From positions 7,694 through 71,693 of the forward strand of contig JBPOFE010000001.1 of the NCBI GenBank assembly GCA_051252035.1: a stretch of DNA of 64,000 nucleotides. Direction: 5' to 3'. Below are positions 1 through 64,000 of the stretch, in pieces. The stretch comes from Sulfitobacter sp. Its GTDB lineage: Bacteria > Pseudomonadota > Alphaproteobacteria > Rhodobacterales > Rhodobacteraceae. The position numbers were made by a program, and so were the translations under genes. Position 1 is the stretch's first letter. The number at the start of each line of letters is the position of its first letter. The notes under the pieces were generated by a model that was not told the DNA's origin, ran no database searches, and saw only the letters and a program-made list of their open reading frames with translations.

Positions 1-225
1 GTTGACCTGCTTACGACATCCGCCAGTACCGATGTGCGTACCGTTTCCGCCAACCGCGTCAATGTGCGTGGCGGACCGGGAACCGATTACGGCGTGGTGA
101 CAAAACTGACGCGCGGCGATGCCGTAGAGATATTGCAAGACAACGGTGACGGCTGGGTCAAGATGCGCACGCTGGACGGTGGCCCCGAAGGTTGGATGGC
201 CGATTTTCTGTTGGTCGGTGGCTAA
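1..225 (+). CDS. SH3 domain-containing protein (bacterial SH3_3), 5'-truncated by window edge
   Basis: Frame open from base 1; VNVRGGPGTDY...GWVKMR...GWM is the SH3b pattern. Confidence 0.85.
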   Translation, partial: VDLLTTSASTDVRTVSANRVNVRGGPGTDYGVVTKLTRGDAVEILQDNGDGWVKMRTLDGGPEGWMADFLLVGG

Positions 226-258
226 GCCACGTTGTAATCCCTGCAACAACGCGCAATC

Positions 259-287
259 AAAGGCCTCCAACATCGGGGGGCCTTTTT
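259..287 (+). terminator. Intrinsic terminator-like hairpin after SH3 gene, abutting the SDR start
   Basis: AAAGGCCTCC-aacatc-GGGGGGCCTTT followed by TT, then ATG at 289. Confidence 0.5.
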
Positions 288-288
288 C

Positions 289-1116
289 ATGTCTAGCAAA
301 ACTATCCTGATCACAGGCTGCTCCAGCGGCATCGGATACGCCGCCGCCCACGAATTGCGCGCACGCGGCTGGCGGGTTTTCGCGGCGTGCCGCCAGCAGA
401 CCGATTGTGACCGCCTCAGCGACGAAGGATTTGACGCGCCATTGTTGGATTACACCAACGAGGTCAGCATCCATGCGGCACTGGCGCATGTCTTGGAACA
501 AACCGGTGGCACTTTGGACGCGCTTTTCAACAATGGGGCCTATGCTTTGCCCGGTGCGGTTGAGGATCTGCCAACCGACGGGTTGCGCGCCACATTCGAG
601 GCAAACTTTTTTGGTTGGCACACCCTGACGCGCGCGGCAATCCCGGTGATGCGCGCGCAAGGCCATGGTCGCATTGTGCAATGTTCATCCGTATTGGGCT
701 TTGTCGCGATGCCGTGGCGCGGGGCGTATAATGCCACCAAATTCGCACTTGAGGGGCTCACCGACACATTGCGCATGGAAATGCGCGACACCAATGTCAA
801 AGTGGCCTTGATCGAACCTGGTCCGATCACATCAAAATTCCGGGCAAATTCGATTCTACAATATGAACGTTGGATCGACTGGAAATCATCTGCCCGCGCG
901 GTTCAATACGAGACTGAGTTGAACAAGCGTCTGTATGCCTCTACCAGCTCCGACACATTTGAACTCTCTCCTGATGCAGTCGTCAAAAAACTGATCCATG
1001 CGATCGAACACCCTCGCCCAAAAGCGCGGTATTACGTCACAATCCCCACATATTTTTCAGGGTTTTTGCGCCGTATTCTGCCGACACGGGCGCTTGATTG
1101 GGTGATGGGGCGCTAA
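289..1116 (+). CDS. Short-chain dehydrogenase/reductase (SDR)
   Basis: TGCSSGIG Rossmann motif, NNGA, catalytic YNATK. Confidence 0.95.
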   Translation: MSSKTILITGCSSGIGYAAAHELRARGWRVFAACRQQTDCDRLSDEGFDAPLLDYTNEVSIHAALAHVLEQTGGTLDALFNNGAYALPGAVEDLPTDGLRATFEANFFGWHTLTRAAIPVMRAQGHGRIVQCSSVLGFVAMPWRGAYNATKFALEGLTDTLRMEMRDTNVKVALIEPGPITSKFRANSILQYERWIDWKSSARAVQYETELNKRLYASTSSDTFELSPDAVVKKLIHAIEHPRPKARYYVTIPTYFSGFLRRILPTRALDWVMGR

Positions 1117-1174
1117 AAAAGGTTGCACAGCACCACCTGCCCGCTACATCTGCGGGTAAGCAAAGGATAGTTTC

Positions 1175-1369
1175 ATGCCCTCTGATCCGCTTTTTATCAT
1201 CGTCATACTGGCCGTGCTGGCCGTTGTTGTCGTACTGATGTTCGGCCTTGGCGGTTATGCCGGGGGCGGTGCATTCAACAAACGCAACGCCAACAAAATC
1301 ATGCGCCTGCGCATCATCGCACAATTCATCGCGGTGCTGCTGATCGTTGCATACGTCTATTTGCGATAA
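1175..1369 (+). CDS. Twin-transmembrane-helix small protein (HIG1-like)
   Basis: 64 aa, two hydrophobic helices flanking NKIMRLRIIAQ; usual position upstream of the PduO-type gene. Confidence 0.85.
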   Translation: MPSDPLFIIVILAVLAVVVVLMFGLGGYAGGGAFNKRNANKIMRLRIIAQFIAVLLIVAYVYLR

Positions 1370-1381
1370 GGGTTAGGGCCG

Positions 1382-1954
1382 ATGGTTGTTCTCAACAAGA
1401 TTTACACACGTACCGGTGATGCGGGCACAACCGCGCTTGGCAATGGCGACCGCGTGGCCAAACACAATGCGCGGGTTGAGGCATACGGCACCTCGGACGA
1501 ATTGAACTGTTTTGTCGGTGTGGCCCGGCTTGAGGCGACGGGCGAGACCGACAACGCATTGTCACGCATTCAAAACGACCTTTTTGATCTGGGGGCAGAT
1601 CTGTGTCGCCCCGACATGGATGCAGACAAAGACGCCGAATATCCACCTTTGCGCATGGCCCCCGAACAGGTGGAGCGCCTTGAACGCGAAATTGATGTGA
1701 TGAACGCCGACCTCGAGCCGCTTCGCAGCTTCATCCTGCCAGGTGGTAAACCATTGGCAGCACATCTGCATGTCTGCCGTACCGTTGCGCGCCGTGCTGA
1801 AAGACTGGCGGTTTTATTGGCTGAAGATGTGCCGATCAACCCGGCAGCCATAAAATACCTCAACCGCCTCAGTGATTGGTTCTTTGTCGCGGCGCGTATG
1901 GCGAATAACGGCGGCAAAGATGATGTGTTGTGGATTCCCGGCGCAAACCGCTGA
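1382..1954 (+). CDS. pduO: Cob(I)alamin adenosyltransferase, PduO type
   Basis: KIYTRTGDAGTT, RVEAYGTSDELN, RTVARRAER, YLNRLSDWFF motifs. Confidence 0.95.
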   Translation: MVVLNKIYTRTGDAGTTALGNGDRVAKHNARVEAYGTSDELNCFVGVARLEATGETDNALSRIQNDLFDLGADLCRPDMDADKDAEYPPLRMAPEQVERLEREIDVMNADLEPLRSFILPGGKPLAAHLHVCRTVARRAERLAVLLAEDVPINPAAIKYLNRLSDWFFVAARMANNGGKDDVLWIPGANR

Positions 1955-1963
1955 CCGCGATTT

Positions 1964-2329
1964 TCACGTCGTTTCAGGCTCCCAAAGCTCAATTGCATTG
2001 CCTTCTGGATCGCTCAAATGAGCAAACTTCCCGATCCCCGGCATGTCATCCAAGCGCGTCACATCAATGTCTGCGCCGATAAGTTGTTCGATCATTGCGT
2101 CCAGATCGGCCACCCGAAAGTTCATCATGAACATCTTGCCAGCCGCAAAGTAATCCGTATCCGCAGCAAAGGGCGCAAATACCGTTGGTCCGCCTTTTGC
2201 CATCCACGGCAGGGTTTCTGCATCTGTCGGCACGGGATCAATACCAAGATGATCATGATACCATTTGGCCAGTTGTTGCGGATCATCTGACCGAAAGAAA
2301 AATCCACCAAATCCTAAAACCTTTTGCAC
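1964..2329 (-). CDS. VOC/glyoxalase family protein
   Basis: GTG start at 2329 after AAGGAG; GFGGFFFRSDDP...WY, NFRVADLD, DPEGNAIELWEP. Confidence 0.85.
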   Translation of the reverse strand: MQKVLGFGGFFFRSDDPQQLAKWYHDHLGIDPVPTDAETLPWMAKGGPTVFAPFAADTDYFAAGKMFMMNFRVADLDAMIEQLIGADIDVTRLDDMPGIGKFAHLSDPEGNAIELWEPETT

Positions 2330-2519
2330 GTCGTTCTCCTTATTGACCTTGGGCGGATCAAAGGTGGCGCTAACAGCGTTCCAGACGTTACGTTTGTGGC
2401 GCAATGTCGCGTAATAATGACGATTTTCCTCTGTTTTACCGCACCTGAACATTATATCACCACACAAGAGTTTCGGAATGCCGGATTTGCGGCGCCCAAA
2501 ATTGAGGAGAAAGACGCTC

Positions 2520-3278
2520 ATGAAGGTATTGGTACCTGTCAAACGCGTGATCGACTACAACGTGAAAGTACGCGTCAAAGCGGACGGATCGGGTGTTGAT
2601 CTTGCTAACGTAAAAATGTCGATGAACCCGTTTGACGAAATTTCCGTCGAACAGGCGATCCGCCTGAAAGAAGCGGGGCAAGCCGACGAGATTGTCGTGG
2701 TTTCCATCGGCGTCAAGCAAAGCCAGGAAACCCTGCGCACCGCTTTGGCGATGGGCGCGGACCGTGCCATTCTGGTTGTCGCAACTGATGATGTACACAA
2801 CGACATTGAGCCACTGGCGGTTGCCAAAATCCTCAAAGCGATTGTGGATGAGGAAAAGCCCGGTCTGGTTTTAACGGGCAAGCAAGCGATCGACAACGAC
2901 ATGAACGCCACGGGCCAAATGTTGTCTGCCCTGCTGGGTTGGTCACAGGCCAGTTTTGCGTCAGAGCTTGCCATTGAAGGCGATCATGCGGTTGTCACAC
3001 GCGAAGTGGACGGCGGCTTGCAGACCATCAAAGTGACGATGCCAACCGTTGTCACCGTCGACTTGCGCCTCAATGAGCCGCGCTATGCGTCATTGCCAAA
3101 CATCATGAAGGCCAAGAAAAAGCCATTGGATGAAAAGACACCCGAAGATTACGGTGTGGACGCCTCCAACCGCCTTGAAATCGTTAAAACGGTCGAACCT
3201 GAAGCACGTGCCGCAGGCATCAAGGTGGCATCAGTTGACGAATTGGTCGAGAAACTCAAAGAAGCGGGGGCTGTGTAA
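2520..3278 (+). CDS. etfB: Electron transfer flavoprotein beta subunit
   Basis: [45 protein letters not shown]. Confidence 0.98.
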
Positions 3279-4204
3279 TGGCTGTTCTACTCCTTGCAGA
3301 AGTAACCGATGGCGAATTGGCGATGGACGCCACAGCCAAGGCTGTGACTGCTGCCAAGCAATTGGGCGATGTGACGGCACTCTGCTGTGGTGGCTCCGCC
3401 GCCGCCGCTGGTGACGCCGCTGCCAAGATTGATGGCGTGTCCAAAGTTCTGGTCGCCGAAGATGAATCATTGGGCCACCGTCTTGCGGAATCTACTGCCG
3501 CGCTGATCGTATCGCTGGCTGGCGACTATGATCACATCGTTGCACCCGCCACGACAGACGCGAAAAACGTGATGCCGCGCGTTGCAGCGCTGCTAGATGT
3601 GCAGATCATCTCCGACGCGTCTGGCGTTGTGGATGCCGACACATTCGAACGCCCGATCTATGCGGGTAACGCCGTGCAAACGGTCAAATCCGGCGATGCG
3701 AAAAAGGTCATCACCTTCCGCACATCGACATTCGATGCGGCCGGTGACGGCGGTTCAGCCTCGGTTGAAACCATCGGTGCCGTGGCGAACCCCGGCCTGT
3801 CCGAATGGGTCGAAGACAAAGTCGCCGAATCTGACCGTCCAGAACTCACATCCGCTGGCGTCGTGGTTTCAGGCGGTCGTGGTGTCGGGTCCGAGGATGA
3901 TTTTGCTCTGATTGAAAAACTTGCTGACAAACTGGGTGCCGCCGTTGGTGCATCCCGTGCTGCCGTTGACAGTGGCTATGCCCCGAACGACTGGCAAGTT
4001 GGTCAGACGGGCAAAGTCGTGGCACCTGATCTCTATGTCGCGGTCGGCATTTCGGGCGCTATTCAGCACCTTGCCGGTATGAAGGACAGCAAGATCATCG
4101 TCGCCATCAACAAAGACGAAGAAGCACCGATTTTCCAAGTTGCCGACTTTGGCTTGGTTGCAGATTTGTTCGAGGCTGTACCCGCGCTGATCGAGAAGCT
4201 ATAA
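3278..4204 (+). CDS. etfA: Electron transfer flavoprotein alpha subunit
   Basis: [35 protein letters not shown]; TAATG coupling to etfB. Confidence 0.98.
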
Positions 4205-4237
4205 GTTTCATTCGGGACAGTCCCGACATGATACAAT

Positions 4238-4269
4238 CAAAAGGCCCGCCAGAATCGGCGGGCCTTTTT
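4238..4269. terminator. Bidirectional intrinsic terminator between etfA and the DUF6473-like gene
   Basis: AAAAGGCCCGCC-agaatc-GGCGGGCCTTTT with A/T tracts on both sides. Confidence 0.9.
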
Positions 4270-4273
4270 GCTT

Positions 4274-5107
4274 TTATTCCAACGCATTAATCGCATCGAT
4301 CAATACCTCTGTTGCTTCAGTATGGGCGTCTGGCCCCATCATTTCCGCTGCCGCCATCGCCTCCATCTGACTAAAGATCATCCCTTTCGTGCCTGCTGAT
4401 ATGGCCTGTTTTGACACAACCACCTCAACAACTTTCGTGGCATAGGGCGTAATTTCGTCCATCATCTCGCGGGTCAAAAACAGCGGATCAGTCCCCAAAC
4501 CGTTATTATCCAACTCAGCGTTCGGCGGCGGTGCGTGATCCGCCATCCACAATAAAATGGTCTTGCCCTTGATCTGTCCAAGCAATAACCGCATGCGCGC
4601 CAGCCAAGCCTGTTGCAGTTCTGATCGCACTGTCTCAAACCGATCTGGTGAGACTGTAATCAGGCGGTTCAACATATGTTTGGTAAAGTGAAAATCGGCA
4701 AAATCCACCTCGCGATAAATCGTGCGCAGCAGTTGTGACGCAGAAACAAACCGATCATTGCGACGCGGATGCACAGCATAGAACCGATTGGTCATATTCT
4801 GCGCGCCAAGGACCTGAATGACCGATATCTTGGCCCTATTGGCCACGTTGATCACAACGGGGTCATGCGCAAATGCATCTATGCCAGCGTTTGGAAAACC
4901 AAAATTGGCACAGGTTGTGCCAATGACCTTTTCGATCTGCGTCGGAAAAGGACTCTCAATAAATTTTCCATAAGTCTCTGTGCCGCCAATAAACGCCAGA
5001 TAGGGTGCTTCCAAATCTCGCTTTGGTCCGCGGAACAGCAATTTTGAAGTGCCATATCGGCACGGTAAATAATCAAGGGCCCCCGGCCCCAACATATCAT
5101 AGGTCAT
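4274..5107 (-). CDS. Conserved Rhodobacterales protein (DUF6473-like)
   Basis: Long ORF starting MTYDMLGPGALDYLPCRYG; family assignment recalled, not searched. Confidence 0.7.
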   Translation of the reverse strand: MTYDMLGPGALDYLPCRYGTSKLLFRGPKRDLEAPYLAFIGGTETYGKFIESPFPTQIEKVIGTTCANFGFPNAGIDAFAHDPVVINVANRAKISVIQVLGAQNMTNRFYAVHPRRNDRFVSASQLLRTIYREVDFADFHFTKHMLNRLITVSPDRFETVRSELQQAWLARMRLLLGQIKGKTILLWMADHAPPPNAELDNNGLGTDPLFLTREMMDEITPYATKVVEVVVSKQAISAGTKGMIFSQMEAMAAAEMMGPDAHTEATEVLIDAINALE

Positions 5108-5266
5108 CACACCCACCTTTTTTAACTCACCCACAGACAAGATGCAGCAATGGGTCCTGCGATTTCCTTAATGCGCGATTTTAACACGACTTTTAGCCAA
5201 CCCCCGCCCTTGCGGCCCCACCCTCACGCGCCGTATTATAGAAACGTAGCAGCAAAGGACGCGGGC

Positions 5267-6142
5267 ATGAGCATCCAGTCAATCGGAGTCGTTGGAGCGG
5301 GGCAAATGGGCAATGGTATTGCCCATGTGATGGCCTTGGCGGGCTATGATGTCATGCTGACAGATGTGAGCGCCGAGGCGTTGGAAAGCGCAATGGAGAT
5401 CATGGGCGGCAACATGGATCGCCAAGTCAGCCGCGAAAAGATTACCTCAGCTGACCGCGACGCAGCACTTGGCCGGATCAAAACCACGCAAACCCTTTCC
5501 GACTTGGGTCAATGTGACCTGATCATCGAATCCGCGACAGAGCGTGAGACCGTTAAACAGGCGATTTTCGAAGACTTGCTGCCGCACTTGAAACCCGAAA
5601 CCATTCTAACCTCTAATACTTCCTCGATCTCAATCACCCGGTTGGCCAGCCGCACCGACCGCCCCGAAAAGTTCATGGGATTCCATTTCATGAACCCGGT
5701 TCCGGTGATGCAATTGGTCGAATTGATCCGCGGCATTGCCACGGACGAGCCGACTTATAATGCCTGCAAAGAGGTCGTTGACCGCCTGGGCAAAACCGCC
5801 GCCTCAGCCGAAGATTTCCCAGCCTTTATCGTCAACCGCATCCTGATGCCAATGATCAATGAGGCGGTTTATACCCTCTATGAAGGGGTCGGGAATGTGA
5901 AATCTATCGACGATTCGATGAAATTGGGTGCGAACCACCCGATGGGGCCGCTGGAACTCGCAGATTTTATCGGGTTGGATACTTGCCTTGCGATCATGAA
6001 TGTCTTGCATGACGGGTTGGCGGATACGAAGTATCGGCCCTGTCCCCTGCTCACCAAATATGTCGAAGCCGGATGGTTGGGTCGCAAGACCCAGCGCGGG
6101 TTTTACGATTATCGGGGTGATGAACCTGTTCCGACGCGCTGA
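5267..6142 (+). CDS. hbd: 3-hydroxybutyryl-CoA dehydrogenase
   Basis: GAGQMGNGIA, SNTSSISI, HFMNPVP, FIVNRIL, NHPMGPL. Confidence 0.95.
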   Translation: MSIQSIGVVGAGQMGNGIAHVMALAGYDVMLTDVSAEALESAMEIMGGNMDRQVSREKITSADRDAALGRIKTTQTLSDLGQCDLIIESATERETVKQAIFEDLLPHLKPETILTSNTSSISITRLASRTDRPEKFMGFHFMNPVPVMQLVELIRGIATDEPTYNACKEVVDRLGKTAASAEDFPAFIVNRILMPMINEAVYTLYEGVGNVKSIDDSMKLGANHPMGPLELADFIGLDTCLAIMNVLHDGLADTKYRPCPLLTKYVEAGWLGRKTQRGFYDYRGDEPVPTR

Positions 6143-6164
6143 TATATCAGGTCGTTAATGGGTA

Positions 6165-7055
6165 TCAGTCTTTGAGCGCCAAGGTCTGCGCCCGCAGCCA
6201 CGCCATGAACCCGCGGGGATCGTCGGCATGTTTGTCAATCTCTTCTTGAGCAATCGGGTGCCCCACAATTGGTCCTTGGGGTTTGTTACAGCTGTGAACA
6301 ATTTCATGCAGCAATAAGCCCTGACGCAACATTGGGCTGAGCTTATTGGCGATCTGATAGGCGCGGCTGTTCTGTCCGGGGAATTTCATCGGCACCACAG
6401 TCGCCCCTGACCGCCTGATCATTTTGGCCGTAAACACATTCCATTCCGCTTCGACTGCAGGGCCGAACCAAGTCTCTGATGTCGCCACAACACCCGACGG
6501 GAACAGGGCAACCACACCGCCCTCTTTCAGATGCGCCATCGCCTTGGCGCGCATTTCAACGCCCTTGCGCTGCGCATCGGGATCATGTGGAAACGGCACC
6601 GGGATCATATAGCTGCCCGCGACCTCATCAATTGAGGTCAACAGCGAGCGCGTCAAAATGCGATAATCAGGTCGGACACGCCCAATCAGATCGGCAAAGA
6701 TCATGCCGTCGACCATGCCGTGCGGGTGGTTTGCCACAACCACCACCGGCCCTGTCTTGGGGATACGGTCCAATTGCGATTGCGGCGTGGTCAGGTCTAT
6801 CCCCATGGTATCAAGCGCCGCACGCCAAAATCCTTGTCCCGAAGGCGCACCGCGTTTTTCAAATTTACGGATCAGGCGCAAAACGGTCAGCTTACCAGTG
6901 AAAAATTCCATCACGCTGATGATGCGGGATTTTATCGGATCATCAAAAGTGGAGGCATAGGACAAGCTGCGCCGATCATATGTGTTGAAAGACACAGTGC
7001 CGTCGTCAGTCACTTTATCTGCATCAACTTTTTCGTTCTGCGTCTTATCATCCAA
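6165..7055 (-). CDS. Lysophospholipid acyltransferase family protein
   Basis: VVVANHPHGMVDG (NHxxxxD), LFPSG, VVP acyltransferase blocks. Confidence 0.85.
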   Translation of the reverse strand: MDDKTQNEKVDADKVTDDGTVSFNTYDRRSLSYASTFDDPIKSRIISVMEFFTGKLTVLRLIRKFEKRGAPSGQGFWRAALDTMGIDLTTPQSQLDRIPKTGPVVVVANHPHGMVDGMIFADLIGRVRPDYRILTRSLLTSIDEVAGSYMIPVPFPHDPDAQRKGVEMRAKAMAHLKEGGVVALFPSGVVATSETWFGPAVEAEWNVFTAKMIRRSGATVVPMKFPGQNSRAYQIANKLSPMLRQGLLLHEIVHSCNKPQGPIVGHPIAQEEIDKHADDPRGFMAWLRAQTLALKD

Positions 7056-7089
7056 ACTGGATCACCTTTTCAGACCGTTCATCAGGCTT

Positions 7090-7359
7090 TTAGAAGCCTT
7101 CGCCGAATTTATCCGCAACAAGTGCGGTCAGAGCCTCGGCTAATGCATCAGCATCCGGGCCAGAGGTCTGAACCTCAATAATGGTTCCCCGTGAGGCTGC
7201 CAACATCAAAAGCCCCATGATGCTGTCACCTGACGCCGACATGCCATCTTTGCTGACCTCTGCGCGGGCGTCAAATGCCTCTACCACTTCGACCAACTTG
7301 GCTGACGCACGCGCGTGCAGACCCTTTTCATTCACGATCTTCAGAGAAACTTCAGTCAT
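7090..7359 (-). CDS. ptsH: HPr/NPr phosphocarrier
   Basis: GLHARAS (His15) and SIMGLLML (Ser46). Confidence 0.95.
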   Translation of the reverse strand: MTEVSLKIVNEKGLHARASAKLVEVVEAFDARAEVSKDGMSASGDSIMGLLMLAASRGTIIEVQTSGPDADALAEALTALVADKFGEGF

Positions 7360-7373
7360 TCAAATTGGGCCTT

Positions 7374-7766
7374 TTAACCTGCACTGACATTTTGGCTGTC
7401 GATATATTTCTTACCTGCCTCAAGGGCAGTCCGCACAGCGTCCGGCACGTCCATTTGACGGGATTTTGCAAGTTTGATCAGCATCGGTAGGTTCGCACCA
7501 TAAATGATCCGTCGATTCTCCGGGCGGCATGCCAGCAAGCTGAGATTAGAAGGCGAGCCACCAAATAGATCGGTCACCACCACAACGCCAGAACCTTGAT
7601 CAACCTCATTGGCGGCAACGCAAATTTCGCGTTCCTTTTCTGTACGGTCGTGATCTGCCTGAATGGCAATCGCGCGCACACCGATCTGTGAACCCACAAC
7701 ATGTTCAATGGCCGCAAGATATTCCTGCGCCAAACCACCATGTGCAACTATCACAATTCCGATCAC
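7374..7766 (-). CDS. PTS EIIA component, mannose type
   Basis: IVIVAHG, TDLFGGSPSN, GANLPML. Confidence 0.93.
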   Translation of the reverse strand: MIGIVIVAHGGLAQEYLAAIEHVVGSQIGVRAIAIQADHDRTEKEREICVAANEVDQGSGVVVVTDLFGGSPSNLSLLACRPENRRIIYGANLPMLIKLAKSRQMDVPDAVRTALEAGKKYIDSQNVSAG

Positions 7767-7778
7767 GTCATACCCATT

Positions 7779-8696
7779 TCAGGATTCCGGCTTTTCGATG
7801 TGCTGGCGATCCAGCTCGCGATGCCTAATTGACACTTGCCAGCCCTGTTCTGCAAGGCTCAAAGCGTGGCTTTCGGCAACAGTCACAGAACGATGTTGTC
7901 CGCCCGTGCAACCAAATGCGATTGAAAGGTGCGATTTTCCCTCATCGCGATAAGCGGGCAGTAACAATGCACTCAACTCAAGTACTTTGGTCACAAATGC
8001 GTCGTACCGCGCGTCTTGCGCTACATAGTTTGCCACCCGATGATCCGTACCATTCAGCGTTCGCAGGTTACTGTCCCAATAGGGATTACGCAAAAACCGA
8101 CAATCATGGACGATATCCACGCTACGCGGCAGTCCGCGTTTATAGGAAAAAGATTGCACAGAAACGCTGAGGTGGCGTTTTCCCGACGGGGCGAACCAAT
8201 GTTCCACTTCGGCGCGCAACTCGTGTACATTCAGGTTGGTTGTGTCGATCAACACATCGGCACGTGCGCGGATCGGATGCAACAGATCCTGCTCGCGCCG
8301 AATACCCTCAGCGGGGCGGTCATCAGGCGCCAGCGGGTGACGGCGACGCGTTTCAGAAAAGCGGCGCAAAAGGACATCTGTTGAACAATCCAAATACAGC
8401 AGCTCAACCACCAACCCTGCGCGGGTCGACAATTGCCCCATCAGGTCCAAGACACCATTTGTCGAAAAATCCCGGTTGCGGGCATCAATGCCCAACGCAA
8501 CTGACCTGTCCTGATTTGGACCATCCAGCAAGGCCGGCAGCAGACGCAAGGGCAGGTTGTCTATCGCCTCAAATCCCGCATCTTCAAGCGCATTTAACGC
8601 AGATGTACGGCCAGCACCTGATGGCCCGGTGACAAGCACAAAGCGGCGATGGCTTGGACCCATTTGAGGGTTGTCGGAGGTATCAGCGTTGGTCAT
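7779..8696 (-). CDS. rapZ: RNase adapter RapZ
   Basis: TGPSGAGR, DNLP, SFSYKRG, DCRFLRNP, GCTGGQHRSV. Confidence 0.95.
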   Translation of the reverse strand: MTNADTSDNPQMGPSHRRFVLVTGPSGAGRTSALNALEDAGFEAIDNLPLRLLPALLDGPNQDRSVALGIDARNRDFSTNGVLDLMGQLSTRAGLVVELLYLDCSTDVLLRRFSETRRRHPLAPDDRPAEGIRREQDLLHPIRARADVLIDTTNLNVHELRAEVEHWFAPSGKRHLSVSVQSFSYKRGLPRSVDIVHDCRFLRNPYWDSNLRTLNGTDHRVANYVAQDARYDAFVTKVLELSALLLPAYRDEGKSHLSIAFGCTGGQHRSVTVAESHALSLAEQGWQVSIRHRELDRQHIEKPES

Positions 8697-9139
8697 TGGG
8701 CCCTATCTAGGGTGCTATGCACATAAAGCCAAATCGCAGCTGCAAAATGCGGGCTTGGCGCATTGTGAAAGCAGCGCAAAGATATGCCAAGGATCGTATG
8801 GGTATGCGTCGCAGGCAGACGTTGTTTTTCAAGTTGTGACAGATCAATGACCAAAGCCAAAGGTGTGGGCCCGACATATGGCGCAGCTATCAATCCGACA
8901 CCGCGCGCCTCGATCAACCCCGAAATGGCGCTTGGCACACTGGCGATCAGCATTTGCTTTTGGAGCGTTATTTGCGTGCGGTCGTCCGCAACCAAACCCC
9001 CACCAAGGGCAAGCAATTGCAATGCCAGTGATGACTTTCCGCTACCGGATGGCCCGACAATCAATATACCCCTGCCGTTGATCGAAACGGTGGTTGCATG
9101 CATTATTTCGGAATTGTCGGTCATGGCCTTTTGCTGCAT
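8693..9139 (-). CDS. hprK: HPr kinase/phosphorylase, short alphaproteobacterial form
   Basis: HATTV, GPSGSGKS, LVADD, GLIEARGVG; lies between chvG and rapZ. Confidence 0.9.
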   Translation of the reverse strand: MQQKAMTDNSEIMHATTVSINGRGILIVGPSGSGKSSLALQLLALGGGLVADDRTQITLQKQMLIASVPSAISGLIEARGVGLIAAPYVGPTPLALVIDLSQLEKQRLPATHTHTILGISLRCFHNAPSPHFAAAIWLYVHSTLDRAQ

Positions 9140-9151
9140 CTACCCAAGTTC

Positions 9152-10879
9152 TTAGGTAGGCAGACCAACAACAAAGCGTGCACCCAAAGGCTCAGATGTG
9201 ATGTCAGCATCTGTAGGACGAATGTTCTCAGCCCAGATAACACCACCATGCGCTTCAACGATCTGCTTTGATATCGCAAGACCAAGACCCGAGTTATTGC
9301 CAAAATGCTCTTCTGGGCGCTCCGAATAGAAGCGTTTGAAAATCTTGGCGAGCGCCTGTTCCGGGATGCCCGGACCTGTATCTTCCACCACGATCAATAC
9401 GCGGTTTTCACGCTTGCGCGCCCAGACCCGGATCGCATCGCCATCTTCACAGAACGAAATCGCATTGGTGATCAGGTTCACAAACACCTGCGCCAAACGC
9501 GCCTCAAGCCCGTGCACAGTGATCGGCGTTGAAGGTAAATCCGTGATGAAATCAATGCCTTTGCTCTTGGCATCTTCACCCAGATATTGACCAAGATTGC
9601 CAAGCATATGCAGCAAGTCAAACGCTTCTTCTTCTTCCTTGACCAATTCGGAATCAAGGCGTGAAGCATTCGAAATATCGCTGACCAATCGGTCCAGACG
9701 GCGCACGTCGTGATCAATCACATCCAACAATTTCTCACGCTGATCTTCGCGCTTGATCATCCGCAACGTGCCAACAGCGGACCGCAAGGACGCAAGCGGG
9801 TTCTTGATCTCATGCGCCACATCAGCAGCAAATTGTTCGTTGCCATCAATGCGGTTGTACAGCGCTGAAACCATGCCGCGCAGGGCACCGGACAAACGGC
9901 CAATCTCATCAGGGCGGGCGGTCAGATCAGGAATGCGGATGCGACCGGGATTCATCTTGCGGGCATCCTTGTCACGGCCAAGTTCAGCGGCGGCAGACAG
10001 GTCGGCCAATGGATTTGCAATGGTAGAGGCCAGAACAAGGCTCAGGCCGATCGAAACAAGTGTTGCGATGACGAACATCTGCAAAACACGCTCGCGTTCG
10101 CCGCGCACATATTTGTCGATTTCACCAGCAGCTGATGCAATGGCGACCACACCCACGGCCTGACCACCCTGCATAATGGGGGTTAAGACGGTAAACAGCG
10201 TGCTGCCATCGGCATCCAGCTTATTTTCGATCTGGGTGCCGTTTTGCAGACTGCCCGTGACCAACCCTTTAAGCTGGGTTTCCATTGGCTCTGCAGCAGG
10301 CGCATCGTCGACACCGCTAAACGGACTTGAAACCAAGCTCCAGAGCCAGCTAAGCCCGTCAGTCAGAACTGTGGGGCTGCTTGATTTCGGCGCACCTGGC
10401 GTATCATTCAATGACAAACGCCCCTCTGACCTTGCGACAAGCGTTTCAGAAGGATCAAAAACATAGACCTCAATGCCACTGCGCAGGTCCAGATCGTTCA
10501 GTGTCGCCTCAACATCGACGCCGTCGCCAGTGGCCAGATTAACTGGCGCGCCAACTGGCAATTGCGCCTCAATCACATCTGCAATCAGTTCAGCCTCTGA
10601 AACGAGCGAGGCCGCGCGTTGAACCGCAAGAGAATCTCGGGATGAATTAAGATAAAGAATACCAGCAACCAACACGTTAAGCGCGATGAGGTTAAAGGTG
10701 ATGATTTTGCGCGTTAAAGGCGACGCTCGCAAAGAAAACAGGCCGCGCCGCTCACGGTGTGCCCGCATTTCATCGGGCGCGGCTGCATCTGGGGCGACCC
10801 AATCGTCGCCCAGCACAACATCGCCTTCTCGCGAAGTCGGAGCCAGATCCCGCACAAAGTTCCTTTCCACAATCGCCAT
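9152..10879 (-). CDS. chvG: Sensor histidine kinase ChvG/ExoS
   Basis: HAMP domain; ADVAHEIKNPL H-box; NLITNA, DTGPGI, GLGLAI; follows chvI. Confidence 0.95.
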   Translation of the reverse strand: MAIVERNFVRDLAPTSREGDVVLGDDWVAPDAAAPDEMRAHRERRGLFSLRASPLTRKIITFNLIALNVLVAGILYLNSSRDSLAVQRAASLVSEAELIADVIEAQLPVGAPVNLATGDGVDVEATLNDLDLRSGIEVYVFDPSETLVARSEGRLSLNDTPGAPKSSSPTVLTDGLSWLWSLVSSPFSGVDDAPAAEPMETQLKGLVTGSLQNGTQIENKLDADGSTLFTVLTPIMQGGQAVGVVAIASAAGEIDKYVRGERERVLQMFVIATLVSIGLSLVLASTIANPLADLSAAAELGRDKDARKMNPGRIRIPDLTARPDEIGRLSGALRGMVSALYNRIDGNEQFAADVAHEIKNPLASLRSAVGTLRMIKREDQREKLLDVIDHDVRRLDRLVSDISNASRLDSELVKEEEEAFDLLHMLGNLGQYLGEDAKSKGIDFITDLPSTPITVHGLEARLAQVFVNLITNAISFCEDGDAIRVWARKRENRVLIVVEDTGPGIPEQALAKIFKRFYSERPEEHFGNNSGLGLAISKQIVEAHGGVIWAENIRPTDADITSEPLGARFVVGLPT

Positions 10880-10888
10880 CAGTATAAC

Positions 10889-11590
10889 TTATTCTTCGTT
10901 ATATCTGTAACCGATACCGTAGAGTGTCTCAATCGCTGAGAATTCATCGTCCGCCGTACGCATCTTTTTGCGCAGCCGTTTGATATGGCTGTCGATGGTG
11001 CGGTCGTCGACATACACTTGATCATCATAGGCAACATCCATCAGCTGATCCCGTGATTTCACGAAACCGGGGCGTTGTGCCAGCGCCTGTAACAGCAAAA
11101 ATTCGGTGACGGTCAGCGATACATCGTTGCCTTTCCAAGACACCGCATGACGCAGCGGATCCATCCGCAATTCGCCACGCTCCATCACCTTGGTTTCTTC
11201 GGTATCACCAACTTCGTCTGTCTCAACCGCGTCTTGACGGCGCAACAATGCGCGAATGCGTTCAACCAGCAACCGTTGGCTGAATGGCTTCTTGACGTAA
11301 TCATCCGCGCCCATGCGCAAACCCAGAACCTCGTCAATTTCATCGTCTTTGGAGGTCAGGAAAATCACTGGCATCGCAGTTTTCTGGCGCAAACGCTGCA
11401 ACAGATCCATGCCGTCCATGCGAGGCATTTTGATATCCAGTACGGCCATGTCGGGAAGTTTCTTGTTGAACGCGTCCAACGCTGCTTGCCCGTCATTATA
11501 TGTTTCCACCTCAAAACCTTCAGCTTCGAGAGTCATTGAGACTGACGTCAGGATGTTCCTGTCGTCGTCCACCAATGCAATTTTTGACAT
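10889..11590 (-). CDS. chvI: OmpR-family response regulator ChvI
   Basis: [39 protein letters not shown]; divergent from pckA. Confidence 0.96.
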
Positions 11591-11962
11591 TGCCTGTTTC
11601 CTTTTCACTGCTCAATTATCGTTTTTTGTTTTTCATTATTGATCACCATATTTGCCCATCGAATCAATCTCTAAGTGCGAATCATCTGCGGTTCCGGCCC
11701 TATTTTCGCCACAATTTGGTTAGGAATGGCTAAATTGCCGCACTTTCGCGTCAGCCGTGAAGCTAAGATTTTAGGCAACAACCCAGTCAAAGACCTCGGA
11801 TGCGCCAAAGATCGCTATGATGGCGCTAACTGCGTCAAACCTGCCTGTTCATATCGCGAACCCTCGTGTTAAGACCCGCATTATGACCAGATCGGTCACG
11901 GGTGAGACCACCCATTTCAGCAAGAGATGCGCCCTAAATTCGCGCAGTACAGGAGACACCAT

Positions 11963-13561
11963 ATGACATCTGGCCGGGTAAACCCCCAGTTTCGCCTTGA
12001 AGATCAACAGATCAATGGGCTTGGAAATGTCTATTATAACCTGATGGAACCTGCGCTTGTTGAAACCGCGCTTAAGCGTGGCGAGGGCACCTTGGGCAAT
12101 GGTGGCGCATTCTTGGTCACCACCGGGAAATTCACGGGTCGGTCGCCAAAAGACAAACATGTCGTCAAAACCGACAGCGTTGCCGATACGATCTGGTGGG
12201 AAAACAACGCCGAAATGTCACCTGAAGGATTTGACGCTCTTTACACGGATATGGTCGCGCATATGCAGGGCGGCGATTATTTCGTACAGGATTTGGTGGG
12301 CGGTGCAGACCCCAAGCATGCGATCAACGTACGCATGATCACCGAATTGGCGTGGCACGGATTGTTCATTCGCACCATGTTGCGGCGGCCAGAGCGCGAG
12401 GCGTTGGATGAATTCATCGCCGATTTTACGGTGATCAACTGCCCAAGCTTTCAAGCGGACCCCGCCAAACACAACTGCCGGTCCGAAACCGTGATCGCGA
12501 TGAACTTTGACCGCAAGATGATCCTGATCGGTGGTACGGAATACGCGGGCGAAAACAAGAAATCTGTCTTCTCATTGCTGAATTATTTGCTGCCTGAAAA
12601 GGGCATCATGCCGATGCATTGTTCGGCCAATCACGCCACCGGAAATCCTGTAGATACTGCTGTTTTCTTTGGACTTTCTGGAACTGGCAAGACAACGTTA
12701 TCCGCCGATCCGGGCCGCACATTGATCGGTGATGATGAACATGGCTGGTCCGACAACGGCACCTTTAACTTTGAGGGTGGATGCTACGCCAAGACCATCA
12801 ATTTAAGCCGCGAAGCAGAGCCAGAGATTTACGCCACAACCGAGAAATTCGGCACAGTGATCGAAAATATGGTCTATGACGAAGAGACCAAAAAGCTGGA
12901 TTTCGAAGACGACTCACTTACGGCAAACATGCGCTGCGCCTATCCGTTGCACTACATCTCTAACGCCTCAAAAAAGGCTGTGGGTGGTCATCCCAAGAAT
13001 ATCATCATGTTGACCTGTGACGCGTTCGGCGTTTTGCCCCCCATCGCGCGGCTGACACCCGCTCAAGCGATGTACCACTTCTTATCCGGTTTCACATCCA
13101 AAGTTGCGGGGACCGAGCGTGGTGTGACCGAACCGGAACCAACATTCTCAACCTGTTTTGGTGCCCCGTTCATGCCACGGCGACCCGAAGTGTATGGCAA
13201 TCTTCTACGCGAAAAGATCGCGCAACATGGGGCAACCTGCTGGCTGGTGAATACAGGCTGGACTGGCGGAGCCTATGGCACAGGCAGCCGCATGCCAATC
13301 AAAGCCACGCGCGCACTGCTTACCGCAGCACTCGAAGGGGCGCTGGCAGATGTCGAATATCGCAAGGACAAGAACTTTGGCTTTGCCGTACCAGTGGCCG
13401 TCGATGGCGTTCCAGATATCTTGCTGGACCCGCGCCGCACCTGGGACAATGCCGAAGCCTATGACCGCCAAGCCGCCAAGCTGGTTGCGATGTTTGCCGA
13501 TAATTTTGAGCAATATGTGCCGTACATCGACAACGATGTAAAAGACGCAGCAATCGGATAG
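11963..13561 (+). CDS. pckA: Phosphoenolpyruvate carboxykinase (ATP)
   Basis: [35 protein letters not shown]; AGGAG RBS. Confidence 0.98.
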
Positions 13562-13586
13562 GAAAACCACCCTACCCGCAACTAAG

Positions 13587-13614
13587 AAAGAGCCGCATCA
13601 ACTGCGGCTCTTTT
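13587..13614. terminator. Bidirectional intrinsic terminator after pckA
   Basis: AAAGAGCCGCA-tcaac-TGCGGCTCTTTT. Confidence 0.9.
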
Positions 13615-13623
13615 GCATTTTGA

Positions 13624-14340
13624 TTATGCGGCCAGCGCTTCGAGTTCCGCACTGGGCAAATCAAGCACGAACCGAATGTCTTCGTCGCTCATGTAAACCA
13701 TGACGCATTCCAACGCTTCGGGATTGTTTTTCAGATACCACCGCAAGGCCAAAGGTTCCGCGTGCATAAAGCCCATGCGCAGACAAAAACCTTTGTACGC
13801 AACGGGTCGGGTCATGAACCCAATCACATATTCAGCGCCAAATTCCTTGATCGCGGCAAGCATGGCGCAGCGACCCAAAATACTGGATATGCCCGTGCCT
13901 CTGTATTGGCCCGGCTCACCACCCACCCATGTTTCGCCAGAATAAACCACACGACCGATGATTTTTTTGGCACCAGGTCCGGCTTTATACCGGGATCGTT
14001 CATAATCAATGTCCATTTCCGAAGGGGCAAATCCGCGGAAATTCTGACGGAAATATTCTGACACAGATTCAGTTCCAGTGGGCAACAATCGCAATGCCTG
14101 TGTGTGCATGATACGGCCTTGGCTGTCATGTCCGACAATCCAGGCTGAATTCTCGCGCTTCATATCATGTATGTCAGGGTTGAAAGGATCACCAATCCGA
14201 TGATCCGGTCGAGCTTTGGCCAAATACCAAAGGTATTCCTCAAAATCATGACCAACGGTCAAACGTACCCCAAGTTGCTTCAGAACATCGCGACTTGAGG
14301 CTTCAAACCGATCCTCTGCATCAAACCCATAAATTGCCAT
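13624..14340 (-). CDS. Hypothetical protein, probable GNAT/N-acyltransferase-like fold
   Basis: GGAGGGG RBS before ATG 14340; VYSGETWV...QYRGTGISSILGR resembles GNAT motif A; fold not verified. Confidence 0.6.
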   Translation of the reverse strand: MAIYGFDAEDRFEASSRDVLKQLGVRLTVGHDFEEYLWYLAKARPDHRIGDPFNPDIHDMKRENSAWIVGHDSQGRIMHTQALRLLPTGTESVSEYFRQNFRGFAPSEMDIDYERSRYKAGPGAKKIIGRVVYSGETWVGGEPGQYRGTGISSILGRCAMLAAIKEFGAEYVIGFMTRPVAYKGFCLRMGFMHAEPLALRWYLKNNPEALECVMVYMSDEDIRFVLDLPSAELEALAA

Positions 14341-14430
14341 TGGCCCCTCCTGCGGTTGCATTCAAGGCTAATCATAACGCATTTTACGTGTTCTGCCGCA
14401 ATATTCGCGTACAGGTCGTGTCGTCGGCGT

Positions 14431-15312
14431 TTACATGACCATATCCGGGGTCATCTGATGCAGCATTTCGTTGCTGACATCCTTAATATCCACATCATAG
14501 GTTCTGCGAACAGCCGAAATCATTGCAAAACTTTCGTCCGGAAAACGGGCACCTAACAGCAACCGCTCAAAGGAAATCGGCAACATTTTGGCCTCGGTTC
14601 CCTTCGGAAGTACCGTGTGAATGTGATCAAGCCGGGCGGACTGATTCGTTTCCACTTCGGCATATGCGACGTTGGAAAGGACGCCAAAATTACCACCACC
14701 AGGCATTTCACCCAGCGGGCGCCCGATGCTGGAACTCGAAACCGTCCAGCCAAACCATGAGACAAATGAGCTTTTTTCACCTACTTCGGTAAATAACCAT
14801 TCATTCCCCACACGCCGGAACACCGTACAAAACGGTCGGATTCTTTTGAGTGCTTCATGCTCAAGATTCCCTCCCGCTTCAGCCCATGCTTTCATCACAT
14901 CAGGCAACAAAGGCGACGTTGAGCTGAAGAGTTTACCAATTGGTTGCTGCTGCTGGAAAAAGAACCAACCATCGGGATCTTCTCGACGCAAATATTGCAT
15001 GCCGTTGACCAATTGGGACTGGCCTGACAACCAACCTTCTGCGCGAGCGATCAAATCCAAGGCTTCGGGAAGTACCATACGACCCAACTCAGTCAGCGCA
15101 TATTGCCGATCCGTCACGGCAAAAAGAGGGCCACCTTTCAACTCTTCAAGCTGCGCCACGTGACGCCGTACCGTTTGTCGCGTGCTGCACAGCTCAAGCA
15201 CCGCATGGCTCAGGTTCAATGTCGCAGCCAATGTGGTGAAGGACCGCAACATTTCAAATAACAACGGATAGCCCCGCACAGATGCTTTTGCAGGTGTCAC
15301 ACTACCATCCAT
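14431..15312 (-). CDS. LysR-type HTH fused to an atypical (PAS-like) C-terminal domain
   Basis: N-terminal LRSFTTLA...NLSHA...TRQTVRRHVAQLEE..GGPLF...LTELG; C-terminus lacks LysR effector-domain features. Confidence 0.7.
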   Translation of the reverse strand: MDGSVTPAKASVRGYPLLFEMLRSFTTLAATLNLSHAVLELCSTRQTVRRHVAQLEELKGGPLFAVTDRQYALTELGRMVLPEALDLIARAEGWLSGQSQLVNGMQYLRREDPDGWFFFQQQQPIGKLFSSTSPLLPDVMKAWAEAGGNLEHEALKRIRPFCTVFRRVGNEWLFTEVGEKSSFVSWFGWTVSSSSIGRPLGEMPGGGNFGVLSNVAYAEVETNQSARLDHIHTVLPKGTEAKMLPISFERLLLGARFPDESFAMISAVRRTYDVDIKDVSNEMLHQMTPDMVM

Positions 15313-15498
15313 GAGATAATCGTCCTGAGCAAATGGTTAACAAATCATACGTCATGGGAACAAATATCACCCATCAAGGTATGTTTCGTCAACCCATAAC
15401 GGCCTATCTATAGTTGAAATTTACTAATAGTTACTCAATTGAATGAAAGCGCACATATTTTGCAAGGTGACCGGAGTTCAACCAGAGGTCCTAAACAT

Positions 15499-15858
15499 AT
15501 GTCCCATCCCGTAGATGTTCACGTCGGTCGCAAATTAAAACAAGTACGTACATTGCGCCGTCTTTCCCAAACCGATGTTGCCCGCAAGTTAAATCTGTCG
15601 TTTCAACAAATTCAAAAATATGAAATCGGCTCCAATCGCGTCGCTGCCAGCCGCTTGTTTGAGCTTTCTCAGATTTTGGATGTCCCGCCCTCGTATTTCT
15701 TCGAAGACCTGCACGACAATGCCAATGCGGCGCCCAAAAAAGACCCTGGCATGGCAATCGTCACGGCCCTGGCCGCGATCAAAGATGAAGCCGTCAAGTC
15801 GCGTATTGTGACATTTATCGAAGACGTGTCCGGCAAAACTGTTGCCCGCCAAGGATGA
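15499..15858 (+). CDS. XRE/Cro-C1 family HTH transcriptional regulator
   Basis: VDVHVGRKL...LSFQQIQKYEIGSNRVAASRL. Confidence 0.92.
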   Translation: MSHPVDVHVGRKLKQVRTLRRLSQTDVARKLNLSFQQIQKYEIGSNRVAASRLFELSQILDVPPSYFFEDLHDNANAAPKKDPGMAIVTALAAIKDEAVKSRIVTFIEDVSGKTVARQG

Positions 15859-15861
15859 TGC

Positions 15862-16626
15862 TTAAAATACGGCGCGCCTGATTAGATTGGCTCCGGCCAA
15901 TAAAAGAACAACAAGTGTGGCGCGCCGAAAAAGGTTTTGGTCAATACGGTCCATCACCTTGCCACCAAGCCACATGCCGAACGCCGCTGGTAGTATAAGT
16001 GCCGCGGAGAACGGCCATGTTTCGGCGCGCAATACCCCAGATCCGATATGCGCGCCCAACAACGCCGCCGACCCAAGGCCATAGATCACCCCCTGAATCC
16101 GCATCTGATCATATTTGGGTGTGTCCAGCGCGGTCAGGTAAGCAACTGTTGGTGGTCCCCAGACCCCAGACATCCCCCCCATGATACCGGCGCACCCGCC
16201 AACAATCGTTTCAATCAAGGTCGTGCGTTGGGCCAGCTTGAATTGATAGCCAGACAATTGCAGCAGCACGAAAAACACCACTGGAATACCAATCGCCAGT
16301 TTCAGCACGTCGTCTGGCACCACCCGCACCATCTGTGCTGCGATCACCAATGTGACGCACCCGGCAATCAAAAATACGCGAAACAGCTTGACCGACCTCC
16401 ACGCCGCTGCTGGCCCCTGCCGCAGTGATTGCATCATGTTGCTGATCAATGTGGGCAGAATCAGCCCAGCCAGCGCATATTCTGGTGCGATAAAAAATGT
16501 CAGACCAGAAATCAGCACAAGCGGCATCGCGAATCCTACGACGCCTTTGACGAATCCCCCGCAGACCGCAATCAAAAGCGCTAAAACCAGTTGGCTCGTT
16601 GTCAAAAAAGGGAAAAATGCGTCCAT
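15862..16626 (-). CDS. TauE/SafE family sulfite exporter-like membrane protein
   Basis: GFVKGVVGFAMP and GGMSGVWGPP repeats, about 8 TM helices. Confidence 0.85.
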   Translation of the reverse strand: MDAFFPFLTTSQLVLALLIAVCGGFVKGVVGFAMPLVLISGLTFFIAPEYALAGLILPTLISNMMQSLRQGPAAAWRSVKLFRVFLIAGCVTLVIAAQMVRVVPDDVLKLAIGIPVVFFVLLQLSGYQFKLAQRTTLIETIVGGCAGIMGGMSGVWGPPTVAYLTALDTPKYDQMRIQGVIYGLGSAALLGAHIGSGVLRAETWPFSAALILPAAFGMWLGGKVMDRIDQNLFRRATLVVLLLAGANLIRRAVF

Positions 16627-16769
16627 ACACCCTACATAGCAGGTGAAATATTCGGCGCATTGAAAAACCGTCGCGTAATTTTAGAACAAAATGACGCACT
16701 CAAACGTATCTTTGTTGTGCTGCACCTGCAAAGTAGCTATCCAGCCTTTTATGCGAAAAGGATGATACT

Positions 16770-18467
16770 ATGGCACATGACGGTCAGGACATAACAATGC
16801 AAAACTCTGAACGCACCTCCATCGTTTTGGACAATCTGTTGACACTGACTGCGGCGGCACTGCCCCCGGTTGATGCTGTCTTGGCAAACGTCCTAACACG
16901 TGTGCGTGCTTTGGTAACGGCCGACGGCCGGGTCTCTGCCGCTCTGATCGAAGAACATCAAACCGCCGCGCATGGTCTGGCGTGGCTCGCCACCTATGCC
17001 CAAGCCCTACACCAGATGCAGGCATGGGCCGAGCGTCTGCAAAACGACGGCAAATTCGGCGAGACCGAACAACTGCTGCACCAAATCGCTTTTGGTGAAT
17101 ACCTTTGGCAGATTTACGGCGGTATCCAGATGAACCAAGGCGAAGTAGTCCGGCTTCAGGATATGGGCCTGTCGCAAGACGATCAGCGCGCGCTGATGGA
17201 TCCGGCGATCATGGCGCTGACACAAGGCGGCAACACCCAAGCCGCCCGCAGCCGTTTGGTCGATTTGATGCAGGAACATTCCGCCAACGTCACCGTCGGG
17301 GCCAGCGGGCTGGACGAAGAACTCGAAATGATCCGCGACCAATTCCGCCGCTATGCCGTCGAAAAGGTCGAACCCCACGCGCATGATTGGCACCTCAAGG
17401 ATGAATTGATCCCGATTGAAGTGATCAATGAACTGGCTGAGATGGGCGTCTTTGGCCTGACAATCCCAGAAGAACACGGCGGCCTTGGCCTGTCCAAAGC
17501 ATCCATGGTCGTGGTCAGCGAAGAGTTAAGCCGTGGCTATATCGGTGTCGGATCACTTGGCACCCGTTCAGAAATTGCTGCCGAACTGATTCTGTGCGGT
17601 GGCACGGACGCGCAAAAGGCAAGCTGGCTGCCCCGCCTCGCCAGCGGTGAAATCCTGCCCACAGCGGTCTTTACCGAACCCAACACCGGCTCCGATCTCG
17701 GCGCGTTGCGCACCCGTGCTGTGAAAGATGGCGACGATTACAAAGTCACCGGCAACAAAACCTGGATCACCCATGCCGCCCGCACGCATGTCATGACCCT
17801 GCTGGCACGCACCGACCCCAACACCACGAACCACAGCGGCCTGTCGATGTTTCTGGCCGAAAAGACCCCCGGCGATGATGCCAATCCCTTCCCAACCCCC
17901 GGCATGACCGGTGGTGAGATCGAAGTGCTCGGCTATCGCGGCATGAAGGAATATGAACTGGCCTTTGATGGCTTTGAGGTCAAAGGTGAGAACCTGCTCG
18001 GCGGTGCCGAAGGCAAAGGCTTCAAACAACTGATGGAGACGTTCGAATCTGCCCGCATCCAGACCGCCGCGCGTGCCATTGGTGTCGGCCAATCCGCGCT
18101 CGATATCTCGATGCAATACGCCATCGACCGCAAACAATTCGGCAAGGCGCTGATCAATTTCCCGCGTGTATCCGGCAAGCTCGCGATGATGGCGGTCGAA
18201 CTGATGATCGCCCGCCAGCTGACCTACTTTTCAGCTTGGGAAAAAGACCACGGACGCCGCTGCGACCTTGAGGCGGGCATGGCCAAATTGCTCGGCGCAC
18301 GCGTAGCATGGGCCGCGGCGGACAATGGCTTGCAAATTCACGGCGGCAACGGTTTTGCGCTGGAATACAAGATCAGCCGTATCCTATGTGACGCCCGTAT
18401 CCTCAACATCTTTGAAGGTGCCGCCGAAATTCAGGCACAAGTGATCGCGCGCCGCCTGCTTGGCTAG
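16770..18467 (+). CDS. mcd: Acyl-CoA dehydrogenase, probably (2S)-methylsuccinyl-CoA dehydrogenase of the ethylmalonyl-CoA pathway
   Basis: ACAD core (FTEPNTGSDL, GNKTWIT, QIHGGNG, IFEGAAEIQ) plus ~170-aa N-terminal extension as recalled for Rhodobacter Mcd. Confidence 0.85.
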   Translation: MAHDGQDITMQNSERTSIVLDNLLTLTAAALPPVDAVLANVLTRVRALVTADGRVSAALIEEHQTAAHGLAWLATYAQALHQMQAWAERLQNDGKFGETEQLLHQIAFGEYLWQIYGGIQMNQGEVVRLQDMGLSQDDQRALMDPAIMALTQGGNTQAARSRLVDLMQEHSANVTVGASGLDEELEMIRDQFRRYAVEKVEPHAHDWHLKDELIPIEVINELAEMGVFGLTIPEEHGGLGLSKASMVVVSEELSRGYIGVGSLGTRSEIAAELILCGGTDAQKASWLPRLASGEILPTAVFTEPNTGSDLGALRTRAVKDGDDYKVTGNKTWITHAARTHVMTLLARTDPNTTNHSGLSMFLAEKTPGDDANPFPTPGMTGGEIEVLGYRGMKEYELAFDGFEVKGENLLGGAEGKGFKQLMETFESARIQTAARAIGVGQSALDISMQYAIDRKQFGKALINFPRVSGKLAMMAVELMIARQLTYFSAWEKDHGRRCDLEAGMAKLLGARVAWAAADNGLQIHGGNGFALEYKISRILCDARILNIFEGAAEIQAQVIARRLLG

Positions 18468-18471
18468 GCCA

Positions 18472-19674
18472 TCATGCGCGCGCGGCACCCAAACGCGGAT
18501 GCAGCGCGCGGGCCAACCATCCGGCCCCCAACATCCCACCACCGCAAACCGCAAACAACCCCGCGAGCGGCATCACCATCAGAATCACGGCACCAACCGC
18601 AGGCGTCAAAATCCCCGATACATCGCGGTAGCTTGAATAAACTGCTGACATTTCTGTACGCTCGGACGGCTTGACCGCCATCAAAAATGGCAGCCCGCCA
18701 CATACATCCAACATGATCAACATCATTGATGCAGCAAAGAGGCTGGCCACGGCGACCCATGGTAAATCCGACGCTCCCCAAGCCGCAACAAACAACCCGC
18801 CACCGATCAAAAACGCCCCGCTGACCGAGGCCCGCACACCCAATTTGCGCACCAGCACCAACATTGCCGGTGCCACAAATAAAAACATGTTTGACGCCGA
18901 CAGCGCCGCCGCCCCGATGGTGTCGCCCAACCCCATTTCGACGCAATAGATTGGTAGATAAACCACATAGACCCACCACCCGCAGGACCGGATCACCGCA
19001 AAGAGCCACCCCGCCACCAACCGGGGCTGCGCCACGAAACGCCCCAGGAATGCGATAGGTGATGGCGATGGCGCACGCGCACGCGCAATCTGCTTGCCAT
19101 TGCCAAGCCGCAGCCGCCAGAACATCACAATCTGCGCCAGTGCAAAAAAACCCGCAACGATGAATGGCGCGGGCGCCCACCAGTTCAAGAGCCAAACACC
19201 CATAATCGGCCCCGCAGCCCAGCTTGGGCCGCTGAACACCAGTCGCAAAGTCTCAGACTTTCCCAGATTGGTACGGGCCACATAATCAAGCACATAGGCG
19301 TTCAGACACACTGCAACTGTCACAGTCGCGAGGCTCAGACATCCCAAGGCCAAAGGCACCAAGGCGGGCACCCCAATCATCGCGAGGATAATCCCAACAA
19401 GGTATAGCCCGGACCCCACCGAATACATCCAGCGCCGTGACAATCGCGTGGCAAGCCACGGCACCAACAAACCAAACACCAATGAAATGATGCCAATTGC
19501 CAAATATATCTGACTGACTGTCGCGGCATCGCCATAGGCGCGGTACACCACCAAAGGCATCACCGACATTAACGTGCCACGCACGCCTGCTTCCAAACCA
19601 GAAAGAATAGCAAAATCACGCACTTTTGGGATCGGCGAATGCGTTAGTGATAAGGGCGCGCGTGCAGCAATCAT
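18472..19674 (-). CDS. MFS transporter
   Basis: About 12 hydrophobic segments; start moved to MIAARAP, upstream ORF part looks non-coding. Confidence 0.8.
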   Translation of the reverse strand: MIAARAPLSLTHSPIPKVRDFAILSGLEAGVRGTLMSVMPLVVYRAYGDAATVSQIYLAIGIISLVFGLLVPWLATRLSRRWMYSVGSGLYLVGIILAMIGVPALVPLALGCLSLATVTVAVCLNAYVLDYVARTNLGKSETLRLVFSGPSWAAGPIMGVWLLNWWAPAPFIVAGFFALAQIVMFWRLRLGNGKQIARARAPSPSPIAFLGRFVAQPRLVAGWLFAVIRSCGWWVYVVYLPIYCVEMGLGDTIGAAALSASNMFLFVAPAMLVLVRKLGVRASVSGAFLIGGGLFVAAWGASDLPWVAVASLFAASMMLIMLDVCGGLPFLMAVKPSERTEMSAVYSSYRDVSGILTPAVGAVILMVMPLAGLFAVCGGGMLGAGWLARALHPRLGAARA

Positions 19675-19790
19675 GGGAATAGCCGACCATGTTACCCTCA
19701 GCCTGTCTTGGCCTTCCACGACACGGAACAGGTCGATTTCAAACCGCCCCCACCCTTGCCACACCCCGGCACACAGCATATCCAACGCCC

Positions 19791-20321
19791 ATGCGTACCA
19801 CCCGCCTGACCCTTGATGATTGGCTGACCGCTGGCTTTGATGCCTTGCGATCAAGCGGGCAAAATGCACTCGCCGCTGAACCATTGGCGCGACAATTAGG
19901 CACCACCAAGGGATCGTTTTATTGGCACTTTAAAGACGTGCCGACCTTTCATGCCAGTCTCATCGCTAGTTGGCATGATACGGCCATGGCCCACATGGTG
20001 ACACTACTGGGGCGTGATGGCGCCGCTGACCAGCGCCTGCGCAGCTTTGGCAACGACGTATTGCGTGACCCGGTTGAAGCCCGGATGCGTATCTGGGCAC
20101 AGACCAACCAAGACCTCGCAGAAATGATGCGCACCGTAGATGCCGAAAGGTTGGCTTATCTAACCGAACTGCTGCGCCAGCTTGGCCTCGGCAATCCAGA
20201 TTTCGCAAGGGCGTTATTGGCCGCACTCGTTGGCCTGCCGCAGACGTCACCTGATGATCCCACCCAACAAATGGCTACGTTCGATATTTTGGTCGATACC
20301 GTTCTGGCCCTGTCACAATGA
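19791..20321 (+). CDS. TetR/AcrR family regulator
   Basis: LAAEPLARQLGTTKGSFYWHF HTH; divergent from MFS gene. Confidence 0.9.
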   Translation: MRTTRLTLDDWLTAGFDALRSSGQNALAAEPLARQLGTTKGSFYWHFKDVPTFHASLIASWHDTAMAHMVTLLGRDGAADQRLRSFGNDVLRDPVEARMRIWAQTNQDLAEMMRTVDAERLAYLTELLRQLGLGNPDFARALLAALVGLPQTSPDDPTQQMATFDILVDTVLALSQ

Positions 20322-20334
20322 TTGGATATCCCCA

Positions 20335-20727
20335 ATGTTCATACGCGCATCGCTGATCTCCCTTTTGCTGCTTGCCGCTTGTCAGAAAGACGAATCTGTC
20401 CGCGCCTACGGTGCCGCAGACAAAGAATGGCGGCTGATTGAGCTTGCCGGAAAACCATTTAATGCCAAGGCCACCCTGACCTTCCCCGAAACTGGCCGCA
20501 TCGCGGGCATGGCCCCTTGCAACAGTTATGGCGGCACTATGACCGTCCCGTATCCGTGGTTTGAAGCAGGCGCCATCGCCGCCACCAAACGTGCCTGCCC
20601 TGATTTAGCGGCTGAGACAGCATTCTTTAGCGCCTTAGGCGCAGCAACTTTGTCAGAAGTGTTGGGGGATACTTTGATTCTTTCTAACCCCGACGGGTTG
20701 AGCATGGTGTTTAAGTCTGGCGTTTAA
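20335..20727 (+). CDS. META/HslJ-domain lipoprotein
   Basis: Lipobox LAAC; [21 protein letters not shown]. Confidence 0.85.
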
Positions 20728-21436
20728 ACGCCTCGACAAATCGCGCACGCGCGTCAGGCAAAGGTTTGCCGCCCAAATCCTGCGCCAAATGACTTTCCAG
20801 AAAATAACCTGTGGTGACGAACCCTTGAGCGATCTGCGCGTCATCGCCGTCCCCTGTCCCCCGCATAACGTCCGGCAGCGGCAATAGGCGATCCGCCCAT
20901 TCACCCGCACCTTTCACAGACACCGCACGGCCGGATTTGGGGGATACGTAACACAACCCCTCCGTTGCACCCGTCACCGCGCAAGCGGTCAGATCGAGGG
21001 CATAACCCATTTCTTCCAATAGCCCCATTTCCCACTGCAAATACGCAAGCGGCCAGACGTCCGACTGTCCCAGTAAATCAAGCAAGTTTTGCGTGCGCTT
21101 ATAAAGACCCAAATGTGCTTCGCGCTCCGGCAGGCAAAATGACAACAACGCTGTGACTGTGTTCAGCCCCGCCAACGCAAGCCGATCCCCCATCGCCGCC
21201 GCCGCACGGCTGCGAACGGGTTCAACGCTGAAACTCCCGATGTGATCCTCAAGCCGCGCCCGCCAAACCACATCAAGCTGCGCGCCTGGTTGCAGGATCG
21301 GTGCGATCTTACGGCTCGTCCCGCCCCGCACCACACCGACATGACGGCCTTGGGTCGGCGTAAACATTTCAATGATCGACGACGTTTCACCATGCTTGCG
21401 CGCGCTCAGCAATATCCCCTGATCGCGCCATTCCAT
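20711..21436 (-). CDS. recO: DNA repair protein RecO
   Basis: [35 protein letters not shown]. Confidence 0.97.
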
Positions 21437-21765
21437 CAGCTTAACCCATCCTCATCCAGCAAATGCCGCCCCGCACGGTCCTCAACCTCAATCACCCAAA
21501 GATCGCGGTCAAACCCGCGTTGCCGCGAAACAGCCTCATCCACATCGGCCTCGGCACCGTTCGCCAGTTCAATCCAACGCCGATCTCCTGTCATCAAATC
21601 AAAGGAGCGTTGAAACAACACCGCTTGCCCGTCCAGTGTATTGAGTTTCACCAAAACCGCACCACCGGTATCATCGCCATGCGCGACAACAAACGCCGGG
21701 ATGTCCTGAAACCGCAAACGTGCCAGATAGGCATCGACCCAGAACCGCGCGGTCAGACGGGGCAT
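21436..21765 (-). CDS. DUF1491 family protein
   Basis: [33 protein letters not shown]; typical position between era and recO. Confidence 0.85.
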
Positions 21766-21838
21766 GGCAGCCTCGTGTCAGTATATTTTACCGACGCAAT
21801 ACCGACGTAATACCGACGTGATACAGAACGCCAATCCA

Positions 21839-22747
21839 TTACCCGTTGCCATCTTTGAAATCCAACCCCATTTCGGAATAGCGCTCGGATTCCTCCAGCC
21901 AATTTGGCCGTACCTTAACCTGCAAGAACAGATGCACCCGGCGACCCAGGAATTCTTCCAACTCCTCACGTGCCGCCTTGCTAACCCCTTTAATGGTTTC
22001 ACCCTTGTTGCCCAGCACAATACCCTTGTGGCCATCGCGCACGACATAGATCAACTGATCAATCCGCGCTGTGCCATCGTCGCGTTCTTCCCAATTCTCG
22101 GTCTCGACCGTCAACTGATACGGCAATTCCTGATGTAGCCGCAGGGTCAATTTTTCACGAGTCATTTCCGCCGCGATCATCCGCATGGGCAGGTCCGCAA
22201 TCTGATCTTCAGGGTATAACCACGGTCCTTCCGGCAATTCGCCTGCCAGCCATTTGCGCAGTGTATCAACCCCATGCCCACGTTCCGCCGAAATCATGAA
22301 AGTTTCTGCAAAATCAAAGCGTTCGTTCAACTTTTGGCTCAATCCCAACAGAACAGGTGCCTCGACCCGGTCGATCTTGTTGATCGCCAACGCCACTTTG
22401 CTGCCTTTGTTGATGCCCTCTAACCCTTCCAAAATACGCTCGACACCTTCGCTGATACCCCGGTGCGCTTCGACCAGCAGCACCACAACATCCGCATCCG
22501 CGGCCCCGCCCCAAGCGGCGGCAACCATCGCGCGGTCCAAGCGGCGGCGTGGTTGAAACAGACCCGGCGTGTCGACAAAAACGATCTGTGCATCGCCTTC
22601 AATGGCGACCCCACGAATACGCGCGCGCGTGGTCTGCACCTTATGCGTCACGATACTGACCTTAGCTCCGACCATACGGTTGAGCAAAGTTGATTTACCC
22701 GCATTGGGCTCCCCAATCAGGGCGACAAATCCAGCGCGGGTATTCAT
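21839..22747 (-). CDS. era: GTPase Era
   Basis: [24 protein letters not shown] domain. Confidence 0.98.
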
Positions 22748-23430
22748 GTGTCATTCTCCAACTGCGCCAGCAACATCGTCGCGGCGGTCTGTTCTGCGTT
22801 GCGTTTCGAACTGGCAGTGGCAACGGCCTGTTGGCCGTTTTCCAACTGCGCCGTGATGGTAAATACCGGCGCGTGATCTGGGCCACTGCGATCTGTTTGA
22901 ACATATTTTGGCGGGTTCAATCCGCGCGCCTGCGCCCATTCCTGAAGCGCGGTTTTTGCATCACGGGCATCTTGCTTAACGCTTTCAACTCGTGTGCCCC
23001 AAAGCCGCAGCACCATATCACGCGCCGCATCAAATCCGGCATCAAGGTAAACTGCCGCAATCACCGCCTCGATCGCATCGCCCAGCAACGCTTGCTTACG
23101 CCGCCCGCCTGAAATCATCTCGGACCGACCGAGTTTGAGTACCTGCCCCAGATCAATCTCACGCGCGACATCTGCACAGGTTTCCTTACGCACAAGCGCA
23201 TTAAAGCGCGGGGCCAACTGTCCTTCGGTCGCACTTGGGTCAAGCGCCAGCAATGCTTCAGCCATCACCAGCCCCAGCACGCGGTCACCCAGAAATTCCA
23301 GCCGCTGATTGTCATCGCGATTGGCCGACGACATCGACGCATGGGTCACAGCGCGGTTCAGGAAATCAGGCGTGGCAAAGTGGTGCCCAATCCGCCCTTC
23401 AAAGGCTTTCAGATCACCGCTTAGTTTCAT
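22744..23430 (-). CDS. rnc: Ribonuclease III
   Basis: [12 protein letters not shown] signature plus dsRBD. Confidence 0.98.
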
Positions 23431-24263
23431 TTGACCGCTTTAAAGAACCGGTCGCTGCGCCATGTCCAGAAATATAGCATCGAACTGCCGGCCGAGCTAA
23501 ACATGATCCGGTCCGCGCGCCCGATCAGGTTTTCATAGGGCACAAAGCCAACACCACCCGCCTGTTGCGCCAAACGGCTGTCTGCGGAATTGTCGCGGTT
23601 GTCGCCCATAAAGAAATAATGCCCCTCAGGTACGGAATAGACACCCGTGCGATCTGATTGCTGATCCGCGAAATTCAATACGACATGTTCAACACCATTC
23701 GGCAAGGTTTCAATCTGGCGCGATTTCTGGCACGTGCCACCCTCCCCCACCGGACGGTTTTCACAACGTGGTCGCAGGGCCTGCGGGCCTTGCGCCTCCA
23801 TCACTTCTTCAAACATACCCGCGTCTTGCAACTGAACTGGCTCGCCGTTGATCTGCAACACACCTGCCTTGACCTGAACCGTGTCACCCGGCAGGCCGAT
23901 CAGGCGCTTAATATAGTCGCGTCCCGACACCGGATGACGAAACACCACCACATCGCCACGTTCAGGATCACCGCCAAACAGACGGCCATTGTCGCCATCA
24001 AACACACCACATATGTCTTTGGCATCCACTTCGATCCCGATCTGCGGCAACATCAGACTGGGGCAGGACGCGTAGGAATAGCCATAGGCCATCTTGTTCA
24101 CGAACAGAAAATCGCCAATCAGCAGCGTTTCCTTCATCGACCCAGATGGAATCCAAAAAGGTTGAAAGAACAAGCTACGAAAAATACCAGCAATCAGCAG
24201 GGCATAGACGATAGTTTTGATCGTTTCGACAAAGGCGTTGCCGGTCTTTTCCTTGGCGGCCAT
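23427..24263 (-). CDS. lepB: Signal peptidase I
   Basis: [29 protein letters not shown]. Confidence 0.97.
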
Positions 24264-24382
24264 GCGGCGCTCCATCTCATTCAGGTTTGGTTTATCCAAT
24301 TTCGCCGTTACATGCGGGTGGGCGGCGGTACTGTCAAGCATAGCTGCAGGATCACGGCCCCGTCCCGCCGATCAAAAAACCG

Positions 24383-24781
24383 CTATTTGGGCCGCGCTTC
24401 AATCATCACAAATGCCTGCGCCCATGGGTGATCATCTGTCAGGGTCACATGAATAACGGCCTCATGCCCCGGCGGTGTCATCGCGGCAAGCCGTTCCGCA
24501 GCCCAGCCCGTGACCTCCATCACTGGCTGCCCCGTAGTCAGATTGCTCACCGCCATATCGCGCCACGAAATACCCATGCGCAACCCGGTTCCTAATGCCT
24601 TTGAACACGCCTCTTTTGCGGCCCAGCGTTTGGCATAGGTGCCCGCGACATCCTTACGACGTTCGGCTTTGCGTTGCTCAACTTCCGTAAACACGCGGTT
24701 GCGGAAACGGTCACCAAAACGCGTTAGCGTCCGCTCAATCCGTTCAATATTCGCAAGGTCTGTGCCGATGCCGAGGATCAT
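24383..24781 (-). CDS. acpS: Holo-ACP synthase
   Basis: [20 protein letters not shown]. Confidence 0.97.
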
Positions 24782-25095
24782 TAAATCTTCACACGCTCCA
24801 AATCAAACACCAGAACATTCTCACCACTGCCACACAACATCACCAGCCGCTGACCTAAGGCAACATGCTCTGGATCTTGTGCATAGACGGACAATGCATC
24901 GTAGTTTTCAAAATCAAGAGTAAACCCAAAAGGAAAATCCGGCGACTTACCCTCAAGATCGATATTTTCACCAGACAAGAAGCCCTGACATCCCGGCAAA
25001 CGTTCCGCGACATTTTTCAAGCCTTGCATCACCTCTGACAATTCAAGGCGATCATGGCCGCGCGGGAGTTTCAGCATGACGCAATGGCGGATCAC
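24781..25095 (-). CDS. Dabb (stress-responsive A/B barrel) family protein
   Basis: MIRHCVMLK...GFTLDFE...YAQDPEH. Confidence 0.8.
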
Positions 25096-25841
25096 TCCCG
25101 TGCCTCATCCATCAGGCGGCGCATTTCGATGATCGCTGGCTTCAAGCCCAGAAAAATCGCTTCGCCAATCAGAAAATGCCCGATGTTCAATTCCCGCACT
25201 TCGGGAAACGCCGCAATCGGCGACACGGTGTCATAGGTCAGCCCATGCCCGGCGTGGACCTCTAACCCCAACTCATCGGCAAACTTCGCCATCTCCTCCA
25301 GCTTTTTCAACTCAGCCTGCGCATCAGGCCAACGTCCTTCAGAAAAGGCGTCGCAATAAGCCCCTGTGTGCAGCTCGATCACCTCAGCCCCAATGCGATT
25401 GGCCGCTTCGATCTGGCGTTGGTCCGCTGCTATGAAAATCGACACCCGGCACCCAACCTCGCGCAGCGGTGCAATGAAATGCGCCAGTTGGTTTTCCTCA
25501 CGTGCGACTTCAAGCCCACCTTCAGTAGTGCGTTCTTCGCGCTTTTCCGGCACGATACAGACGGCATGCGGTTTATGACGCAGCGCGATTTTTTGCATCT
25601 CCGGCGTCGCTGCCATCTCAAAGTTCAACGGCACTGACAGCACGTCCATCAAACCATCAATATCGGAATCAGAGATATGGCGGCGATCCTCACGCAAATG
25701 CGCCGTGATTCCATCCGCCCCAGCTTTTTCCGCAATTTTGGCGGCACGCAGGGGATCAGGATATACACCACCGCGCGCGTTCCGAACGGTTGCCACATGA
25801 TCGATATTCACACCCAGTCTCAGTTTGCTCTGCGTCGCCAT
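25092..25841 (-). CDS. pdxJ: Pyridoxine 5'-phosphate synthase
   Basis: [36 protein letters not shown]. Confidence 0.98.
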
Positions 25842-25881
25842 GATTGATCCTTCTTGCTTACTTCGGTGCTCTGCGTCCAAG

Positions 25882-26538
25882 CTACTTTGCTTTGCGCTTG
25901 GCGTCAGCCTTCGCAGCGGCTTTTTGTTTCAGCGCCTCAAATTTTGCTTTGATCATACCCTTGCGGCGTTTCTGATAGGCCCGCAGCAACGGCACTGACA
26001 GATAATAGGCCAGTGATGCACAGAGAATGCCTGGCAAAATCCCCCCGATCAAATAGGGATAGAAAATCTCGCGCACGAACACCACAATGCCCGACCAGTC
26101 CATTTCAGCTTCGGTGAAGATGGCCATGAAATTATACCAAAGATCACTGCCCGCATCGGCGAATTTACCGCCAAACGACCGATGCACACGTTCATCCAAA
26201 TGCGTGCCCAATATCCAGTGCCCGGTTTTAAGTGACGCAATACCAATCGGCACATAGGTCAGCGGGTTACCAAAGAACGTCGCCATCAATGCCGCCAGAA
26301 TGTTCGCCTGCATCCCACGAGCGATGATCGCGGCAACAACAAAGTGCAGGCCATAGAACGGCGTGAACGTGGTAAAAACACCCGCCCAAATCCCCCGCGC
26401 AATGCGTTCGGGACTGTCGGGCAAGCGCCGCATCCGGTGTTTGACATAGTGGAATGCACGCGTCCAACCACCACGCGGCCAAAGAAATTCTGCTATCGCG
26501 CGCAATGCTGGCTTTGGATCGCGGCGTTTAAAAATCAA
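25882..26538 (-). CDS. DUF2062 membrane protein
   Basis: WPRGGW.RA, PERIARG, FGNPLTY. Confidence 0.85.
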
Positions 26539-26590
26539 CTATCTTATCCAGTGTCGGTGTTCCATGCGCCGCAGCGTAGGTTGGTTTCGA

Positions 26591-28741
26591 TCAGATGCCC
26601 TGGTCGGCAGGGGTATCCGCGTTCATGTCGCGATGCCGGCTGATTGCCGCAACATCATCCTCTGCCTCAAGGGTTAGCATAAGGGAATGCAGATGCGCCA
26701 CATCACGCAGTTCCACATTGATAAATAGACGGTAGAAATCTGGCTTTCGTTCTAAAAACTCCAGATCAGAGATATTGGCTGATGCTTCGCCGATCAAGGT
26801 GCATATCCGCCCTAATACACCTGCGCCGTTACCGATTGTAAGATCAAGCACTGCGCCATACACCGCTGGGTGGCTGCCCTCGTGCCAACGCAGGTCTAGC
26901 CAGCGTTCTGGTTGATCCTCGTAGGCCGACAGCCGTTCGCAATCAATAGCGTGTACGGTCACGCCCTTGCCGCGAAAAGTGATCCCAACAATGCGTTCGC
27001 CCGGCAATGGATTACAGCACGGTGAGCGATCAAAGGACTGACCAGGCTCCAACCCCACCACAGCCCGGCGTGCGTCGATTTTATCCGCCTTTTGCGGGGC
27101 CAAGTCGGGATAGACCGATTGCACAACCTCACGGCCCGTCAGTTCCGAACTCCCCAGCCGCGCCAATACGTCCTCGTACCCGTCCAGCCGCATATTCTTG
27201 GCCGCCGTGCGCAGCACCTTGTTTGTCGCCTCTTTCCCCACGTGCAAAAACGCGGAACGGGCCAATTCCTGACCCAGCTTAACAAACCGAGCACGATCGA
27301 CGTCACGCAAAGATCGCCGGATCGCAGATTTGGCTTTGCCGGTAGTCGCAATATCAAGCCATGTCACCTGCGGTGTCTGGCCCTCAGCGGTGATGATTTC
27401 TATCGACTGGCCGTTCTTTACCCGCGTCCACAAGGGTACGCGCATCCCATCGACCTTCGCCCCTACACAGGCGTTTCCGATACGGGTGTGAATGGCATAG
27501 GCAAAATCAATCGGCGTACCCCCCCGAGGCAGTTTCACCACGTCGCCTTTGGGTGTGAAGCAAAAAACCTGATCGGCGTACATTTCCAGTTTTACTGCTT
27601 CAAGAAAATCCTCGTGATCATCCTCAGCATCAAACTGTTCGGTCAGCTGTGCGATCCACTTTGCCGGATCAACCGCAAACGGGTTTTTCGAGCGCACGCC
27701 GTCACGGTAGGACCAATGTGCGGCAACACCCGTTTCGGCGACATCATGCATCAACTGCGTTCTGATCTGGACCTCAACACGTTTGCCATCGCGACCCGAA
27801 ACGGTGGTGTGAATAGACCGATATCCGTTGGTCTTGGGCTGGCTGATGTAATCCTTGAACCGCCCTGGCACCGCGCGCCAACGGCGATGGATCGCCCCCA
27901 GTGTCTGGTAACAATCCTCTTCGCTCGCTGTGATAATCCGAAACCCGTAAATGTCGGACAAGCGGCTGAAGGACTGCTCCTTTTCCTCCATCTTACGCCA
28001 GATCGAATAGGGTTTCTTGGCGCGGCCAAACACTTCGGCCTCAATCCCGACCTTATCAAGCTCAAGCCGCATGTCCCCGGTGATCCGTTGAATCACATCG
28101 CCCGTTTCACGTTGCAGCGTGATAAAACGGCGAATGATCGACTGACGGCCCTCGGGGTTCAGCACCTTGAACGCGAGGTCTTCCAATTCTTCACGCATCC
28201 ACTGCATACCCATGCGTCCGGCAAGTGGCGCATAGATATCCATGGTTTCACGCGCTTTTTGCTGCTGCTTATCAACCCTCATTGATTTGATCGTACGCAT
28301 GTTGTGCAGCCGGTCGGCAAGTTTGACCAAAATAACCCGCAAATCACGGGCCATCGCCATAAACAATTTGCGAAAATTCTCGGCCTGCTTGGTCTCGTTT
28401 GAATTGAGCTGAAGGTTGGTCAGCTTGGTCACGCCATCAACAAGTTCGGCCACTTCGCGGCCAAAGCGTGTTTCCACCTCGGCATAAGACGCCTTTGTGT
28501 CTTCGATTGTGTCATGCAAAAGCGCTGTGATGATGGTCGCATCATCCAGTTGCTGTTCAGTCAGGATCGCCGCAACAGACACCGGATGCGTAAAATAGGG
28601 CTCACCCGAATGGCGAAACTGCCCTTCGTGCATGTCCGCACCGTATTGATACGCCGCACGGATCAGTTTTTCATTTGTTTTAGGATTATAAGAATGAACC
28701 AGCGCCAGCAGGTCGTCGGCAGTGATTTCGGCGTTGTTCAT
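26591..28741 (-). CDS. spoT: Bifunctional (p)ppGpp synthetase/hydrolase (Rel/SpoT homolog)
   Basis: HD domain (LLHDTIED), KLADRLHNMRT, synthetase YRSIHTT, TGS and ACT domains. Confidence 0.98.
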   Translation of the reverse strand: MNNAEITADDLLALVHSYNPKTNEKLIRAAYQYGADMHEGQFRHSGEPYFTHPVSVAAILTEQQLDDATIITALLHDTIEDTKASYAEVETRFGREVAELVDGVTKLTNLQLNSNETKQAENFRKLFMAMARDLRVILVKLADRLHNMRTIKSMRVDKQQQKARETMDIYAPLAGRMGMQWMREELEDLAFKVLNPEGRQSIIRRFITLQRETGDVIQRITGDMRLELDKVGIEAEVFGRAKKPYSIWRKMEEKEQSFSRLSDIYGFRIITASEEDCYQTLGAIHRRWRAVPGRFKDYISQPKTNGYRSIHTTVSGRDGKRVEVQIRTQLMHDVAETGVAAHWSYRDGVRSKNPFAVDPAKWIAQLTEQFDAEDDHEDFLEAVKLEMYADQVFCFTPKGDVVKLPRGGTPIDFAYAIHTRIGNACVGAKVDGMRVPLWTRVKNGQSIEIITAEGQTPQVTWLDIATTGKAKSAIRRSLRDVDRARFVKLGQELARSAFLHVGKEATNKVLRTAAKNMRLDGYEDVLARLGSSELTGREVVQSVYPDLAPQKADKIDARRAVVGLEPGQSFDRSPCCNPLPGERIVGITFRGKGVTVHAIDCERLSAYEDQPERWLDLRWHEGSHPAVYGAVLDLTIGNGAGVLGRICTLIGEASANISDLEFLERKPDFYRLFINVELRDVAHLHSLMLTLEAEDDVAAISRHRDMNADTPADQGI

Positions 28742-28789
28742 GCCATCTGCCTCTTGGCCCTCACGTTCTCAAACGCGAGGGCGTGGGTT

Positions 28790-29143
28790 TTACCCCTGCC
28801 CCTGTGCCGCCATCAACTGACGCAACAACATTTCTTCGGACATGCTGTCTTCTTCCGGCTTGTCCTGCTCTGCACCCATCAAAAGCGCCATGGCGTCTTC
28901 TTCGGGTTCATCAACTTCAATCTGGTTCTGGTTCGATTCAATCAGACGCTCGCGCAGGGCATCCGCAGATTGAGTCTCATCCGCAATCTCACGCAGCGAG
29001 ACAACGGGGTTTTTGTCGTTATCACGGTCCACGGTCACAGCGGAGCCCGCCGAGATTTCGCGCGCACGGTGGGCGGCCAGCATGACAAGTTCGAACCGGT
29101 TGGGAACTTTGTCTACACAATCTTCTACAGTAACGCGGGCCAT
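28790..29143 (-). CDS. rpoZ: RNA polymerase omega subunit
   Basis: MARVTVEDC...NRFELV...[12 protein letters not shown]. Confidence 0.98.
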
Positions 29144-29214
29144 GGAATGCTCCAATATCTCATATGCGGTCAGAAGTGGCGTATTTAGGGGGCTTTTATC
29201 AGATTTACAAGCGG

Positions 29215-29766
29215 CTATTCTATCTTGCGCACCGCTGTTTTGTCGGCCTCCGGCAGTGCCTCTAACAACTCAGAAACACTTTTGCCAAGGATCGGATGCA
29301 CCCAATCGGGTGCTACATCCGTCAAGGGCACCAACACAAACGCCCGGTCCTGCAAACGCGGATGCGGCAGCACCAACTCATCTGGTGTCTTGGCGATTTG
29401 TGCGTCCAGCGGCAATGCACGCCATGCCTGATGGGTTTTGAGGTCGGGCAAGACCAGATCATCATAGGCAATCATATCCAGATCAAGCGTACGTTGCCCC
29501 CACCGCTGAACCCGTGCCCGGCCCATGTCGGCCTCAATCGCATGCAATATTTCCAATGCTTGCGATGGCGACCACGTTGCGCTGATCTTTGCCGCTGCGT
29601 TCACATAATCGGGACCATTTCCGGCAGGAAACGCAGGAGTGTGGTAAAATGGGCTTATTGCCCGAATCACTGCGCCCATTTCTACCAATACGCGAAGCGC
29701 TTCACCTAACGTCAACTGAGGCGGTCCCAACGGTGACGCTAAGTTACCACCAAGCGCAATGAGCAT
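29215..29766 (-). CDS. folK: 2-amino-4-hydroxy-6-hydroxymethyldihydropteridine diphosphokinase
   Basis: [36 protein letters not shown]; start uncertain (could extend to 29832). Confidence 0.93.
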
Positions 29767-29958
29767 ATTATGGTGTACGCTGAGCGGATCATCGCTTTTT
29801 TCCCCATGATTGTGGGCTTGAAGCATGGTCAAAAATCCTTACTTATGCGCCGCATCACTGCGGGGTTGAACGACCTGATTATTACTTTGTCCGTTAGCCT
29901 TCTAAGACGATAGATCAAACCAGATTGTTTGGCGAAGATCCCGCCGAAAGGAAATAAG

Positions 29959-30513
29959 ATGTTTTATAAAGATGAGCGGCTAGCGTTGTTTATCGACGGC
30001 TCAAACTTGTATGCCGCTGCGAAGTCCCTCGGGTTCGATATTGACTACAAGCTGCTGCGACAGGAATTCGTGCGGCGCGGCAGACTGCTGCGCGCAATGT
30101 ACTATACCGCATTGTTGGAAAACGATGAATATTCGCCGATCCGCCCCTTGGTCGACTGGTTGAACTACAACGGTTTCACCATGGTGACCAAGCCCGCCAA
30201 GGAATACACCGACAGCATGGGGCGCCGCAAAGTCAAAGGGAACATGGATATCGAATTGGCCGTGGATGCGATGGAACTTGCACCGCGTGTCGATCATATC
30301 GTGATTTTTTCTGGCGACGGTGATTTCTCACCTCTGGTCGCATGCCTGCAACGCCGGGGTGTGCGAGTTTCAGTCGTATCGACCATCCGCAGCCAACCCC
30401 CGATGATTTCAGACGACCTGCGTCGCCAAGCGGATAATTTTATCGAATTGGACGATCTGCGCGACGTGATCGGGCGCCCCCCACGGGAACACAGTCCTGA
30501 AATCGAAGATTAA
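29959..30513 (+). CDS. NYN domain (LabA/DUF88) protein
   Basis: FIDGSNLY, KGNMDIELAVD, SGDGDF. Confidence 0.92.
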   Translation: MFYKDERLALFIDGSNLYAAAKSLGFDIDYKLLRQEFVRRGRLLRAMYYTALLENDEYSPIRPLVDWLNYNGFTMVTKPAKEYTDSMGRRKVKGNMDIELAVDAMELAPRVDHIVIFSGDGDFSPLVACLQRRGVRVSVVSTIRSQPPMISDDLRRQADNFIELDDLRDVIGRPPREHSPEIED

Positions 30514-30550
30514 TCACCTGACAGCGTGCTAATCACCTAAGCTAAATAAT

Positions 30551-30585
30551 AAACACGCCGAAAGCTCTCAGGCTCCGGCGCGTTT
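30551..30585 (+). terminator. Terminator-like hairpin after NYN gene
   Basis: AAACACGCCG...CGGCGCGTTT. Confidence 0.55.
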
Positions 30586-30674
30586 CTGGTGCTAAAATTG
30601 TGGCAGGGAACAAATACCGCGCTTTGTTGTCGCGGTCCCCTTTGATATATTACCATTCTAGCTGTCAAATTTGG

Positions 30675-30693
30675 CCCCCCTAATCAGGGGGGG
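30675..30693. promoter_or_regulatory. C6-TAATCA-G7 palindrome upstream of LuxR solo
   Basis: CCCCCC TAATCA GGGGGGG seen directly; function unknown. Confidence 0.4.
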
Positions 30694-30701
30694 TAATGAG
30701 G

Positions 30702-30717
30702 TTAAATGCTCGTTAAC
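30702..30717 (+). promoter_or_regulatory. CtrA binding box
   Basis: TTAA-ATGCTCG-TTAAC, exact TTAA-N7-TTAAC consensus, overlapping the LuxR start codon. Confidence 0.65.
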
Positions 30718-31464
30718 CACGCTGCAACATTGGAAAAAATTCAGGATGTGGATGCGCTTTGGCATGCCGTGGTCGACACGCTTGCCAGCATAGGATTTGA
30801 CCATGTGATTTATCTTACGGTTTCCAGTACGTTCGATTCACCCTTCCTGCGCTGTACGATGGTCGGGCTATACGACGACAGACCACCTCAAAATGATCCG
30901 TTCCTACGCTACTCTTGCGACAACTATGAAATCATCCCAATTGGTAGCGAATTTGTTGACAGCCACCCCTATCTGACCGCGAACGAACGCGCCTTTATAG
31001 ACCGCGCGGGGGAAAATGGTTTCAAGGCCGGTCTTGCGGTCCCGATGCGTTTGCAAGGCTCTGAGCGGTTTGGTGGTTTTATCTTGGGTACTGGCCTTGA
31101 TCGCGCAACATTTATGGTCCGCATGATGCCCCGGGCAGAAGAAATCCGATTGTTCTGCCTGTTGATCCACCGCCGCATTGAAGACCTCAGTTCACCGAAA
31201 CAACCGCCGCCAGATCAGGATTTTCGCGCGCCGCTAATTGCGCCACCGCTGGCCCCGGAACTTGACCAACTCACCCCACGTGAACGCGAAGTGATTTATC
31301 TGTTGGCACGGGGTCGCAGCCGCAAAGAAGCGGCCGAAATCTGTAGCATCTCGATCCACACGGTTTCAGATTATGCAAAATCCGGTTATCAGAAACTTGG
31401 TGTACACAACCGCGCACAAGCCGCCGCCCTGATCAACAAACAACCTGTGCCACTGGACGAATAG
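30706..31464 (+). CDS. Orphan LuxR-family regulator (autoinducer-binding-type N-domain plus HTH)
   Basis: NDPF and GFKAGLAVP N-domain; LTPREREV...KEAAEICSISIHTV..Y....YQKLGV.NRAQA; no luxI adjacent. Confidence 0.9.
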   Translation: MLVNHAATLEKIQDVDALWHAVVDTLASIGFDHVIYLTVSSTFDSPFLRCTMVGLYDDRPPQNDPFLRYSCDNYEIIPIGSEFVDSHPYLTANERAFIDRAGENGFKAGLAVPMRLQGSERFGGFILGTGLDRATFMVRMMPRAEEIRLFCLLIHRRIEDLSSPKQPPPDQDFRAPLIAPPLAPELDQLTPREREVIYLLARGRSRKEAAEICSISIHTVSDYAKSGYQKLGVHNRAQAAALINKQPVPLDE

Positions 31465-31510
31465 CGACCAAAGGCTTACCTCTGCCACAATCGCCCGTCC
31501 GGAGTAGCCC

Positions 31511-32461
31511 ATGACAAAACCTCCCCTCACTCTGTACCTTGCCGCCCCGCGTGGCTTTTGCGCAGGCGTGGACCGTGCCATTAAAATCGTCGAGATGGCG
31601 CTGCAAAAGTGGGGTGCGCCCGTCTATGTGCGCCATGAGATTGTACATAATAAATTCGTGGTTGACGGTTTGCGCGACAAAGGCGCGGTATTTGTGGAAG
31701 AATTGTCAGAATGTCCCGATGATCGGCCGGTCATTTTTTCCGCGCACGGTGTGCCAAAGTCAGTACCCAGCGCCGCGCAAGCCCGCAATATGGTCTATGT
31801 CGATGCGACCTGTCCTTTGGTAAGCAAAGTCCACATCGAAGCCCAGCGTCACGCCGATGCGGGACTTCAAATGGTCATGATCGGTCACAAAGGCCATCCA
31901 GAGACTGTGGGCACCATGGGGCAACTGCCGCCCGGCGAAGTGTTGTTGGTCGAGACCCCTGATGATGTGGCCACGGTCGATGTGCGTGACCCTGAGCAAT
32001 TGGCCTATGTCACCCAAACCACGCTTAGTATTGATGACACCGCCGACATCGTAGCTGCCCTCAAGGCGCGGTTTCCGGCCATTGTCGGGCCGCACAAAGA
32101 AGACATTTGTTACGCCACAACCAACCGTCAAGAAGCGGTCAAAGCCATGGCCCCAAGATGCGATGCGATGCTTGTGGTCGGCGCGCCCAATTCCTCAAAT
32201 TCCCGCCGTTTGGTCGAAGTCGGCGCACGCGCCGGGTGCGCGTATGCGCAACTGGTCCAACGCGCCACTGACATTGATTGGCGCAGCTTGGACGGCATCA
32301 CCAGCATCGGCATCACGGCAGGCGCATCTGCCCCTGAAGTCCTGATCAACGAAGTCATCGACGCGTTCAAAGCGCGCTACGATGTCGCCACTGAAATTGT
32401 AGAAACGGCACAAGAAAATGTCGAATTCAAAGTGCCTCGCGTCTTGAGAGAACCCGCATGA
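31511..32461 (+). CDS. ispH: 4-hydroxy-3-methylbut-2-enyl diphosphate reductase
   Basis: [32 protein letters not shown]. Confidence 0.98.
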
Positions 32462-33051
32462 CCGATCCCGAAACCCTCAAAGTTTACGCAGAAAAGGCGC
32501 AATACTATTCTGATTTGATGAGCGAGTCCGCGGGTAAGGATCCTTTACAGGCGAAATTCATCGCGGCCATACCCAAAGGTGGACATGTGCTTGACCTCGG
32601 TTGTGGGCCGGGACATTTCGCGCACTTCATGGCAAAAGCAGGGTTGCAGGTCACGGCAAGTGATGCCGTCGCTGAGATGGTTGATTTGATCCCGGAACAT
32701 CCTTTGGTGACACCGATTCATGCGACCTTTGACGACATCACGGGCGAAAACCTGTATGATGGCGTCTGGGCCAATTTTAGTTTGCTTCATGCACCACGCG
32801 CCGACATGCCGCGCCATTTGGCTGCAATAAAAACCGCGATAAAGCCCGGAGGCCTGCTTCACATCGCCTTGAAAACGGGTGACGACAGTGAACGCGATGG
32901 GCTGGGACGAAAATATACCTATTTTATGCAAAAAGAATTGGGCGATCTGCTTACTGACGCTGGCTTTGTGATTGACAGTTTCACAACGGGCCGCGATGTC
33001 GGGCTTGCAGGTACAGCAGACGAATGGATTGCGTTTCACGCTCATGGCTAA
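32458..33051 (+). CDS. Class I SAM-dependent methyltransferase
   Basis: VLDLGCGPG motif [13 protein letters not shown]. Confidence 0.9.
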
Positions 33052-33496
33052 ACTCTACGCATACACAGACGGCGCTTGCTCTGGCAATCCCGGCCCAGGC
33101 GGTTGGGGTGCCTTGATGCAGGCGCGCGATGGCGACAGCGTGGTCAAAGAGCGCGAGTTGAAGGGTGGCGAGGCAGATACAACCAACAACCGCATGGAAC
33201 TGTTGGCCGCGATCAACGCCCTTGAAGCCTTGGACCGCGAGACCGAGATCACCATCGTCACGGACAGCAATTATGTCAAAAACGGCATCACCGCTTGGAT
33301 TTTTGGTTGGAAGAAAAACGGTTGGAAAAACGCCGCCAAGAAACCCGTAAAAAACGTCGAGCTTTGGCAACGACTAGATGCTGCCAATGCCCGACACAAA
33401 GTCACGTGGGAATGGGTCAAGGGCCACGCAGGGCATCCCGAAAACGAACGCGCCGATGAACTGGCGCGCGCTGGCATGGCACCTTTCAAGAGATGA
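33044..33496 (+). CDS. rnhA: Ribonuclease HI
   Basis: [40 protein letters not shown]. Confidence 0.98.
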
Positions 33497-34116
33497 CCCT
33501 GCTTAGCCTGCTCGACTACGCATCGGTCCTAGTCTTTGCCATTACTGGTGCCTTAGTCGCCAGCCGTGCACAGCTTGACCTGATAGGATTTGCCTTTATC
33601 GCCTGCCTGACGGCGTTGGGCGGTGGCACCATTCGCGATCTGCTGCTCGACCGCAATCCAATCTTCTGGATCGCAAACCCTACCTATCTGGGCGTCGCCG
33701 CAGGGGCCGCTGTGGTGGTGTTTTTCACGGCACATTTACTCGAAAGCCGCCTGCGCACGCTGATCTGGTTGGACAGCCTTGCCTTGGCCATCGCTGTCGC
33801 CGCGGGTGCCGGTGTTGCCCTTTCTCTGGATCAATCGCCCGTCATCGTCATCCTGATGGGGATGATCACGGGCTGCATGGGCGGCCTGATGCGCGATGTT
33901 GTGGTGGGTGACGTGCCACTGGTGTTAAAACAAGGTGAGCTTTATGCGACCGCCGCCTTTGCGGGCGCTGCAACCGCGGTGCTGGTCAAATTTTACGAAT
34001 ATGACATCTTGCTGGCCCTGCTGGCCTGCGCCGTCGTCACTTGGGTCTTACGTGCGGGGTCATTGTTCTTCGGCTGGCACCTGCCAGTTTACAAAAGCAC
34101 ACCACCCAAGACCTAA
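33493..34116 (+). CDS. Trimeric intracellular cation channel (UPF0126) family protein
   Basis: FAITGA...[12 protein letters not shown] and [11 protein letters not shown] repeats. Confidence 0.9.
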
Positions 34117-34128
34117 GCCGACGGCCGA

Positions 34129-34365
34129 TCACCTACGCCAATGAAACGGTACAATAATCAGCGATCCGATTGACGACACAATGGCGTTCACACCGGGGCT
34201 GGCAAACCCAAATCCGAACATGATCCGCACGAAGTAAAACAAGAATGCACCACCGATGCAGATGATGATCGACTGCAAAATCCCATTATGCGTCCATCCG
34301 GTTTTCTCGGACACATAGCCAACGATCCCGGCAATCACGACAGTCCCAAACATGGTTAGAAACAT
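34129..34365 (-). CDS. Small membrane protein (GlsB/YeaQ/YmgE-like)
   Basis: 78 aa, three hydrophobic segments, downstream of fmt. Confidence 0.65.
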   Translation of the reverse strand: MFLTMFGTVVIAGIVGYVSEKTGWTHNGILQSIIICIGGAFLFYFVRIMFGFGFASPGVNAIVSSIGSLIIVPFHWRR

Positions 34366-34368
34366 CTG

Positions 34369-35283
34369 TTATTCTCCTGTCAGCCGTGTGCCCGGCGCAA
34401 TCTGTGCACCGCGCTGAAAATCCTCGACACCCTGCGCAGCCTTGCCCGCCCGTTGCAAGCGCGTCAACTGCACAGCCCCCTCACCGCAAGCGACCCGCAG
34501 CCCGTTGTCCAACACTTCGCCGGGCGCGCCGGCCCCCTCGGCAATGGTGGATCCCAAAACCTTGACCCGCGTACCCTCATATTCAAACCACGCGCCAGGA
34601 AAGGGCGATAAGCCCCGGATCAAACGATCCACTTCGATGGCGGGCCTTGTCCAATCTATCCGAGCCTCGGACTTATCGATTTTACGCGCATAGGTCACGC
34701 CCTCCTCTGGTTGAGGCTGTGGCGTAAGGTCATCCAATGAGCCAAGCGCCTCAACAATCGCCTCAGCACCCATTGTACTCAACCGATCATGCAACAGGGC
34801 TGTGGTCTCTTCCGCACCAATTGCCGTTACCTTTTTCAGCAGCACTGGCCCAGTATCCAACCCGGCCTCCATCTGCATGATACAGACACCCGTTTCCGCA
34901 TCCCCCGCCATAACTGCCCGATGGATCGGTGCCGCCCCGCGCCAACGCGGCAGTAGGCTAGCGTGGATGTTCAAACAGCCACGACGTGGCGCATCCAGCA
35001 CGGATTGCGGCAAGATCAAACCATACGCCACGACAACCGCTACATCCGCATTAAGCGCAGCAAATGCCGCCTGTTCATCCACGGACTTCACCGACACCGG
35101 ATGGCGGACCGACAATCCCAATGCCTCGGCGCGTGTCTGAACCGGGCTGGACCGATCCTTCTTACCCCGCCCGGCGGGCCGCGGCGGTTGGCAATAGACA
35201 CACACAATATCATGGCCTGCGGTCACCAAGGCATCCAGCACCGGAACCGAGAATTCTGGCGTCCCCATAAAGATCACGCGCAT
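34369..35283 (-). CDS. fmt: Methionyl-tRNA formyltransferase
   Basis: [29 protein letters not shown]. Confidence 0.98.
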
Positions 35284-35307
35284 CGCTTTTCCAATCTGCA
35301 AAAGCTC

Positions 35308-35805
35308 TTAACCCTTGGCCTTGCGAGCCTTACGCAACAACATATCGCGTTTCATCTTACTCAGGTTGTCGAAATACATTCGGCCCGCCAGATGGTCGAT
35401 CTGATGCTGCACCGATGTTGCCTCCAACCCGACAAAGTTACGTTCCACTGTCGCGCCATGTTCGTCCATATACCGCACCGTAACCCCACGCGGACGACTG
35501 ATCTTGGCGGAAAAACCCAACAAATTTGGGCTGGCTTCTTCGTGAACATTCATAATGGCAGAGGCATCTATCACGTGAGGGTTTGCCAACTTTATCCGCC
35601 GATTGCGCGCCTCTGACGCGTCGACAACGGCCAGTTGCAGCATCACACCGATCTGCGGTGCAGCAAGCCCGACACCGGGCATTGCATCCATGGTGTCGAT
35701 CATATCGTTCCAGATCGCGCGCACTTCGTCGGAGATTTCCGTCACCACCTCGGCTTTGGTTCTCAGCCGCTTGTCTGGCCATGGGATGCAACGCCGTACA
35801 CTCAT
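35308..35805 (-). CDS. def: Peptide deformylase-like protein with degenerate active site
   Basis: GVGLAAPQIG intact; EGCLS replaced by EASPN, HExDH replaced by HQIDH. Confidence 0.9.
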   Translation of the reverse strand: MSVRRCIPWPDKRLRTKAEVVTEISDEVRAIWNDMIDTMDAMPGVGLAAPQIGVMLQLAVVDASEARNRRIKLANPHVIDASAIMNVHEEASPNLLGFSAKISRPRGVTVRYMDEHGATVERNFVGLEATSVQHQIDHLAGRMYFDNLSKMKRDMLLRKARKAKG

Positions 35806-36299
35806 TGCGCATGATACTCCGCAATCAACGCCAACCGTTCGTCGGCGCCAAGATGATCAAAGGTCACGACCCCATCCAAATGATCCAATTCATGCTGCAC
35901 ACAGGCGGCAGCGAACCCTTCAAAGCTCTGGACGTAACGCCCCCCATTCAACCCGGTCCACACCATCTGAACCTGCGCGGGACGGCTGATATCGGCACTG
36001 ACGCCGGGAATGCTCAGGCATCCCTCACTATTAGTCACGCGATCTTCGCTGACTTCCTGCAACATCGGATTGAGACAGACAATCGGGTCAGACTTCCCCT
36101 CTTTCCATCCCGCGTCCATCACGAATATCCGCTGCATCGCACCAACCTGTGGCCCGGCCAAACCGCGACCCGGTGCAGCGTACATTGTTTCCAGCATATC
36201 TGCAGCAAGCCGTTCGATCTCAGGCGTGATGTCTTCGATCGGCGCACAGGTTTCCGCCAGACGCAGATCGGGCCAGATCACAATCGGCAAAACACTCAT
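35802..36299 (-). CDS. def: Peptide deformylase (second copy)
   Basis: GRGLAGPQVG, EGCLS, QHELDHL. Confidence 0.95.
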   Translation of the reverse strand: MSVLPIVIWPDLRLAETCAPIEDITPEIERLAADMLETMYAAPGRGLAGPQVGAMQRIFVMDAGWKEGKSDPIVCLNPMLQEVSEDRVTNSEGCLSIPGVSADISRPAQVQMVWTGLNGGRYVQSFEGFAAACVQHELDHLDGVVTFDHLGADERLALIAEYHAQ

Positions 36300-36814
36300 C
36301 CGCGCGCCAATTCGCGTTTCAGTTTCACCATTTTACGGGTGATCATCTGACGGCGCAGCGGTTTTAGATAATCGATGAACAATTTGCCATCCAAATGGTC
36401 GATCTCATGCTGCACACATGTCGCCCAGAGCTTGGTAAATGTATCTGACTGCTCCTTGCCATCTCGGTCGACCCACCGCACATCCACCTCAGCGGGCCGT
36501 GTCACATCGGCAAATTGATCCGGGATCGACAAGCAGCCTTCCTCATAGGTATTCACGTCTTCTGACGACGCAATCACTTCGGGGTTGAACATGATCAACG
36601 GGCGTGGCGCTTCGCCCTCTTCTTTCACACAATCCAGCACGATCAGGCGATCCAAAACGCCCACTTGCGGGGCGGCCAAACCAATACCGGGCGCCTCATA
36701 CATGGTCGTCAGCATATCATCAGCAAGCGTGCGCAACTCATCCGTCAGGTCACTGACAGGCGCGCAGGCTTTCTTGAGCCGGGGATCAGGGTGCAAAAGG
36801 ATATTTCGTTTCAT
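36296..36814 (-). CDS. def: Peptide deformylase (canonical copy)
   Basis: GIGLAAPQVG, EEGCLSIP, QHEIDHL. Confidence 0.97.
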   Translation of the reverse strand: MKRNILLHPDPRLKKACAPVSDLTDELRTLADDMLTTMYEAPGIGLAAPQVGVLDRLIVLDCVKEEGEAPRPLIMFNPEVIASSEDVNTYEEGCLSIPDQFADVTRPAEVDVRWVDRDGKEQSDTFTKLWATCVQHEIDHLDGKLFIDYLKPLRRQMITRKMVKLKRELARG

Positions 36815-36912
36815 GAAAGGTGATTTAGGCGATGCTTGGCGGCACTGCAACCGGGGGCTTGCAGGTCCTGCATTTGTCAGTAGCTTGGCGCGCAAGTTCA
36901 CAGGAGACCGAC

Positions 36913-38088
36913 ATGAGTTTTGACGAGATCATCGACCGCCGCGGAACCGACGCAAGTAAATGGGATCTGATGGAAGCCTTTTCAGGCGTGCCTGCCCAGG
37001 ATGGCATCGCAATGTGGGTCGCAGACATGGATTTCTCCGCACCTGATTTTCTTCAAGATGCAGTGCGCGGATTGTTGGACAAAGCGAATTACGGCTATTT
37101 CAGCGGGCTGGAAAAGTATCATGAGGCGATACAATGGTGGATGCAAAACCGCCATAATTGGACTGTCGAGGCGGACTGGATGTTCGTCACATACGGCCTC
37201 GGCAACGGCATCGCCATGGCCCTTCACGCGTTCAGCGCGCCGGGCGACGGCGTTGTCACCTTTACACCAGTCTATCATGAATTTGCCGCCAAGATTGCCA
37301 AGACAGGTCGCAAGAACACAGAGTTGCCATTGGCCATCCAGTCAGACGGCACCTATGCAATGGACTTCGACGCCTATGATGCGCTTCTGACAGGAGACGA
37401 AAAAATCGTCCTGATCAGTTCACCACATAATCCCGCCGGACGCATCTGGAGCCGCGAGGAAATGACCCAGCTTGCGGATTTCTGCATCCGTCACGACCTG
37501 TTGCTGATTTCCGATGAGATTCACCATGACCTGATATTGCCGGGACATACCTATGTTCCGACCCATGTCGCTGTACCGCACATCACTGACCGTCTGATTA
37601 CCATGACCTCCGGCTCAAAGACCTTTAATATCGCTGGCGCACGCACCGGCTGTGTAATGGTCCCCGATCCCGACCTGCGCGCAACTTTCGGCGCGTTCTA
37701 CCGCAGCCTCGACATCAGCCCCAATCTGTTGGGCATAAGCCTGACACGCGCCGCCTATTCGCCGGAAGGGTCGCAATGGGTCGATGATTTGGTCACATAT
37801 CTTGGTGAAAATGCCAAGTTGTTCAATGAACGGATCAACGCGATCCCCGGATTGCGCGCTATGCCGATGCAATCAACTTATCTGGCATGGGTTGATTTTG
37901 CAGGCACCGGAATGACGCAAAACGAAGTTCTGGACCGTGTTCAGCGCGATGCGCGCATAGCGCCCACGCCCGGCCGCGGCCTTGGCAAAGGTGGAGAGAG
38001 CTTCCTGCGGTTCAACATTGGCACACCGCGCGCACGTATAGAAGAAGCATGTGACCGCTTGACGGATGCTTTCAAAGATCTGCAATAA
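36913..38088 (+). CDS. MalY/PatB family PLP enzyme (cystathionine beta-lyase-like)
   Basis: MWVADMDF, SPHNPAGR, SDEIHHD, SGSKTFNIAG; AGGAG RBS. Confidence 0.93.
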   Translation: MSFDEIIDRRGTDASKWDLMEAFSGVPAQDGIAMWVADMDFSAPDFLQDAVRGLLDKANYGYFSGLEKYHEAIQWWMQNRHNWTVEADWMFVTYGLGNGIAMALHAFSAPGDGVVTFTPVYHEFAAKIAKTGRKNTELPLAIQSDGTYAMDFDAYDALLTGDEKIVLISSPHNPAGRIWSREEMTQLADFCIRHDLLLISDEIHHDLILPGHTYVPTHVAVPHITDRLITMTSGSKTFNIAGARTGCVMVPDPDLRATFGAFYRSLDISPNLLGISLTRAAYSPEGSQWVDDLVTYLGENAKLFNERINAIPGLRAMPMQSTYLAWVDFAGTGMTQNEVLDRVQRDARIAPTPGRGLGKGGESFLRFNIGTPRARIEEACDRLTDAFKDLQ

Positions 38089-38096
38089 CCCAATAC

Positions 38097-38125
38097 AAAA
38101 GGGCGGGTTCAGACCCGCCTTTTTA
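38097..38125. terminator. Bidirectional intrinsic terminator
   Basis: AAAAGGGCGGGT-tcag-ACCCGCCTTTTT. Confidence 0.88.
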
Positions 38126-38130
38126 TTGGC

Positions 38131-38484
38131 TTATCTGCCATCAACAATCAAACCTGCGGGTGCAAAGGCGGACTTTTCGAAATCCAGCGCCGCTGCATGA
38201 GCAACCGGGGTGGCGCGTTTGAATTCATATTGCATTTCACCCGCCTCTTCTTCACCGGCGAAAATCAGACATTGGAACAGGTGGTTTGCCCCATCATAAA
38301 GATCGACCAACCCACGCAAATGCGGCGCATTATCTGCCGCGACGGCAAAACCAGTCTTCCACATCCGCAGCACGGGAAACAATTGTCCGTCCACATCGAT
38401 CCGCAAACGCGACGCTTTTTTAAGACCCGTCAGGCGGGCGGCGTCCAACCCCGCCTGTATCTCTTTTGAAAAAACCGCTTCCAT
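38131..38484 (-). CDS. Conserved hypothetical protein
   Basis: 117-aa ORF ending at the terminator; resembles a conserved Rhodobacterales protein from memory. Confidence 0.7.
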   Translation of the reverse strand: MEAVFSKEIQAGLDAARLTGLKKASRLRIDVDGQLFPVLRMWKTGFAVAADNAPHLRGLVDLYDGANHLFQCLIFAGEEEAGEMQYEFKRATPVAHAAALDFEKSAFAPAGLIVDGR

Positions 38485-38655
38485 CTGTCCCCCCGATTAA
38501 TATGTCTAAGCTGACCTAAACTGCCCTAAATTCAAGTTAATTTTTTGCGACAGATTTCAGGTGTGCATTTTTGCAGCCCACTTGCGCAGTATCAGCCTTG
38601 GACGAAACCCGATCGGCAAACTACATTTGGTCCAGTATCACAGGAGAAACACGAA

Positions 38656-39630
38656 ATGGGCCTATTAGTAGACGGTGTTTGGCAGGACAAATGGTATGAT
38701 ACCAAGTCCTCAGATGGCAAATTTGAACGCGCTCAAGCACAGTTTCGCAATTGGATCACTGCCGATGGCAGCGCAGGCCCATCTGGAAAATCCGGGTTTA
38801 AGGCAGAATCAGGGCGCTACCATCTGTATGTAAGTCACGCCTGTCCTTGGGCCCATCGCACCTTGATATTCCGGCAAATCAAAGATTTGGCCCCTCATAT
38901 CGACGTCTCTGTTGTACATCCCGATATGCTTGGTGAAGGCTGGACTTTTAAGACCGACGACAATGGGGCCACCGGGGATCAGCTGTTTGGCCTGCCCTAT
39001 GCCCGTGACATCTATACCAAGGCAGATCCGAAATTTAGTGGCCGTGTGACCGTACCGATCCTTTGGGACAAGGTGCAAAACACAATTGTATCGAATGAAA
39101 GTTCTGAAATCATCCGTATGTTCAATACCGCGTTTGATAGCATCACTGGCAACGCCGATGATTATTGGCCCGGCAGCCAACGTGCCAAAATAGCACCCGT
39201 GAATGATCGGATTTACGACACCCTGAACAATGGCGTCTACAAATCCGGCTTTGCGACAACACAGCAAGCCTATGACGCCGCTGTCCATCCTTTGTTTGAA
39301 ACCCTTGATTGGCTAGAAGGTATCCTTGCGCAGAATAGATACCTTATCGGCGACAAGCTGACCGAGGCAGATTGGCGGCTGTTCACCACACTTGTGCGGT
39401 TTGACCCGGTCTATCACCAACATTTCAAATGCAACCGCGCACGGATCATCGACTATCCGAACCTCTGGGCCTACACCCGCGAGCTATACCAATGGCCGGG
39501 TGTAGCTGAGACAGTGAATTTTGACCACATCGTGCGGCATTATCACTACAGCCACGAGACAATTAACCCAAACCGGATCATCCCGATTAATCCCATCCTG
39601 GATTTCGATGCACCACACGGGCGCGGCTAA
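38656..39630 (+). CDS. Glutathione S-transferase, glutathionyl-hydroquinone reductase (YqjG-like)
   Basis: YVSHACPWAHR, GRVTVPILWD, SNESSEI, NNGVYKSGFA. Confidence 0.93.
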   Translation: MGLLVDGVWQDKWYDTKSSDGKFERAQAQFRNWITADGSAGPSGKSGFKAESGRYHLYVSHACPWAHRTLIFRQIKDLAPHIDVSVVHPDMLGEGWTFKTDDNGATGDQLFGLPYARDIYTKADPKFSGRVTVPILWDKVQNTIVSNESSEIIRMFNTAFDSITGNADDYWPGSQRAKIAPVNDRIYDTLNNGVYKSGFATTQQAYDAAVHPLFETLDWLEGILAQNRYLIGDKLTEADWRLFTTLVRFDPVYHQHFKCNRARIIDYPNLWAYTRELYQWPGVAETVNFDHIVRHYHYSHETINPNRIIPINPILDFDAPHGRG

Positions 39631-39638
39631 ATCGACTG

Positions 39639-40025
39639 CTACCGCCGATCAGACCCGTAATGCGCGACCATCGCCGCGAGGTCATCCGGTGGTGTGGTTG
39701 AGGGCAAAAAAGCCCGCGCATTCGCAGAGTGAGCAAAGATCGACCCGTCAGAAAAGAAAGTTGTGTTGGTCACAAAAATCACCCGTGCCTCAGGCTGACG
39801 GTAATTCGCATAGTCAGCCACAGCCAGCGCTGATCCGTCGTCGATCACCAAATCCAGAATAATGATATCGGTGTCGTGCGCCGCCAAATAGGTCGTTGCA
39901 GTATCCTGTGTTTCAGCAGCAAAAACCTGCATGCCCTGACGTTCCAGATGCCGTCGCCAAAGCCGCGCCAGTTCTGGCACGCTCTCAACAATCAGCACTC
40001 TGAGCTGAGGTTCCAAGGACACCAT
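39639..40025 (-). CDS. Stand-alone atypical response-regulator receiver
   Basis: VLIVES, IILDL (phospho-Asp), IFVT present; conserved Lys absent. Confidence 0.85.
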   Translation of the reverse strand: MVSLEPQLRVLIVESVPELARLWRRHLERQGMQVFAAETQDTATTYLAAHDTDIIILDLVIDDGSALAVADYANYRQPEARVIFVTNTTFFSDGSIFAHSANARAFLPSTTPPDDLAAMVAHYGSDRR

Positions 40026-40074
40026 TTTCCCAATCTTGCAAATAGACCACGGATTTAGTCGATAGCTCTAAATC

Positions 40075-40090
40075 TTAACAAATGATTAAC
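40075..40090 (+). promoter_or_regulatory. CtrA binding box
   Basis: TTAA-CAAATGA-TTAAC exact consensus; extra TTAAC half-site at 40106-40110. Confidence 0.7.
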
Positions 40091-40209
40091 TTTCAGGTAA
40101 GCAACTTAACAAACCGGATGGCTCTTGAACAAACGGCATTTTTCCGCTCTTTGAGAACCGTCAAACGGGCGCTAACTGGCCCACGTCCCCGGCAAAAGGT
40201 ATTTCCACA

Positions 40210-41157
40210 TTGGACAGTCTCAAACGCGACCATGGTGGCGGCGTGGATGCAGCGGCAGCGGCATTTGGCGGGGCGCGCGGTGATTGGCTGGATCTATCTA
40301 CAGGCATTAACCCTGTTCCATATCCTCGCTCAGATATTCCAGCAGATGCTTGGACATCTCTGCCTGATCAAGCGGCCCGCGACGCGCTAGAAGCTGCCGC
40401 GCGTACATTTTGGAACATTCCAGATACAGCAGCAGTTTTGCCTGTCCCTGGCGCTTCCAGCGCAATTGCTCAAGTCCCCAGATTGGTCCCCGCCGGAAAC
40501 GTCCATATCCCCGGTCCCACCTACAATGAACACGCGGCCAGTTTTGCAGCAGCCGGATGGACGGTTGTACAAGCACCCAGAAATGCGTCGGCTTGCGTGC
40601 ATGTCCATCCCAACAACCCCGATGGTCGGCAATGGCGCACCACCGAAATGGATGCCCCCCTGCGGATTATCGACGAAAGCTTTTGTGATGTGGCGCCCGC
40701 CGCCACATTGATCACCAACGCAGCGCACCCCGGCACATTGATCCTCAAGAGTTTTGGTAAATTCTGGGGTTTGGCGGGCCTGCGTTTGGGCTTTGTTATT
40801 GGTGATCCTGTGTTGATCAGGCGGCTGGATTCCATGCTGGGCCCATGGGCTGTGTCTGGCCCGGCATTAACCATCGGCACAGCCGCCTTGTGCGACACCA
40901 ACTGGGCTGACACCACCCGCCTACGGTTGCAGCAAGACGCAGATCACCTTGACCATTTGATCCTAAAACACGATGCGCATTTGGTTGGTGGCACTTCATT
41001 GTTCCGCCTTTATGAAGTCGCGGATGCCTCTGAATGGCAGATCAAACTCGCCAGACATCACATCTGGTCACGGGTCTTTCCATACAATGCCAAATGGCTG
41101 CGCTTGGGCCTGCCCGACCCCGGCGGATGGGTGCGTCTTGAAGCGGCGCTGGCATGA
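40210..41157 (+). CDS. cobD: Threonine-phosphate decarboxylase (CobD; CobC in aerobic-pathway naming)
   Basis: [39 protein letters not shown]; TTG start. Confidence 0.93.
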
Positions 41158-42068
41158 ACACGGCGCTAATCCTAAGCCTTGCGATGCTATTGGATGCCGC
41201 GCTGGGAGAACCCGAGTGGCTTTGGAAACGCCTGCCGCATCCTGCGGTTCTGATGGGTCGGTTGATTGGATGGTTTGATCAACGTTTCAATGCAGGCAAA
41301 GCGCGCAAAATAAAGGGCGTGCTTGTCCTTGTAGCGCTGATATTCGGCGCTGGGTTACTGGGGTATGCCATCAGTTTCTTTGGTCCGGTCGTTGAAATTG
41401 TTCTTGTCGCAATCTTGCTGGCGCAGCGATCCCTCGTGGATCATGTCCGCGCCGTCGCAGACGGGTTGCGGATGTCGTTGCTTCAAGGCCGCCGCGCCGT
41501 AGCGATGATTGTCAGCCGTGACACGACCGACATGGCAGAACCCAATGTCGCTCGCTCTGCGATCGAAAGCGCTGCCGAAAACCTCAGCGATGGGGTCATC
41601 GCCCCTGCTTTTTGGTTCCTGATCGCCGGTCTACCCGGATTGTTCATCTACAAGGTTGTGAACACTGCCGACAGCATGATTGGCTATCGCACCCCACGCC
41701 ACGCGGACTTTGGCTGGGCCTCTGCGCGCATGGATGATCTGTTGAACCTGATCCCGGCACGGCTCACTGCCGTATTAATCGCGTTGCCCGCTGGCACCCT
41801 GCATTTGTGGCAATCCATAAGCGCCGATGCGTCTAAACACAAATCCCCAAACGCAGGCTGGCCCGAAGCGGCGATGTCACGTGCCATTAATGTGGCATTG
41901 GCCGGGCCACGCAGCTATGATGGTCAAATGCAGCAATTTGCATGGGTCAATGGCATGGGGGCGCGTACCATTGGACCAGACGCAATCAACGCTGCCATCA
42001 CCCGTCTATGGCAGGCATGGATGGTGATGTTGGGCATCAGCCTGACCCTTGGCCTGTTGTTGATTTGA
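41154..42068 (+). CDS. cbiB: Adenosylcobinamide-phosphate synthase CbiB
   Basis: [36 protein letters not shown]. Confidence 0.96.
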
Positions 42069-42077
42069 AGGACTACC

Positions 42078-43250
42078 ATGCGCTCCATTCTGTTTGCCGC
42101 GGCTCTTATGACCGCACCAGTCACCGCCCTTGCTGAGACCCCCTGCGGTGGCCCCTTTTCCGCATTTGTCGATGCTCTCAAAACCGAAGCGATTGCCTCC
42201 GGGATCACACCCACCACTGCCGATGCATTCTTTGCCAATATCACCTTAGATCCCGCAGTCATACGCGCTGATCAGAAGCAGGGTGTGTTTCAACTGCCCT
42301 TTGTCGATTTTTCGCAGCGTCTGATTTCTGCAGACCGTATCAACCGTGGCCGATCAAATGGTCAGAAGTACGACGCCATCTTTGATAGGATTGAGGCTGA
42401 ATTTGGCGTGGACCGGGGTGTACTGCTGGCCTTCTGGGCTTTTGAGACGGATTACGGCACCTTTCAGGGCGATTTCAACACGGCCAACGCGCTGGTGACA
42501 CTGGCCCATGATTGCCGCCGCCCTGAACTTTTCCGCCCGCAAGTCATTGCCGCGATGGAACTTTACGCACGGGGCGATTTCAATCCATCCACCACCACCG
42601 GGGCTTGGGCTGGCGAAATTGGCATGGTGCAGATGTTGCCATACGATATCTTGGAAAACGGCACGGATGGCGATGGCGATGGCAAAGTGTCTCTCAAAAC
42701 CTCTGCCGCGGATGCGCTGATGTCAGGCGGAAAGATGCTGCAAAGCCTTGGGTGGCGTGCGGGCGAACCGTGGTTGGCCGAAGTCACTTTGCCCGATGAT
42801 CTGGATTGGTCACAGACCGGATTGGAAACCACGAAACCCATCTCGGAATGGTCCGCCCTTGGTGTCACCCCGCGCAATGGTCCGCTGGCTGAGGGGCTCG
42901 AAGGGTCTGTTCTGATCCCTCAAGGGCGTAACGGCCCAGCCTTTATCGCCTATCCGAATTTTCGTGTCTATTTTGAATGGAATCAGAGTTTTACCTATGT
43001 CATGACAGCCGCCTACTTTGCCACCCGCCTGCAAGGCGCAAAGGTGTATGACGTGGGCAATCCAGACAAGGGGCTAAATGGCGATCAGATGCGGACCCTA
43101 CAAACCCGGCTGCAAGACATGGGCTATGATGTGGGGGGTGTCGACGGTATCTTGGGTTCCGGCACCCGCGCGGCTGTGCGTGCCGAACAAACGCGGTTGG
43201 GCATGCCCGTCGACGGTTGGCCCACACCAGAATTGCTCTCCAGGCTCTGA
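42078..43250 (+). CDS. Lytic murein transglycosylase (MltB/SLT_2) with peptidoglycan-binding domain
   Basis: Signal peptide; WAFETDYG, GAWAGEIGMVQ; C-terminal VDGILGSGTRAA. Confidence 0.92.
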   Translation: MRSILFAAALMTAPVTALAETPCGGPFSAFVDALKTEAIASGITPTTADAFFANITLDPAVIRADQKQGVFQLPFVDFSQRLISADRINRGRSNGQKYDAIFDRIEAEFGVDRGVLLAFWAFETDYGTFQGDFNTANALVTLAHDCRRPELFRPQVIAAMELYARGDFNPSTTTGAWAGEIGMVQMLPYDILENGTDGDGDGKVSLKTSAADALMSGGKMLQSLGWRAGEPWLAEVTLPDDLDWSQTGLETTKPISEWSALGVTPRNGPLAEGLEGSVLIPQGRNGPAFIAYPNFRVYFEWNQSFTYVMTAAYFATRLQGAKVYDVGNPDKGLNGDQMRTLQTRLQDMGYDVGGVDGILGSGTRAAVRAEQTRLGMPVDGWPTPELLSRL

Positions 43251-43264
43251 CACAGGAAACGCGC

Positions 43265-43660
43265 ATGGCCTTGAAAGTATCAGCCGCCCAGATGGTTGCG
43301 GACGCCCGCGCCCGGATCGAGGAAATCGAAACAGCCGTCGGAATTGCAATGGTGGATGACCCATCTATTCAGATCGTCGACCTGCGCGACCCACGTGAAC
43401 GCGCACGCAGTGGCTTTATTCCCGGCAGTTTCCATTGTCCGCGCGGTATGCTGGAATTCTGGGTTGACCCCGACAGTCCCTATTTCAAAGATGTGTTTGC
43501 GCAGGATAAGAGATTTGTCTTTCACTGCGCCTCCGGCTGGCGCTCCGCCATTTCGGTGGCCACATTGCAAGACATGGGCTTTGACGCGGCACATTTGAAA
43601 GACGGGTTTGGCGGCTGGGCAAAGGCCGGTGGGCCAATCGAAAAGGATGCGCCGAGGTAA
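43265..43660 (+). CDS. Rhodanese-like domain protein
   Basis: VDLRDPRE, GSFHCPRG, HCASGWRS, LKDGFGGW. Confidence 0.92.
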   Translation: MALKVSAAQMVADARARIEEIETAVGIAMVDDPSIQIVDLRDPRERARSGFIPGSFHCPRGMLEFWVDPDSPYFKDVFAQDKRFVFHCASGWRSAISVATLQDMGFDAAHLKDGFGGWAKAGGPIEKDAPR

Positions 43661-43672
43661 GGTTTCGTTAAC
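43657..43672 (+). promoter_or_regulatory. CtrA-like box (1 mismatch)
   Basis: GTAA-GGTTTCG-TTAAC, about 20 bp upstream of the sRNA promoter. Confidence 0.4.
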
Positions 43673-43690
43673 CATACCGTACGGTGAATA

Positions 43691-43719
43691 ATTGCAATTT
43701 GGCGCGATTTGAGCTATAT
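43691..43719 (+). promoter_or_regulatory. Sigma70-type promoter of candidate sRNA
   Basis: ATTGCA-N17-CTATAT versus the rhizobial RpoD consensus CTTGAC-N17-CTATAT. Confidence 0.6.
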
Positions 43720-43725
43720 CTAAGG

Positions 43726-43806
43726 CATCGGAAGGGAAAATCTTTCAATAGATCATCTCTAAGAACGACGCCGCAGAGGTCTAGCTCTGCGGGGTCACTC
43801 TTTTTC
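43726..43806 (+). ncRNA. Candidate ~80-nt sRNA (putative antitoxin RNA)
   Basis: Bounded by a promoter and a terminator; no plausible + strand CDS; 5' end approximate. Confidence 0.5.
43767..43805. terminator. Hairpin shared by convergent sRNA and peptide transcripts
   Basis: GAC-G-CCGCAGAG-gtctag-CTCTGCGG-G-GTC then ACTCTTTTT on +; followed by GTTCTT on -. Confidence 0.75.
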
Positions 43807-43812
43807 AGGGAA

Positions 43813-43896
43813 TTACACCCAGAGCCGGATGATCGTCACAACCAGCGTTGCCGCCGCGATGATGACCATCCAATTTCGGAAGGTTGAATCATCCAA
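43813..43896 (-). CDS. 27-aa single-TM peptide MDDSTFRNWMVIIAAATLVVTIIRLWV (type I toxin-like)
   Basis: GAGGAGGTG SD at 43911-43903, 6 nt before TTG at 43896; TAA at 43815-43813; hydrophobic core. Confidence 0.7.
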   Translation of the reverse strand: MDDSTFRNWMVIIAAATLVVTIIRLWV

Positions 43897-43973
43897 TTCA
43901 ATCACCTCCTCACACCGCGAAGCGTCGCGGGTGAAGTCAAATTAGATTTGAAATGTTCGGATATCGTTAATCA

Positions 43974-44321
43974 TCAGGGACGCACCGGATATCGACCACC
44001 ATCCTCGGTCAACAACACCAAACGCCCATGGCTATGCACAAATATGTCACATCGCTGACGTCCGTTGGTAAATGTGACACAGACCTCGCCGTCGGGTTTG
44101 ATATCAAAGTGCCCAAATGCCGTCGCCCCACTTTCATAGGAATAGCTATAAGCGCCGCCGACCGAGTATCTTGACTGACCACCCTCATAAAACCTCAGCA
44201 CACGACCCGCCGTCAGCGCGACAACCTGCTCTCGTGCCAACACAGTATCCCCCTCAAGCCGTGCGAAACCATCCGCAAAAACGCAGGTCGGCAGCAGGAT
44301 TAAAGCCAATAAAAGTCGCAT
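43974..44321 (-). CDS. Hypothetical secreted protein
   Basis: Signal peptide MRLLLALILLPTCVFA; directly downstream of smc. Confidence 0.75.
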   Translation of the reverse strand: MRLLLALILLPTCVFADGFARLEGDTVLAREQVVALTAGRVLRFYEGGQSRYSVGGAYSYSYESGATAFGHFDIKPDGEVCVTFTNGRQRCDIFVHSHGRLVLLTEDGGRYPVRP

Positions 44322-44363
44322 CTGAAAACGCTAACGCAGGTGCCGATCAATAGCCACTGACGA

Positions 44364-47300
44364 TCACGCGACCAGTGTTTCGGCGGCTTTCAGATCAACG
44401 GAAACCAATTGACTCACACCCTGCTCGGCCATGGTCACCCCAAACAACCGATCCATCCGCGCCATCGTCACCGCATGGTGCGTGATGATCAAAAACCGCG
44501 TATCAGTCTGGCGACACATCTCGTCGAGCAGATCACAAAACCGCGTCACGTTGGCATCATCCAAAGGCGCATCCACCTCATCCAACACACAGATTGGCGC
44601 CGGGTTGGCGAGGAACACTGCAAAGATCAACGCCATCGCTGTCAACGTCTGCTCCCCCCCACTCAGCAAGCTGAGCGTGCTCAATTTCTTGCCGGGTGGT
44701 TGGCACATGATTTCCAAACCTGCCTCAAGCGGATCATCGGATTCGACCATCACCAGATTGGCCTCACCACCACCAAACAGATGTGTAAAGAGCAATGAGA
44801 AATTGGAATTCACTTGCTCAAATGCCGTCAACAAGCGCTCCCGCCCCTCTCGGTTTAGGCTTGCAATACCGCTGCGTAGTGCCTTGATTGCCTCTTCCAG
44901 ATCAGCCTTTTCGGTGGTCAGATTATCATGTTCTTCCTGTACGTCCTTCGCGTCTTCTTCGGCGCGCAGGTTCACCGCCCCAAGCGCGTCACGCTGACGC
45001 TTCAGACGGTTCACATCGGCCTCTAGTGCATCCGCCCCGGGCATCTGATCGGGATTCACATCCAATGCTGTCAGCAATTGATTTGGCGTGACCTGCTGGT
45101 CTTCGGCAATCCGCTCTGCCGCCGCTGCAACAGTCTCTTTTGCGGCCTCTGCACGGGCCTCTGATCGCGCGCGGGCTTCGCGAGCCTCTGATGCCTGCCG
45201 CTCTGCATCACGCTCGGTCAACGTCGCCTCACGCAACGTACTCTCGCCAACCGACAGATTGTCTGCCGCCTCTGCACGCCGGGCTTCGGCTGCCCCAATG
45301 GCATCGCTCAACTCATCGCGCTTGGCGGCGATCTCGGCTGGTGCAGCGCTTGCTTCTTTCAGCTCTGCCTCTGATGTGGCTTTGCGCTCGACCAGCTCCG
45401 CAGTACGCTTTTCCGCTGTTTCCAAGCGGTGCCGCCAGCCACTGATTTCCTTTGTGACTTCTTGCGACCGTTTGGTTCGCGCCTCACCTTCACGACGTAA
45501 TTCATCGTGAGCAGACCGCCGCGACATCATGGTAATCCGCGCGGCCTCAACGGTCATACGGATATCGTCGACGCTGGCCCGCGCCTCCGTCAGATCGCCA
45601 AGATCGGCCAGCGCTCGTTCTGCTTCAAGCACGCGGCCGCGCGCCGCCATCGCCTCGTCTTCATGGCGTTTTACCGCCAAACCAAGACTCTCCAATCGAC
45701 CCTCTGCCAAATTGCGATCCGCCTCTGCACGGCTCAAGGCACGGCCGGCATCCGCAACCATACGGTCCGCATCTCGGCGGGCCTCGCGCGCGCGTTTGTC
45801 AGCCTCTGATTGTTCCGCCAATGTCCGCGTCAGGGTTTCATGCGCTGACCTTGCCCCCTCCGCCCGCTGGCTGGCCTGCTCAAGCGATTGTTTGAGAACT
45901 TCCAGACGGTTCAACTGCTGCAAACGCAAAGCCGCCGCCGATGGCGCATCTTCGGCCCATGCCCGAAAGCCATCCCACCGCCACAAATCACCTTCAGGCG
46001 ATACCAAGCGTTGCCCCGGCAGAAGCTGATGTTGCAGGCGCGGACCATCATCCGGGTCAACCAGCCCGATCTGCCCCATGCGTCGTATCAAGACATCTGG
46101 CACCGACACATGTTGCGTCAGTGGTGTGACGCCTGCCGGCAACGGTTGTGGCATCTCATAGCCCGTCAAAACCGCCCAGCCAGATGGCCCATCTGCCTCA
46201 ACCTGTGGCGCGCGCAGATCATCTGCCAGCGCGGCCCCCAGCGCCTTTTCAAAGCCATGCTCAACCTGCAAACGGTCCAATATCTGGCCACCCTCAGCGG
46301 TATCGCGTTCCACCAATTTGGCCAGCGCACCCGCCTCGGCCCGCAACGCATTCATCTCGCCTTCGGCCTCTGACCGTTCGGCGCGCGCGTCCGCTTCTCG
46401 TGCTTGCGTTTCGGCGCGCGAAGTCTCTGCGTTCAACAGTGCAGTATCGGCTGCCTCTGCCGCCGCAACCGCTGTTGCTTCTGCGGTCTGGGCATCGGCA
46501 AAATCCACGCCCGCTTTCTCAAGTGCTGCCCGACTCTGCGCCACAGCTTCTTGTGCCTTTAACGCCTCAGCCTCGGACTTGTCTTGCGTTTTACGACTGT
46601 CCTCCAACAACCGCTCCGCCGATCCATGCCGGGCGATCAACCGCGCCACGTCCTCGGTCTGTTGTGATAGATCACCTTCGCGGGCCTGCAACACCGCCGC
46701 CGCTTCTCGCGCGGCTTCGGACGCAGCTTCTAACGCGGTTCCATGGCCTTCACCTGCCTTGGCAAGCTCACGGGCTTCCCACTCAAGCCGTTCGATGGTT
46801 TCACCAGCGTCTTTGTTCAACCCACCTTCACGCTCAATGTCCCGTGCCAGTTGCGCGATCCGCCCGGTCAATGTTTCAATCGTCGCCAACGCACGCGCTT
46901 CCTGATCACTCAGGGTGTCACGCTGAACCGCCAACCGCTGCAATACCGCTGCTGCAATCGCTTCTTCCTCACGCAGCGCAGGCAACGCATCTTCGGCCAC
47001 CTGCCGCGCCTTCGCCGTCACCTGAACCACACCTTGCGCCTGTGCCGCAGCAGTCACACGGGCACGCAGTTCTTCATCCGCCTTGGAACGGGCATCATCA
47101 GCCTCTCGCCAACGCCGATAAAGCAACATACCTTCGGTTTTGCGCAGGCCATCACCGATTTCGCGATACCGCGCCGCCTGACGCGCCTGGCGCGCCAATT
47201 GTGCCAATTGCGCGGCCAGTTGTTCGATCACATCGTCAACACGCGCCAAATTCACCTCTGCCGCGTTCAGCTTTAACTCTGCCTCATGGCGGCGTTGATA

Positions 47301-47819
47301 GAGCCCCGAAATCCCTGCGGCTTCTTCCAGAATACGACGGCGGTTCTTGGGCTTGGCATTGATTAACTCGGCGATCTGGCCCTGTCGCACCAATGCGGGG
47401 CTGTGCGCACCGGTGGACGCATCGGCGAACAGCATCTGCACATCGCGCGCGCGCACGTCTTTACCTGCGGCCTTATAAGCGCTGCCGGCATCGCGGGTGA
47501 TCCGGCGCACAATCTCAAGCGTATCTGTGTCGTTGAAACCCGCCGGGGCCAACCGCTCTGTATTATCAATATGCAATGCTACTTCGGCAAAGTTGCGCGC
47601 GGGCCGGGTTGCAGCCCCGGCAAAAATCACATCTTCCATCCCACCACCGCGCATCGCCGTGGGGCGGTTTTCACCCATGACCCAGCGTAGCGCCTCAAGC
47701 AGATTGGATTTGCCACAGCCATTCGGCCCCACAACGCCAGTCAGACCATCAGCGATGATCAGGTCAGTTGGGTCCACAAAGCTTTTAAAGCCTGTCAGTC
47801 TGAGTTTGGAAAAGCGCAA
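44364..47819 (-). CDS. smc: Chromosome segregation protein SMC
   Basis: GPNGCGKSN Walker A, coiled coils, hinge, LSGGE signature, LDEVDAPLD. Confidence 0.98.
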   Translation of the reverse strand: MRFSKLRLTGFKSFVDPTDLIIADGLTGVVGPNGCGKSNLLEALRWVMGENRPTAMRGGGMEDVIFAGAATRPARNFAEVALHIDNTERLAPAGFNDTDTLEIVRRITRDAGSAYKAAGKDVRARDVQMLFADASTGAHSPALVRQGQIAELINAKPKNRRRILEEAAGISGLYQRRHEAELKLNAAEVNLARVDDVIEQLAAQLAQLARQARQAARYREIGDGLRKTEGMLLYRRWREADDARSKADEELRARVTAAAQAQGVVQVTAKARQVAEDALPALREEEAIAAAVLQRLAVQRDTLSDQEARALATIETLTGRIAQLARDIEREGGLNKDAGETIERLEWEARELAKAGEGHGTALEAASEAAREAAAVLQAREGDLSQQTEDVARLIARHGSAERLLEDSRKTQDKSEAEALKAQEAVAQSRAALEKAGVDFADAQTAEATAVAAAEAADTALLNAETSRAETQAREADARAERSEAEGEMNALRAEAGALAKLVERDTAEGGQILDRLQVEHGFEKALGAALADDLRAPQVEADGPSGWAVLTGYEMPQPLPAGVTPLTQHVSVPDVLIRRMGQIGLVDPDDGPRLQHQLLPGQRLVSPEGDLWRWDGFRAWAEDAPSAAALRLQQLNRLEVLKQSLEQASQRAEGARSAHETLTRTLAEQSEADKRAREARRDADRMVADAGRALSRAEADRNLAEGRLESLGLAVKRHEDEAMAARGRVLEAERALADLGDLTEARASVDDIRMTVEAARITMMSRRSAHDELRREGEARTKRSQEVTKEISGWRHRLETAEKRTAELVERKATSEAELKEASAAPAEIAAKRDELSDAIGAAEARRAEAADNLSVGESTLREATLTERDAERQASEAREARARSEARAEAAKETVAAAAERIAEDQQVTPNQLLTALDVNPDQMPGADALEADVNRLKRQRDALGAVNLRAEEDAKDVQEEHDNLTTEKADLEEAIKALRSGIASLNREGRERLLTAFEQVNSNFSLLFTHLFGGGEANLVMVESDDPLEAGLEIMCQPPGKKLSTLSLLSGGEQTLTAMALIFAVFLANPAPICVLDEVDAPLDDANVTRFCDLLDEMCRQTDTRFLIITHHAVTMARMDRLFGVTMAEQGVSQLVSVDLKAAETLVA

Positions 47820-47919
47820 ATACTGCGATGCTCCGATGATTCCATTGCTCAGGCGAAAATGACGGGCCAGACCCCCTTAAGTCAACCAAATCACACCAAG
47901 GAAAGCGGTATATCGGCGG

Positions 47920-47928
47920 TTATCCACA
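47920..47928 (+). promoter_or_regulatory. Perfect DnaA box upstream of smc
   Basis: TTATCCACA. Confidence 0.55.
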
Positions 47929-47939
47929 ATATATTGCGG
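47924..47939. promoter_or_regulatory. NrdR-box-like palindrome upstream of smc
   Basis: CCACAATATATTGCGG, 13/16 match to acaCwAtATaTwGtgt. Confidence 0.45.
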
Positions 47940-47941
47940 TT

Positions 47942-48343
47942 TTAGGCAGGATAGCAGTCCAGATCGACACTCACCTGTCCCACACCACGCAATTTAGTGC
48001 CACGCACAGGGATGCAATCAAGCGGTTGTGGTGTGATCTGCTCTCGAGGCGCGCCTTTACCACAATCAAGCAATCCAGTGGCCAATGCTTGATCCCCACG
48101 TACTTCCTTCACCTTACATCCGCTGACCTGTGCCATAGCGATGCCCGCGCGCGCTCTGATCGGCCCAAACCGCGGGGCGTATTGCACATTGACGCGCATG
48201 GCTTCGGCCAGATTGTCACGCACGCGAACGTCGAACACGGACCCCTCTACCGTCACACGGGTCGCAGGCAAACCGCGAAAGTGCGGGCCAGCGGTGTTAC
48301 AGGCGGCAAGACAAAGACAGCAGAGAAGCAAGATTTTCAGCAT
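47942..48343 (-). CDS. Hypothetical lipoprotein
   Basis: MLKILLLCCLCLAAC lipobox; Cys-containing body. Confidence 0.75.
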   Translation of the reverse strand: MLKILLLCCLCLAACNTAGPHFRGLPATRVTVEGSVFDVRVRDNLAEAMRVNVQYAPRFGPIRARAGIAMAQVSGCKVKEVRGDQALATGLLDCGKGAPREQITPQPLDCIPVRGTKLRGVGQVSVDLDCYPA

Positions 48344-48405
48344 TCCCCAGTGTCGCGCGCCTATGGTTAACATCTCCTTACCAGACCACTTTTACATAAA
48401 ACCAA

Positions 48406-48441
48406 TTGCCGCTCGGCACCGCTGGTCATATAATTTGACCA
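48406..48441 (+). promoter_or_regulatory. Promoter with overlapping FadR-family operator
   Basis: TTGCCG-N17-TATAAT; palindrome TGGTCA-TATAATT-TGACCA at 48423-48441 covers the -10. Confidence 0.7.
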
Positions 48442-48456
48442 ATTCAAGGAGACACC

Positions 48457-49224
48457 ATGCCGTTTCGCCCTGTCACCCAAGAAAAGCTATCCCACGCTGT
48501 GATCGCCCAGATCGAACAGCTGATCCTGCGCGGTATCCTGCGGCCAGGCGAACGGTTACCTGCAGAGCGCGAACTGGCAGAGCGGCTTGGTGTGTCGCGG
48601 CCATCTCTGCGTGATGCGGTGTCGCAACTGCAGACCGCAGGATTGCTCAGCACGAAACCGGGCGCTGGCATCTATGTCGCCGATGTTCTGGGCAGTGCTT
48701 TTTCGCCCGCGTTGATTGATCTGTTTGCCCGTCACGATGAGGCGGTATTCGATTACCTATCGTTCCGCCGTGACATGGAAGGTCTGGCGGCAGAGCGCGC
48801 AGCGCGTCTGGGCTCTGACACTGATCTGGCCGTGGTGCAGACCGTTTTCAATAAAATGGAAGCCGCGCACACGAAGCGCGACGCGGCGGAAGAGGCACAA
48901 CTCGACGCGCAATTTCACATGGCAATTGTTGAGGCCAGCCATAATGTCGTGATGCTGCACATGATGCGGTCGATGTATGAACTGCTGCGCGGCGGGGTGT
49001 TTTACAATCGACAGATGATGTTCAAACAACGCACCAGCCGATCGGCATTATTGGATCAACACCGCGCAATAAACGCCGCGTTGCAGGCCCGTGACCCGGC
49101 CGCTGCACGGGCGTCGATTGAAGCGCATTTAAACTATGTGGCCGCGGCGCTGACAGATCAACAAAAGGCCGACCGCAACGAAGAGATTGCACGCCAACGG
49201 TTGCAGCATGAGAACGGTGGTTAA
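48457..49224 (+). CDS. FadR/GntR-family regulator with FCD domain (GlcC/LldR/PdhR-like)
   Basis: GERLPAERELAERLGVSRPSLR HTH; LDAQFHMAIVEASHN. Confidence 0.92.
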   Translation: MPFRPVTQEKLSHAVIAQIEQLILRGILRPGERLPAERELAERLGVSRPSLRDAVSQLQTAGLLSTKPGAGIYVADVLGSAFSPALIDLFARHDEAVFDYLSFRRDMEGLAAERAARLGSDTDLAVVQTVFNKMEAAHTKRDAAEEAQLDAQFHMAIVEASHNVVMLHMMRSMYELLRGGVFYNRQMMFKQRTSRSALLDQHRAINAALQARDPAAARASIEAHLNYVAAALTDQQKADRNEEIARQRLQHENGG

Positions 49225-49245
49225 AGCCTACGCCATTTTCAAAGA

Positions 49246-49272
49246 AAAACCCCGGCCAATTACCGGGGTTTT
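49246..49272. terminator. Bidirectional terminator between FCD regulator and atpF
   Basis: AAAACCCCGG-ccaatta-CCGGGGTTTT. Confidence 0.88.
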
Positions 49273-49297
49273 CCAATTCATAAGATGAAATCAAACC

Positions 49298-49858
49298 TTA
49301 ATGCAGCTTGGCATCCACCTCAGCAATTGCATCATCAATCAGCTTGTTACCGTCAGCGGCTGACATCTGCTTGGCGATCACGTCACGTGCCGCGGCAACG
49401 GCGATCACCACCGCCTGATCACGCACTTCTTTGACCGCAGCGGCCTGAGCGGAGCCAATTTGTTCCTCTGCAGCAGCCATGCGGCGCTCCAGTGATTTTG
49501 CCAGATCGGCACGCGCCTGTTCGGCGGCAACATTGGCTTCTTCTTTGGCAGCGGAAACAATACGATCCGCCTGGTCCTGCACTTCTTTTTGCTTGCGTTC
49601 GTATGAGGCGAGCAAAGTCTGCGCTTCTTCACGCAATGTGCGGGCTTCTTCCAGCTCGGACTTGATGCCATCGGCACGTTTGTCCAGCATACCGCCCAAC
49701 AGGCCCGGTACTTTGAAATAGAAAAGCACCGCGATGAACAAGATGAACGCCAAGAGCACAACAAAGTCGGTGTTCTTGAGTGAAAAGAAAACATCGCCTG
49801 CGGCAAATGCCGGTGACGCAACCAAAGCGGTCAACAAAATCGAAAGGGTTAAACGCAT
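49298..49858 (-). CDS. atpF: ATP synthase F0 subunit b
   Basis: NTDFVVLLAF TM plus coiled coil; last gene of the F0 operon. Confidence 0.95.
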   Translation of the reverse strand: MRLTLSILLTALVASPAFAAGDVFFSLKNTDFVVLLAFILFIAVLFYFKVPGLLGGMLDKRADGIKSELEEARTLREEAQTLLASYERKQKEVQDQADRIVSAAKEEANVAAEQARADLAKSLERRMAAAEEQIGSAQAAAVKEVRDQAVVIAVAAARDVIAKQMSAADGNKLIDDAIAEVDAKLH

Positions 49859-49862
49859 GGTG

Positions 49863-50423
49863 TTATCCTTTCATCCGTGCTGTCACAGCGGCGGTGACGG
49901 TTTTGGCATCTGCCTTACCACCCATCGCTGTAATGATTTCTTTCGCGGTATCCTTGGCCACAACTTTGACGTTCTCAAGCGCGCTTGCACGAATGTCAGA
50001 GATTGCTTTTTCCGATTCAGCAGCTTTCGCGGCAATCTCGGCGTCTGCCTTGGATATGGCCACGTCCAGATCGGCTTGGATATCTGCTTTGGCCTGCGCA
50101 ACGATGTTCTGCGCTTCAGCGCGGGCATCAAGCAGAGCCTTGTCGTAGGCCGCCTCAGCTTCAATAGCTTTGGCTTTCAAGTCTTCAGCCGCGGCGATGT
50201 CATTGGTGATCGTGCCCTGACGCTCCGCCAGAACCGCACCAATACGCGGCAAAGCCACGCGTGACAGAATAAAATAGGTCGCGATCAGCGCAAGGATCAG
50301 CCAGAAAACCTGATTTCCCCAAGTGGAAAAATCGAGCTGTGGCATGCCCGGTGTGCTGGCATGTTCAGCCATATCAACGCCAATGGCGTCGGCCAAACCA
50401 TCGCTTTGTGTTTCAGTTGCCAT
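49863..50423 (-). CDS. atpF2: ATP synthase F0 subunit b'
   Basis: [17 protein letters not shown]. Confidence 0.95.
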
Positions 50424-50454
50424 TTTGGCTTCTCCTTGGAAACTTGAACGTCCG

Positions 50455-50486
50455 GGCGGGCAGTGACGCTAGCGCGACTGCCCGCC
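50455..50486. other. Strong intercistronic stem-loop between atpE and atpF2
   Basis: GGCGGGCAGT-N12-ACTGCCCGCC perfect 10-bp stem. Confidence 0.65.
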
Positions 50487-50509
50487 AGAAAGAATGTCAG
50501 TTCCGAGGA

Positions 50510-50734
50510 TTAAACAGCGAACATCAACAGCAGAGCAACGAGGAACGCGAAGATCCCCAAGGCTTCTGCAAAGGCGATGCCGATGAAAAGTGTGGCTGTC
50601 TGACCGGCGGCTGCCGATGGGTTGCGCAATGCGCCGGACAAGAAGTTGCCAGCAACATTACCAACACCGATGGCTGCTGCCCCGGAACCGATTGCTGCCA
50701 GACCTGCGCCGATGTGTGCGAGTTCGCCTTCCAT
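50510..50734 (-). CDS. atpE: ATP synthase F0 subunit c
   Basis: [19 protein letters not shown]. Confidence 0.98.
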
Positions 50735-50802
50735 GTGAATTCTCCTATTAGGTTGGAAGTTGAGTATTAGGACGGGTTATGTCGCCCGAATGGATAATGT
50801 CG

Positions 50803-51561
50803 TTAGTGACCCGGATGCAGCGCGTCTTTGAGATACACGCATGTCAGGATTGTGAAAACATAGGCCTGAATAAAGGCCACAAGAACCTCAAGCCCGTACA
50901 TCGCCGTGATGGCAATGACTGATGCCGGAGAGATGATTGTGATTGCGGCAAAGCCTGCGAAAACCTTGATCACCGCGTGGCCCGCCATCACGTTGCCTGC
51001 CAAACGAATGGAGTGGCTGACAGGGCGTACGAAGTAGCTGATCAATTCGATGATCGCCAGAACCGGACGCAAGGCCAAAGGTGCCGAGGATACCCAGAAC
51101 AGGCCAAGGAAAGCGGTGCCATTCTTGACAAAGCCCAGAATGGTGACAGTCAGGAAAACCGCCATCGCCAGCACAACTGTCACAGCAAAGTGTGATGTCG
51201 GTGTGAATGCCGTTGGGATCAAACCAAGAAAGTTGGCACAGACGATGAACATGAACAGTGTCATGATATAAGGAAAGAACTTCAGCCCCTCTTTACCGCA
51301 GATATCTTCGACCATTTTATAGACAAAACCATAAGCCAGTTCAGCAACCGACTGCATCCGCGTTGGGATGACAGAGCGCTTTGAGGTTCCAAGAACCAAC
51401 AAGGCAAAAGTCGCGAGAACAGCCAGCGCCATCCACAAAGTAGAGTTGGTGATCGTGTACCAAGATACCGCGCCATCGCCCAAGATGTTCTCGACCTTGA
51501 ACTGGTCCATCGGGTGAAAGACGAGACCGCCTTCTTCTGCGCCGTGTGCCTCTGTTGCCAT
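50803..51561 (-). CDS. atpB: ATP synthase F0 subunit a
   Basis: [23 protein letters not shown]. Confidence 0.98.
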
Positions 51562-51562
51562 T

Positions 51563-51916
51563 TCAGGCTCCTTCGTTCTTGTCGCCCCCGAGAGGCGCAT
51601 CATTCGCGGCCTGTTCGGCCAACTGCTTTTCCTGGATTTCCTTGGCAGAGCGGAGCATCGTCTTTACCCCAGCCGCAAGGCCCAGCATCACAAACAGCAC
51701 CATAAAGATCGGCAATGTGCCAAACAACACATCAAGCCCGTATCCGATGCCAAAACCGATCCCAAGACCGGCTACTAATTCGATCACCATCCGCCAGGCC
51801 AGATTGGCCTGAGAATAATGTTCATCCACTCGGGGTTTCGGCGCACCGCGCTTTTTCGCTGCGTGAATTTTGGCCTCAAGCTGCTGCAATTGCTGCTGTC
51901 GGTCCGGGTCGGTCAC
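51563..51916 (-). CDS. atpI: AtpZ/AtpI family protein
   Basis: [11 protein letters not shown]...GYGLD; first gene of the F0 operon. Confidence 0.9.
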
Positions 51917-52100
51917 GCCGCATTCCCCCTTGGAATTCTTGTGATGTAGCTACTGGCGTGGGCGCGCAGAGTCAATAACGACACTGCGCGCCTTAAGGTT
52001 TTGATTAGTAATGTACTTTTAGGAAAATGACGCAAGCGGAGTGAGTGTAATTCGCGAGATCGGGCATTTGGGATCATTCAACCTTTTGGTTTACTATGGC

Positions 52101-52991
52101 TTACCCTGTGCTGCGCCATTGCGCTGCCTGCGCGATCAGCCAATCTCGAAACACCCGCACCGCTTTGCGTCTGAGCGCACCTTCCGAGCGGACCAAATGA
52201 TAGCCGCCTTCGCGAAAGCCAACGTCAGATACCTGAACCAGCCGCCCCGCCGCCACTTCACCCGCGACAACTTCGGCTGAGACCAATAAAACCCCTTGCC
52301 CCGAAATCGCGGCCTCAACCGCGAGGACCGAAGACATTCGCCAAATAAGCTGCGGCACTTCTTCGGGCGCAACCCCGCCCGCCTTGTCGAACCACACGTC
52401 CCAAGTGCCATTTGTCCGGTCACGCAGCAGTGGATAATCAAGCAACTCGCGCGGACGCGTTACAGGCCGATCCAGCAGATTAGGGGACGCATAGGGGAAC
52501 AGCGGCGCGTCACTGATCAATTCGGACCCTGGATAAACGCCGCCGGGATGAACAAACCGAATGGCCAAATCAGCCTCATAACGCGCGACATCCGCCAGAT
52601 GGCGCGATGCCTCCAACCGCACATCAACCTCGGGATGTGTTGCTGAAAATGCGGCGAGACGTGGCACCAGCCATTTGGTCGCGAACAACGGTTCTGAATT
52701 GACGGTAATGGTGCCTTGCGGCGTTTCTGCCAACCCTTCGGTGGCATAGGCGATGGCATCCAATGCCGGCGATATCTGCGCCAGATAGGCAGCACCATCC
52801 GCCGACAACGCCAATCCACGCGGCAGATCGCGGAACAATTGCACGCCAAGGCGGTCTTCTAACCCACGTACATGGCGGCTGATCGAGGAATGACTGACAC
52901 CAAGTTCGACCGCAGCGCCAGAAAAGCTCTGATGACGGCCTGCGGCTTCAAAAGCCCGCAGCGCGTTGAGAGGGGGAAGTGACCGAACCAT
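52101..52991 (-). CDS. LysR-family regulator (GcvA-like)
   Basis: LPPLNALRAFEAAGRHQSF, WLVPRL..F, DLAIR. Confidence 0.93.
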   Translation of the reverse strand: MVRSLPPLNALRAFEAAGRHQSFSGAAVELGVSHSSISRHVRGLEDRLGVQLFRDLPRGLALSADGAAYLAQISPALDAIAYATEGLAETPQGTITVNSEPLFATKWLVPRLAAFSATHPEVDVRLEASRHLADVARYEADLAIRFVHPGGVYPGSELISDAPLFPYASPNLLDRPVTRPRELLDYPLLRDRTNGTWDVWFDKAGGVAPEEVPQLIWRMSSVLAVEAAISGQGVLLVSAEVVAGEVAAGRLVQVSDVGFREGGYHLVRSEGALRRKAVRVFRDWLIAQAAQWRSTG

Positions 52992-52998
52992 ATGATAC

Positions 52999-53017
52999 AT
53001 GTGCAATTTTTGCACAT
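52999..53017. promoter_or_regulatory. LysR-type operator palindrome
   Basis: ATGTGCA-ATTTT-TGCACAT containing T-N11-A, between divergent genes. Confidence 0.7.
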
Positions 53018-53096
53018 ATAATGTCAAGAAATTGTCTTTGTGCATAAGTGAAGTGTTTGGCACAAAAGATTAAATCAACGACGAAAGCTAGATAAG

Positions 53097-53327
53097 ATGG
53101 CATCCATCGCAAAAATTACGCCGCGGCGTTTCCAAAAGTCATGTGTTAAAAAGACATATATTTCCCGTATTCGAAATGCCGTTTTGTACAACTGGCGCAG
53201 GCTCAAACATCCGCACATCAAGGATATCACCCCACATCTGGCACGGGATATCGGCCTGTCAGACGCCAAGGTTGCGCAGCACCAGCACCGCTGGCCATCT
53301 GAAACCACGTATCACCCACGCGGGTGA
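53097..53327 (+). CDS. Small basic protein, DUF1127-like
   Basis: HLARDIGLS resembles the DUF1127 core; divergent from a GcvA-like LysR. Confidence 0.6.
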   Translation: MASIAKITPRRFQKSCVKKTYISRIRNAVLYNWRRLKHPHIKDITPHLARDIGLSDAKVAQHQHRWPSETTYHPRG

Positions 53328-53366
53328 TACGCTTTCCCTTGGCAAACCGTCGCGGTAAGACAGGGT

Positions 53367-53708
53367 ATGACACGTGAGCTAGATCAGGTATTTGCCGCCC
53401 TTTCCGATCCAACACGCCGCGCCATACTGGCGATGCTGCTTGAGGACGATATGGCCGTAACGGATGTGGCTGAACCTTTTGATATGTCTCTGGCCGCGAT
53501 CTCGAAACACCTGGGCGTTTTGACAAGTGCCGGATTGATCAGTCAGGAAAAGCGTGGGCGGGTGAAATGGTGCAAACTTGAGCCTGATGCAATGCGCAAA
53601 GCCTCAATCTGGATGCAAGGTTTTGGGTTGTTCGACCCGGTCAATCTGGACGATTTTGAACGGTTTTTAGCTCAGGAAGTACCAACACTGGAAGCTGACG
53701 AAGCGTGA
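53367..53708 (+). CDS. ArsR/SmtB family regulator
   Basis: FAALSDPTRRAIL, SLAAISKHL..L..AGLI...KRGR. Confidence 0.92.
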   Translation: MTRELDQVFAALSDPTRRAILAMLLEDDMAVTDVAEPFDMSLAAISKHLGVLTSAGLISQEKRGRVKWCKLEPDAMRKASIWMQGFGLFDPVNLDDFERFLAQEVPTLEADEA

Positions 53709-53720
53709 TCGCTCACGCTT
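53701..53720. terminator. Hairpin between convergent ArsR and small-peptide genes
   Basis: AAGCGTGA-tcgc-TCACGCTT perfect 8-bp stem. Confidence 0.55.
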
Positions 53721-53732
53721 CGTCCAAGGCTC

Positions 53733-53801
53733 TTACAGTACGAATTGAACAATCGCCAAAACGATAACGATAAGTCCAACAAGGTAGATAATATTTCGCA
53801 T
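53733..53801 (-). CDS. 22-aa membrane peptide MRNIIYLVGLIVIVLAIVQFVL
   Basis: AGAAAGG RBS 7 nt before ATG at 53801; TAA at 53735-53733; entirely hydrophobic. Confidence 0.7.
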   Translation of the reverse strand: MRNIIYLVGLIVIVLAIVQFVL

Positions 53802-53873
53802 AGCTTAGCCTTTCTGCTTTTGTTGTCCCACGTAGAGGCTAGGATAAATACAAAATAGATCAAGGGTAAAACC

Positions 53874-54767
53874 CTATTCCGATGTCGGCGCATCATCGCG
53901 CAACAGTAACCAAAGCGCCAAAATTGTCAGCCCCACACCGATAACCACCAATGGTCCCGGTGCGCCGTTGCCCAGCATGATTTCCCAGACAATGACCCAA
54001 CTTGGCGTCAGATAGGTATAGGCCATCACCTTGGCTGACGGCAGGCGCAGGGTGGCAAACTGTAATAGAATAATCGTCACTGCCGTGGCGAAGATCGCCA
54101 CATACAGCAGTGCCACCCAGACCCGCATCGGCAGATCCGCCCATGCCACCGCCACAAGGTCGGACCAACCATAGATCAGCAAAAGTAGGGACCCAGCGAG
54201 CAATGTGCCGAAGGTGAACATCACGACATTCTCCCCACGGTTCAGGCGACGCACCATCGGTGTGTAAATCGCATGGCTAACGCACCCGATAAAGTAGATT
54301 GCTTCGCCCCGACCCACATCAAAAGCCAGAAATGCCAAAAAATCAGCGCGGAAAATAACCCAAAGCGCACCACAAGCCCCAATGCCCAGCGCAAGCGCCA
54401 TACGCGGGGTCAATACTTGGCGCAATAACACCCACGCAACCCCCGCCGCCATCAGTGGCACAAGTGTAAATACAGCTGCCGCACTAACCGGCCGGGCGGT
54501 TTTCAGCCCCTCGAACATCAAGACAAAATAGACCGCGAACAACCCACCGAGGATCACGTAACGCCAAGGTGCCACAAACCCCTGACTGCTCATGGCGCCC
54601 CGCGACCATGCCAGCACACCAACCATCAAGGCCCCAATGCAGAATCGCAGGGTGTTAAACGCTGTGGGACTGATGTCATTGGCAACCAACGCACCAAGGG
54701 AAAATGATCCTGCGACCAGCGCCGAAAACATCAACATGGCCAAATGGCCCATGGTGCTTTGGCTCAT
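53874..54767 (-). CDS. DMT/EamA family transporter
   Basis: Two EamA repeats, about 10 TM helices. Confidence 0.92.
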   Translation of the reverse strand: MSQSTMGHLAMLMFSALVAGSFSLGALVANDISPTAFNTLRFCIGALMVGVLAWSRGAMSSQGFVAPWRYVILGGLFAVYFVLMFEGLKTARPVSAAAVFTLVPLMAAGVAWVLLRQVLTPRMALALGIGACGALWVIFRADFLAFLAFDVGRGEAIYFIGCVSHAIYTPMVRRLNRGENVVMFTFGTLLAGSLLLLIYGWSDLVAVAWADLPMRVWVALLYVAIFATAVTIILLQFATLRLPSAKVMAYTYLTPSWVIVWEIMLGNGAPGPLVVIGVGLTILALWLLLRDDAPTSE

Positions 54768-55666
54768 TGCGGCGCCTCAGGTCGGCACCCTTGTATGGGA
54801 TCGTTCATATGATCCTTGAGAAACTGCAACAATGCCTGAACCTTAGTGGTACGGTGCAGATCAACATGTGTCACCAACCAGATCGGCGCAGACCATTCAT
54901 CGCGTGGCGAATGTATCTCAACCAAATCAGCATCCTGTGACGCCTGTTCTGCAACCAAAAAGCCTATCCCGGCCCCTGCATGCACGGCAGCTTCGGCAGC
55001 GCGCATGTCCGACGTGCGAAAGGTGATTGAACTTTCCGGAACATTGACGCGCATCCACTTATAATAGGGCGCGCGGTTATCAAGATCGTCGGCGCCCACA
55101 AAACGGTGCTTGTGATAGTCGTCGGGGCCTTTGGGCACACCATATTCCGTAACATAGTCTTTGCTGGCATAGGCCCCCATCGCCAAATCCAAGATGGGTT
55201 GAACAACATTATCGGGTTGGTCCGGGGCGATCCCGGCGCGAATGGCAACATGGGCTTCACCATATTCCAGCCGAAACAAACGTGTTCCTGTCAGATAACG
55301 CACCACCACATCTTTGTTCTTTTGCTGAAATGCAGCCAAAATCGGGGCAATCCGCGGTGAAAGGGACGCCAGTGATGTTACCACCAGATCGCCGGATACG
55401 TCGGTACCGTGGCCTTTGATCCGACCCACCATCTGATTGAATTGATCATCTGTCGCCTTGGCCACACGCAACAAGTCTTCACCGGCCTCTGTGGCGGTAT
55501 AGCCCCGCGAATGGCGCTGAAACAGCTTGACGCCTAACCGTCCCTCTAACGCATCAATATGCCGGATGACGGTCGCGTGATGCACCCCAAGCACCTCTGC
55601 TGCGCCGCTGACAGTGCCCATGCGCGCGACTTGATACGCCGTCTTAATCTCATCCCAATCGGTCAT
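54764..55666 (-). CDS. LysR-family regulator
   Basis: WDEIKTAYQVARMGTVSGAAEVLGVHHATVIRHIDALE; AHVAIRAG. Confidence 0.93.
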   Translation of the reverse strand: MTDWDEIKTAYQVARMGTVSGAAEVLGVHHATVIRHIDALEGRLGVKLFQRHSRGYTATEAGEDLLRVAKATDDQFNQMVGRIKGHGTDVSGDLVVTSLASLSPRIAPILAAFQQKNKDVVVRYLTGTRLFRLEYGEAHVAIRAGIAPDQPDNVVQPILDLAMGAYASKDYVTEYGVPKGPDDYHKHRFVGADDLDNRAPYYKWMRVNVPESSITFRTSDMRAAEAAVHAGAGIGFLVAEQASQDADLVEIHSPRDEWSAPIWLVTHVDLHRTTKVQALLQFLKDHMNDPIQGCRPEAPQ

Positions 55667-55760
55667 TGCCACCCTCTTTGTGCGCAAGCGAACATACGTC
55701 GCCTATTTCCACTGTTAGGTTCGATAATGCAATGATCAATCATTCCGCACCCAATCGGTT

Positions 55761-55790
55761 TTGACAAAAACCGGCACACCGCCCTAGTCT
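55761..55790 (+). promoter_or_regulatory. Sigma70-type promoter
   Basis: TTGACA-N17-CTAGTC; -35 lies in near-palindrome CGGTTTTGACAAAAACCG. Confidence 0.45.
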
Positions 55791-55797
55791 GCAAAGG

Positions 55798-56292
55798 ATG
55801 AAAGTCACCCGAGATACCCCTGATCAATTGATCATTGAGAACAATCCGGTTTGGCTGGCGGTCGCTGTATCTGCGTTTGCTTTTTTGTTTATCGTTGTTG
55901 GCCTATTCACGCTTCAGGCCGAAATTTTTGTCGGGATTGCATTTATCGTCGGCGGATCCGTGATCGGGATCGTCTTTAACCTTGCCTTCATCCGCCGCAC
56001 CCAGTTGATCCTCAACCGCACCGACAATCTGGTGGAATTGCGCCGAAAATCCCTGCTGGGCTACAAGCGCCGCACATGGGAGTTGGAATTTCTCAACAGC
56101 GCCATCGTACAATCCTCTTATTCCGGTGACACAAACACCCACCGCGCGGCCCTTATTTTTGATGACGGCATGGATGCAGGCACCCACCCGATCACCTTGG
56201 TCTATTCCAGTGGTAGCGGGGCAGAGCGCGCCATGACAGCCATCAACACTTGGCTCGCCACCTCGCTTGACTCGTCACCCACAACATCTTAA
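55798..56292 (+). CDS. Hypothetical membrane protein (2 TM plus soluble domain)
   Basis: 164-aa ORF with AAAGG RBS and two hydrophobic helices. Confidence 0.75.
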   Translation: MKVTRDTPDQLIIENNPVWLAVAVSAFAFLFIVVGLFTLQAEIFVGIAFIVGGSVIGIVFNLAFIRRTQLILNRTDNLVELRRKSLLGYKRRTWELEFLNSAIVQSSYSGDTNTHRAALIFDDGMDAGTHPITLVYSSGSGAERAMTAINTWLATSLDSSPTTS

Positions 56293-56300
56293 AGCCACCA

Positions 56301-56385
56301 CAACTCCCGGAAGCATTGCCTTCCGGTCCCTGCCTTGCGTGGGGATCGCCCCCCACCAGCGTGTTACGCCCGTGGGGGCAATTGT
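56301..56385 (+). ncRNA. Structured ffh 5' leader (alphaproteobacterial ffh motif-like)
   Basis: Hairpins CCGGAAG/CTTCCGG (56307-56326) and CCCCCAC/GTGGGGG (56350-56378); a structured RNA motif upstream of ffh is known in alphaproteobacteria. Confidence 0.55.
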
Positions 56386-56449
56386 GCATTTGACGCAGGG
56401 TTCCTAGGTATAGGGCACCCCGCAACCGACCAAGAAAGGGCATCGCCCC

Positions 56450-57946
56450 ATGTTTGAGAACCTATCTGAACGCCTGTCTGGCGTATTTGATCGCCTCACC
56501 AAACAAGGTGCGCTGTCTGAGGAAGACGTCAAAACCGCGCTGCGTGAGGTGCGCGTTGCCTTGCTTGAGGCGGATGTGTCGCTGCCCGTGGCACGGGATT
56601 TCGTCAAAGCGGTTCAAGACAAGGCTACGGGCCAAGCCGTCACCAAATCCATCACTCCCGGCCAGCAGGTGGTCAAGATTGTCCATGACGCCCTGATCGA
56701 CACGCTGAAAGGCGAGGGCGAACCGGGTGCCTTGAAAATCGACAACCCGCCCGCACCAATTTTGATGGTCGGTCTGCAAGGCGGTGGTAAAACCACCACC
56801 ACCGCGAAACTGGCAAAACGTTTGAAAGAACGTGACGGTAAGCGGGTGCTGATGGCGTCGCTTGACGTCAACCGCCCCGCCGCGATGGAACAGCTTGCGA
56901 TCCTAGGTGTGCAGATCGGCGTCGACACCCTGCCGATTGTCAAAGGTGAAGACCCGGTCGGCATTGCCAAACGCGCCAAGACCCAAGCGGCGATGGGCGG
57001 CTATGACGTCTATATGCTCGACACTGCGGGCCGCCTGTCCATCGACGAGGAGTTGATGCAACAGGTCGAAGCGGTGCGCAACGTCGCCAACCCGCGCGAA
57101 ACATTGCTGGTGGTTGACGGCCTGACGGGCCAAGACGCCGTGCACACCGCGCAAAACTTTGACGAACGCATCGGCATTTCCGGCGTGGTCCTGACCCGGA
57201 TGGACGGTGACGGGCGTGGTGGTGCGGCGCTGTCTATGCGTGCGGTCACGGGCAAGCCAATCAAATTTGTCGGCCTTGGCGAAAAAATGGACGCGCTCGA
57301 GACATTCGAGCCTGAGCGCATCGCGGGCCGTATCCTTGGCATGGGCGACATTGTCGCGCTGGTCGAAAAAGCGCAGGAAACCATTGAGGCCGAACAAGCC
57401 GAAAAGATGATGCGCCGCATGTCCAAAGGTCAGTTCAATATGAATGACCTCAAGATGCAGCTTGAACAGATGATGAAGATGGGCGGCATGCAAGGTATGA
57501 TGGGCATGATGCCCGGCATGGGGAAAATGGCCAAGCAGGTCGAGGATGCGGGCTTGGACGACAAAGTCCTTACCCGCCAGATTGCCCTGATCCAATCCAT
57601 GACCAAGAAAGAACGCGCCAACCCCGCACTGCTGCAAGCCAGCCGTAAAAAACGGATTGCCAAAGGCGCGGGTATGGAAGTCAGCGATCTGAATAAACTG
57701 ATGAAAATGCACCGCCAAATGTCCGACATGATGAAAAAGATGGGCAAGATGGGTAAGGGCGGCATGCTTAAGCAAGCCATGAAGGGCATGATGGGCAAAG
57801 GCGGCATGGATCCAACCGCGATGGCGCAGGGCATGGACCCCAAGGCGCTTGAAGCGGCGGCCAAACAGATGGGCGGTAAACTACCCGGTCTTGGCGGCGG
57901 CATGGGGCTGCCTCCGGGCCTTAGCGGGTTTGGTAAAAAGAAATGA
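56450..57946 (+). CDS. ffh: Signal recognition particle protein Ffh
   Basis: GLQGGGKTT, DTAGR, TRMDGDGRGG, Met-rich M domain. Confidence 0.99.
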   Translation: MFENLSERLSGVFDRLTKQGALSEEDVKTALREVRVALLEADVSLPVARDFVKAVQDKATGQAVTKSITPGQQVVKIVHDALIDTLKGEGEPGALKIDNPPAPILMVGLQGGGKTTTTAKLAKRLKERDGKRVLMASLDVNRPAAMEQLAILGVQIGVDTLPIVKGEDPVGIAKRAKTQAAMGGYDVYMLDTAGRLSIDEELMQQVEAVRNVANPRETLLVVDGLTGQDAVHTAQNFDERIGISGVVLTRMDGDGRGGAALSMRAVTGKPIKFVGLGEKMDALETFEPERIAGRILGMGDIVALVEKAQETIEAEQAEKMMRRMSKGQFNMNDLKMQLEQMMKMGGMQGMMGMMPGMGKMAKQVEDAGLDDKVLTRQIALIQSMTKKERANPALLQASRKKRIAKGAGMEVSDLNKLMKMHRQMSDMMKKMGKMGKGGMLKQAMKGMMGKGGMDPTAMAQGMDPKALEAAAKQMGGKLPGLGGGMGLPPGLSGFGKKK

Positions 57947-58275
57947 TCACCTGCACCGTCAGATATGAAATCGACCCTGACAAATTGTCAGAGTTCGAAA
58001 CCTACGCAAAAGCGTGGCTGCACCTCGTTCCAAAACTTGGCGGCACCCATCACGGCTATCACATGCCCCACGAGGGCCCAAACGACATCGCTTATTGTCA
58101 CTTTTCCTTTGCGTCACTGGCCGACTACGAGGCCTACCGCGAAAAGATGTGGCAAGACCCCGAATGCCTGCGTGCCTATGAACACACCAAGCGCACGAAA
58201 TGCATCCGCCGCTATGACCGTTCATTCACCAAACCGCTGTTTGACGGCGCCACTGTGGATGCGTTGGGATTATAA
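57943..58275 (+). CDS. NIPSNAP family protein
   Basis: MITCTVRYEIDP, HHGYHMPHEG, FASLADYEAYR. Confidence 0.88.
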   Translation: MITCTVRYEIDPDKLSEFETYAKAWLHLVPKLGGTHHGYHMPHEGPNDIAYCHFSFASLADYEAYREKMWQDPECLRAYEHTKRTKCIRRYDRSFTKPLFDGATVDALGL

Positions 58276-58796
58276 TGACACCAGCCCCGATCATAGAAAC
58301 AGATCGTCTGATCCTGCGCGGCCCCGAGGCTGCAGATTTTGAACAGATCGCGACATTCTACGCTGATCCGGTGCGGTCGGTCGGGTTTGGCGGTGTATTG
58401 CCGCGTGATCAGGCGTGGCGTTGGTTTGCCAGCATGATTGGCCATTGGCATTTGCGCGGCTATGGATTTTGGACCATCACAGACAAAGCCGATCACAGCG
58501 CCTTGGGCATCTGCGGCATCTGGAACCCCGAAGGTTGGCCCGAAGCAGAACTGGGTTGGATCGCATTCCCGCAAGCCGAGGGCAAAGGCATCGCCTTTGA
58601 AGCCGCAAGTGCCGTGCGCGACCATGCCTATAACGTCATGGGCTTCACCACCATGACCAGCAATATCGTGCCCGGCAACAAACGCTCCATCGCGCTGGCG
58701 GAACGTTTGGGGGCTGTGCATGAAACGACCTATGACAACATCAACATGGGCACCGAAATGCTCTTCCGCCACCCTGCACCGGGGGTCGCGGCATGA
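58275..58796 (+). CDS. GNAT acetyltransferase, RimJ/RimL type (1 of 3)
   Basis: ETDRLILR, ELGW, GKGIAFEA, NKRSIALAERLG. Confidence 0.92.
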   Translation: MTPAPIIETDRLILRGPEAADFEQIATFYADPVRSVGFGGVLPRDQAWRWFASMIGHWHLRGYGFWTITDKADHSALGICGIWNPEGWPEAELGWIAFPQAEGKGIAFEAASAVRDHAYNVMGFTTMTSNIVPGNKRSIALAERLGAVHETTYDNINMGTEMLFRHPAPGVAA

Positions 58797-59326
58797 ACGC
58801 GATGACCGATCAAATGCATGTGCTTGAAACTGAGCGCCTGACGCTGCGCAGGCCCACACCATCGGACCTGCCCGCTTACGCCGCATTCTACGCCGTATCG
58901 GATGTCACCGTCGGTGGGTATCGCGGAAATCGCAGTGATGATGAAGTTGCGGCAATCTTGACCCGCGACATCACACACTGGCAATCAAAGGGTTTTGGTA
59001 TGTTCCTGCTTGAGCACAAAACCACACACGCCATCCTTGGCGGCGCAGGTCTGGCCCATCCTGACGATTGGCCCAGCCATGAATTAACATGGTGGCTGAT
59101 GCCGGATGCACGCGGCAAAGGCCTTGCCACAGAAGCCAGTCGTGCGGTGATCGCATGGGGCTATGACGTATTGGGCTGGCCAAAGGTCGAAACCCACATG
59201 CGCGACGAGAACTTGCCCGCGCGACACCTCGCACAGCGTCTTGGTGGCGTCGTAGATCGCCGCGAAACCTTCCCTGATGGCGTTACCCGCGATGTGTTTG
59301 CTTTGCCCAAGCAGGTCGCGGCATGA
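58793..59326 (+). CDS. GNAT acetyltransferase, RimJ/RimL type (2 of 3)
   Basis: ETERLTLR, ELTW, RGKGLATEA, NLPARHLAQRLG. Confidence 0.92.
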   Translation: MNAMTDQMHVLETERLTLRRPTPSDLPAYAAFYAVSDVTVGGYRGNRSDDEVAAILTRDITHWQSKGFGMFLLEHKTTHAILGGAGLAHPDDWPSHELTWWLMPDARGKGLATEASRAVIAWGYDVLGWPKVETHMRDENLPARHLAQRLGGVVDRRETFPDGVTRDVFALPKQVAA

Positions 59327-59886
59327 GTCAAATGACCTTCCATATCCCCACGCTGGAAACCGAACGCTTGATCCTGCGCGCGCCAACGATGCAAGACGCG
59401 CAATATTATGTCGGATTCAAAATGTCGGAACGGGCCAAATTCACAGGCGGCCCGACTAACCGCGACAAGGCGGAAGCAAATTTCTTCAGCATCGCTGGGC
59501 AATGGCTGCTGCGCGGCTATGGCTTATTCATGGCGACAACTCGGAATGATCCCAAAACCGTGATTGGTGGCTTTGGCATTTTTCATCCCCTCAATCAAAA
59601 AGAACCTGAATTTGGCTGGACGCTATATAGTGGCGCATCAGAGAGCAAAGGGTTCGTGACCGAAGCCATGCGTGCGATTATCCCATGGGCATGGCCTGTG
59701 ATGGGTGTGGACACCGCGCAATCGCATATCGATGAGGGCAACGCGGCATCTGTCGCCGTGGCGCGTGCATTGGGCGCGACATTTGATGCCGAAACCACCC
59801 AGATCGAAAATGCTGAGGGTGGTGAATTTGCAGGTGACGACGCGCAGGTAAATATCTGGCGTCACCACAAGGGAGCCTTGAAATGA
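59323..59886 (+). CDS. GNAT acetyltransferase, RimJ/RimL type (3 of 3)
   Basis: ETERLILR, EFGW, SKGFVTEA, NAASVAVARALG. Confidence 0.92.
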   Translation: MSQMTFHIPTLETERLILRAPTMQDAQYYVGFKMSERAKFTGGPTNRDKAEANFFSIAGQWLLRGYGLFMATTRNDPKTVIGGFGIFHPLNQKEPEFGWTLYSGASESKGFVTEAMRAIIPWAWPVMGVDTAQSHIDEGNAASVAVARALGATFDAETTQIENAEGGEFAGDDAQVNIWRHHKGALK

Positions 59887-60179
59887 CCGACACTGTTAAA
59901 CTTGCAGCACAGGTCCTCAAGGACCACCGCGCCTCCATCGACCGGCTTGACGCGATCCTTGTCTATACGTTGGGCGAGCGGTTCAAACACACACAGGCTG
60001 TGGGGAAACTCAAAGCCGAACACGACCTTCCCCCGTCCGATCCCAACCGCGAAGCGGATCAGATCGCGCGGCTCGAAGATTTGGCGAAAGAGGCCGACCT
60101 CGATCCCGAATTCGCCAAGAAGTTCCTGAACTTCATCATCGCTGAAGTCATTCAGCATCACAAAAACCAACAATCCTAA
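59883..60179 (+). CDS. Chorismate mutase (AroQ type)
   Basis: RASIDRLD...ERF...VGKLKA...DPNRE. Confidence 0.92.
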
Positions 60180-60220
60180 TCCGGGCAACTGCCCAACATC
60201 AAAACAAAGGACTATCTACC

Positions 60221-60622
60221 ATGGCTATGAAAATTCGTCTCGCCCGCGGCGGCTCAAAAAAGCGCCCATTCTACCGTATCGTTGCTGCTGATTCACGCAT
60301 GCCACGCGATGGCCGTTTCATTGAAAAGCTCGGCACATATAACCCACTGCTGCCCAAAGACAGCGAAGAGCGCGTAAAAATGGACGTCGAAAAAATCCAG
60401 GAATGGATCGCAAAAGGCGCACAGCCCACAGACCGTGTCGCACGCATGTTGGAAGCCGCAGGCGCCCGTGACAAGACCGAGCGTAACAACCCCAACAAAG
60501 GCACACCGGGCAAGAAAGCCCAGGCCCGCGTTGAAGAAAAAGCAGCCAAGGCAACCGCCGCAGCAGAAGCAGCCGCAGCACCTGCGGAAGAAGCACCTGC
60601 TGACGAAGCCGCCGCAGAATAA
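60221..60622 (+). CDS. rpsP: 30S ribosomal protein S16
   Basis: [25 protein letters not shown]. Confidence 0.99.
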
Positions 60623-60638
60623 TCGAAAGCAGCCCGGC

Positions 60639-61268
60639 ATGGAGACCTTTTCAAAAGACTTCCGTGCCGGGCTACACGATCTCATGCGCTGGCGGCGCGA
60701 TGTCCGCCATTTTCTGACCGATCCGGTGGACGCGGGCCTGATGCAACGGTGTCTCGACACCTTTCATCTGGCCCCGTCTGTGGGTCTGTCGGAACCTTGG
60801 CGCATCATCCGCGTCACATCTGACACTGCGCGGCATGCAGCATTAGAGAATTTCAAGGCGGCCAATGCCGATGCCCTTGCCGGGTATTCCGGCGAACAGG
60901 CCGCTTTATATGCGTCCCTCAAACTATCCGGCATGCAAGATGCACCAGAACAGCTCGCGATTTTTTGTGATGAAACCACTGAAAAAGGTCATGGGTTGGG
61001 CGCTGGCACAATGCCTGAAATGCGTCGCTATTCGGTGGTGGGTGCGATCAGTCTAATGTGGCTCACCGCACGCGCGCACGGGTTGGGTTTGGGCTGGGTA
61101 TCCGTACTTGACCCCGACCGCCTGAACCATGATCTTGAGATACCACAAGGATGGTCACTGGTGGCCTATCTTTGCATGGGGTGGCCCAGTGAGAACACGC
61201 TGACACCCGAACTCGAAACCCAAGGATGGGAGGCCCGCGCGCCCCATCTGCATATCGAAAGCCGCTGA
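60639..61268 (+). CDS. bluB: 5,6-dimethylbenzimidazole synthase BluB
   Basis: WRRDVRHF, APSVGLSEPW, YASLKLSG, GLGWVS nitroreductase fold. Confidence 0.93.
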   Translation: METFSKDFRAGLHDLMRWRRDVRHFLTDPVDAGLMQRCLDTFHLAPSVGLSEPWRIIRVTSDTARHAALENFKAANADALAGYSGEQAALYASLKLSGMQDAPEQLAIFCDETTEKGHGLGAGTMPEMRRYSVVGAISLMWLTARAHGLGLGWVSVLDPDRLNHDLEIPQGWSLVAYLCMGWPSENTLTPELETQGWEARAPHLHIESR

Positions 61269-61417
61269 TGTTTGGTTTGATAAAACTTGTTGTTATTCTG
61301 GCCGTCGGTTTTGCCGCTGGCATGTGGTACGAACGCTATCTCATGCGCTCCGAATGTAGCGCAGGAGCTGGCGACTGGACAGGCACGATCTGTGTGGATT
61401 CGGAGCTGCTGCAATGA
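61268..61417 (+). CDS. 49-aa membrane-anchored protein
   Basis: TGATG overlap with bluB and ATGA overlap with rimM; TM followed by C-x11-C. Confidence 0.75.
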
Positions 61418-61935
61418 GCGACATGATCTGTGTCGGTGCCATCGCCGGATCCTACGGGGTGCGCGGTGAACTACGTGTCAAAAGCTATTGCGCCATCCCC
61501 GAGGACATCGAAACCTACACCCCGCTCTGGTCCGAGGATCGCAGCAAGCAATTTGCCCTCGCCATCCTGCGCCCGATCAAGAACGGTTTTGCCGCGCGTA
61601 TCGCCGAGGTCGCCACCAAAGAAGAAGCCGACGCCCTGCGCGGCACATCACTTTATGCCGAACGCGACCAACTGCCATCGCTGCCGGATGATGAATTTTA
61701 CCACGCCGATCTGATTGACCTATCAGTCTATGACACAGGCGGCGTGTTGCTCGGCACTGTCAAAACCGTTCAAAATCACGGCGCTGATGATCTGCTGGAA
61801 CTGCAACTCGCTGGCACCTCCGCGACAACATTCCTGCCCTTCACCAAGGCTGCCGTGCCCACGGTTGACCTGTCTGCGGGTCGCATCATCGCCGACCCAC
61901 CGGCTGGCGTTCTGCCAGAAGCGGAACCCAAGTAA
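61414..61935 (+). CDS. rimM: Ribosome maturation factor RimM
   Basis: [32 protein letters not shown]. Confidence 0.97.
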
Positions 61936-62723
61936 TGCCGCGTCGGATCATCCTGCATGCGGGGTTCCATAAAACCGGAACTTCCAGCATTCAGGCGACC
62001 TTGCGCGAAAATCGCGTGGCGTTGAAAAAACATGCCGCCCTGCGTTTGCGTTGGCACATGCAGGATTTGATCAGCGCCACACGCGGCTATTCCACATGGC
62101 GTGATCCGCTGACCTTGATCAAGGTGCAGGACCGCTTTGAGACCGTGATGAATGATCTGCCCGGAATGCCCCGCCGTACCCTCATCATGTCAGCCGAAGA
62201 ACTCTCCGGTCACTTGCCCGGGCGCGGTGACTTGGATGATTATTCCGCCGCACCGGTGCTGCTTTATGCATTTTGGGAGATCATGACCAAACGCTATCCC
62301 GCGGCCGAAATTCTACTCTACCTCTCAACTCGTGCCCCTGACGCATGGCTCAAATCTGCGCATTGGGAACATGTCAAAGCCTCCAACATGACCATGGATG
62401 TTGACGCTTTTTGCGATCGCTACCGTGGGGCGGCAGACCTCGATGGGATGGTGACAGAAATCGCCAGCCGCGTGCCATGTCCGGTGCATCACACAGCTTT
62501 GGAAGATTGCCGCGATCTGCCACTTGGCCCCGCTGATCCGCTGCTAGATCTGTGCAACCTGCCGCTTACCTTGCGTACCGAACTCGTGTCCCCACCACCC
62601 GCCAACACACGGCTGGGCGACGGCGTGCTTGCCGCGATGATTGAAGTCAATAAGACGCACCCGTCACCAGAGGCCCGCAACGCGGCCAAGGCTGCCATTC
62701 TGGCCGAAGCGCGCGCATCATGA
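61935..62723 (+). CDS. Hypothetical protein, sulfotransferase-like P-loop fold
   Basis: ILHAGFHKTGTSSIQ resembles the 5'-PSB loop; ILSxE-like IMSAEELS. Confidence 0.7.
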   Translation: MPRRIILHAGFHKTGTSSIQATLRENRVALKKHAALRLRWHMQDLISATRGYSTWRDPLTLIKVQDRFETVMNDLPGMPRRTLIMSAEELSGHLPGRGDLDDYSAAPVLLYAFWEIMTKRYPAAEILLYLSTRAPDAWLKSAHWEHVKASNMTMDVDAFCDRYRGAADLDGMVTEIASRVPCPVHHTALEDCRDLPLGPADPLLDLCNLPLTLRTELVSPPPANTRLGDGVLAAMIEVNKTHPSPEARNAAKAAILAEARAS

Positions 62724-63499
62724 AAACGCTCCGCTCCCACGGCCGCCAATCGATCCGCGCCACCCTGCAACCGCGTGAGCTAATGCAGGACACCCCGGAT
62801 TACGCCGACATCTGGCAGGCGCGCATCGTGACGCTGTTCCCTGACCTGTTCCCCGGCGTGCTGGGGGCCAGCCTGACCGGCAAGGCCCTGCACGACGGCA
62901 AATGGCAACTCCATACCCACGACTTGCGCCCCTATGGCATCGGCAAGCACCGCAATGTCGATGACACGCCTGCTGGCGGTGGCGCGGGTATGGTTCTGCG
63001 CGCCGATGTTGTTGGTCCCGCTTTGGCGGACGCGCAAAGCCACGCACATGGCCGCTGGCCGATCCTCTATATGTCCCCCCGTGGCCGACGTTTTGATCAG
63101 GCGATGGCCCGCGATCTGGCGACCTGCGCAGGTGTGACCATGCTGTGCGGCCGCTTTGAAGGTGTCGATGAACGGGTGATCGAACACTTTGGCATCACCG
63201 AAGTCAGCCTTGGTGATTTTGTCATGACCGGCGGCGAATTGGCCGCTCAAGCCATGATCGATGCCACCGTGCGCCTTTTGCCCGGCGTTCTCGGCAATGC
63301 CGAAAGCACTGTTGAGGAAAGCCATTCAAACGGCTTGCTCGAACATCCGCAGTACACCCGCCCACCCACATGGGAAGGGCGCGAAATCCCGCCTGTCCTC
63401 ATGTCGGGCAACCACGGCGAGATCGCCAAATGGCGACAAACACAGTCAGAAAAGCTAACGCAGGAACGCCGTCCCGACATGTGGCACCGGAAACCCTAA
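62720..63499 (+). CDS. trmD: tRNA (guanine37-N1)-methyltransferase
   Basis: TLFP, VDDTPAGGGAGMV, CGRFEGVDER, SLGDFVMTGGE, EHPQYTRP. Confidence 0.98.
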   Translation: MKTLRSHGRQSIRATLQPRELMQDTPDYADIWQARIVTLFPDLFPGVLGASLTGKALHDGKWQLHTHDLRPYGIGKHRNVDDTPAGGGAGMVLRADVVGPALADAQSHAHGRWPILYMSPRGRRFDQAMARDLATCAGVTMLCGRFEGVDERVIEHFGITEVSLGDFVMTGGELAAQAMIDATVRLLPGVLGNAESTVEESHSNGLLEHPQYTRPPTWEGREIPPVLMSGNHGEIAKWRQTQSEKLTQERRPDMWHRKP

Positions 63500-63500
63500 T

Positions 63501-63552
63501 CTCTTTTTGATCCTAAATATTCCTCGAGGGTCCGGGGGCAGACAGCCCCCGG
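63501..63552. repeat. REP-like palindromic intergenic element
   Basis: T-rich head, AAATATTCC, then CCGGGGGC-agaca-GCCCCCGG; resembles dispersed Rhodobacterales palindromes from memory; single copy in this window. Confidence 0.45.
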
Positions 63553-63676
63553 CGCGGCGTTGAATATCACAAATGACAGACAAAATCGGGCCAATACCCG
63601 CCCCGTCACCCCGGTTCCTAGGTGCTGCACCGATCTTGTGGTATCTTCCAGACTGAACATCAGGGGGCAGTCCTTC

Positions 63677-64000
63677 ATGCCGCAGAAATTATCGTTGCTC
63701 GTAGGCACCACCAAAGGGGCCTTTATCATTGACGGCGGCACTGACCGCAGTGGCTGGTCCGTGACGGGACCACATTGCGAGGGGTGGCCCATCAACCATA
63801 TCATCGGGGACCCGGAGACCGGGATGATCTGGGCGGGCGGTGGCAGCGATTGGGAAGGGGCTGGTATCTGGCGCTCCGCCGATGCGGGCAAGACATGGGA
63901 AGTGATGCGCCTTACCAAAGGCACCCGCGACGATTGGGCTGCCAACGATCCCGATTTTGCAAAATTGATCAACTGGACGGATGCGGCACATCCCTTCACC
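63677..64000 (+). CDS. BNR/Asp-box beta-propeller protein (WD40/YVTN/BNR-like), 3'-truncated
   Basis: LLVGTTKGAF, GIWRSADAGKTW Asp-box; frame open to window end; absent from the ORF track. Confidence 0.85.
   Translation, partial: MPQKLSLLVGTTKGAFIIDGGTDRSGWSVTGPHCEGWPINHIIGDPETGMIWAGGGSDWEGAGIWRSADAGKTWEVMRLTKGTRDDWAANDPDFAKLINWTDAAHPFT

Follow-up and report, generated by a model that had tools for sequence, protein, structure and literature searches.

The window analysed here is a stretch of 64,000 nucleotides of Sulfitobacter sp. DNA in which two co-oriented genes, referred to below as A and B, form a three-gene module with a divergently transcribed XRE-family gene, placed between the terminator of pckA and tauE (Table 1). 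Open reading frames are found at 13624-14361 (A, reverse strand), 14431-15312 (B, reverse strand) and 15439/15499-15858 (XRE, forward strand), the arrangement that an earlier note on this DNA had described. A terminator hairpin lies between the stop codons of pckA (13561) and A (13624). The tauE gene was ruled out as a member of the module, being convergent with xre and missing from about half of the loci. An AT-rich spacer of 186 bp and a block more AT-rich than its flanks had also been claimed. With the XRE start at 15499 the spacer measures exactly 186 bp; the GC content of the three-gene block is 49.7% versus 55.2% for the window, which is the 0.6th percentile among all windows of 2235 bp, and GC3 is 0.50-0.53 in A, B and XRE versus 0.59-0.67 in the neighbouring genes. 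Therefore, from base composition, GC3 and the coordinates of the reading frames, both the layout and the AT-richness are real and go beyond chance.

Table 1. Position of the features of the locus in the window.
Feature	Position	Strand	Basis or remark
pckA	11927-13561	+	flanking gene
Terminator hairpin common to the convergent pckA and A	13586..13614	+	12-bp stem, 6 GC pairs, T-run
Exchanged unit (B from codon ~54, gap, all of A)	13624..15153 (window equivalent)	-	L011 vs L041
Gene A, 238-aa predicted GNAT-fold acyltransferase, unclassified family	13624..14340	-	AF2 and Foldseek
B-A gap, 90 nt, part of the variable cassette	14341..14430	-	holds the ribosome-binding site of A, GGAGGGG
Gene B, 293-aa predicted one-component regulator	14431..15312	-	PF00126, AF2 and Foldseek
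B, PAS/IclR-like sensor, residues ~97-293	14434-15024	-	Foldseek
B, LysR-type wHTH, residues ~14-60	15133-15273	-	PF00126
Divergent control region, 186 bp, 38.7% GC	15313..15498		constant between cassette types
Two tandem operator-like boxes	15329-15355 and 15351-15377		PWM; 22 bp apart
Promoter-like hexamers of B	TTGACG 15392-15387, GATATT 15368-15363	-	consensus scan
Promoter-like hexamers of XRE	TCGTCA 15386-15391, TATAGT 15409-15414	+	consensus scan
Palindrome TCAATTGA, candidate XRE operator	15435..15442		downstream of the XRE -10
XRE-family regulator, 119 aa, HTH and ~45-aa tail	15499..15858	+	PF01381
tauE	15862-16626	-	PF01925 match, E 3e-26

The start of A was placed at M8 of the reading frame (14340), behind the ribosome-binding site GGAGGGG and in line with homologs of 238 aa. 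When the AF2 model of the protein (pLDDT 90.4, pTM 0.89) was compared with the PDB using Foldseek, 172 matches were obtained at E<=1e-3, and all 50 of these 172 that were listed are GNAT-fold acyltransferases (probability 1.00, TM 0.4-0.6). The GNAT fold that had been proposed for A is thus borne out by the model. The best of the matches listed are ordinary acetyltransferases, namely AAC(6'), RimJ/L-like enzymes, SpeG, the PAT/MddA-like PA4866 and YncA, and ArsN; the AHL synthases TofI and EsaI are also among the matches, with scores no better than those of the ordinary acetyltransferases. The sequence QYRGTG (residues 145-150) fits the CoA loop Q-x-x-G-x-G (motif A, Q/R-x-x-G-x-G/A) and is located right after the strand 131-139 and before the helix 151-167, i.e. 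at the beta4-alpha3 site. Homologs of A have 21 invariant positions, including Y133, E136, W138, R147 and H193; in the loop, G148 and G150 are nearly invariant in addition to R147, and the motif is looser among the paralogous group-2 proteins described below. The most variable stretch is the N-terminal third, and the C-terminal tail ...EALAA is conserved, with 97 of 100 group-1 homologs ending in AA.

Profile searches placed A in no known family. No Pfam or NCBIfam family matched A at E<=1, only two of 95 diverse relatives gave (marginal) GNAT matches, and a sequence search of the PDB with A returned no match. The earlier note had also pointed to LuxI and the N-acyl amino acid synthases as GNAT-fold precedents. 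Neither PF00765 (Autoind_synth) nor PF13444 (Acetyltransf_5; N-acyl amino acid synthase / OlsB-like) matched A or any of the 95 relatives, and hhalign gave a probability of 0.3% when the 95-sequence A-family profile was aligned with the genome's own LuxI. Membership of A in either family was therefore ruled out, and the likeness is one of fold alone. The A-family profile matches 805 representative clusters; the families of A and B are both missing from Pfam and NCBIfam, the database records that were found for them are labelled hypothetical, and our searches found no literature on RD1_1708 (see below) or on a GNAT/LysR module in Sulfitobacter or Roseobacter. A role in anti-phage defence was ruled out as well, PADLOC giving no matches for A or B. 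From its modelled fold, the Q-x-x-G-x-G loop and the 21 invariant residues, A appears to be a constrained enzyme and a member of an unclassified GNAT family.

The fusion of a LysR-type HTH with a PAS-like domain that had been read from the sequence of B is recovered by profile and model. PF00126 matches its N-terminus (E 1.8e-8, 34.6 bits with a cut-off of 26.6), and searches for PF03466 (LysR_substrate, type-2 periplasmic-binding-protein fold) and for the Pfam PAS, GAF and IclR profiles found no match in B. In the AF2 model (pLDDT 89) a linker helix joins the wHTH to the sensor; the HTH and this helix superpose on the DNA-binding domains of OxyR, BenM and CbnR at ~1-1.7 A, and LTTR structures cover only the first ~79 residues of B in the Foldseek alignments. 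The C-terminal 195 residues resemble LOV/PAS and IclR folds: PpSB1-LOV aligns with the sensor with a TMt of 0.57-0.59 over 110-129 columns, and IclR proteins match B at E 3e-4, but with a TM of only ~0.2 across the whole length. B is like classical LTTRs in its wHTH and linker helix (~1 A) and in its divergent promoter with two phased, RBS/ABS-like boxes, one of them overlapping its predicted promoter, and unlike them in its effector domain, which is predicted to be PAS/IclR-like and not of the LysR_substrate periplasmic-binding-protein-like fold. Column identity is 0.75 in the HTH versus 0.42-0.48 in the sensor. In 57 of 62 loci, 85-95 nt lie between B and A. In the gap, no terminator is predicted and a PWM scan found no B-type box; an RNA element was ruled out there, with no stable fold (z -0.45) and no Rfam match.

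In the spacer between B and XRE there are two tandem boxes, the second of which overlaps the predicted -10 of B and includes ATGGG-N11-CCCAT (15354-15374). A PWM scan of the 3.4-Mb genome returned these two boxes as both of its top-scoring matches. They are exactly 22 bp apart in 57 of 72 related spacers, and ~2 of 72 shuffled spacers had any box. In group-2 loci a related box was seen only if an XRE neighbour is present; the tandem boxes could thus belong to XRE rather than to B. The promoter-like hexamers of the two genes stand back to back over 15363..15414 with overlapping -35 boxes, and are only suggestive because the number of matches equals the expectation from shuffling. TCAATTG was present in 39 of 72 spacers versus 3.3 expected.

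The XRE protein matches PF01381 (HTH_3) at E 7.5e-12 (45.5 bits versus a cut-off of 23), and its ATG at 15499 is preceded by the ribosome-binding site AGAGGT (15484-15489), conserved in 72 loci. Since XRE is conserved above the level of A and B, an independent housekeeping regulator was considered. In a survey of 251 genera, full-length matches were found in 19, all of them adjoining B/A loci of group 1; there are two further copies, and ~230 of the 251 genera have another XRE that matches the HTH only. The housekeeping role was rejected because, with almost no exceptions, the full-length paralog adjoins a group-1 locus, and the universal role is taken by a different XRE. In Mantel tests XRE was correlated with the flanks (0.64 versus 0.17 for A and XRE), and it appears to be a paralog specific to the module and to evolve together with the flanks. 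The gate that the earlier note had assigned to XRE is not what emerges: XRE stays with the flanks when the cassette changes, looks more like a constant part of the circuit, and may serve as the output of the divergent promoter.

The gene-neighbourhood survey called for earlier found A, B and XRE linked rather than independently distributed. B is directly upstream of A in at least 70 of 76 species-level loci (group 1) and in 10 of 11 paralogous group-2 loci, the latter in unrelated genomic contexts, and in the 251 genera a full-length B adjoins A in 29 of 31 cases. Two genomes (G100 and G221) have several paralogous systems each. An efflux-type MFS gene follows the enzyme gene in 8 of the 11 group-2 loci and at RD1_1708 of R. 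denitrificans, in keeping with a product destined for export; the R. denitrificans pair of enzyme and MFS lacks the regulator, and in the group-1 locus of the window no exporter is co-transcribed with A. B and A are each also found without the other. Intact B genes lacking A are present in 5 of 23 congeners and in two other genera, and they keep 38-40 of 40 invariant positions; in one genome (G182) an intact A adjoins a frameshifted B. In other alphaproteobacterial families, A-family genes occur without B in unrelated contexts, their neighbours being SecDF, MutY, an amidohydrolase, an HDAC-type deacetylase (adjoined in one case by two tandem A-family genes) and, once, an MFS. These distant contexts are uninformative on function because the neighbours are heterogeneous and B is absent.

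The comparison of two Sulfitobacter genomes, L011 and L041, revealed an exchanged cassette. Nucleotide identity is 95-100% outside the exchanged unit, a part that includes XRE, the spacer (100% identical) and the HTH of B, and 45-54% inside it, with sharp boundaries at codon ~54 of B and at the end of A. In 25 genome pairs the flank proteins are at least 92% identical and A is less than 55% identical. The Spearman coefficient between A and B was 0.80, versus 0.24 and 0.03 with pckA; the partial correlation of A and B was 0.86, and Mantel tests gave 0.71 for A and B versus 0.31 for A and the flanks. Monophyly of the flank clusters was rejected by AU tests in both the A and the B tree (p 1e-58 to 4e-4). 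The HTH, the spacer and XRE follow the flanks, unlike A and the B sensor. The polymorphism was compared between GTDB species representatives, i.e. between rather than within species. Linkage by itself makes neighbouring genes of a single recombination tract co-vary. As judged from these alignments, A and the B sensor are swapped as one unit, in the form of very divergent alleles between near-identical genomes. By analogy, such a pattern is characteristic of loci for private signalling (pherotype loci).

We propose, as a possible reading that we would place a little short of probable, that the locus pairs a signal synthase with its matched receptor in one cassette, the DNA-binding and XRE parts staying constant. 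B would be a cytoplasmic one-component transcription factor with a PAS/IclR-like ligand domain, and A, directly downstream with no terminator between them, an acyl-CoA-dependent GNAT-fold N-acyltransferase that turns a common metabolite into a small N-acylated compound in a single step. This compound, which may act as a signal, would be recognised by the sensor domain of B, so that A and the B sensor would be a matched pair following the logic of LuxI/LuxR from unrelated parts. The HTH of B, the tandem 22-bp-phased operators and the divergent XRE gene, constant between types, would link every cassette type to one common output, probably xre transcription together with autoregulation of the B-A operon. 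The ...LAA tail may make A short-lived through ClpXP. Lineages would hold anciently diverged cassette types that homologous recombination swaps, as in pherotype loci. With the HTH conserved and the B sensor and the N-terminal third of A variable, the variation lies where specificity would be expected, and the co-diversification and joint swap of A and the B sensor strengthen the earlier idea of a synthase/sensor pair. The solo B genes, which are maintained, resemble LuxR solos and were counted in favour of the synthase/receptor reading. Counted against it were the ordinary acetyltransferases at the head of the listed fold matches of A, its lack of sequence kinship to LuxI, the group-1 locus without a co-transcribed exporter, the B-less A-family genes of other alphaproteobacterial families, co-variation by linkage and the possibility that the boxes belong to XRE.

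Two known systems are the closest models for such a cassette. As in LuxR/LuxI, a GNAT-fold, synthase-like gene directly follows the gene of a putative receptor and transcription factor (luxR and luxI of this genome stand in the same order as B and A, with a gap of ~95 nt), receptor solos exist, and a genome can have several paralogous systems. Unlike in LuxR/LuxI, A has no sequence kinship to LuxI and carries a CoA-type Q-x-x-G-x-G loop, B is predicted to combine a LysR-wHTH with a PAS/IclR-like domain instead of Autoind_bind and GerE, and the signal is putative. With comQXP-comA of Bacillus and agrBDCA of Staphylococcus the locus shares very divergent alleles at one locus in close relatives, joint variation of (here putative) synthase and sensor with a constant DNA-binding/output part, and sharp recombination boundaries, one of them inside the sensor gene; it differs in having no peptide and no histidine kinase and in that both proteins are predicted to be cytoplasmic.

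The co-variation, which supports the earlier proposal of a synthase/sensor pair, does not single out a signal: it is equally expected if A and B recognise one external substrate, since a sensor and an enzyme with a common substrate would co-diversify too. The main rival is accordingly a substrate-sensing acetylation/efflux module, which we regard as rather unlikely. Here B would sense an incoming amine, amino-acid analogue or toxic metabolite, e.g. from phytoplankton, and induce A, which would N-acetylate the compound, to be exported in group 2 by the MFS protein; the cassette types would be adaptations to different compounds. In Bacillus subtilis, bltR and blt-bltD provide such a system, an MFS efflux pump and a spermidine acetyltransferase with a dedicated regulator. 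The GNAT-MFS operons of group 2 and RD1_1708, with a dedicated regulator adjacent in the former, resemble blt-bltD, from which they differ in gene order and regulator family, and the small-molecule N-acetyltransferases among the best listed fold matches of A (SpeG, PA4866, YncA, ArsN, AAC(6')) and the tandem A-family genes beside an HDAC-type deacetylase in another alphaproteobacterium also favour a role in modification. However, no pump is co-transcribed at the group-1 locus, and at least 7 genomes maintain an intact solo B with no enzyme to control. An ssrA-like ...LAA tail in 97 of 100 group-1 enzymes would be unusual for a detoxifying enzyme, and very old alleles swapped between near-identical genomes are a feature of social or conflict loci more than of detoxification genes; we know of no allelic cassette exchange for blt.

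We consider it improbable that the partner bound by the C-terminal domain of B is the A protein and not a small molecule. In that case A would acetylate a macromolecule (a protein N-terminus, a lysine or an aminoacyl-tRNA), RimJ/RimL-type protein acetyltransferases being among its best listed fold matches, and the co-variation would reflect the protein interface; taken to the extreme, A would be a GNAT toxin and B its DNA-binding antitoxin. As in TacT-TacA, AtaT-AtaR and KacT-KacA, an upstream regulator with a conserved DNA-binding N-terminus has a C-terminus that varies with the GNAT, as type II antitoxins do with their toxins. Against this, A-family genes lacking B in many genomes, the frameshifted B of G182 and the enzyme-MFS pair without regulator mean that A occurs without an intact B, which would be lethal if A were a toxin. 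In addition, the partner that looks labile, by its degron-like tail, is the GNAT and not the regulator, the genes do not overlap but lie 90 nt apart, B is a large protein with the predicted fold of a ligand domain, PADLOC found no match, and the coupling of paralogs to an MFS suggests small-molecule chemistry. A type II GNAT toxin-antitoxin pair, with a small RHH/DUF1778 antitoxin and a toxin of ~170 aa, was ruled out by the 293 aa of B, the gap and the existence of A without B. Finally, that B regulates other genes (e.g. xre only) and A hitch-hikes in the recombination tract would agree with co-variation by linkage, with a B-A gap free of B-type boxes and with the occurrence of both solo B and B-less A, but is highly improbable given that the order and adjacency of B and A are kept in two paralogous lineages and at least 10 unrelated contexts, that a full-length B is beside A in nearly all cases of the genus survey, and that the gap is fixed at 85-95 nt with no terminator.

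Coming back to the synthase/receptor cassette, the proposal that Roseobacters signal from cell to cell by means of a new GNAT synthase and a LysR-HTH/PAS-like receptor, with private pherotypes and eavesdropping solos, is a tentative one that we still hold to be doubtful. The pherotype reading, if true, would be the first case among Gram-negatives of a comQXP/agr-like polymorphism made up of small-molecule components located in the cytoplasm, a claim to be taken with the same caution. The pair is linked in two paralogous lineages, and, as a new result, ancient alleles replace sensor and enzyme together in near-identical genomes. Roseobacters dominate phytoplankton-associated communities, and, to our knowledge, their social behaviour has so far been explained almost entirely by AHLs. 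Should the module serve in detoxification, the variety of its alleles would suggest that the toxic amines derived from hosts are diverse. Should it be a signal system, a key marine group would gain a new chemical language with strain-level privacy, and A would be a candidate enzyme family for orphan N-acylated roseobacter metabolites. The synthase of N-acyl alanine methyl esters, for instance, is still unknown (PMC11580390); we draw no link between A and these compounds, and A would stand as a candidate family only.

The three genes considered here, A (encoding a GNAT-fold protein), B (encoding a LysR-type winged-helix protein with a PAS/IclR-like sensor part) and the divergent regulator gene xre, are flanked by pckA with its hairpin and chvI on one side and by tauE (PF01925) and an acyl-CoA dehydrogenase gene (acd) on the other. 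The host is a Sulfitobacter-like roseobacter, and the nearest loci share 89-91% identity in A. Between the pckA terminator and tauE, the GC content is 49.7% versus 55.2% for the window, at the 0.6th percentile among equal-sized windows, which bears out the AT-rich block that the earlier note had seen by eye. Its spacer between B and xre measures exactly 186 bp, the length given in the earlier note, once xre is started at the ATG listed in the table, and has a GC content of 38.7%. The three genes have GC3 values of 0.50-0.53, versus 0.59-0.67 in neighbouring genes. No paper describing the A or B families or the locus was found in our literature search, and databases name the products 'hypothetical protein'.

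Features of the A/B/xre locus, in window coordinates
Feature	Position	Strand	Remarks
chvI (response-regulator gene) and pckA, divergent from each other	10889-13561		arrangement as in other alphaproteobacteria
pckA-side terminator hairpin	13586-13614		strong hairpin
C-terminus of A	13624-13638		
A	ORF 13624-14361, real start M8 at 14340	-	GGAGGGG ribosome-binding site; homologs 238 aa
B	14431-15312	-	293 aa ORF
Two best box matches	15329-15355; 15351-15377		
Palindrome TCAATTGA	15435-15442		enriched among related spacers
xre	real start ATG 15499	+	conserved AGAGGT precedes start

Searches with A returned no Pfam or NCBIfam family match even at E<=1 and no sequence match in the PDB, and in a family profile search just 2 of 95 diverse A relatives gave marginal GNAT matches. 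A structure model built from a 40-sequence alignment (pLDDT 90.4, pTM 0.89) was matched by Foldseek to GNAT acyltransferases (E ~1e-5, probability 1.0, TM 0.4-0.6), including AAC(6'), RimJ/L-like, SpeG and PAT/MddA-like enzymes, the acyltransferase domain of NcdE, and the AHL synthases TofI and EsaI. The model thus speaks for the GNAT fold claimed for this gene product in the earlier note. Since this modelled fold comes together with QYRGTG after strand beta4, which corresponds to the Q-x-x-G-x-G CoA-pyrophosphate motif, and with 21 invariant positions (among them Y133, E136, W138, R147 and H193), A is a constrained and probably acyl-CoA-dependent enzyme. That A is a LuxI was ruled out: the Autoind_synth profile gave no match, and the profile-profile probability against the genome's own LuxI was 0.3%. 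The C-terminal AA, mostly as ...EALAA or ...EAMAA, is present in 97 of 100 A homologs of group 1 (loci at pckA), whereas A proteins of group 2 (paralogous B'/A' loci elsewhere) end in ...VVA or ...SKG instead. ClpXP recognises C-terminal degrons, and the resemblance of the A tail to the ssrA type suggests that A may be a short-lived protein.

The LysR-type helix-turn-helix of B (PF00126) scored above the cut-off, and no LysR_substrate domain was found in the domain search. In the B model (pLDDT 89), the N-terminal ~79 aligned residues fit onto the DNA-binding domains of OxyR, BenM and CbnR at ~1 A, and the C-terminal ~195 residues appear similar to LOV/PAS domains (TMt 0.57-0.59) and, less closely, to the effector domains of IclR proteins. 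In the XRE protein an ordinary HTH_3 domain precedes a tail of ~45 residues. The spacer contains back-to-back promoter-like hexamers with overlapping -35 boxes, which are only suggestive because their count equals the shuffle expectation. With a position weight matrix derived from a single conserved block, the two best matches in the whole 3.4-Mb genome both fell in this spacer, 22 bp apart; two boxes at exactly this distance were found in 57 of 72 related spacers, and any box in ~2 of 72 shuffled ones. One box, which contains ATGGG-N11-CCCAT, overlaps the predicted -10 of B and stops 9 nt short of the -35 predicted for xre. Classical LysR regulators use such a box geometry on a divergent target gene, which suggests that xre may be the regulated output and that B may autoregulate. 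The box-binding protein could be either B or XRE, and the operators assigned here are putative; in group-2 loci a related box occurs only where an XRE neighbour is present. The B-A gap, 85-95 nt long in 57 of 62 loci, contains no predicted terminator, stable RNA fold or Rfam match. Given its fixed length and the lack of a terminator, B and A are likely co-transcribed.

In 76 species-level loci collected with the A profile, the order chvI-pckA-A-B-XRE-(tauE)-acd is kept in more than 70. In a survey of the family, with 251 genera represented by a single genome each, A was found in 27 genera, and wherever a full-length B occurred with a detected A (29/29 places) B lay immediately upstream on the same strand. 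The A matches form two tiers, group 1 at pckA and the paralogous group 2 in unrelated contexts (L078-L088), where the order B' -> A' is likewise kept. An efflux-type MFS transporter (PF07690; DHA- and Bcr/CflA-like) follows the enzyme in 8 of 11 group-2 loci, and several group-2 loci have a small HTH gene transcribed divergently from B', so that the paralogous modules read HTH gene / B' -> A' -> MFS. In three group-2 loci the place of XRE is taken by an unclassified divergent gene of ~90 aa, and in one an MBOAT acyltransferase gene is divergent; the group-2 enzyme RD1_1708 of Roseobacter denitrificans is followed by the MFS gene and has no B'. XRE as an independent housekeeping gene was ruled out: this full-length paralog is present in 19/251 genera, where it invariably adjoins group-1 loci, and in two further copies, while a different XRE, ~50% identical in the HTH part only, is found elsewhere in ~230 of 251 Roseobacteraceae genera. 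The latter, also carried by the window's genome, may be a general alphaproteobacterial XRE regulator. Because of the B-A adjacency and the tie of the XRE paralog to group-1 loci, the homologs do not occur independently, in line with the three-gene module of the earlier note. Outside the Roseobacter family, the A superfamily (805 representative clusters overall) was found in 27 of 301 alphaproteobacterial genomes, in heterogeneous contexts and without B. At one such locus, in another alphaproteobacterial family (L095, 1318-4377), two tandem A-family genes adjoin a divergent histone-deacetylase-type gene (PF00850), which hints at an acetylation/deacetylation pair.

As a phylogenetic yardstick we used the chvI/pckA flank, with conservation across loci of 92-100% (chvI) and 84-98% (pckA). 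On 60-63 loci, with identities taken relative to the window's proteins, the Spearman correlation between A and B was 0.80 (partial r 0.86 with pckA and acd removed), pckA correlated at only 0.24 with A and at 0.03 with B, and XRE followed the flanks (0.67). All-pairs Mantel tests gave 0.71 for A-B, 0.31 for A-flank and 0.64 for XRE-flank. In 25 genome pairs the flank proteins were at least 92% identical and A less than 55%. At a 55% identity threshold, on species representatives, A falls into ~8 types and B into ~10, mosaic across Sulfitobacter, Roseobacter, Tateyamaria and relatives. AU tests rejected two flank-defined groups as monophyletic in both the A tree (p = 1e-58 and 1e-14) and the B tree (3e-5 and 4e-4). 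The clearest case is the comparison of Sulfitobacter sp. AS59 (L011) with an uncultured Sulfitobacter (L041): nucleotide identity is 95% from acd to XRE, 100% in the spacer and 98.6% in the first ~140 nt of B, 45% in the remainder of B and in the B-A gap, 54% in A, and 97% from pckA to chvI. The left boundary lies at ~codon 54 of B, where the recognition helix ends, and the right one at the end of A. A similar drop between isolates AS59 or CW3 and HGT1 has its left boundary within the spacer. Since cassettes of a single type have diverged little more than their flanks (85% vs 90% identity), the types are old alleles and not just fast-evolving genes. Column identity in B is 0.75 for the HTH and 0.42-0.48 for the sensor, and the most variable part of A is its N-terminal third, a region that in GNAT enzymes usually shapes the acceptor site.

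B also occurs alone. It adjoins pckA in 23/23 same-genus genomes, five of which (L118, L124, L125, L127, L128) lack A and show pckA, then an intact B, then XRE, as do two loci from other genera (L089, L090). At 306-312 aa, the solo B genes are intact, with 38-40 of the 40 invariant positions retained; the five congeneric ones share H230E at an otherwise invariant sensor position. Conversely, in L092 (6086-6944, genome G182) a frameshift splits B into two ORFs beside an intact A and XRE.

We consider it quite probable that A and the sensor domain of B work on one and the same molecule or on one another, with the HTH, operators and XRE as a constant chassis. As a specific reading, we tentatively put first a synthase/receptor pair with LuxI/LuxR logic and pherotype-like allelic exchange, because of the solo receptors, the degron-like enzyme tail, the paralog exporter and the old, sharply bounded alleles. 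Its main rival, a Blt/BltD-like module that senses a substrate and then acetylates or exports it, seems somewhat less likely to us; it would predict A-B co-variation equally and fits the fold matches of A and the MFS, but accounts less well than the synthase/receptor reading for solo B genes and cassette polymorphism. A protein-partner or toxin-antitoxin pair, improbable even when both are taken together, is at odds with A-family genes that exist without B, with the B-A gap of 90 nt and with a GNAT as the labile-looking partner. Mere hitch-hiking of A and B is very improbable, being contradicted by adjacency conserved in two paralogous lineages.

Among the products of roseobacters are orphan N-acyl amino-acid esters with no assigned synthase (PMC11580390), which we mention as background only and do not tie to A. 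On another contig of the window's genome (C124, L112 1336-2926), a canonical luxR (Autoind_bind + GerE) precedes a luxI (PF00765) with a ~95-nt gap; the pair adjoins an AAA_30 (relaxase/helicase-like) gene and is possibly plasmid-borne. Ordinary AHL signalling is thus present in this organism as well. Under the synthase/receptor reading, A would make a small N-acylated compound, and B would sense it.

Follow-up and report, generated by a model that had tools for sequence, protein, structure and literature searches.

A candidate chromosomal par-type toxin-antitoxin-like module in Rhodobacteraceae

A small peptide gene and its leader

Within the window of Sulfitobacter DNA analysed here (64,000 nt), the intergenic stretch 43661-43973 carries a minus-strand gene for a 27-aa peptide with a single transmembrane (TM) segment and, converging with it, a unit made up of a promoter and a terminator. 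The sequence features of the locus are real and not products of chance. The peptide ORF (43896-43813, minus strand) reads MDDSTFRNWMVIIAAATLVVTIIRLWV from a TTG at 43896, where the first-pass annotation had placed it, and the strong Shine-Dalgarno (SD) sequence then reported is present, with a GGAGG core 8 nt from the TTG. There are 38 intact orthologues or paralogues. Neither the peptide gene nor the gene predicted for a small RNA (sRNA) on the opposite strand is annotated.

The ORF is open in all 38 modules with a length of 27-32 aa (29 aa in 33 of them), and the sole length change in it is a 9-nt duplication, which is in frame. Its pN/pS is 0.47-0.51 against 1.0-2.1 in other frames, with one antisense frame scoring close to the ORF. 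The encoded peptide has a hydrophobic core of 18 residues; its substitutions exchange one hydrophobic residue for another, the charged and aromatic anchor residues are kept, the motifs F/Y-R-K-W-M and I-R-L-W are conserved, and termination comes 1-3 residues past R-L-W without a charged C-terminal tail. Such a pattern across the aligned modules marks the ORF as under coding constraint. The peptide would presumably be inserted in the membrane, and ‘toxin’ is a putative name for it.

The aligned start codon is CTG in 25 modules, TTG in 9 and GTG in 4, and never ATG. All 25 modules with CTG at this position have an in-frame GTG within the SD box, and in the window the use of an alternative in-frame GTG at 43905 would yield a 30-aa peptide, so that which start codon is used is ambiguous. 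The lack of ATG and the prevalence of CTG, a pN/pS that at about 0.5 is only moderate and is approached in one antisense frame, and the near-total absence of the ORF from the output of gene callers would all fit a minus-strand RNA that is untranslated, the locus then being a convergent non-coding pair (for instance an sRNA and its sponge) with an incidental ORF. Set against the 38 open frames with their only indel in frame, the like-for-like hydrophobic replacements between conserved anchors, the higher ratios of the other frames and the presence in every module of an SD of 8-11 nt at ideal spacing, this explanation is very improbable.

The extended SD box GAGGAGGTGAT (43901-43911, minus strand) is complementary to the 3′ end of 16S rRNA, and a box of the form GG(A/G/C/T)(G/C)G(T/C)GA is found in 38 of 38 modules. 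Just 5′ of it is a conserved leader hairpin, CCGCGA-CGCT-TCGCGG (43915-43930, minus strand), which in relatives has 7 bp, is 98.7% paired and shows compensatory changes in 4 of the 7 pairs, its G.U pairs being permitted in the minus-strand RNA only. It had been proposed that this hairpin occludes the SD. The hairpin itself is conserved and in the window its local fold can be extended (43911-43934) to cover GAGG, but the conserved part (43930-43915) stops short of the SD and does not include GGAGG. In the full-length mRNA fold for the window the SD pairs with codons 5-6 rather than with the leader hairpin. Across the 38 modules the SD core is nevertheless predicted to be paired (mean P 0.81 vs 0.66 for the ORF body), and it is so in 37 of them, with partners that vary. 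In the interval from the TTAAC box to the leader hairpin no conserved upstream anti-SD was detected, the longest complementary run (6.7) not exceeding that in shuffled sequence (6.3 +/- 1.3).

The predicted peptide mRNA, of about 177 nt (43758-43934, minus strand, both ends being deduced from sequence), has a fold of -79.3 kcal/mol (z -5.9). Its putative promoter region, 43937-43973, contains a TTAAC box (43970-43966) and a TCTAATTTGAC motif (43947-43937), with transcription probably starting near 43934. The TTAAC box is at a fixed distance from the SD, -60/-61 in 19 modules and -50 in 9. A palindrome noted earlier in this region, TCAAAT-cta-ATTTGA (43937-43951), is not kept as a palindrome in relatives, where only a CTCTAATTTGAC-like motif recurs.

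The predicted convergent small RNA, its putative promoter and the shared terminator

On the plus strand, the promoter previously described as ATTGCA-N17-CTATAT is borne out as sequence, the same site being readable as a -35 TTGCAA (43692-43697) and a -10 CTATAT (43714-43719) with a 16-nt spacer. A promoter-like pair is at the equivalent place in related modules (consensus TTTACA or TTGCAA, N16-17, CTATAT), and in about 30 of 38 the distance from the end of its -10 to the first mRNA-complementary base is 3-11 nt, with a mode of 8-9. It matches the alphaproteobacterial consensus, CTTGAC-N17-CTATAT. A scan for the E. coli sigma-70 consensus calls neither this promoter nor that of the peptide mRNA. 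Farther upstream, directly after the stop codon of a rhodanese gene, is a TTAACCAT box with a palindromic GTTAAC core (43668-43675, plus strand). There are 4 matches to it in the 64 kb where 1.2 are expected, and a TTAAC on the sRNA side occurs in 15 of 38 modules. The box resembles a CtrA half-site.

Promoter and terminator together predict a putative antitoxin sRNA of about 80 nt (43726-43806, plus strand), made up of a 5′ segment complementary to the peptide translation initiation region (the anti-TIR segment), the terminator hairpin and a U-tract. An RNA of this extent devoid of coding sequence was an earlier proposal, and no conserved ORF is present inside it. The predicted length is 79-84 nt in 11 modules of the same genus, and folding is predicted to yield -32 kcal/mol (z -4.7). 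The existence of the two transcripts, like the positions of their ends, is deduced from such sequence signals.

The two units do converge on one hairpin, as was first suggested. In this intrinsic, bidirectional terminator (43767-43796, both strands) a 12-bp stem, 43767-43778 with 43785-43796, encloses a 6-nt loop and is flanked by an A-tract and, on its opposite side, a T-tract. The window has one G.G mismatch in the stem. Compensatory changes in 8 of the 12 pairs, among 26 modules, together with those in the leader hairpin, establish by comparative analysis that both elements are RNA structures. The terminator occurs once in the genome from which the window derives, and its plus-strand T-tract is better conserved than the peptide.

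Direct repeats and predicted pairing between the two RNAs

The 5′ half of the predicted sRNA is an antisense copy of the peptide SD, start codon and first ~8 codons, which at the DNA level takes the form of direct repeats. One of these, DR1 (43876-43909, minus strand), is the translation initiation region itself (SD core, spacer, start codon and codons 2-7) and the predicted target of the sRNA; the other, DR2, has the anti-TIR segment (43728-43760, plus strand) as its antisense, an assignment from RNAduplex and from covariation in the 38 modules. The predicted pairs are 43728-43735 with 43883-43876 (codons 5-7), 43739-43742 with 43890-43887, 43744-43749 with 43897-43892 (the start codon) and 43751-43760 with 43909-43900 (the SD box). 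In all 38 modules the complementarity is in two blocks with a non-matching stretch between them. A possible role of DR2 as the opening of another small ORF was rejected, as the frame downstream is not conserved past the repeat.

By RNAduplex the duplex in the window is -36.8 kcal/mol, where shuffled sequences give -18.8 +/- 3.3. The mean is -38.3 kcal/mol for cognate duplexes and -23.5 for non-cognate ones, with z for each cognate duplex from -4.5 to -7.9 relative to shuffles. The repeats within a module match each other far better than they match those of other modules. The summed alignment score for cognate DR1/DR2 in the 38 modules is 631, compared with 340.7 +/- 15.6 for permuted pairings (z = 18.6; none of 20,000 permutations reaches the cognate score), and with the 11 modules of the same genus alone the sum comes to 184 versus 108 +/- 10.8 (0 of 100,000 permutations as high). 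Over the 17 intermolecular pairs the proportion of paired cells is 85%; it falls to 61.3 +/- 1.3 when partners are shuffled and to 29-39% when the register is slid, and 14 of the 17 have compensatory changes in the 38 modules. DR2 tracks even those substitutions in codon 7 that change the amino acid (R to W, Q or S). Where DR1 and DR2 differ, transitions compatible with G.U pairing in the mRNA(-)/sRNA(+) sense are favoured 42 to 21 (p = 0.011). Each of two tandem paralogs of one metagenome-assembled genome (MAG), and each of two Psychromarinibacter copies, has its repeat matched to its own partner. On this comparative evidence the sRNA-side repeat and the translation initiation region evolve together in the way that selected RNA-RNA pairing predicts, which argues strongly for RNA control of peptide translation through the two predicted RNAs. 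That the outcome of the pairing is repression, and not some other effect, is presumed.

The repeat could conceivably be of a different origin. There might be no sRNA, with DR2 a decaying partial duplication of the 5′ end of the gene that gene conversion keeps similar and the promoter motif due to chance. Tandem duplication of the unit does happen, and the E. coli-type scan finds no promoter in the region. However, a 35-nt repeat without function would not persist over about 20 genera while tracking its partner, the asymmetry of G.U-compatible mismatches is strand-specific, promoter-like pairs return in module after module at a set distance from where complementarity begins, and the T-tract that would serve the plus-strand RNA is conserved better than the peptide, all of which makes a decaying duplication extremely improbable.

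Distribution, relation to known systems and interpretation

The 38 module copies come from about 22 of 400 sampled genera of Rhodobacteraceae, the GTDB family to which the window belongs. A class-wide HMM search gave no credible match in other alphaproteobacterial families, protein and DNA searches revealed no copy on plasmids, and a terminator-motif scan revealed none on viral contigs. The site is between smc and mltB in 34 of 37 loci. Most genomes have a single copy, though tandem duplication of the unit also occurs. The two copies in Psychromarinibacter, which could be taken as unlinked, are both at contig ends, one adjoining smc and the other mltB, and probably represent a tandem pair broken up in assembly. 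The paralogous copies and covariation to which the first-pass annotation had looked for a check are both in evidence, the former in the tandem paralogs and the latter in the repeats, the leader hairpin and the terminator. Within Sulfitobacter, 11 of 113 species have the module, and isolates that bear it include Sulfitobacter sp. EhC04, S. aestuariivivens TSTF-M16 and S. sediminis MJW-29. Its presence in the genus is patchy and a close relative is cleanly without it at the same site, a population pattern like that of toxin-antitoxin systems.

Searches of Pfam and NCBIfam with the peptide returned no meaningful match, only unrelated TM peptides below threshold such as YtcA and LH1-alpha, and PADLOC had no match for the peptide or for a neighbouring 115-aa ORF. 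Rfam 15 has no matching family, the one sub-threshold hit being to a DnaX frameshift element (15 bits, E 2.8) on the A-tract and terminator and attributable to chance. None of 36 peptide members scanned matches models of Fst, Ldr or other type I toxins at E <= 1. [quoted passage not shown] Literature searches on type I systems in Rhodobacter, Roseobacter and alphaproteobacteria, and on the peptide motifs, found no description, and the earlier statement that no such family is described in Rhodobacterales agrees with what the searchable literature and Rfam contain. With both genes unannotated and only two records for the peptide (each a ‘hypothetical protein’) among 1.84 billion representative proteins, the family has been missed entirely by genome annotation.

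The architecture matches, point by point, that of par (fst/RNA I-RNA II) of the Enterococcus faecalis plasmid pAD1 and its chromosomal Fst/RNAII homologues (PMC7472228), and the par-like organisation first proposed is supported by the convergent units, the shared terminator and the co-evolving direct repeats in 38 of 38 modules. Common to both are convergent promoters (here deduced from conserved motifs) with one bidirectional intrinsic terminator giving complementary 3′ hairpins, and blocks of direct repeats transcribed in opposed directions, by which the 5′ part of the sRNA is complementary to the translation initiation region outside the overlap (PMC7472228). Also shared are an mRNA with a structured 5′ end and an SD that is mostly paired (predicted in the present case), a very small peptide with one TM segment and a charged N-terminus, and the placing of a chromosomal copy, like that of parEF0409, in between conserved genes (PMC7472228). 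It is the direct repeats that define par regulation, and it is through them that the 5′ part of the sRNA is complementary to the peptide SD, start and first codons. The peptide has no detectable homology to Fst, and it lacks both the PXXXG motif and a highly charged C-terminal tail. The present host, an alphaproteobacterium, is Gram-negative, and the families for which the par organisation is listed are all Gram-positive (PMC8594479). Further differences are that no plasmid copies of the module were found in the searches above, that its start codon is never AUG and that its conserved leader hairpin adjoins the SD instead of containing it.

In SprA1/SprA1as (PepA1) of Staphylococcus aureus, the antisense RNA likewise overlaps the 3′ end of the mRNA and acts by a non-overlapping 5′ domain on the ribosome-binding region of the toxin (PMC8594479), but the peptide and RNA sequences are unrelated, the host is Gram-positive and the location is a pathogenicity island. 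Moreover, it is two blocks of co-evolving direct repeats that, in the present module as in par, provide the complementarity. The enterobacterial loci ldr/rdl, tisB/istR-1, zor/orz, shoB/ohsC, dinQ/agrB and ibs/sib resemble it in their small hydrophobic peptides, conserved chromosomal sites and narrow phylogenetic range (PMC5367252), and in having a dedicated sRNA that blocks translation (predicted here) and often tandem copies with cognate specificity. They differ in that their antisense RNA is 5′ of the mRNA or wholly inside it, and not 3′-convergent with a shared terminator (PMC8594479), and they have no sequence similarity to the module. It does have the general type I trait of a hydrophobic peptide of <60 aa from a short mRNA predicted to be structured.

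The reading we favour, and consider the probable one, is of a chromosomal, par-type, type I toxin-antitoxin-like module constituting a new family. The minus strand would give rise to an mRNA of ~177 nt with a stabilising 5′ hairpin and a very strong extended SD, mostly base-paired intramolecularly, which would encode a single-TM peptide of 27-29 aa from a weak non-AUG start. From the plus strand a near-consensus promoter would yield the convergent sRNA of ~80 nt, the one bidirectional terminator giving the two RNAs fully complementary 3′ hairpins. The 5′ 35 nt of the sRNA would be an imperfect antisense of the mRNA SD, start and first ~8 codons, its two blocks resembling DRa and DRb in par. 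With the sRNA bound, ribosome loading would be blocked and the peptide untranslated; without it, the peptide would be made, insert in the inner membrane and arrest growth. Against this reading count the lack of similarity of the peptide to any known type I toxin, the ambiguous start codon, and a comparable bioinformatic screen in Microcystis, where of 6 type I toxins predicted no more than 2 proved toxic in E. coli (PMC12390103).

The same RNA repression could instead set the dose of a physiological small membrane protein, for instance an envelope or cell-cycle modulator. A single chromosomal site, no plasmid or viral copies found and mostly single-copy occurrence make the module less like a mobile addiction element and are compatible with a housekeeping small protein; the smc-mltB position is fixed over about 20 genera, peptide length is near-constant with both motifs conserved, and TTAAC boxes at fixed distances suggest promoters that are regulated and not constitutive. 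Against a core function, the module is retained by no more than about 5-10% of genera or species and a close relative is cleanly devoid of it. The weak non-AUG starts, the sequestered SD, the dedicated antisense RNA that is cognate to each peptide, and the orthogonal repeats of tandem paralogs are also counted among the hallmarks of type I systems (PMC7472228, PMC8594479). A physiological role is possible on this evidence, if rather unlikely.

Type I families are known from very few lineages, each with a narrow range, and whether this reflects biology or search bias is debated (PMC5367252, PMC12390103). If the par-type reading is correct, a type I family would be added in Alphaproteobacteria, in the abundant marine roseobacters, and the par design of convergent RNAs, shared terminator and distal direct repeats would occur outside Gram-positives with unrelated parts. 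The 38 natural variants with matched repeats are a ready compensatory-mutation series for the specificity of RNA-RNA recognition, and the tandem paralogs a natural test of orthogonality.

A more speculative and improbable extension would have the module, instead of a selfish addiction element, as an anciently inherited, locus-fixed switch of cell cycle or envelope, in which the palindromic GTTAAC or TTAACCAT boxes, placed upstream of both promoters at fixed distances, couple the RNAs to the CtrA cycle, the peptide is a membrane checkpoint effector and the par-type circuit arose convergently in Gram-negatives. The peptide gene is nearly always just downstream of smc and beside a lytic transglycosylase gene, and under such a switch its effect might be on segregation, division or wall remodelling.

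Layout of the module in the window

The module lies in a 313-bp spacer (43661-43973) between a plus-strand gene for a rhodanese-domain protein (Pfam PF00581), which ends at 43660, and a minus-strand, secreted-looking 115-aa ORF (43974-44321) with a signal-peptide-like N-terminus (MRLLLALILLPTCVFA), beyond which is smc (44364-47819, minus strand). The minus-strand ORF with a strong Shine Dalgarno (SD) sequence described in the first-pass annotation is present at 43896-43813. It has a TTG start and encodes 27 aa, with an in-frame GTG at 43905 and the SD box GAGGAGGTGAT at 43911-43901 on the same strand. A GC-rich leader hairpin (43930-43915, minus strand) is directly upstream of the SD, and the mRNA side also has a TTAAC box (43966-43970, minus strand). 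The plus-strand promoter-like pair and terminator hairpin of that annotation are likewise there as sequence: the putative sRNA promoter is TTGCAA-N16-CTATAT (43692-43719, plus strand), with TTAACCAT (43668-43675, plus strand) upstream of it, and the terminator stem is 43767-43778 with 43785-43796. As an A-tract flanks this hairpin on one side and a T-tract on the opposite side, termination is possible in both directions. DR2, ~35 nt after the terminator on the minus strand (43766-43727), is an imperfect direct repeat of DR1, the peptide's translation initiation region.

Among the Sulfitobacter copies, that of the window deviates most. Its peptide is 2 aa shorter due to an earlier TAA (43813-43815), its terminator stem (43767-43796) has one G.G mismatch, and on the mRNA side only a weak T-tract (CGTCGTTCTT) follows the terminator. 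In DNA sequence its DR1 and DR2 match less well than those of any other copy in the set, with G.U pairs rescuing pairing at the RNA level. The 115-aa ORF, for which Pfam, NCBIfam and PADLOC gave no match, is found again in several Rhodobacteraceae, either between smc and the module or between smc and mltB; some of these genomes have no module.

The peptide gene and its spread

A DNA search found the module region at ~73% identity in four same-genus genomes, where the ORF is kept as peptide. With a peptide HMM it was found in 11 of 113 Sulfitobacter species, one per genome, and in ~22 of 400 genera sampled from its GTDB family (two of the matches listed for this count are false, being internal to long ORFs); among 400 genomes of other alphaproteobacterial families there was nothing credible. 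When 185,579 species genomes were scanned for the terminator motif, Psychromarinibacter and several Rhodobacterales MAGs joined the list. In the 38 modules assembled in all, the ORF is invariably intact, the peptide is exactly 29 aa in 33, and a 9-nt duplication that keeps the frame is the sole length change within the helix. The peptides share the consensus M-x-E-x-x-F/Y-R-K-W-M-(hydrophobic x13)-I-R-L-W-I-G-x. The pN/pS of the ORF is 0.47-0.51 in frame vs 1.0-2.1 in three other frames. This comparison of sequences establishes a genuine peptide gene.

No Pfam, NCBIfam or PADLOC model matches the peptide. Among 1.84 billion representative proteins there are two look-alike records only, both named 'hypothetical protein', and the window's own peptide is absent from that collection. 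The 96-aa 'hypothetical protein' P0002 (NCBI MBM3615934.1, from an Alphaproteobacteria MAG) opens with a sequence typical of the module peptides (MIELDENRYRKWMVILAAAALILAIIRLWIGA) and continues beyond it, through either loss of the stop codon or an erroneous gene call.

ATG does not occur at the aligned start position in any of the 38 modules, which have CTG (25), TTG (9) or GTG (4) there (e.g. loci L006, L007, L009 and L012). All 25 CTG modules also carry the GTG within GGAGGTGA in frame, and in them the aligned CTG is only a candidate initiation codon. In 6 modules the SD-box GTG is out of frame, and all 6 have TTG or GTG at the aligned position.

Pairing of the predicted sRNA with the initiation region

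DR1 begins at the SD-box GGTGA, takes in the start codon and ends around codon 8. Because DR2 repeats it, a plus-strand RNA over DR2 would be antisense to the initiation region without overlapping that region. The repeat relation is present in 38/38 modules and both copies change together; DR2 follows suit even where a substitution alters the peptide itself, as at codon 7 (R to W, Q or S). The local-alignment scores of DR1 with its own DR2 sum to 631, vs 340.7 +/- 15.6 when partners are permuted (z 18.6; 0/20,000 as high), and for the 11 Sulfitobacter modules alone to 184 vs 108 +/- 10.8. In the tandem modules of one MAG and in two Psychromarinibacter copies, each repeat fits its own partner and not that of its paralog.

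Mean predicted duplex energy is -38.3 kcal/mol for cognate and -23.5 for non-cognate partners, and every cognate duplex is 4.5-7.9 SD below dinucleotide shuffles (for the window, -36.8 vs -18.8 +/- 3.3). There the sRNA is predicted to form four helices: 43751-43760 with the SD box (43909-43900), 43744-43749 with 43897-43892 (start codon), 43739-43742 with 43890-43887, and 43728-43735 with 43883-43876 (codons 5-7). Over 17 intermolecular pairs, 85% of 646 cells are standard pairs, a figure that in absolute terms leans high because the pairing blocks were picked by best complementarity, vs 61.3 +/- 1.3 with partners shuffled among genomes, a control unaffected by that choice; slid registers give 29-39%. 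Compensatory double changes occur in 14 of the 17. Mismatches between the repeats lean 42 to 21 (p = 0.011) towards the two transitions leaving G.U between minus-strand DR1 RNA and plus-strand DR2 transcript, as selection on RNA pairing predicts and gene conversion between DNA repeats does not.

The terminator (12-bp stem, 6-nt loop) has compensatory changes in 8/12 pairs. The mRNA leader hairpin is 98.7% paired, with 4/7 pairs compensatory, and its G.U pairs are legal solely in the minus-strand RNA. Covariation, one of the checks named in the first-pass annotation, is thus seen in DR1/DR2, leader hairpin and terminator alike. Given that covariation, it is very probable that the predicted sRNA binds the initiation region of the peptide mRNA and so represses translation. 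The earlier proposal that the leader hairpin occludes the SD is only partly right. The SD core is indeed predicted to be mostly paired (mean probability 0.81 vs 0.66 for the ORF body, p = 4e-6), but its partners vary: a conserved upstream anti-SD, looked for across modules, was not supported, and in the full-length fold of the window the SD core pairs with codons 5-6.

An E. coli-type scan called no promoter in the region. The putative sRNA promoter thus rests on conservation and on the likeness of TTGCAA-N16-CTATAT to the alphaproteobacterial consensus. The pair recurs across modules as TTTACA or TTGCAA, N16-17, CTATAT, and in ~30/38 its -10 ends 3-11 nt (modally 8-9) upstream of the first complementary base, so that the predicted sRNA 5′ end coincides with the start of complementarity. 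Predicted sRNA length is 79-84 nt, and that of the window folds at -32 kcal/mol (z -4.7) into a small 5′ hairpin plus the terminator. A TTAAC (GTTAAC) box is at -60/-61 or -50 from the SD in 28/38 modules, the two positions being one helical turn apart. The GTTAAC boxes are palindromic and, with TTAACCAT, resemble CtrA half-sites. There was no Rfam match, the only hit being a sub-threshold DnaX frameshifting element at 43765-43824 (minus strand; 15 bits, E 2.8), judged to be chance and to arise from the A-run and the terminator hairpin directly after the stop codon.

Relation to par, genomic position and copies

The enterococcal par locus, as reviewed by Weaver (PMC7472228), has convergent promoters, a shared bidirectional terminator from which complementary hairpins arise, two direct repeats (DRa and DRb) adding a second complementarity over the initiation site, and a structured toxin-mRNA 5′ end. 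The anatomy of the module, as read from sequence, agrees point by point (putative convergent promoters, terminator, direct repeats, structured mRNA 5′ end), though by any test run its peptide is not a homologue of Fst or Ldr. The earlier proposal of a par-like architecture with a non-Fst peptide is borne out to that extent, and the module is filed as working like par, not as a family member. The 3′-convergent systems that interact outside their overlap, Fst/RNAII and SprA1/SprA1as, are all Gram-positive (T1TAdb, PMC8594479). As the first-pass annotation had supposed for Rhodobacterales, no description of such a family was found in the searchable literature or in Rfam; type I families are narrow and under-sampled, as reviews stress. 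Unusually strong comparative evidence marks the module as a probable new family within a known kind of system, and one from a new lineage.

Several hallmarks suggest that the peptide is a toxin and the whole a toxin-antitoxin system: the peptide is tiny and hydrophobic, its start codons are weak, its strong SD is predicted to be sequestered, it has a predicted cognate antisense RNA of its own, the tandem paralogs are orthogonal and the module is patchily distributed. Pulling against a toxin is the fixed, non-mobile location. smc and/or a lytic transglycosylase gene is <=1.5 kb away in 34/37 module-bearing loci, the peptide gene is downstream of smc in the same orientation, searches of plasmids and viral contigs found no module copy, and the window's genome has a single copy. 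That location leaves the toxin reading moderately probable, and it counts in favour of the main rival, in which the RNA mechanism is the same and the peptide is a regulated, non-toxic small membrane protein; we consider this rather unlikely. As to patchiness, in the close same-genus relative G067 (locus L075) the stops of the 115-aa ORF and the rhodanese gene are within ~12 nt, with no trace of the module between them, so that carriers and G067 differ cleanly by the presence of the ~300-bp module. In an smc-segment tree of weak resolution, two carriers and the non-carrier G067 form a supported clade, and the best tree requires 5-6 changes of module state.

The search for paralogous copies that the first-pass annotation had recommended found tandem paralogs with orthogonal repeats, the duplicating unit being ~299 bp from one GTTAAC box to the next. 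Such whole-module duplications are at locus L039 (4255-4760) and at L040 and L048 of Psychromarinibacter sediminicola C21-152, where the copies are at contig ends beside mltB and smc, which points to an assembly break within a tandem pair. An in-frame AIV duplication in the helix is seen in one of the tandem or Psychromarinibacter copies.

Follow-up and report, generated by a model that had tools for sequence, protein, structure and literature searches.

Two diverged copies of a direct repeat in the window (the whole 64,000-nt stretch of Sulfitobacter sp. DNA analysed here) are probably the interaction sites of an RNA-regulated peptide module that is built like a type I toxin-antitoxin locus. 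The repeat search returned a 22-nt ungapped direct repeat with 77% identity between 43728–43749 and 43876–43897 (family D1), and its copies lie 148 bp apart on one DNA molecule. Copy 1 would form the pairing region of a predicted small RNA (sRNA), and copy 2, read on the minus strand, covers the translation start region of a small peptide gene.

43728–43760, plus strand: repeat copy 1, the predicted sRNA pairing region, with blocks at 43728–43735, 43739–43742, 43744–43749 and 43751–43760 (family D1; RNAduplex pair list)
43876–43909, minus strand: repeat copy 2, the predicted mRNA target, comprising the 3′ part of the Shine-Dalgarno (SD) sequence, GTG, the TTG start and codons 2–7 (family D1; RNAduplex)

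That the sRNA pairs with the peptide mRNA, as the complementarity suggests, and represses it, as we infer, is likely to much the same degree as the overall assignment; the chances that the peptide would be toxic when unrepressed seem about even. Transcription would proceed from the predicted promoters to the predicted RNA ends described below.

The first-pass annotation had drawn attention to an 8-mer, TCGGAAGG, at 43728–43735 and 43876–43883, followed in both places by AATC and TTCAAT. The letters and coordinates of the 8-mer are right, and it is the core of the 22-nt repeat; on reading the sequence, AATC was found at 43739–43742 and 43887–43890, and TTCAAT at 43744–43749 and 43897–43902. On the minus strand, the second unit reads CCTTCCGA and corresponds to peptide codons 5–7, (A)CC TTC CGA, counting from the TTG at 43896–43894, as had been proposed. 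The complementary blocks listed in that annotation hold, and the true stretch is longer, running in four blocks from sRNA 43728–43760 against mRNA 43909–43876. The register of TTCAAT is ambiguous, either 43892–43897 with one G-U pair or 43897–43902 with perfect pairing, since CATCCAATT occurs twice, at 43867 and 43890 (family D3).

Both copies lie in a 313-bp spacer between the stop codon of a rhodanese gene (43660) and that of a 115-aa ORF (43974), and this spacer holds two convergent units with the following features.

43692–43719, plus strand: predicted sRNA promoter, with a −35-like TTGCAA (43692–43697), a 16-nt spacer and a −10-like CTATAT (43714–43719), from sequence reading
43727–43805, plus strand: predicted sRNA of ~79 nt, with a free 5′ pairing region, an A-rich spacer, a terminator hairpin and a U-run
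43769–43794, both strands: shared bidirectional intrinsic terminator, with 10-nt arms (9 pairs), a 6-nt loop and T-rich tails (inverted repeat I1)
43813–43896, minus strand: peptide gene, MDDSTFRNWMVIIAAATLVVTIIRLWV, 27 aa from the TTG at 43896 (ORF listing)
43905–43911, minus strand: Shine-Dalgarno GAGGAGG, part of an extended GGAGGTGAT element (sequence reading)
43915–43930, minus strand: leader hairpin CCGCGA-cgcu-UCGCGG, directly 5′ of the SD (RNAalifold)
43941–43970, minus strand: putative peptide promoter, with a −35-like TTAACG (43970–43965), an 18-nt spacer and a −10-like TCTAAT (43946–43941), from sequence reading

Both boxes of the predicted sRNA promoter align with conserved columns (cTTTaC ... 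ctatAT) in the 29 homologous loci, and the CTATAT type of −10 box is alphaproteobacterial. A generic sigma-70 consensus scan called no promoter at the locus for either unit. Repeat copy 1 starts 8–9 nt downstream of the −10-like box, and the predicted sRNA start was placed near 43727, 7–8 nt past this box, where the complementarity begins; the predicted 3′ end, at ~43805, was placed from the T-run at 43799–43805. The first 10 nt of the sRNA are predicted to be mostly unpaired, with a mean of 0.81 in homologues and 0.51 in the window. Rfam cmscan of 43400–44200, with E-values up to 10, returned two chance-level matches only (a DnaX frameshift element and a snoRNA) and no antitoxin RNA family. 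For the convergent unit, boxes like TTAAC(G/C/A)-N17-18-(C/T)CT(A/C)AA/T are seen in a subset of homologues, and the putative peptide promoter is a weaker call than the predicted sRNA promoter.

The terminator scan called a terminator-like site on the minus strand. Moreover, the GC-rich stem covaries over the 29 loci (CCCCGCAGAG, CCCGGCAGAG, CCCGCCAGAG, CCGGGTAGAG and others), and the tails, scored by fixed geometry in 14-nt windows on each strand, contain on average 6.3 and 5.8 T per 14 nt on the two strands. Because both units end at this common stem-loop, the predicted RNAs overlap only at the terminator, and the repeat copies lie outside the overlap; because one bidirectional terminator ends both RNAs, their 3′ ends are perfectly complementary. 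The peptide ORF is also outside the overlap, with its stop codon at 43813 and the predicted sRNA end at ~43805. In the leader hairpin, five of the six pairs show compensatory double changes (RNAalifold, 28 loci), and the hairpin ends 3–5 nt upstream of the SD. An extension of its stem into the first half of the SD (CUUCAC/GUGAGG) is possible in the window and in some homologues and is absent from the consensus structure.

Two further sequence elements were considered and rejected. The conserved TGGCAAGG between the boxes of the sRNA promoter is wrongly spaced for a sigma-54 element. An 11-nt repeat at the module borders, TCGTTAACCAT / TCGTTAATCAT (family D2), was rejected as a target-site duplication because ATCAT of the right copy is the end of the neighbouring ORF and is also present in the empty site of the congener G029, and because the left TTAACC is often the coding end of a lytic transglycosylase (ltg) gene in other genera. 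As a separate observation, TTAACCAT (43668–43675) resembles a CtrA half-site and lies ~20 bp upstream of the −35 box of the sRNA promoter. TTAAC at 43965–43970 belongs to the −35-like box of the peptide promoter as well and is conserved there in most homologues, and the left TTAAC copy is the ltg coding end (Leu-Asn-Arg/Gln) in many genera. A full TTAA-N7-TTAAC CtrA box was not seen at the locus.

Translation from the TTG gives a peptide of 27 aa; if the in-frame GTG at 43905 were used instead, the peptide would have 30 aa. The peptide family is almost always 29 aa long, with the consensus M-x-E-x-x-Y/F-R-K-W-M-V-x-I-A-A-A-x-L-x-V-A-I-I-R-L-W-I-G-x. In the unpaired transmembrane part, column entropies of 1.00/0.57/1.29 at codon positions 1/2/3 show coding periodicity. 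Pfam, NCBIfam and PHROG gave no consistent family for the peptide or its 27 homologues, with only scattered single weak Pfam matches, and exact look-ups in a 15-billion-protein collection found two of ten peptide sequences, both nameless; annotation of the peptide is almost always lacking.

The start codon itself is ambiguous (43894–43905 in the window; loci L009–L062). The codon eight positions upstream of the conserved Trp is CTG in 19 of the 29 loci, and loci with CTG have an in-frame GTG or ATG inside or just past the SD-like GGAGGTGATG; the same codon is TTG or GTG in all five loci that lack an upstream in-frame start. The SD is unusually long, (A)AGGAGGTGAT, and up to 11 of its nucleotides are complementary to the 16S rRNA 3′ end; GGAGGTGA at the SD is nearly invariant among homologues. 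In the predicted fold of the window mRNA (43876–43911, minus strand), GGAGG of the SD pairs with CCUUCC, which belongs to the 8-mer region targeted by the sRNA, around a UUGAAUU/GAUUCAA stem. The target block may act as an internal anti-SD in addition to being the sRNA target. CCUUCC is missing at the corresponding place in the congeners inspected.

Based on RNAduplex, the window sRNA (nt 2–34, 43728–43760) and mRNA 43909–43876 form a predicted duplex of −38 kcal/mol with 32 pairs, the blocks being reported as 8, 4, 6 and 10 bp. All but one of the five bases in GGAGG lie within the duplex, and so do both candidate starts (GTG at 43905, TTG at 43896) and codons 2–7. When the segments are cut as for all loci, the energy is −36.1 kcal/mol; 1000 dinucleotide shuffles of the sRNA part averaged −19.6 ± 3.8, and none of the 1000 reached the native value.

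To this single locus we added 28 further module copies, giving 29 loci including the window. All homologues have an sRNA 5′ portion that looks like the antisense of the start region of the peptide in the same locus. The letters of the repeat differ between species, and the two copies change together: S. aestuariivivens has TTCGATAGTT ... ATCATCATCAC twice, once per copy, and the same holds for TCGAAACGAA in genome G020 and for TCGATAAT ... CAGTGA(T/A)ATCACC in genome G009. In a 29 × 29 matrix of duplex energies, the cognate mean was −37.1 kcal/mol versus −22.3 ± 5.1 for non-cognate pairs, and 22 of the 29 sRNAs found their best target of 29 in their own locus. Similarly, re-alignment scores averaged 39.0 for cognate versus 22.3 for non-cognate pairs, with the cognate best in 22 of 28 cases. 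The pairing inferred in the first-pass annotation, between the sRNA 5′ end and CCUUCCGA plus AUUGAA around the start codon and away from the 3′ overlap, is strongly supported by this preference of each sRNA for its own mRNA.

The co-variation can be followed along the target site, whose columns are paired in 14–28 of 28 loci. Each sRNA was mapped pairwise, locus by locus, onto the gap-free alignment of the targets; at least two Watson-Crick pair types were then seen in 27 target columns, and double changes in 169 cells. These column statistics rest on match-favouring local alignments and kin-related loci, their permutation figures are not probabilities, and the non-cognate and paralogue comparisons are the sturdier controls. 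Up to four different base pairs occur per column while the copies within a locus stay matched. In particular, the CTG/TTG/GTG variation of the candidate start codon is mirrored in the sRNA (column 32: G:C 17, A:U 5, C:G 3). Among transition mismatches, G-U outnumbers A-C by 35 to 15 (p = 0.007, symmetric scoring scheme), and this excess points to selection on the RNA duplex and is expected neither from selection on DNA identity nor from gene conversion. The first-pass annotation had staked the pairing on conservation of the repeat in homologous loci; the letters turned out not to be conserved, whereas the complementarity is. Conserved complementarity in the face of changing letters is stronger evidence than conservation of the repeat itself.

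The sole nearly invariant paired block is UCACC of the sRNA against GGUGA of the mRNA, directly 3′ of GGAGG. AUCACC is a sequence found near the 3′ end of 16S rRNA, and by its letters the predicted sRNA is a mimic of the anti-SD. In most homologues, the duplex takes in only the GGUGA part of the SD and not the GGAGG core. Three loci pair poorly, namely L056 (−17.6 kcal/mol), L060 (−20.6 kcal/mol) and L058 (in which the cognate ranks 7th). L060, from genome G150, is apparently decayed: its SD is mutated (AGCGCTGAG), its peptide frame runs for 83 codons, and at that energy the cognate ranks only 12th. Peptide and pairing seem to decay jointly in this locus.

Paralogous copies provide a comparison within single genomes. 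In locus L077 (a MAG contig, Pseudomonadota bacterium), two tandem ~300-bp modules follow ltg (~3200–3800 on the reverse complement). The two peptides differ in the first codons, and everything from FRKWM onward is identical. Of the five differences between the two sRNAs, four are matched by a change in the target of the same copy. The cognate duplexes have energies of −38.1 and −39.1 kcal/mol, and the crossed duplexes −23.7 and −26.7. Similarly, for the two unlinked copies in genome G231, the cognate duplexes reach −39.4 and −47.4 kcal/mol and the crossed ones −19.1 and −32.0.

We propose a mechanism in which convergent promoters would produce a ~175-nt mRNA, encoding a 27–29-aa single-helix membrane peptide, and a ~79-nt sRNA, both ending at the common terminator. 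The first ~34 nt of the sRNA would constitute a diverged direct-repeat copy of the antisense of the peptide translation start region, and because of this the sRNA 5′ end would be able to pair with the mRNA. First contact might be made through the complementary terminator hairpins, as in par, and the free sRNA 5′ end would then bind the mRNA from the 3′ half of the SD, across both candidate start codons, through codon 7. Within the duplex, the start codon and the 3′ half of the extended SD would be out of reach, which would block 30S loading; at ~30 bp, the duplex would also be a probable substrate for RNase III. Moreover, the AUCACC core of the sRNA would vie with the ribosome for the extended SD, GGAGGUGAU; this competition would be direct because the invariant core has the same letters as the 16S rRNA 3′ end.

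To place the module, we surveyed its distribution and genomic setting. It is single-copy in its own genome, and blastn located it in 4 of 36 congeners, S. aestuariivivens among them. A covariance model spanning the terminator-to-SD stretch was applied with strict filters, which makes its counts lower bounds and its E-values rough; it gave full-length matches in at least 24 of 400 sampled genera of the family Rhodobacteraceae and modules in at least 5 of 41 Sulfitobacter species. Applied with these filters to 301 genomes sampled across the class, the model matched only two, both Rhodobacteraceae (one of them the genome of the window), and none of the ~298 from other alphaproteobacterial families. 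The homologous modules come from four other Sulfitobacter species and 23 other genera of the family, and the holders include Wenxinia, Pseudooceanicola, Maritimibacter, Celeribacter, Limimaricola, Gemmobacter, Xinfangfangia and Sinisalibacter. Isolates that carry it are, for instance, S. aestuariivivens TSTF-M16, Sulfitobacter sp. EhC04 and DFL-14, and Celeribacter persicus DSM 100434.

The module lies between ltg and smc in 19 of the 29 loci and adjoins at least one of these genes in 25. A second housekeeping site, fabI-trmB, is represented by L043 and L062, which lie downstream of an enoyl-ACP reductase (fabI-like) gene; L062 is the second copy in genome G231 and lies upstream of a Methyltransf_4 (trmB-like) gene. 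Searches of plasmid and phage collections with blastn and tblastn yielded no module copy. The ~310-bp module (43661–43973 in the window) is a presence/absence polymorphism, with 36 of the 41 Sulfitobacter species having no module, and the empty sites in the congeners G029 and G021 are clean, with ~10–20 bp between the same flanking genes.

L095, 3084–3103: empty site
L097, about 1077–1090: empty site

The 115-aa ORF beside the module (43974–44321, minus strand) has a signal-peptide-like N-terminus and no Pfam or NCBIfam match, and only some relatives have it between the module and smc.

These data bear on the role of the peptide. The fixed site beside smc and the lack of mobile copies fit a regulated housekeeping small protein; what agrees with a toxin-antitoxin module is that copies were lost repeatedly, were duplicated and diverged in specificity. 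Addiction modules less typically occur as one copy among conserved housekeeping genes, with no match in the plasmid and phage collections. A serious alternative, which we hold to be possible and on balance doubtful, accepts the same RNA pairing and takes the peptide to be a conserved small membrane protein, whose function in the cell might relate to the lytic transglycosylase or smc genes next to it, and the sRNA to be its dedicated translational regulator rather than an antitoxin. It draws on the conserved position (19 of 29 loci between ltg and smc, 25 of 29 beside at least one of them, and fabI-trmB as a second site), on the negative blastn and tblastn searches of plasmids and phages, and on the strong conservation of the peptide at fixed length with its YRKWM...IRLWIG motifs; however, the module is lost from 36 of 41 congeners with clean empty sites, it has been duplicated both in tandem and at unlinked sites, with specificities that drift apart, and its architecture is that of type I toxin-antitoxin loci. 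A broader proposal, which we rate only slightly higher and still short of even, would see an ancient, fixed smc-side module whose par/Fst design arose independently of Firmicutes, whose code drifts and splits into orthogonal pairs after duplication, and whose peptide might target the envelope or chromosome segregation instead of serving selfish addiction.

The plus-strand RNA could be the 3′ UTR or read-through end of the upstream rhodanese or ltg gene rather than an independent sRNA, since the module always lies directly downstream of a plus-strand gene and the generic scan passed no promoter. We consider this unlikely, because −35/−10-like boxes at a fixed distance from the complementarity are conserved in the 29 loci whatever the upstream gene (ltg, rhodanese or fabI), and because the second unit of the L077 tandem has no upstream gene. 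It is very unlikely that the repeat is a DNA-level relic, a duplication kept alike by gene conversion and free of RNA-RNA function. Conversion is possible in principle between direct repeats 148 bp apart on one molecule, but copies that are only ~75–85% identical, match in short blocks and differ by an internal stretch consistently deleted from the sRNA copy make a poor conversion substrate; the mismatches are biased to G-U-compatible transitions (35 vs 15), the complementarity persists over more than 24 genera despite the turnover of letters, and the similarity is bounded by the predicted sRNA 5′ end and the SD. Two alike sites near two promoters might also suggest operators for one DNA-binding regulator, yet such sites would be expected to share a consensus across species, whereas up to four base pairs occur per column, and the module encodes no regulator; this explanation is highly improbable. 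Finally, the caution in the first-pass annotation that the 8-mer alone might be a chance match was not borne out. By our own estimate, an 8-mer common to two ~40-nt stretches has a chance of ~1–2%, but none of the 1000 shuffles reached the duplex energy and the repeat recurs with other, co-varying letters in 28 other loci, so that coincidence is scarcely credible. The preferred reading remains that of two RNA interaction sites in a module of toxin-antitoxin design.

The locus has what defines type I systems generically, a small hydrophobic peptide gene and an RNA from the same locus that is complementary to its mRNA. Its closest likeness is to par (Fst/RNAII) of Enterococcus faecalis pAD1 and its chromosomal relatives. 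In both, the genes are convergent, here with conserved promoter-like boxes that are predicted; a bidirectional factor-independent terminator is shared, here the stem at 43769–43794 found in the 29 loci; direct repeats read oppositely provide complementarity over the SD and start codon of the toxin or peptide gene; and the toxin or peptide mRNA has a 5′ stem-loop. In par this stem-loop sequesters the SD; here the 6-bp leader hairpin ends 3–5 nt before the SD and may reach into it, in the window and some homologues, by the extension that the consensus structure lacks. The interaction sites of par are poorly conserved between paralogues, so that the antitoxins are specific (PMC7472228), and this has its counterpart here: the antitoxins of pAD1 par and its chromosomal paralogue give no cross-protection because DRa and DRb differ (PMC7472228), and the cognate and crossed energies in L077 and G231 follow the same pattern. 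In contrast, par has two named repeats, whereas one long interrupted repeat is found here; and the par host is a Firmicute, whereas the module belongs to a Gram-negative alphaproteobacterium and sits at a fixed chromosomal site beside smc, with no copy found on plasmids. The YUNR U-turn of the par terminator loop is not conserved here, occurring in 3 of 29 mRNA-sense loops at about chance level (the window, with CUAG, is one of the three); the motif is also absent from some par homologues (PMC7472228). Furthermore, peptides of the Fst/Ldr superfamily have a transmembrane helix, a conserved Trp, a charged C-terminal tail and a P/D/S/TxxxG motif, whereas the peptide described here has neither a charged tail nor a PXXXG motif and ends 3–4 residues past the helix (IRLWIGx). 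Because the architecture matches and the peptide family and YUNR loop do not, the locus is par-like but lies outside the Fst/Ldr family; most simply, it represents a new family whose design is convergent with or very distantly related to par.

T1TAdb (PMC8594479) describes type I systems that combine a 3′ overlap with pairing elsewhere for Gram-positive bacteria only, naming Fst/RNAII and SprA1/SprA1as; SprA1/SprA1AS (PepA1) of Staphylococcus aureus also has a peptide unrelated to the one here. TxpA/RatA and BsrG/SR4 of Bacillus subtilis share with the module convergent genes, 3′-overlapping RNAs and a small hydrophobic peptide, but they interact within the overlap, over the 3′ part of the ORF (PMC8594479), whereas the ORF is outside the overlap here. 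TisB/IstR-1, ShoB/OhsC and Zor/Orz of enterobacteria are Gram-negative type I systems with a separate sRNA and short partial complementarity to the 5′ region of the toxin mRNA, but they have no shared terminator and their peptide families differ from the one here. Full-text literature searches combining type I toxins with alphaproteobacterial or Rhodobacteraceae names, with poor coverage of subscription journals, returned no report of such a system. Judged by the sequence comparisons, Rhodobacteraceae probably have here a genuine RNA switch of toxin-antitoxin-like kind, on the par/Fst plan, that had not been described before. If this is true, the par design would extend to Gram-negative bacteria that abound in the sea, where its peptide is an unrelated one. 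Rhodobacteraceae genomes would gain a predicted sRNA and a conserved membrane peptide of 29 aa that lacks annotation, and the ~30 loci, with paralogues differing almost only in the interaction zone, would form an unusually clean natural data set on the evolution of RNA-RNA specificity.
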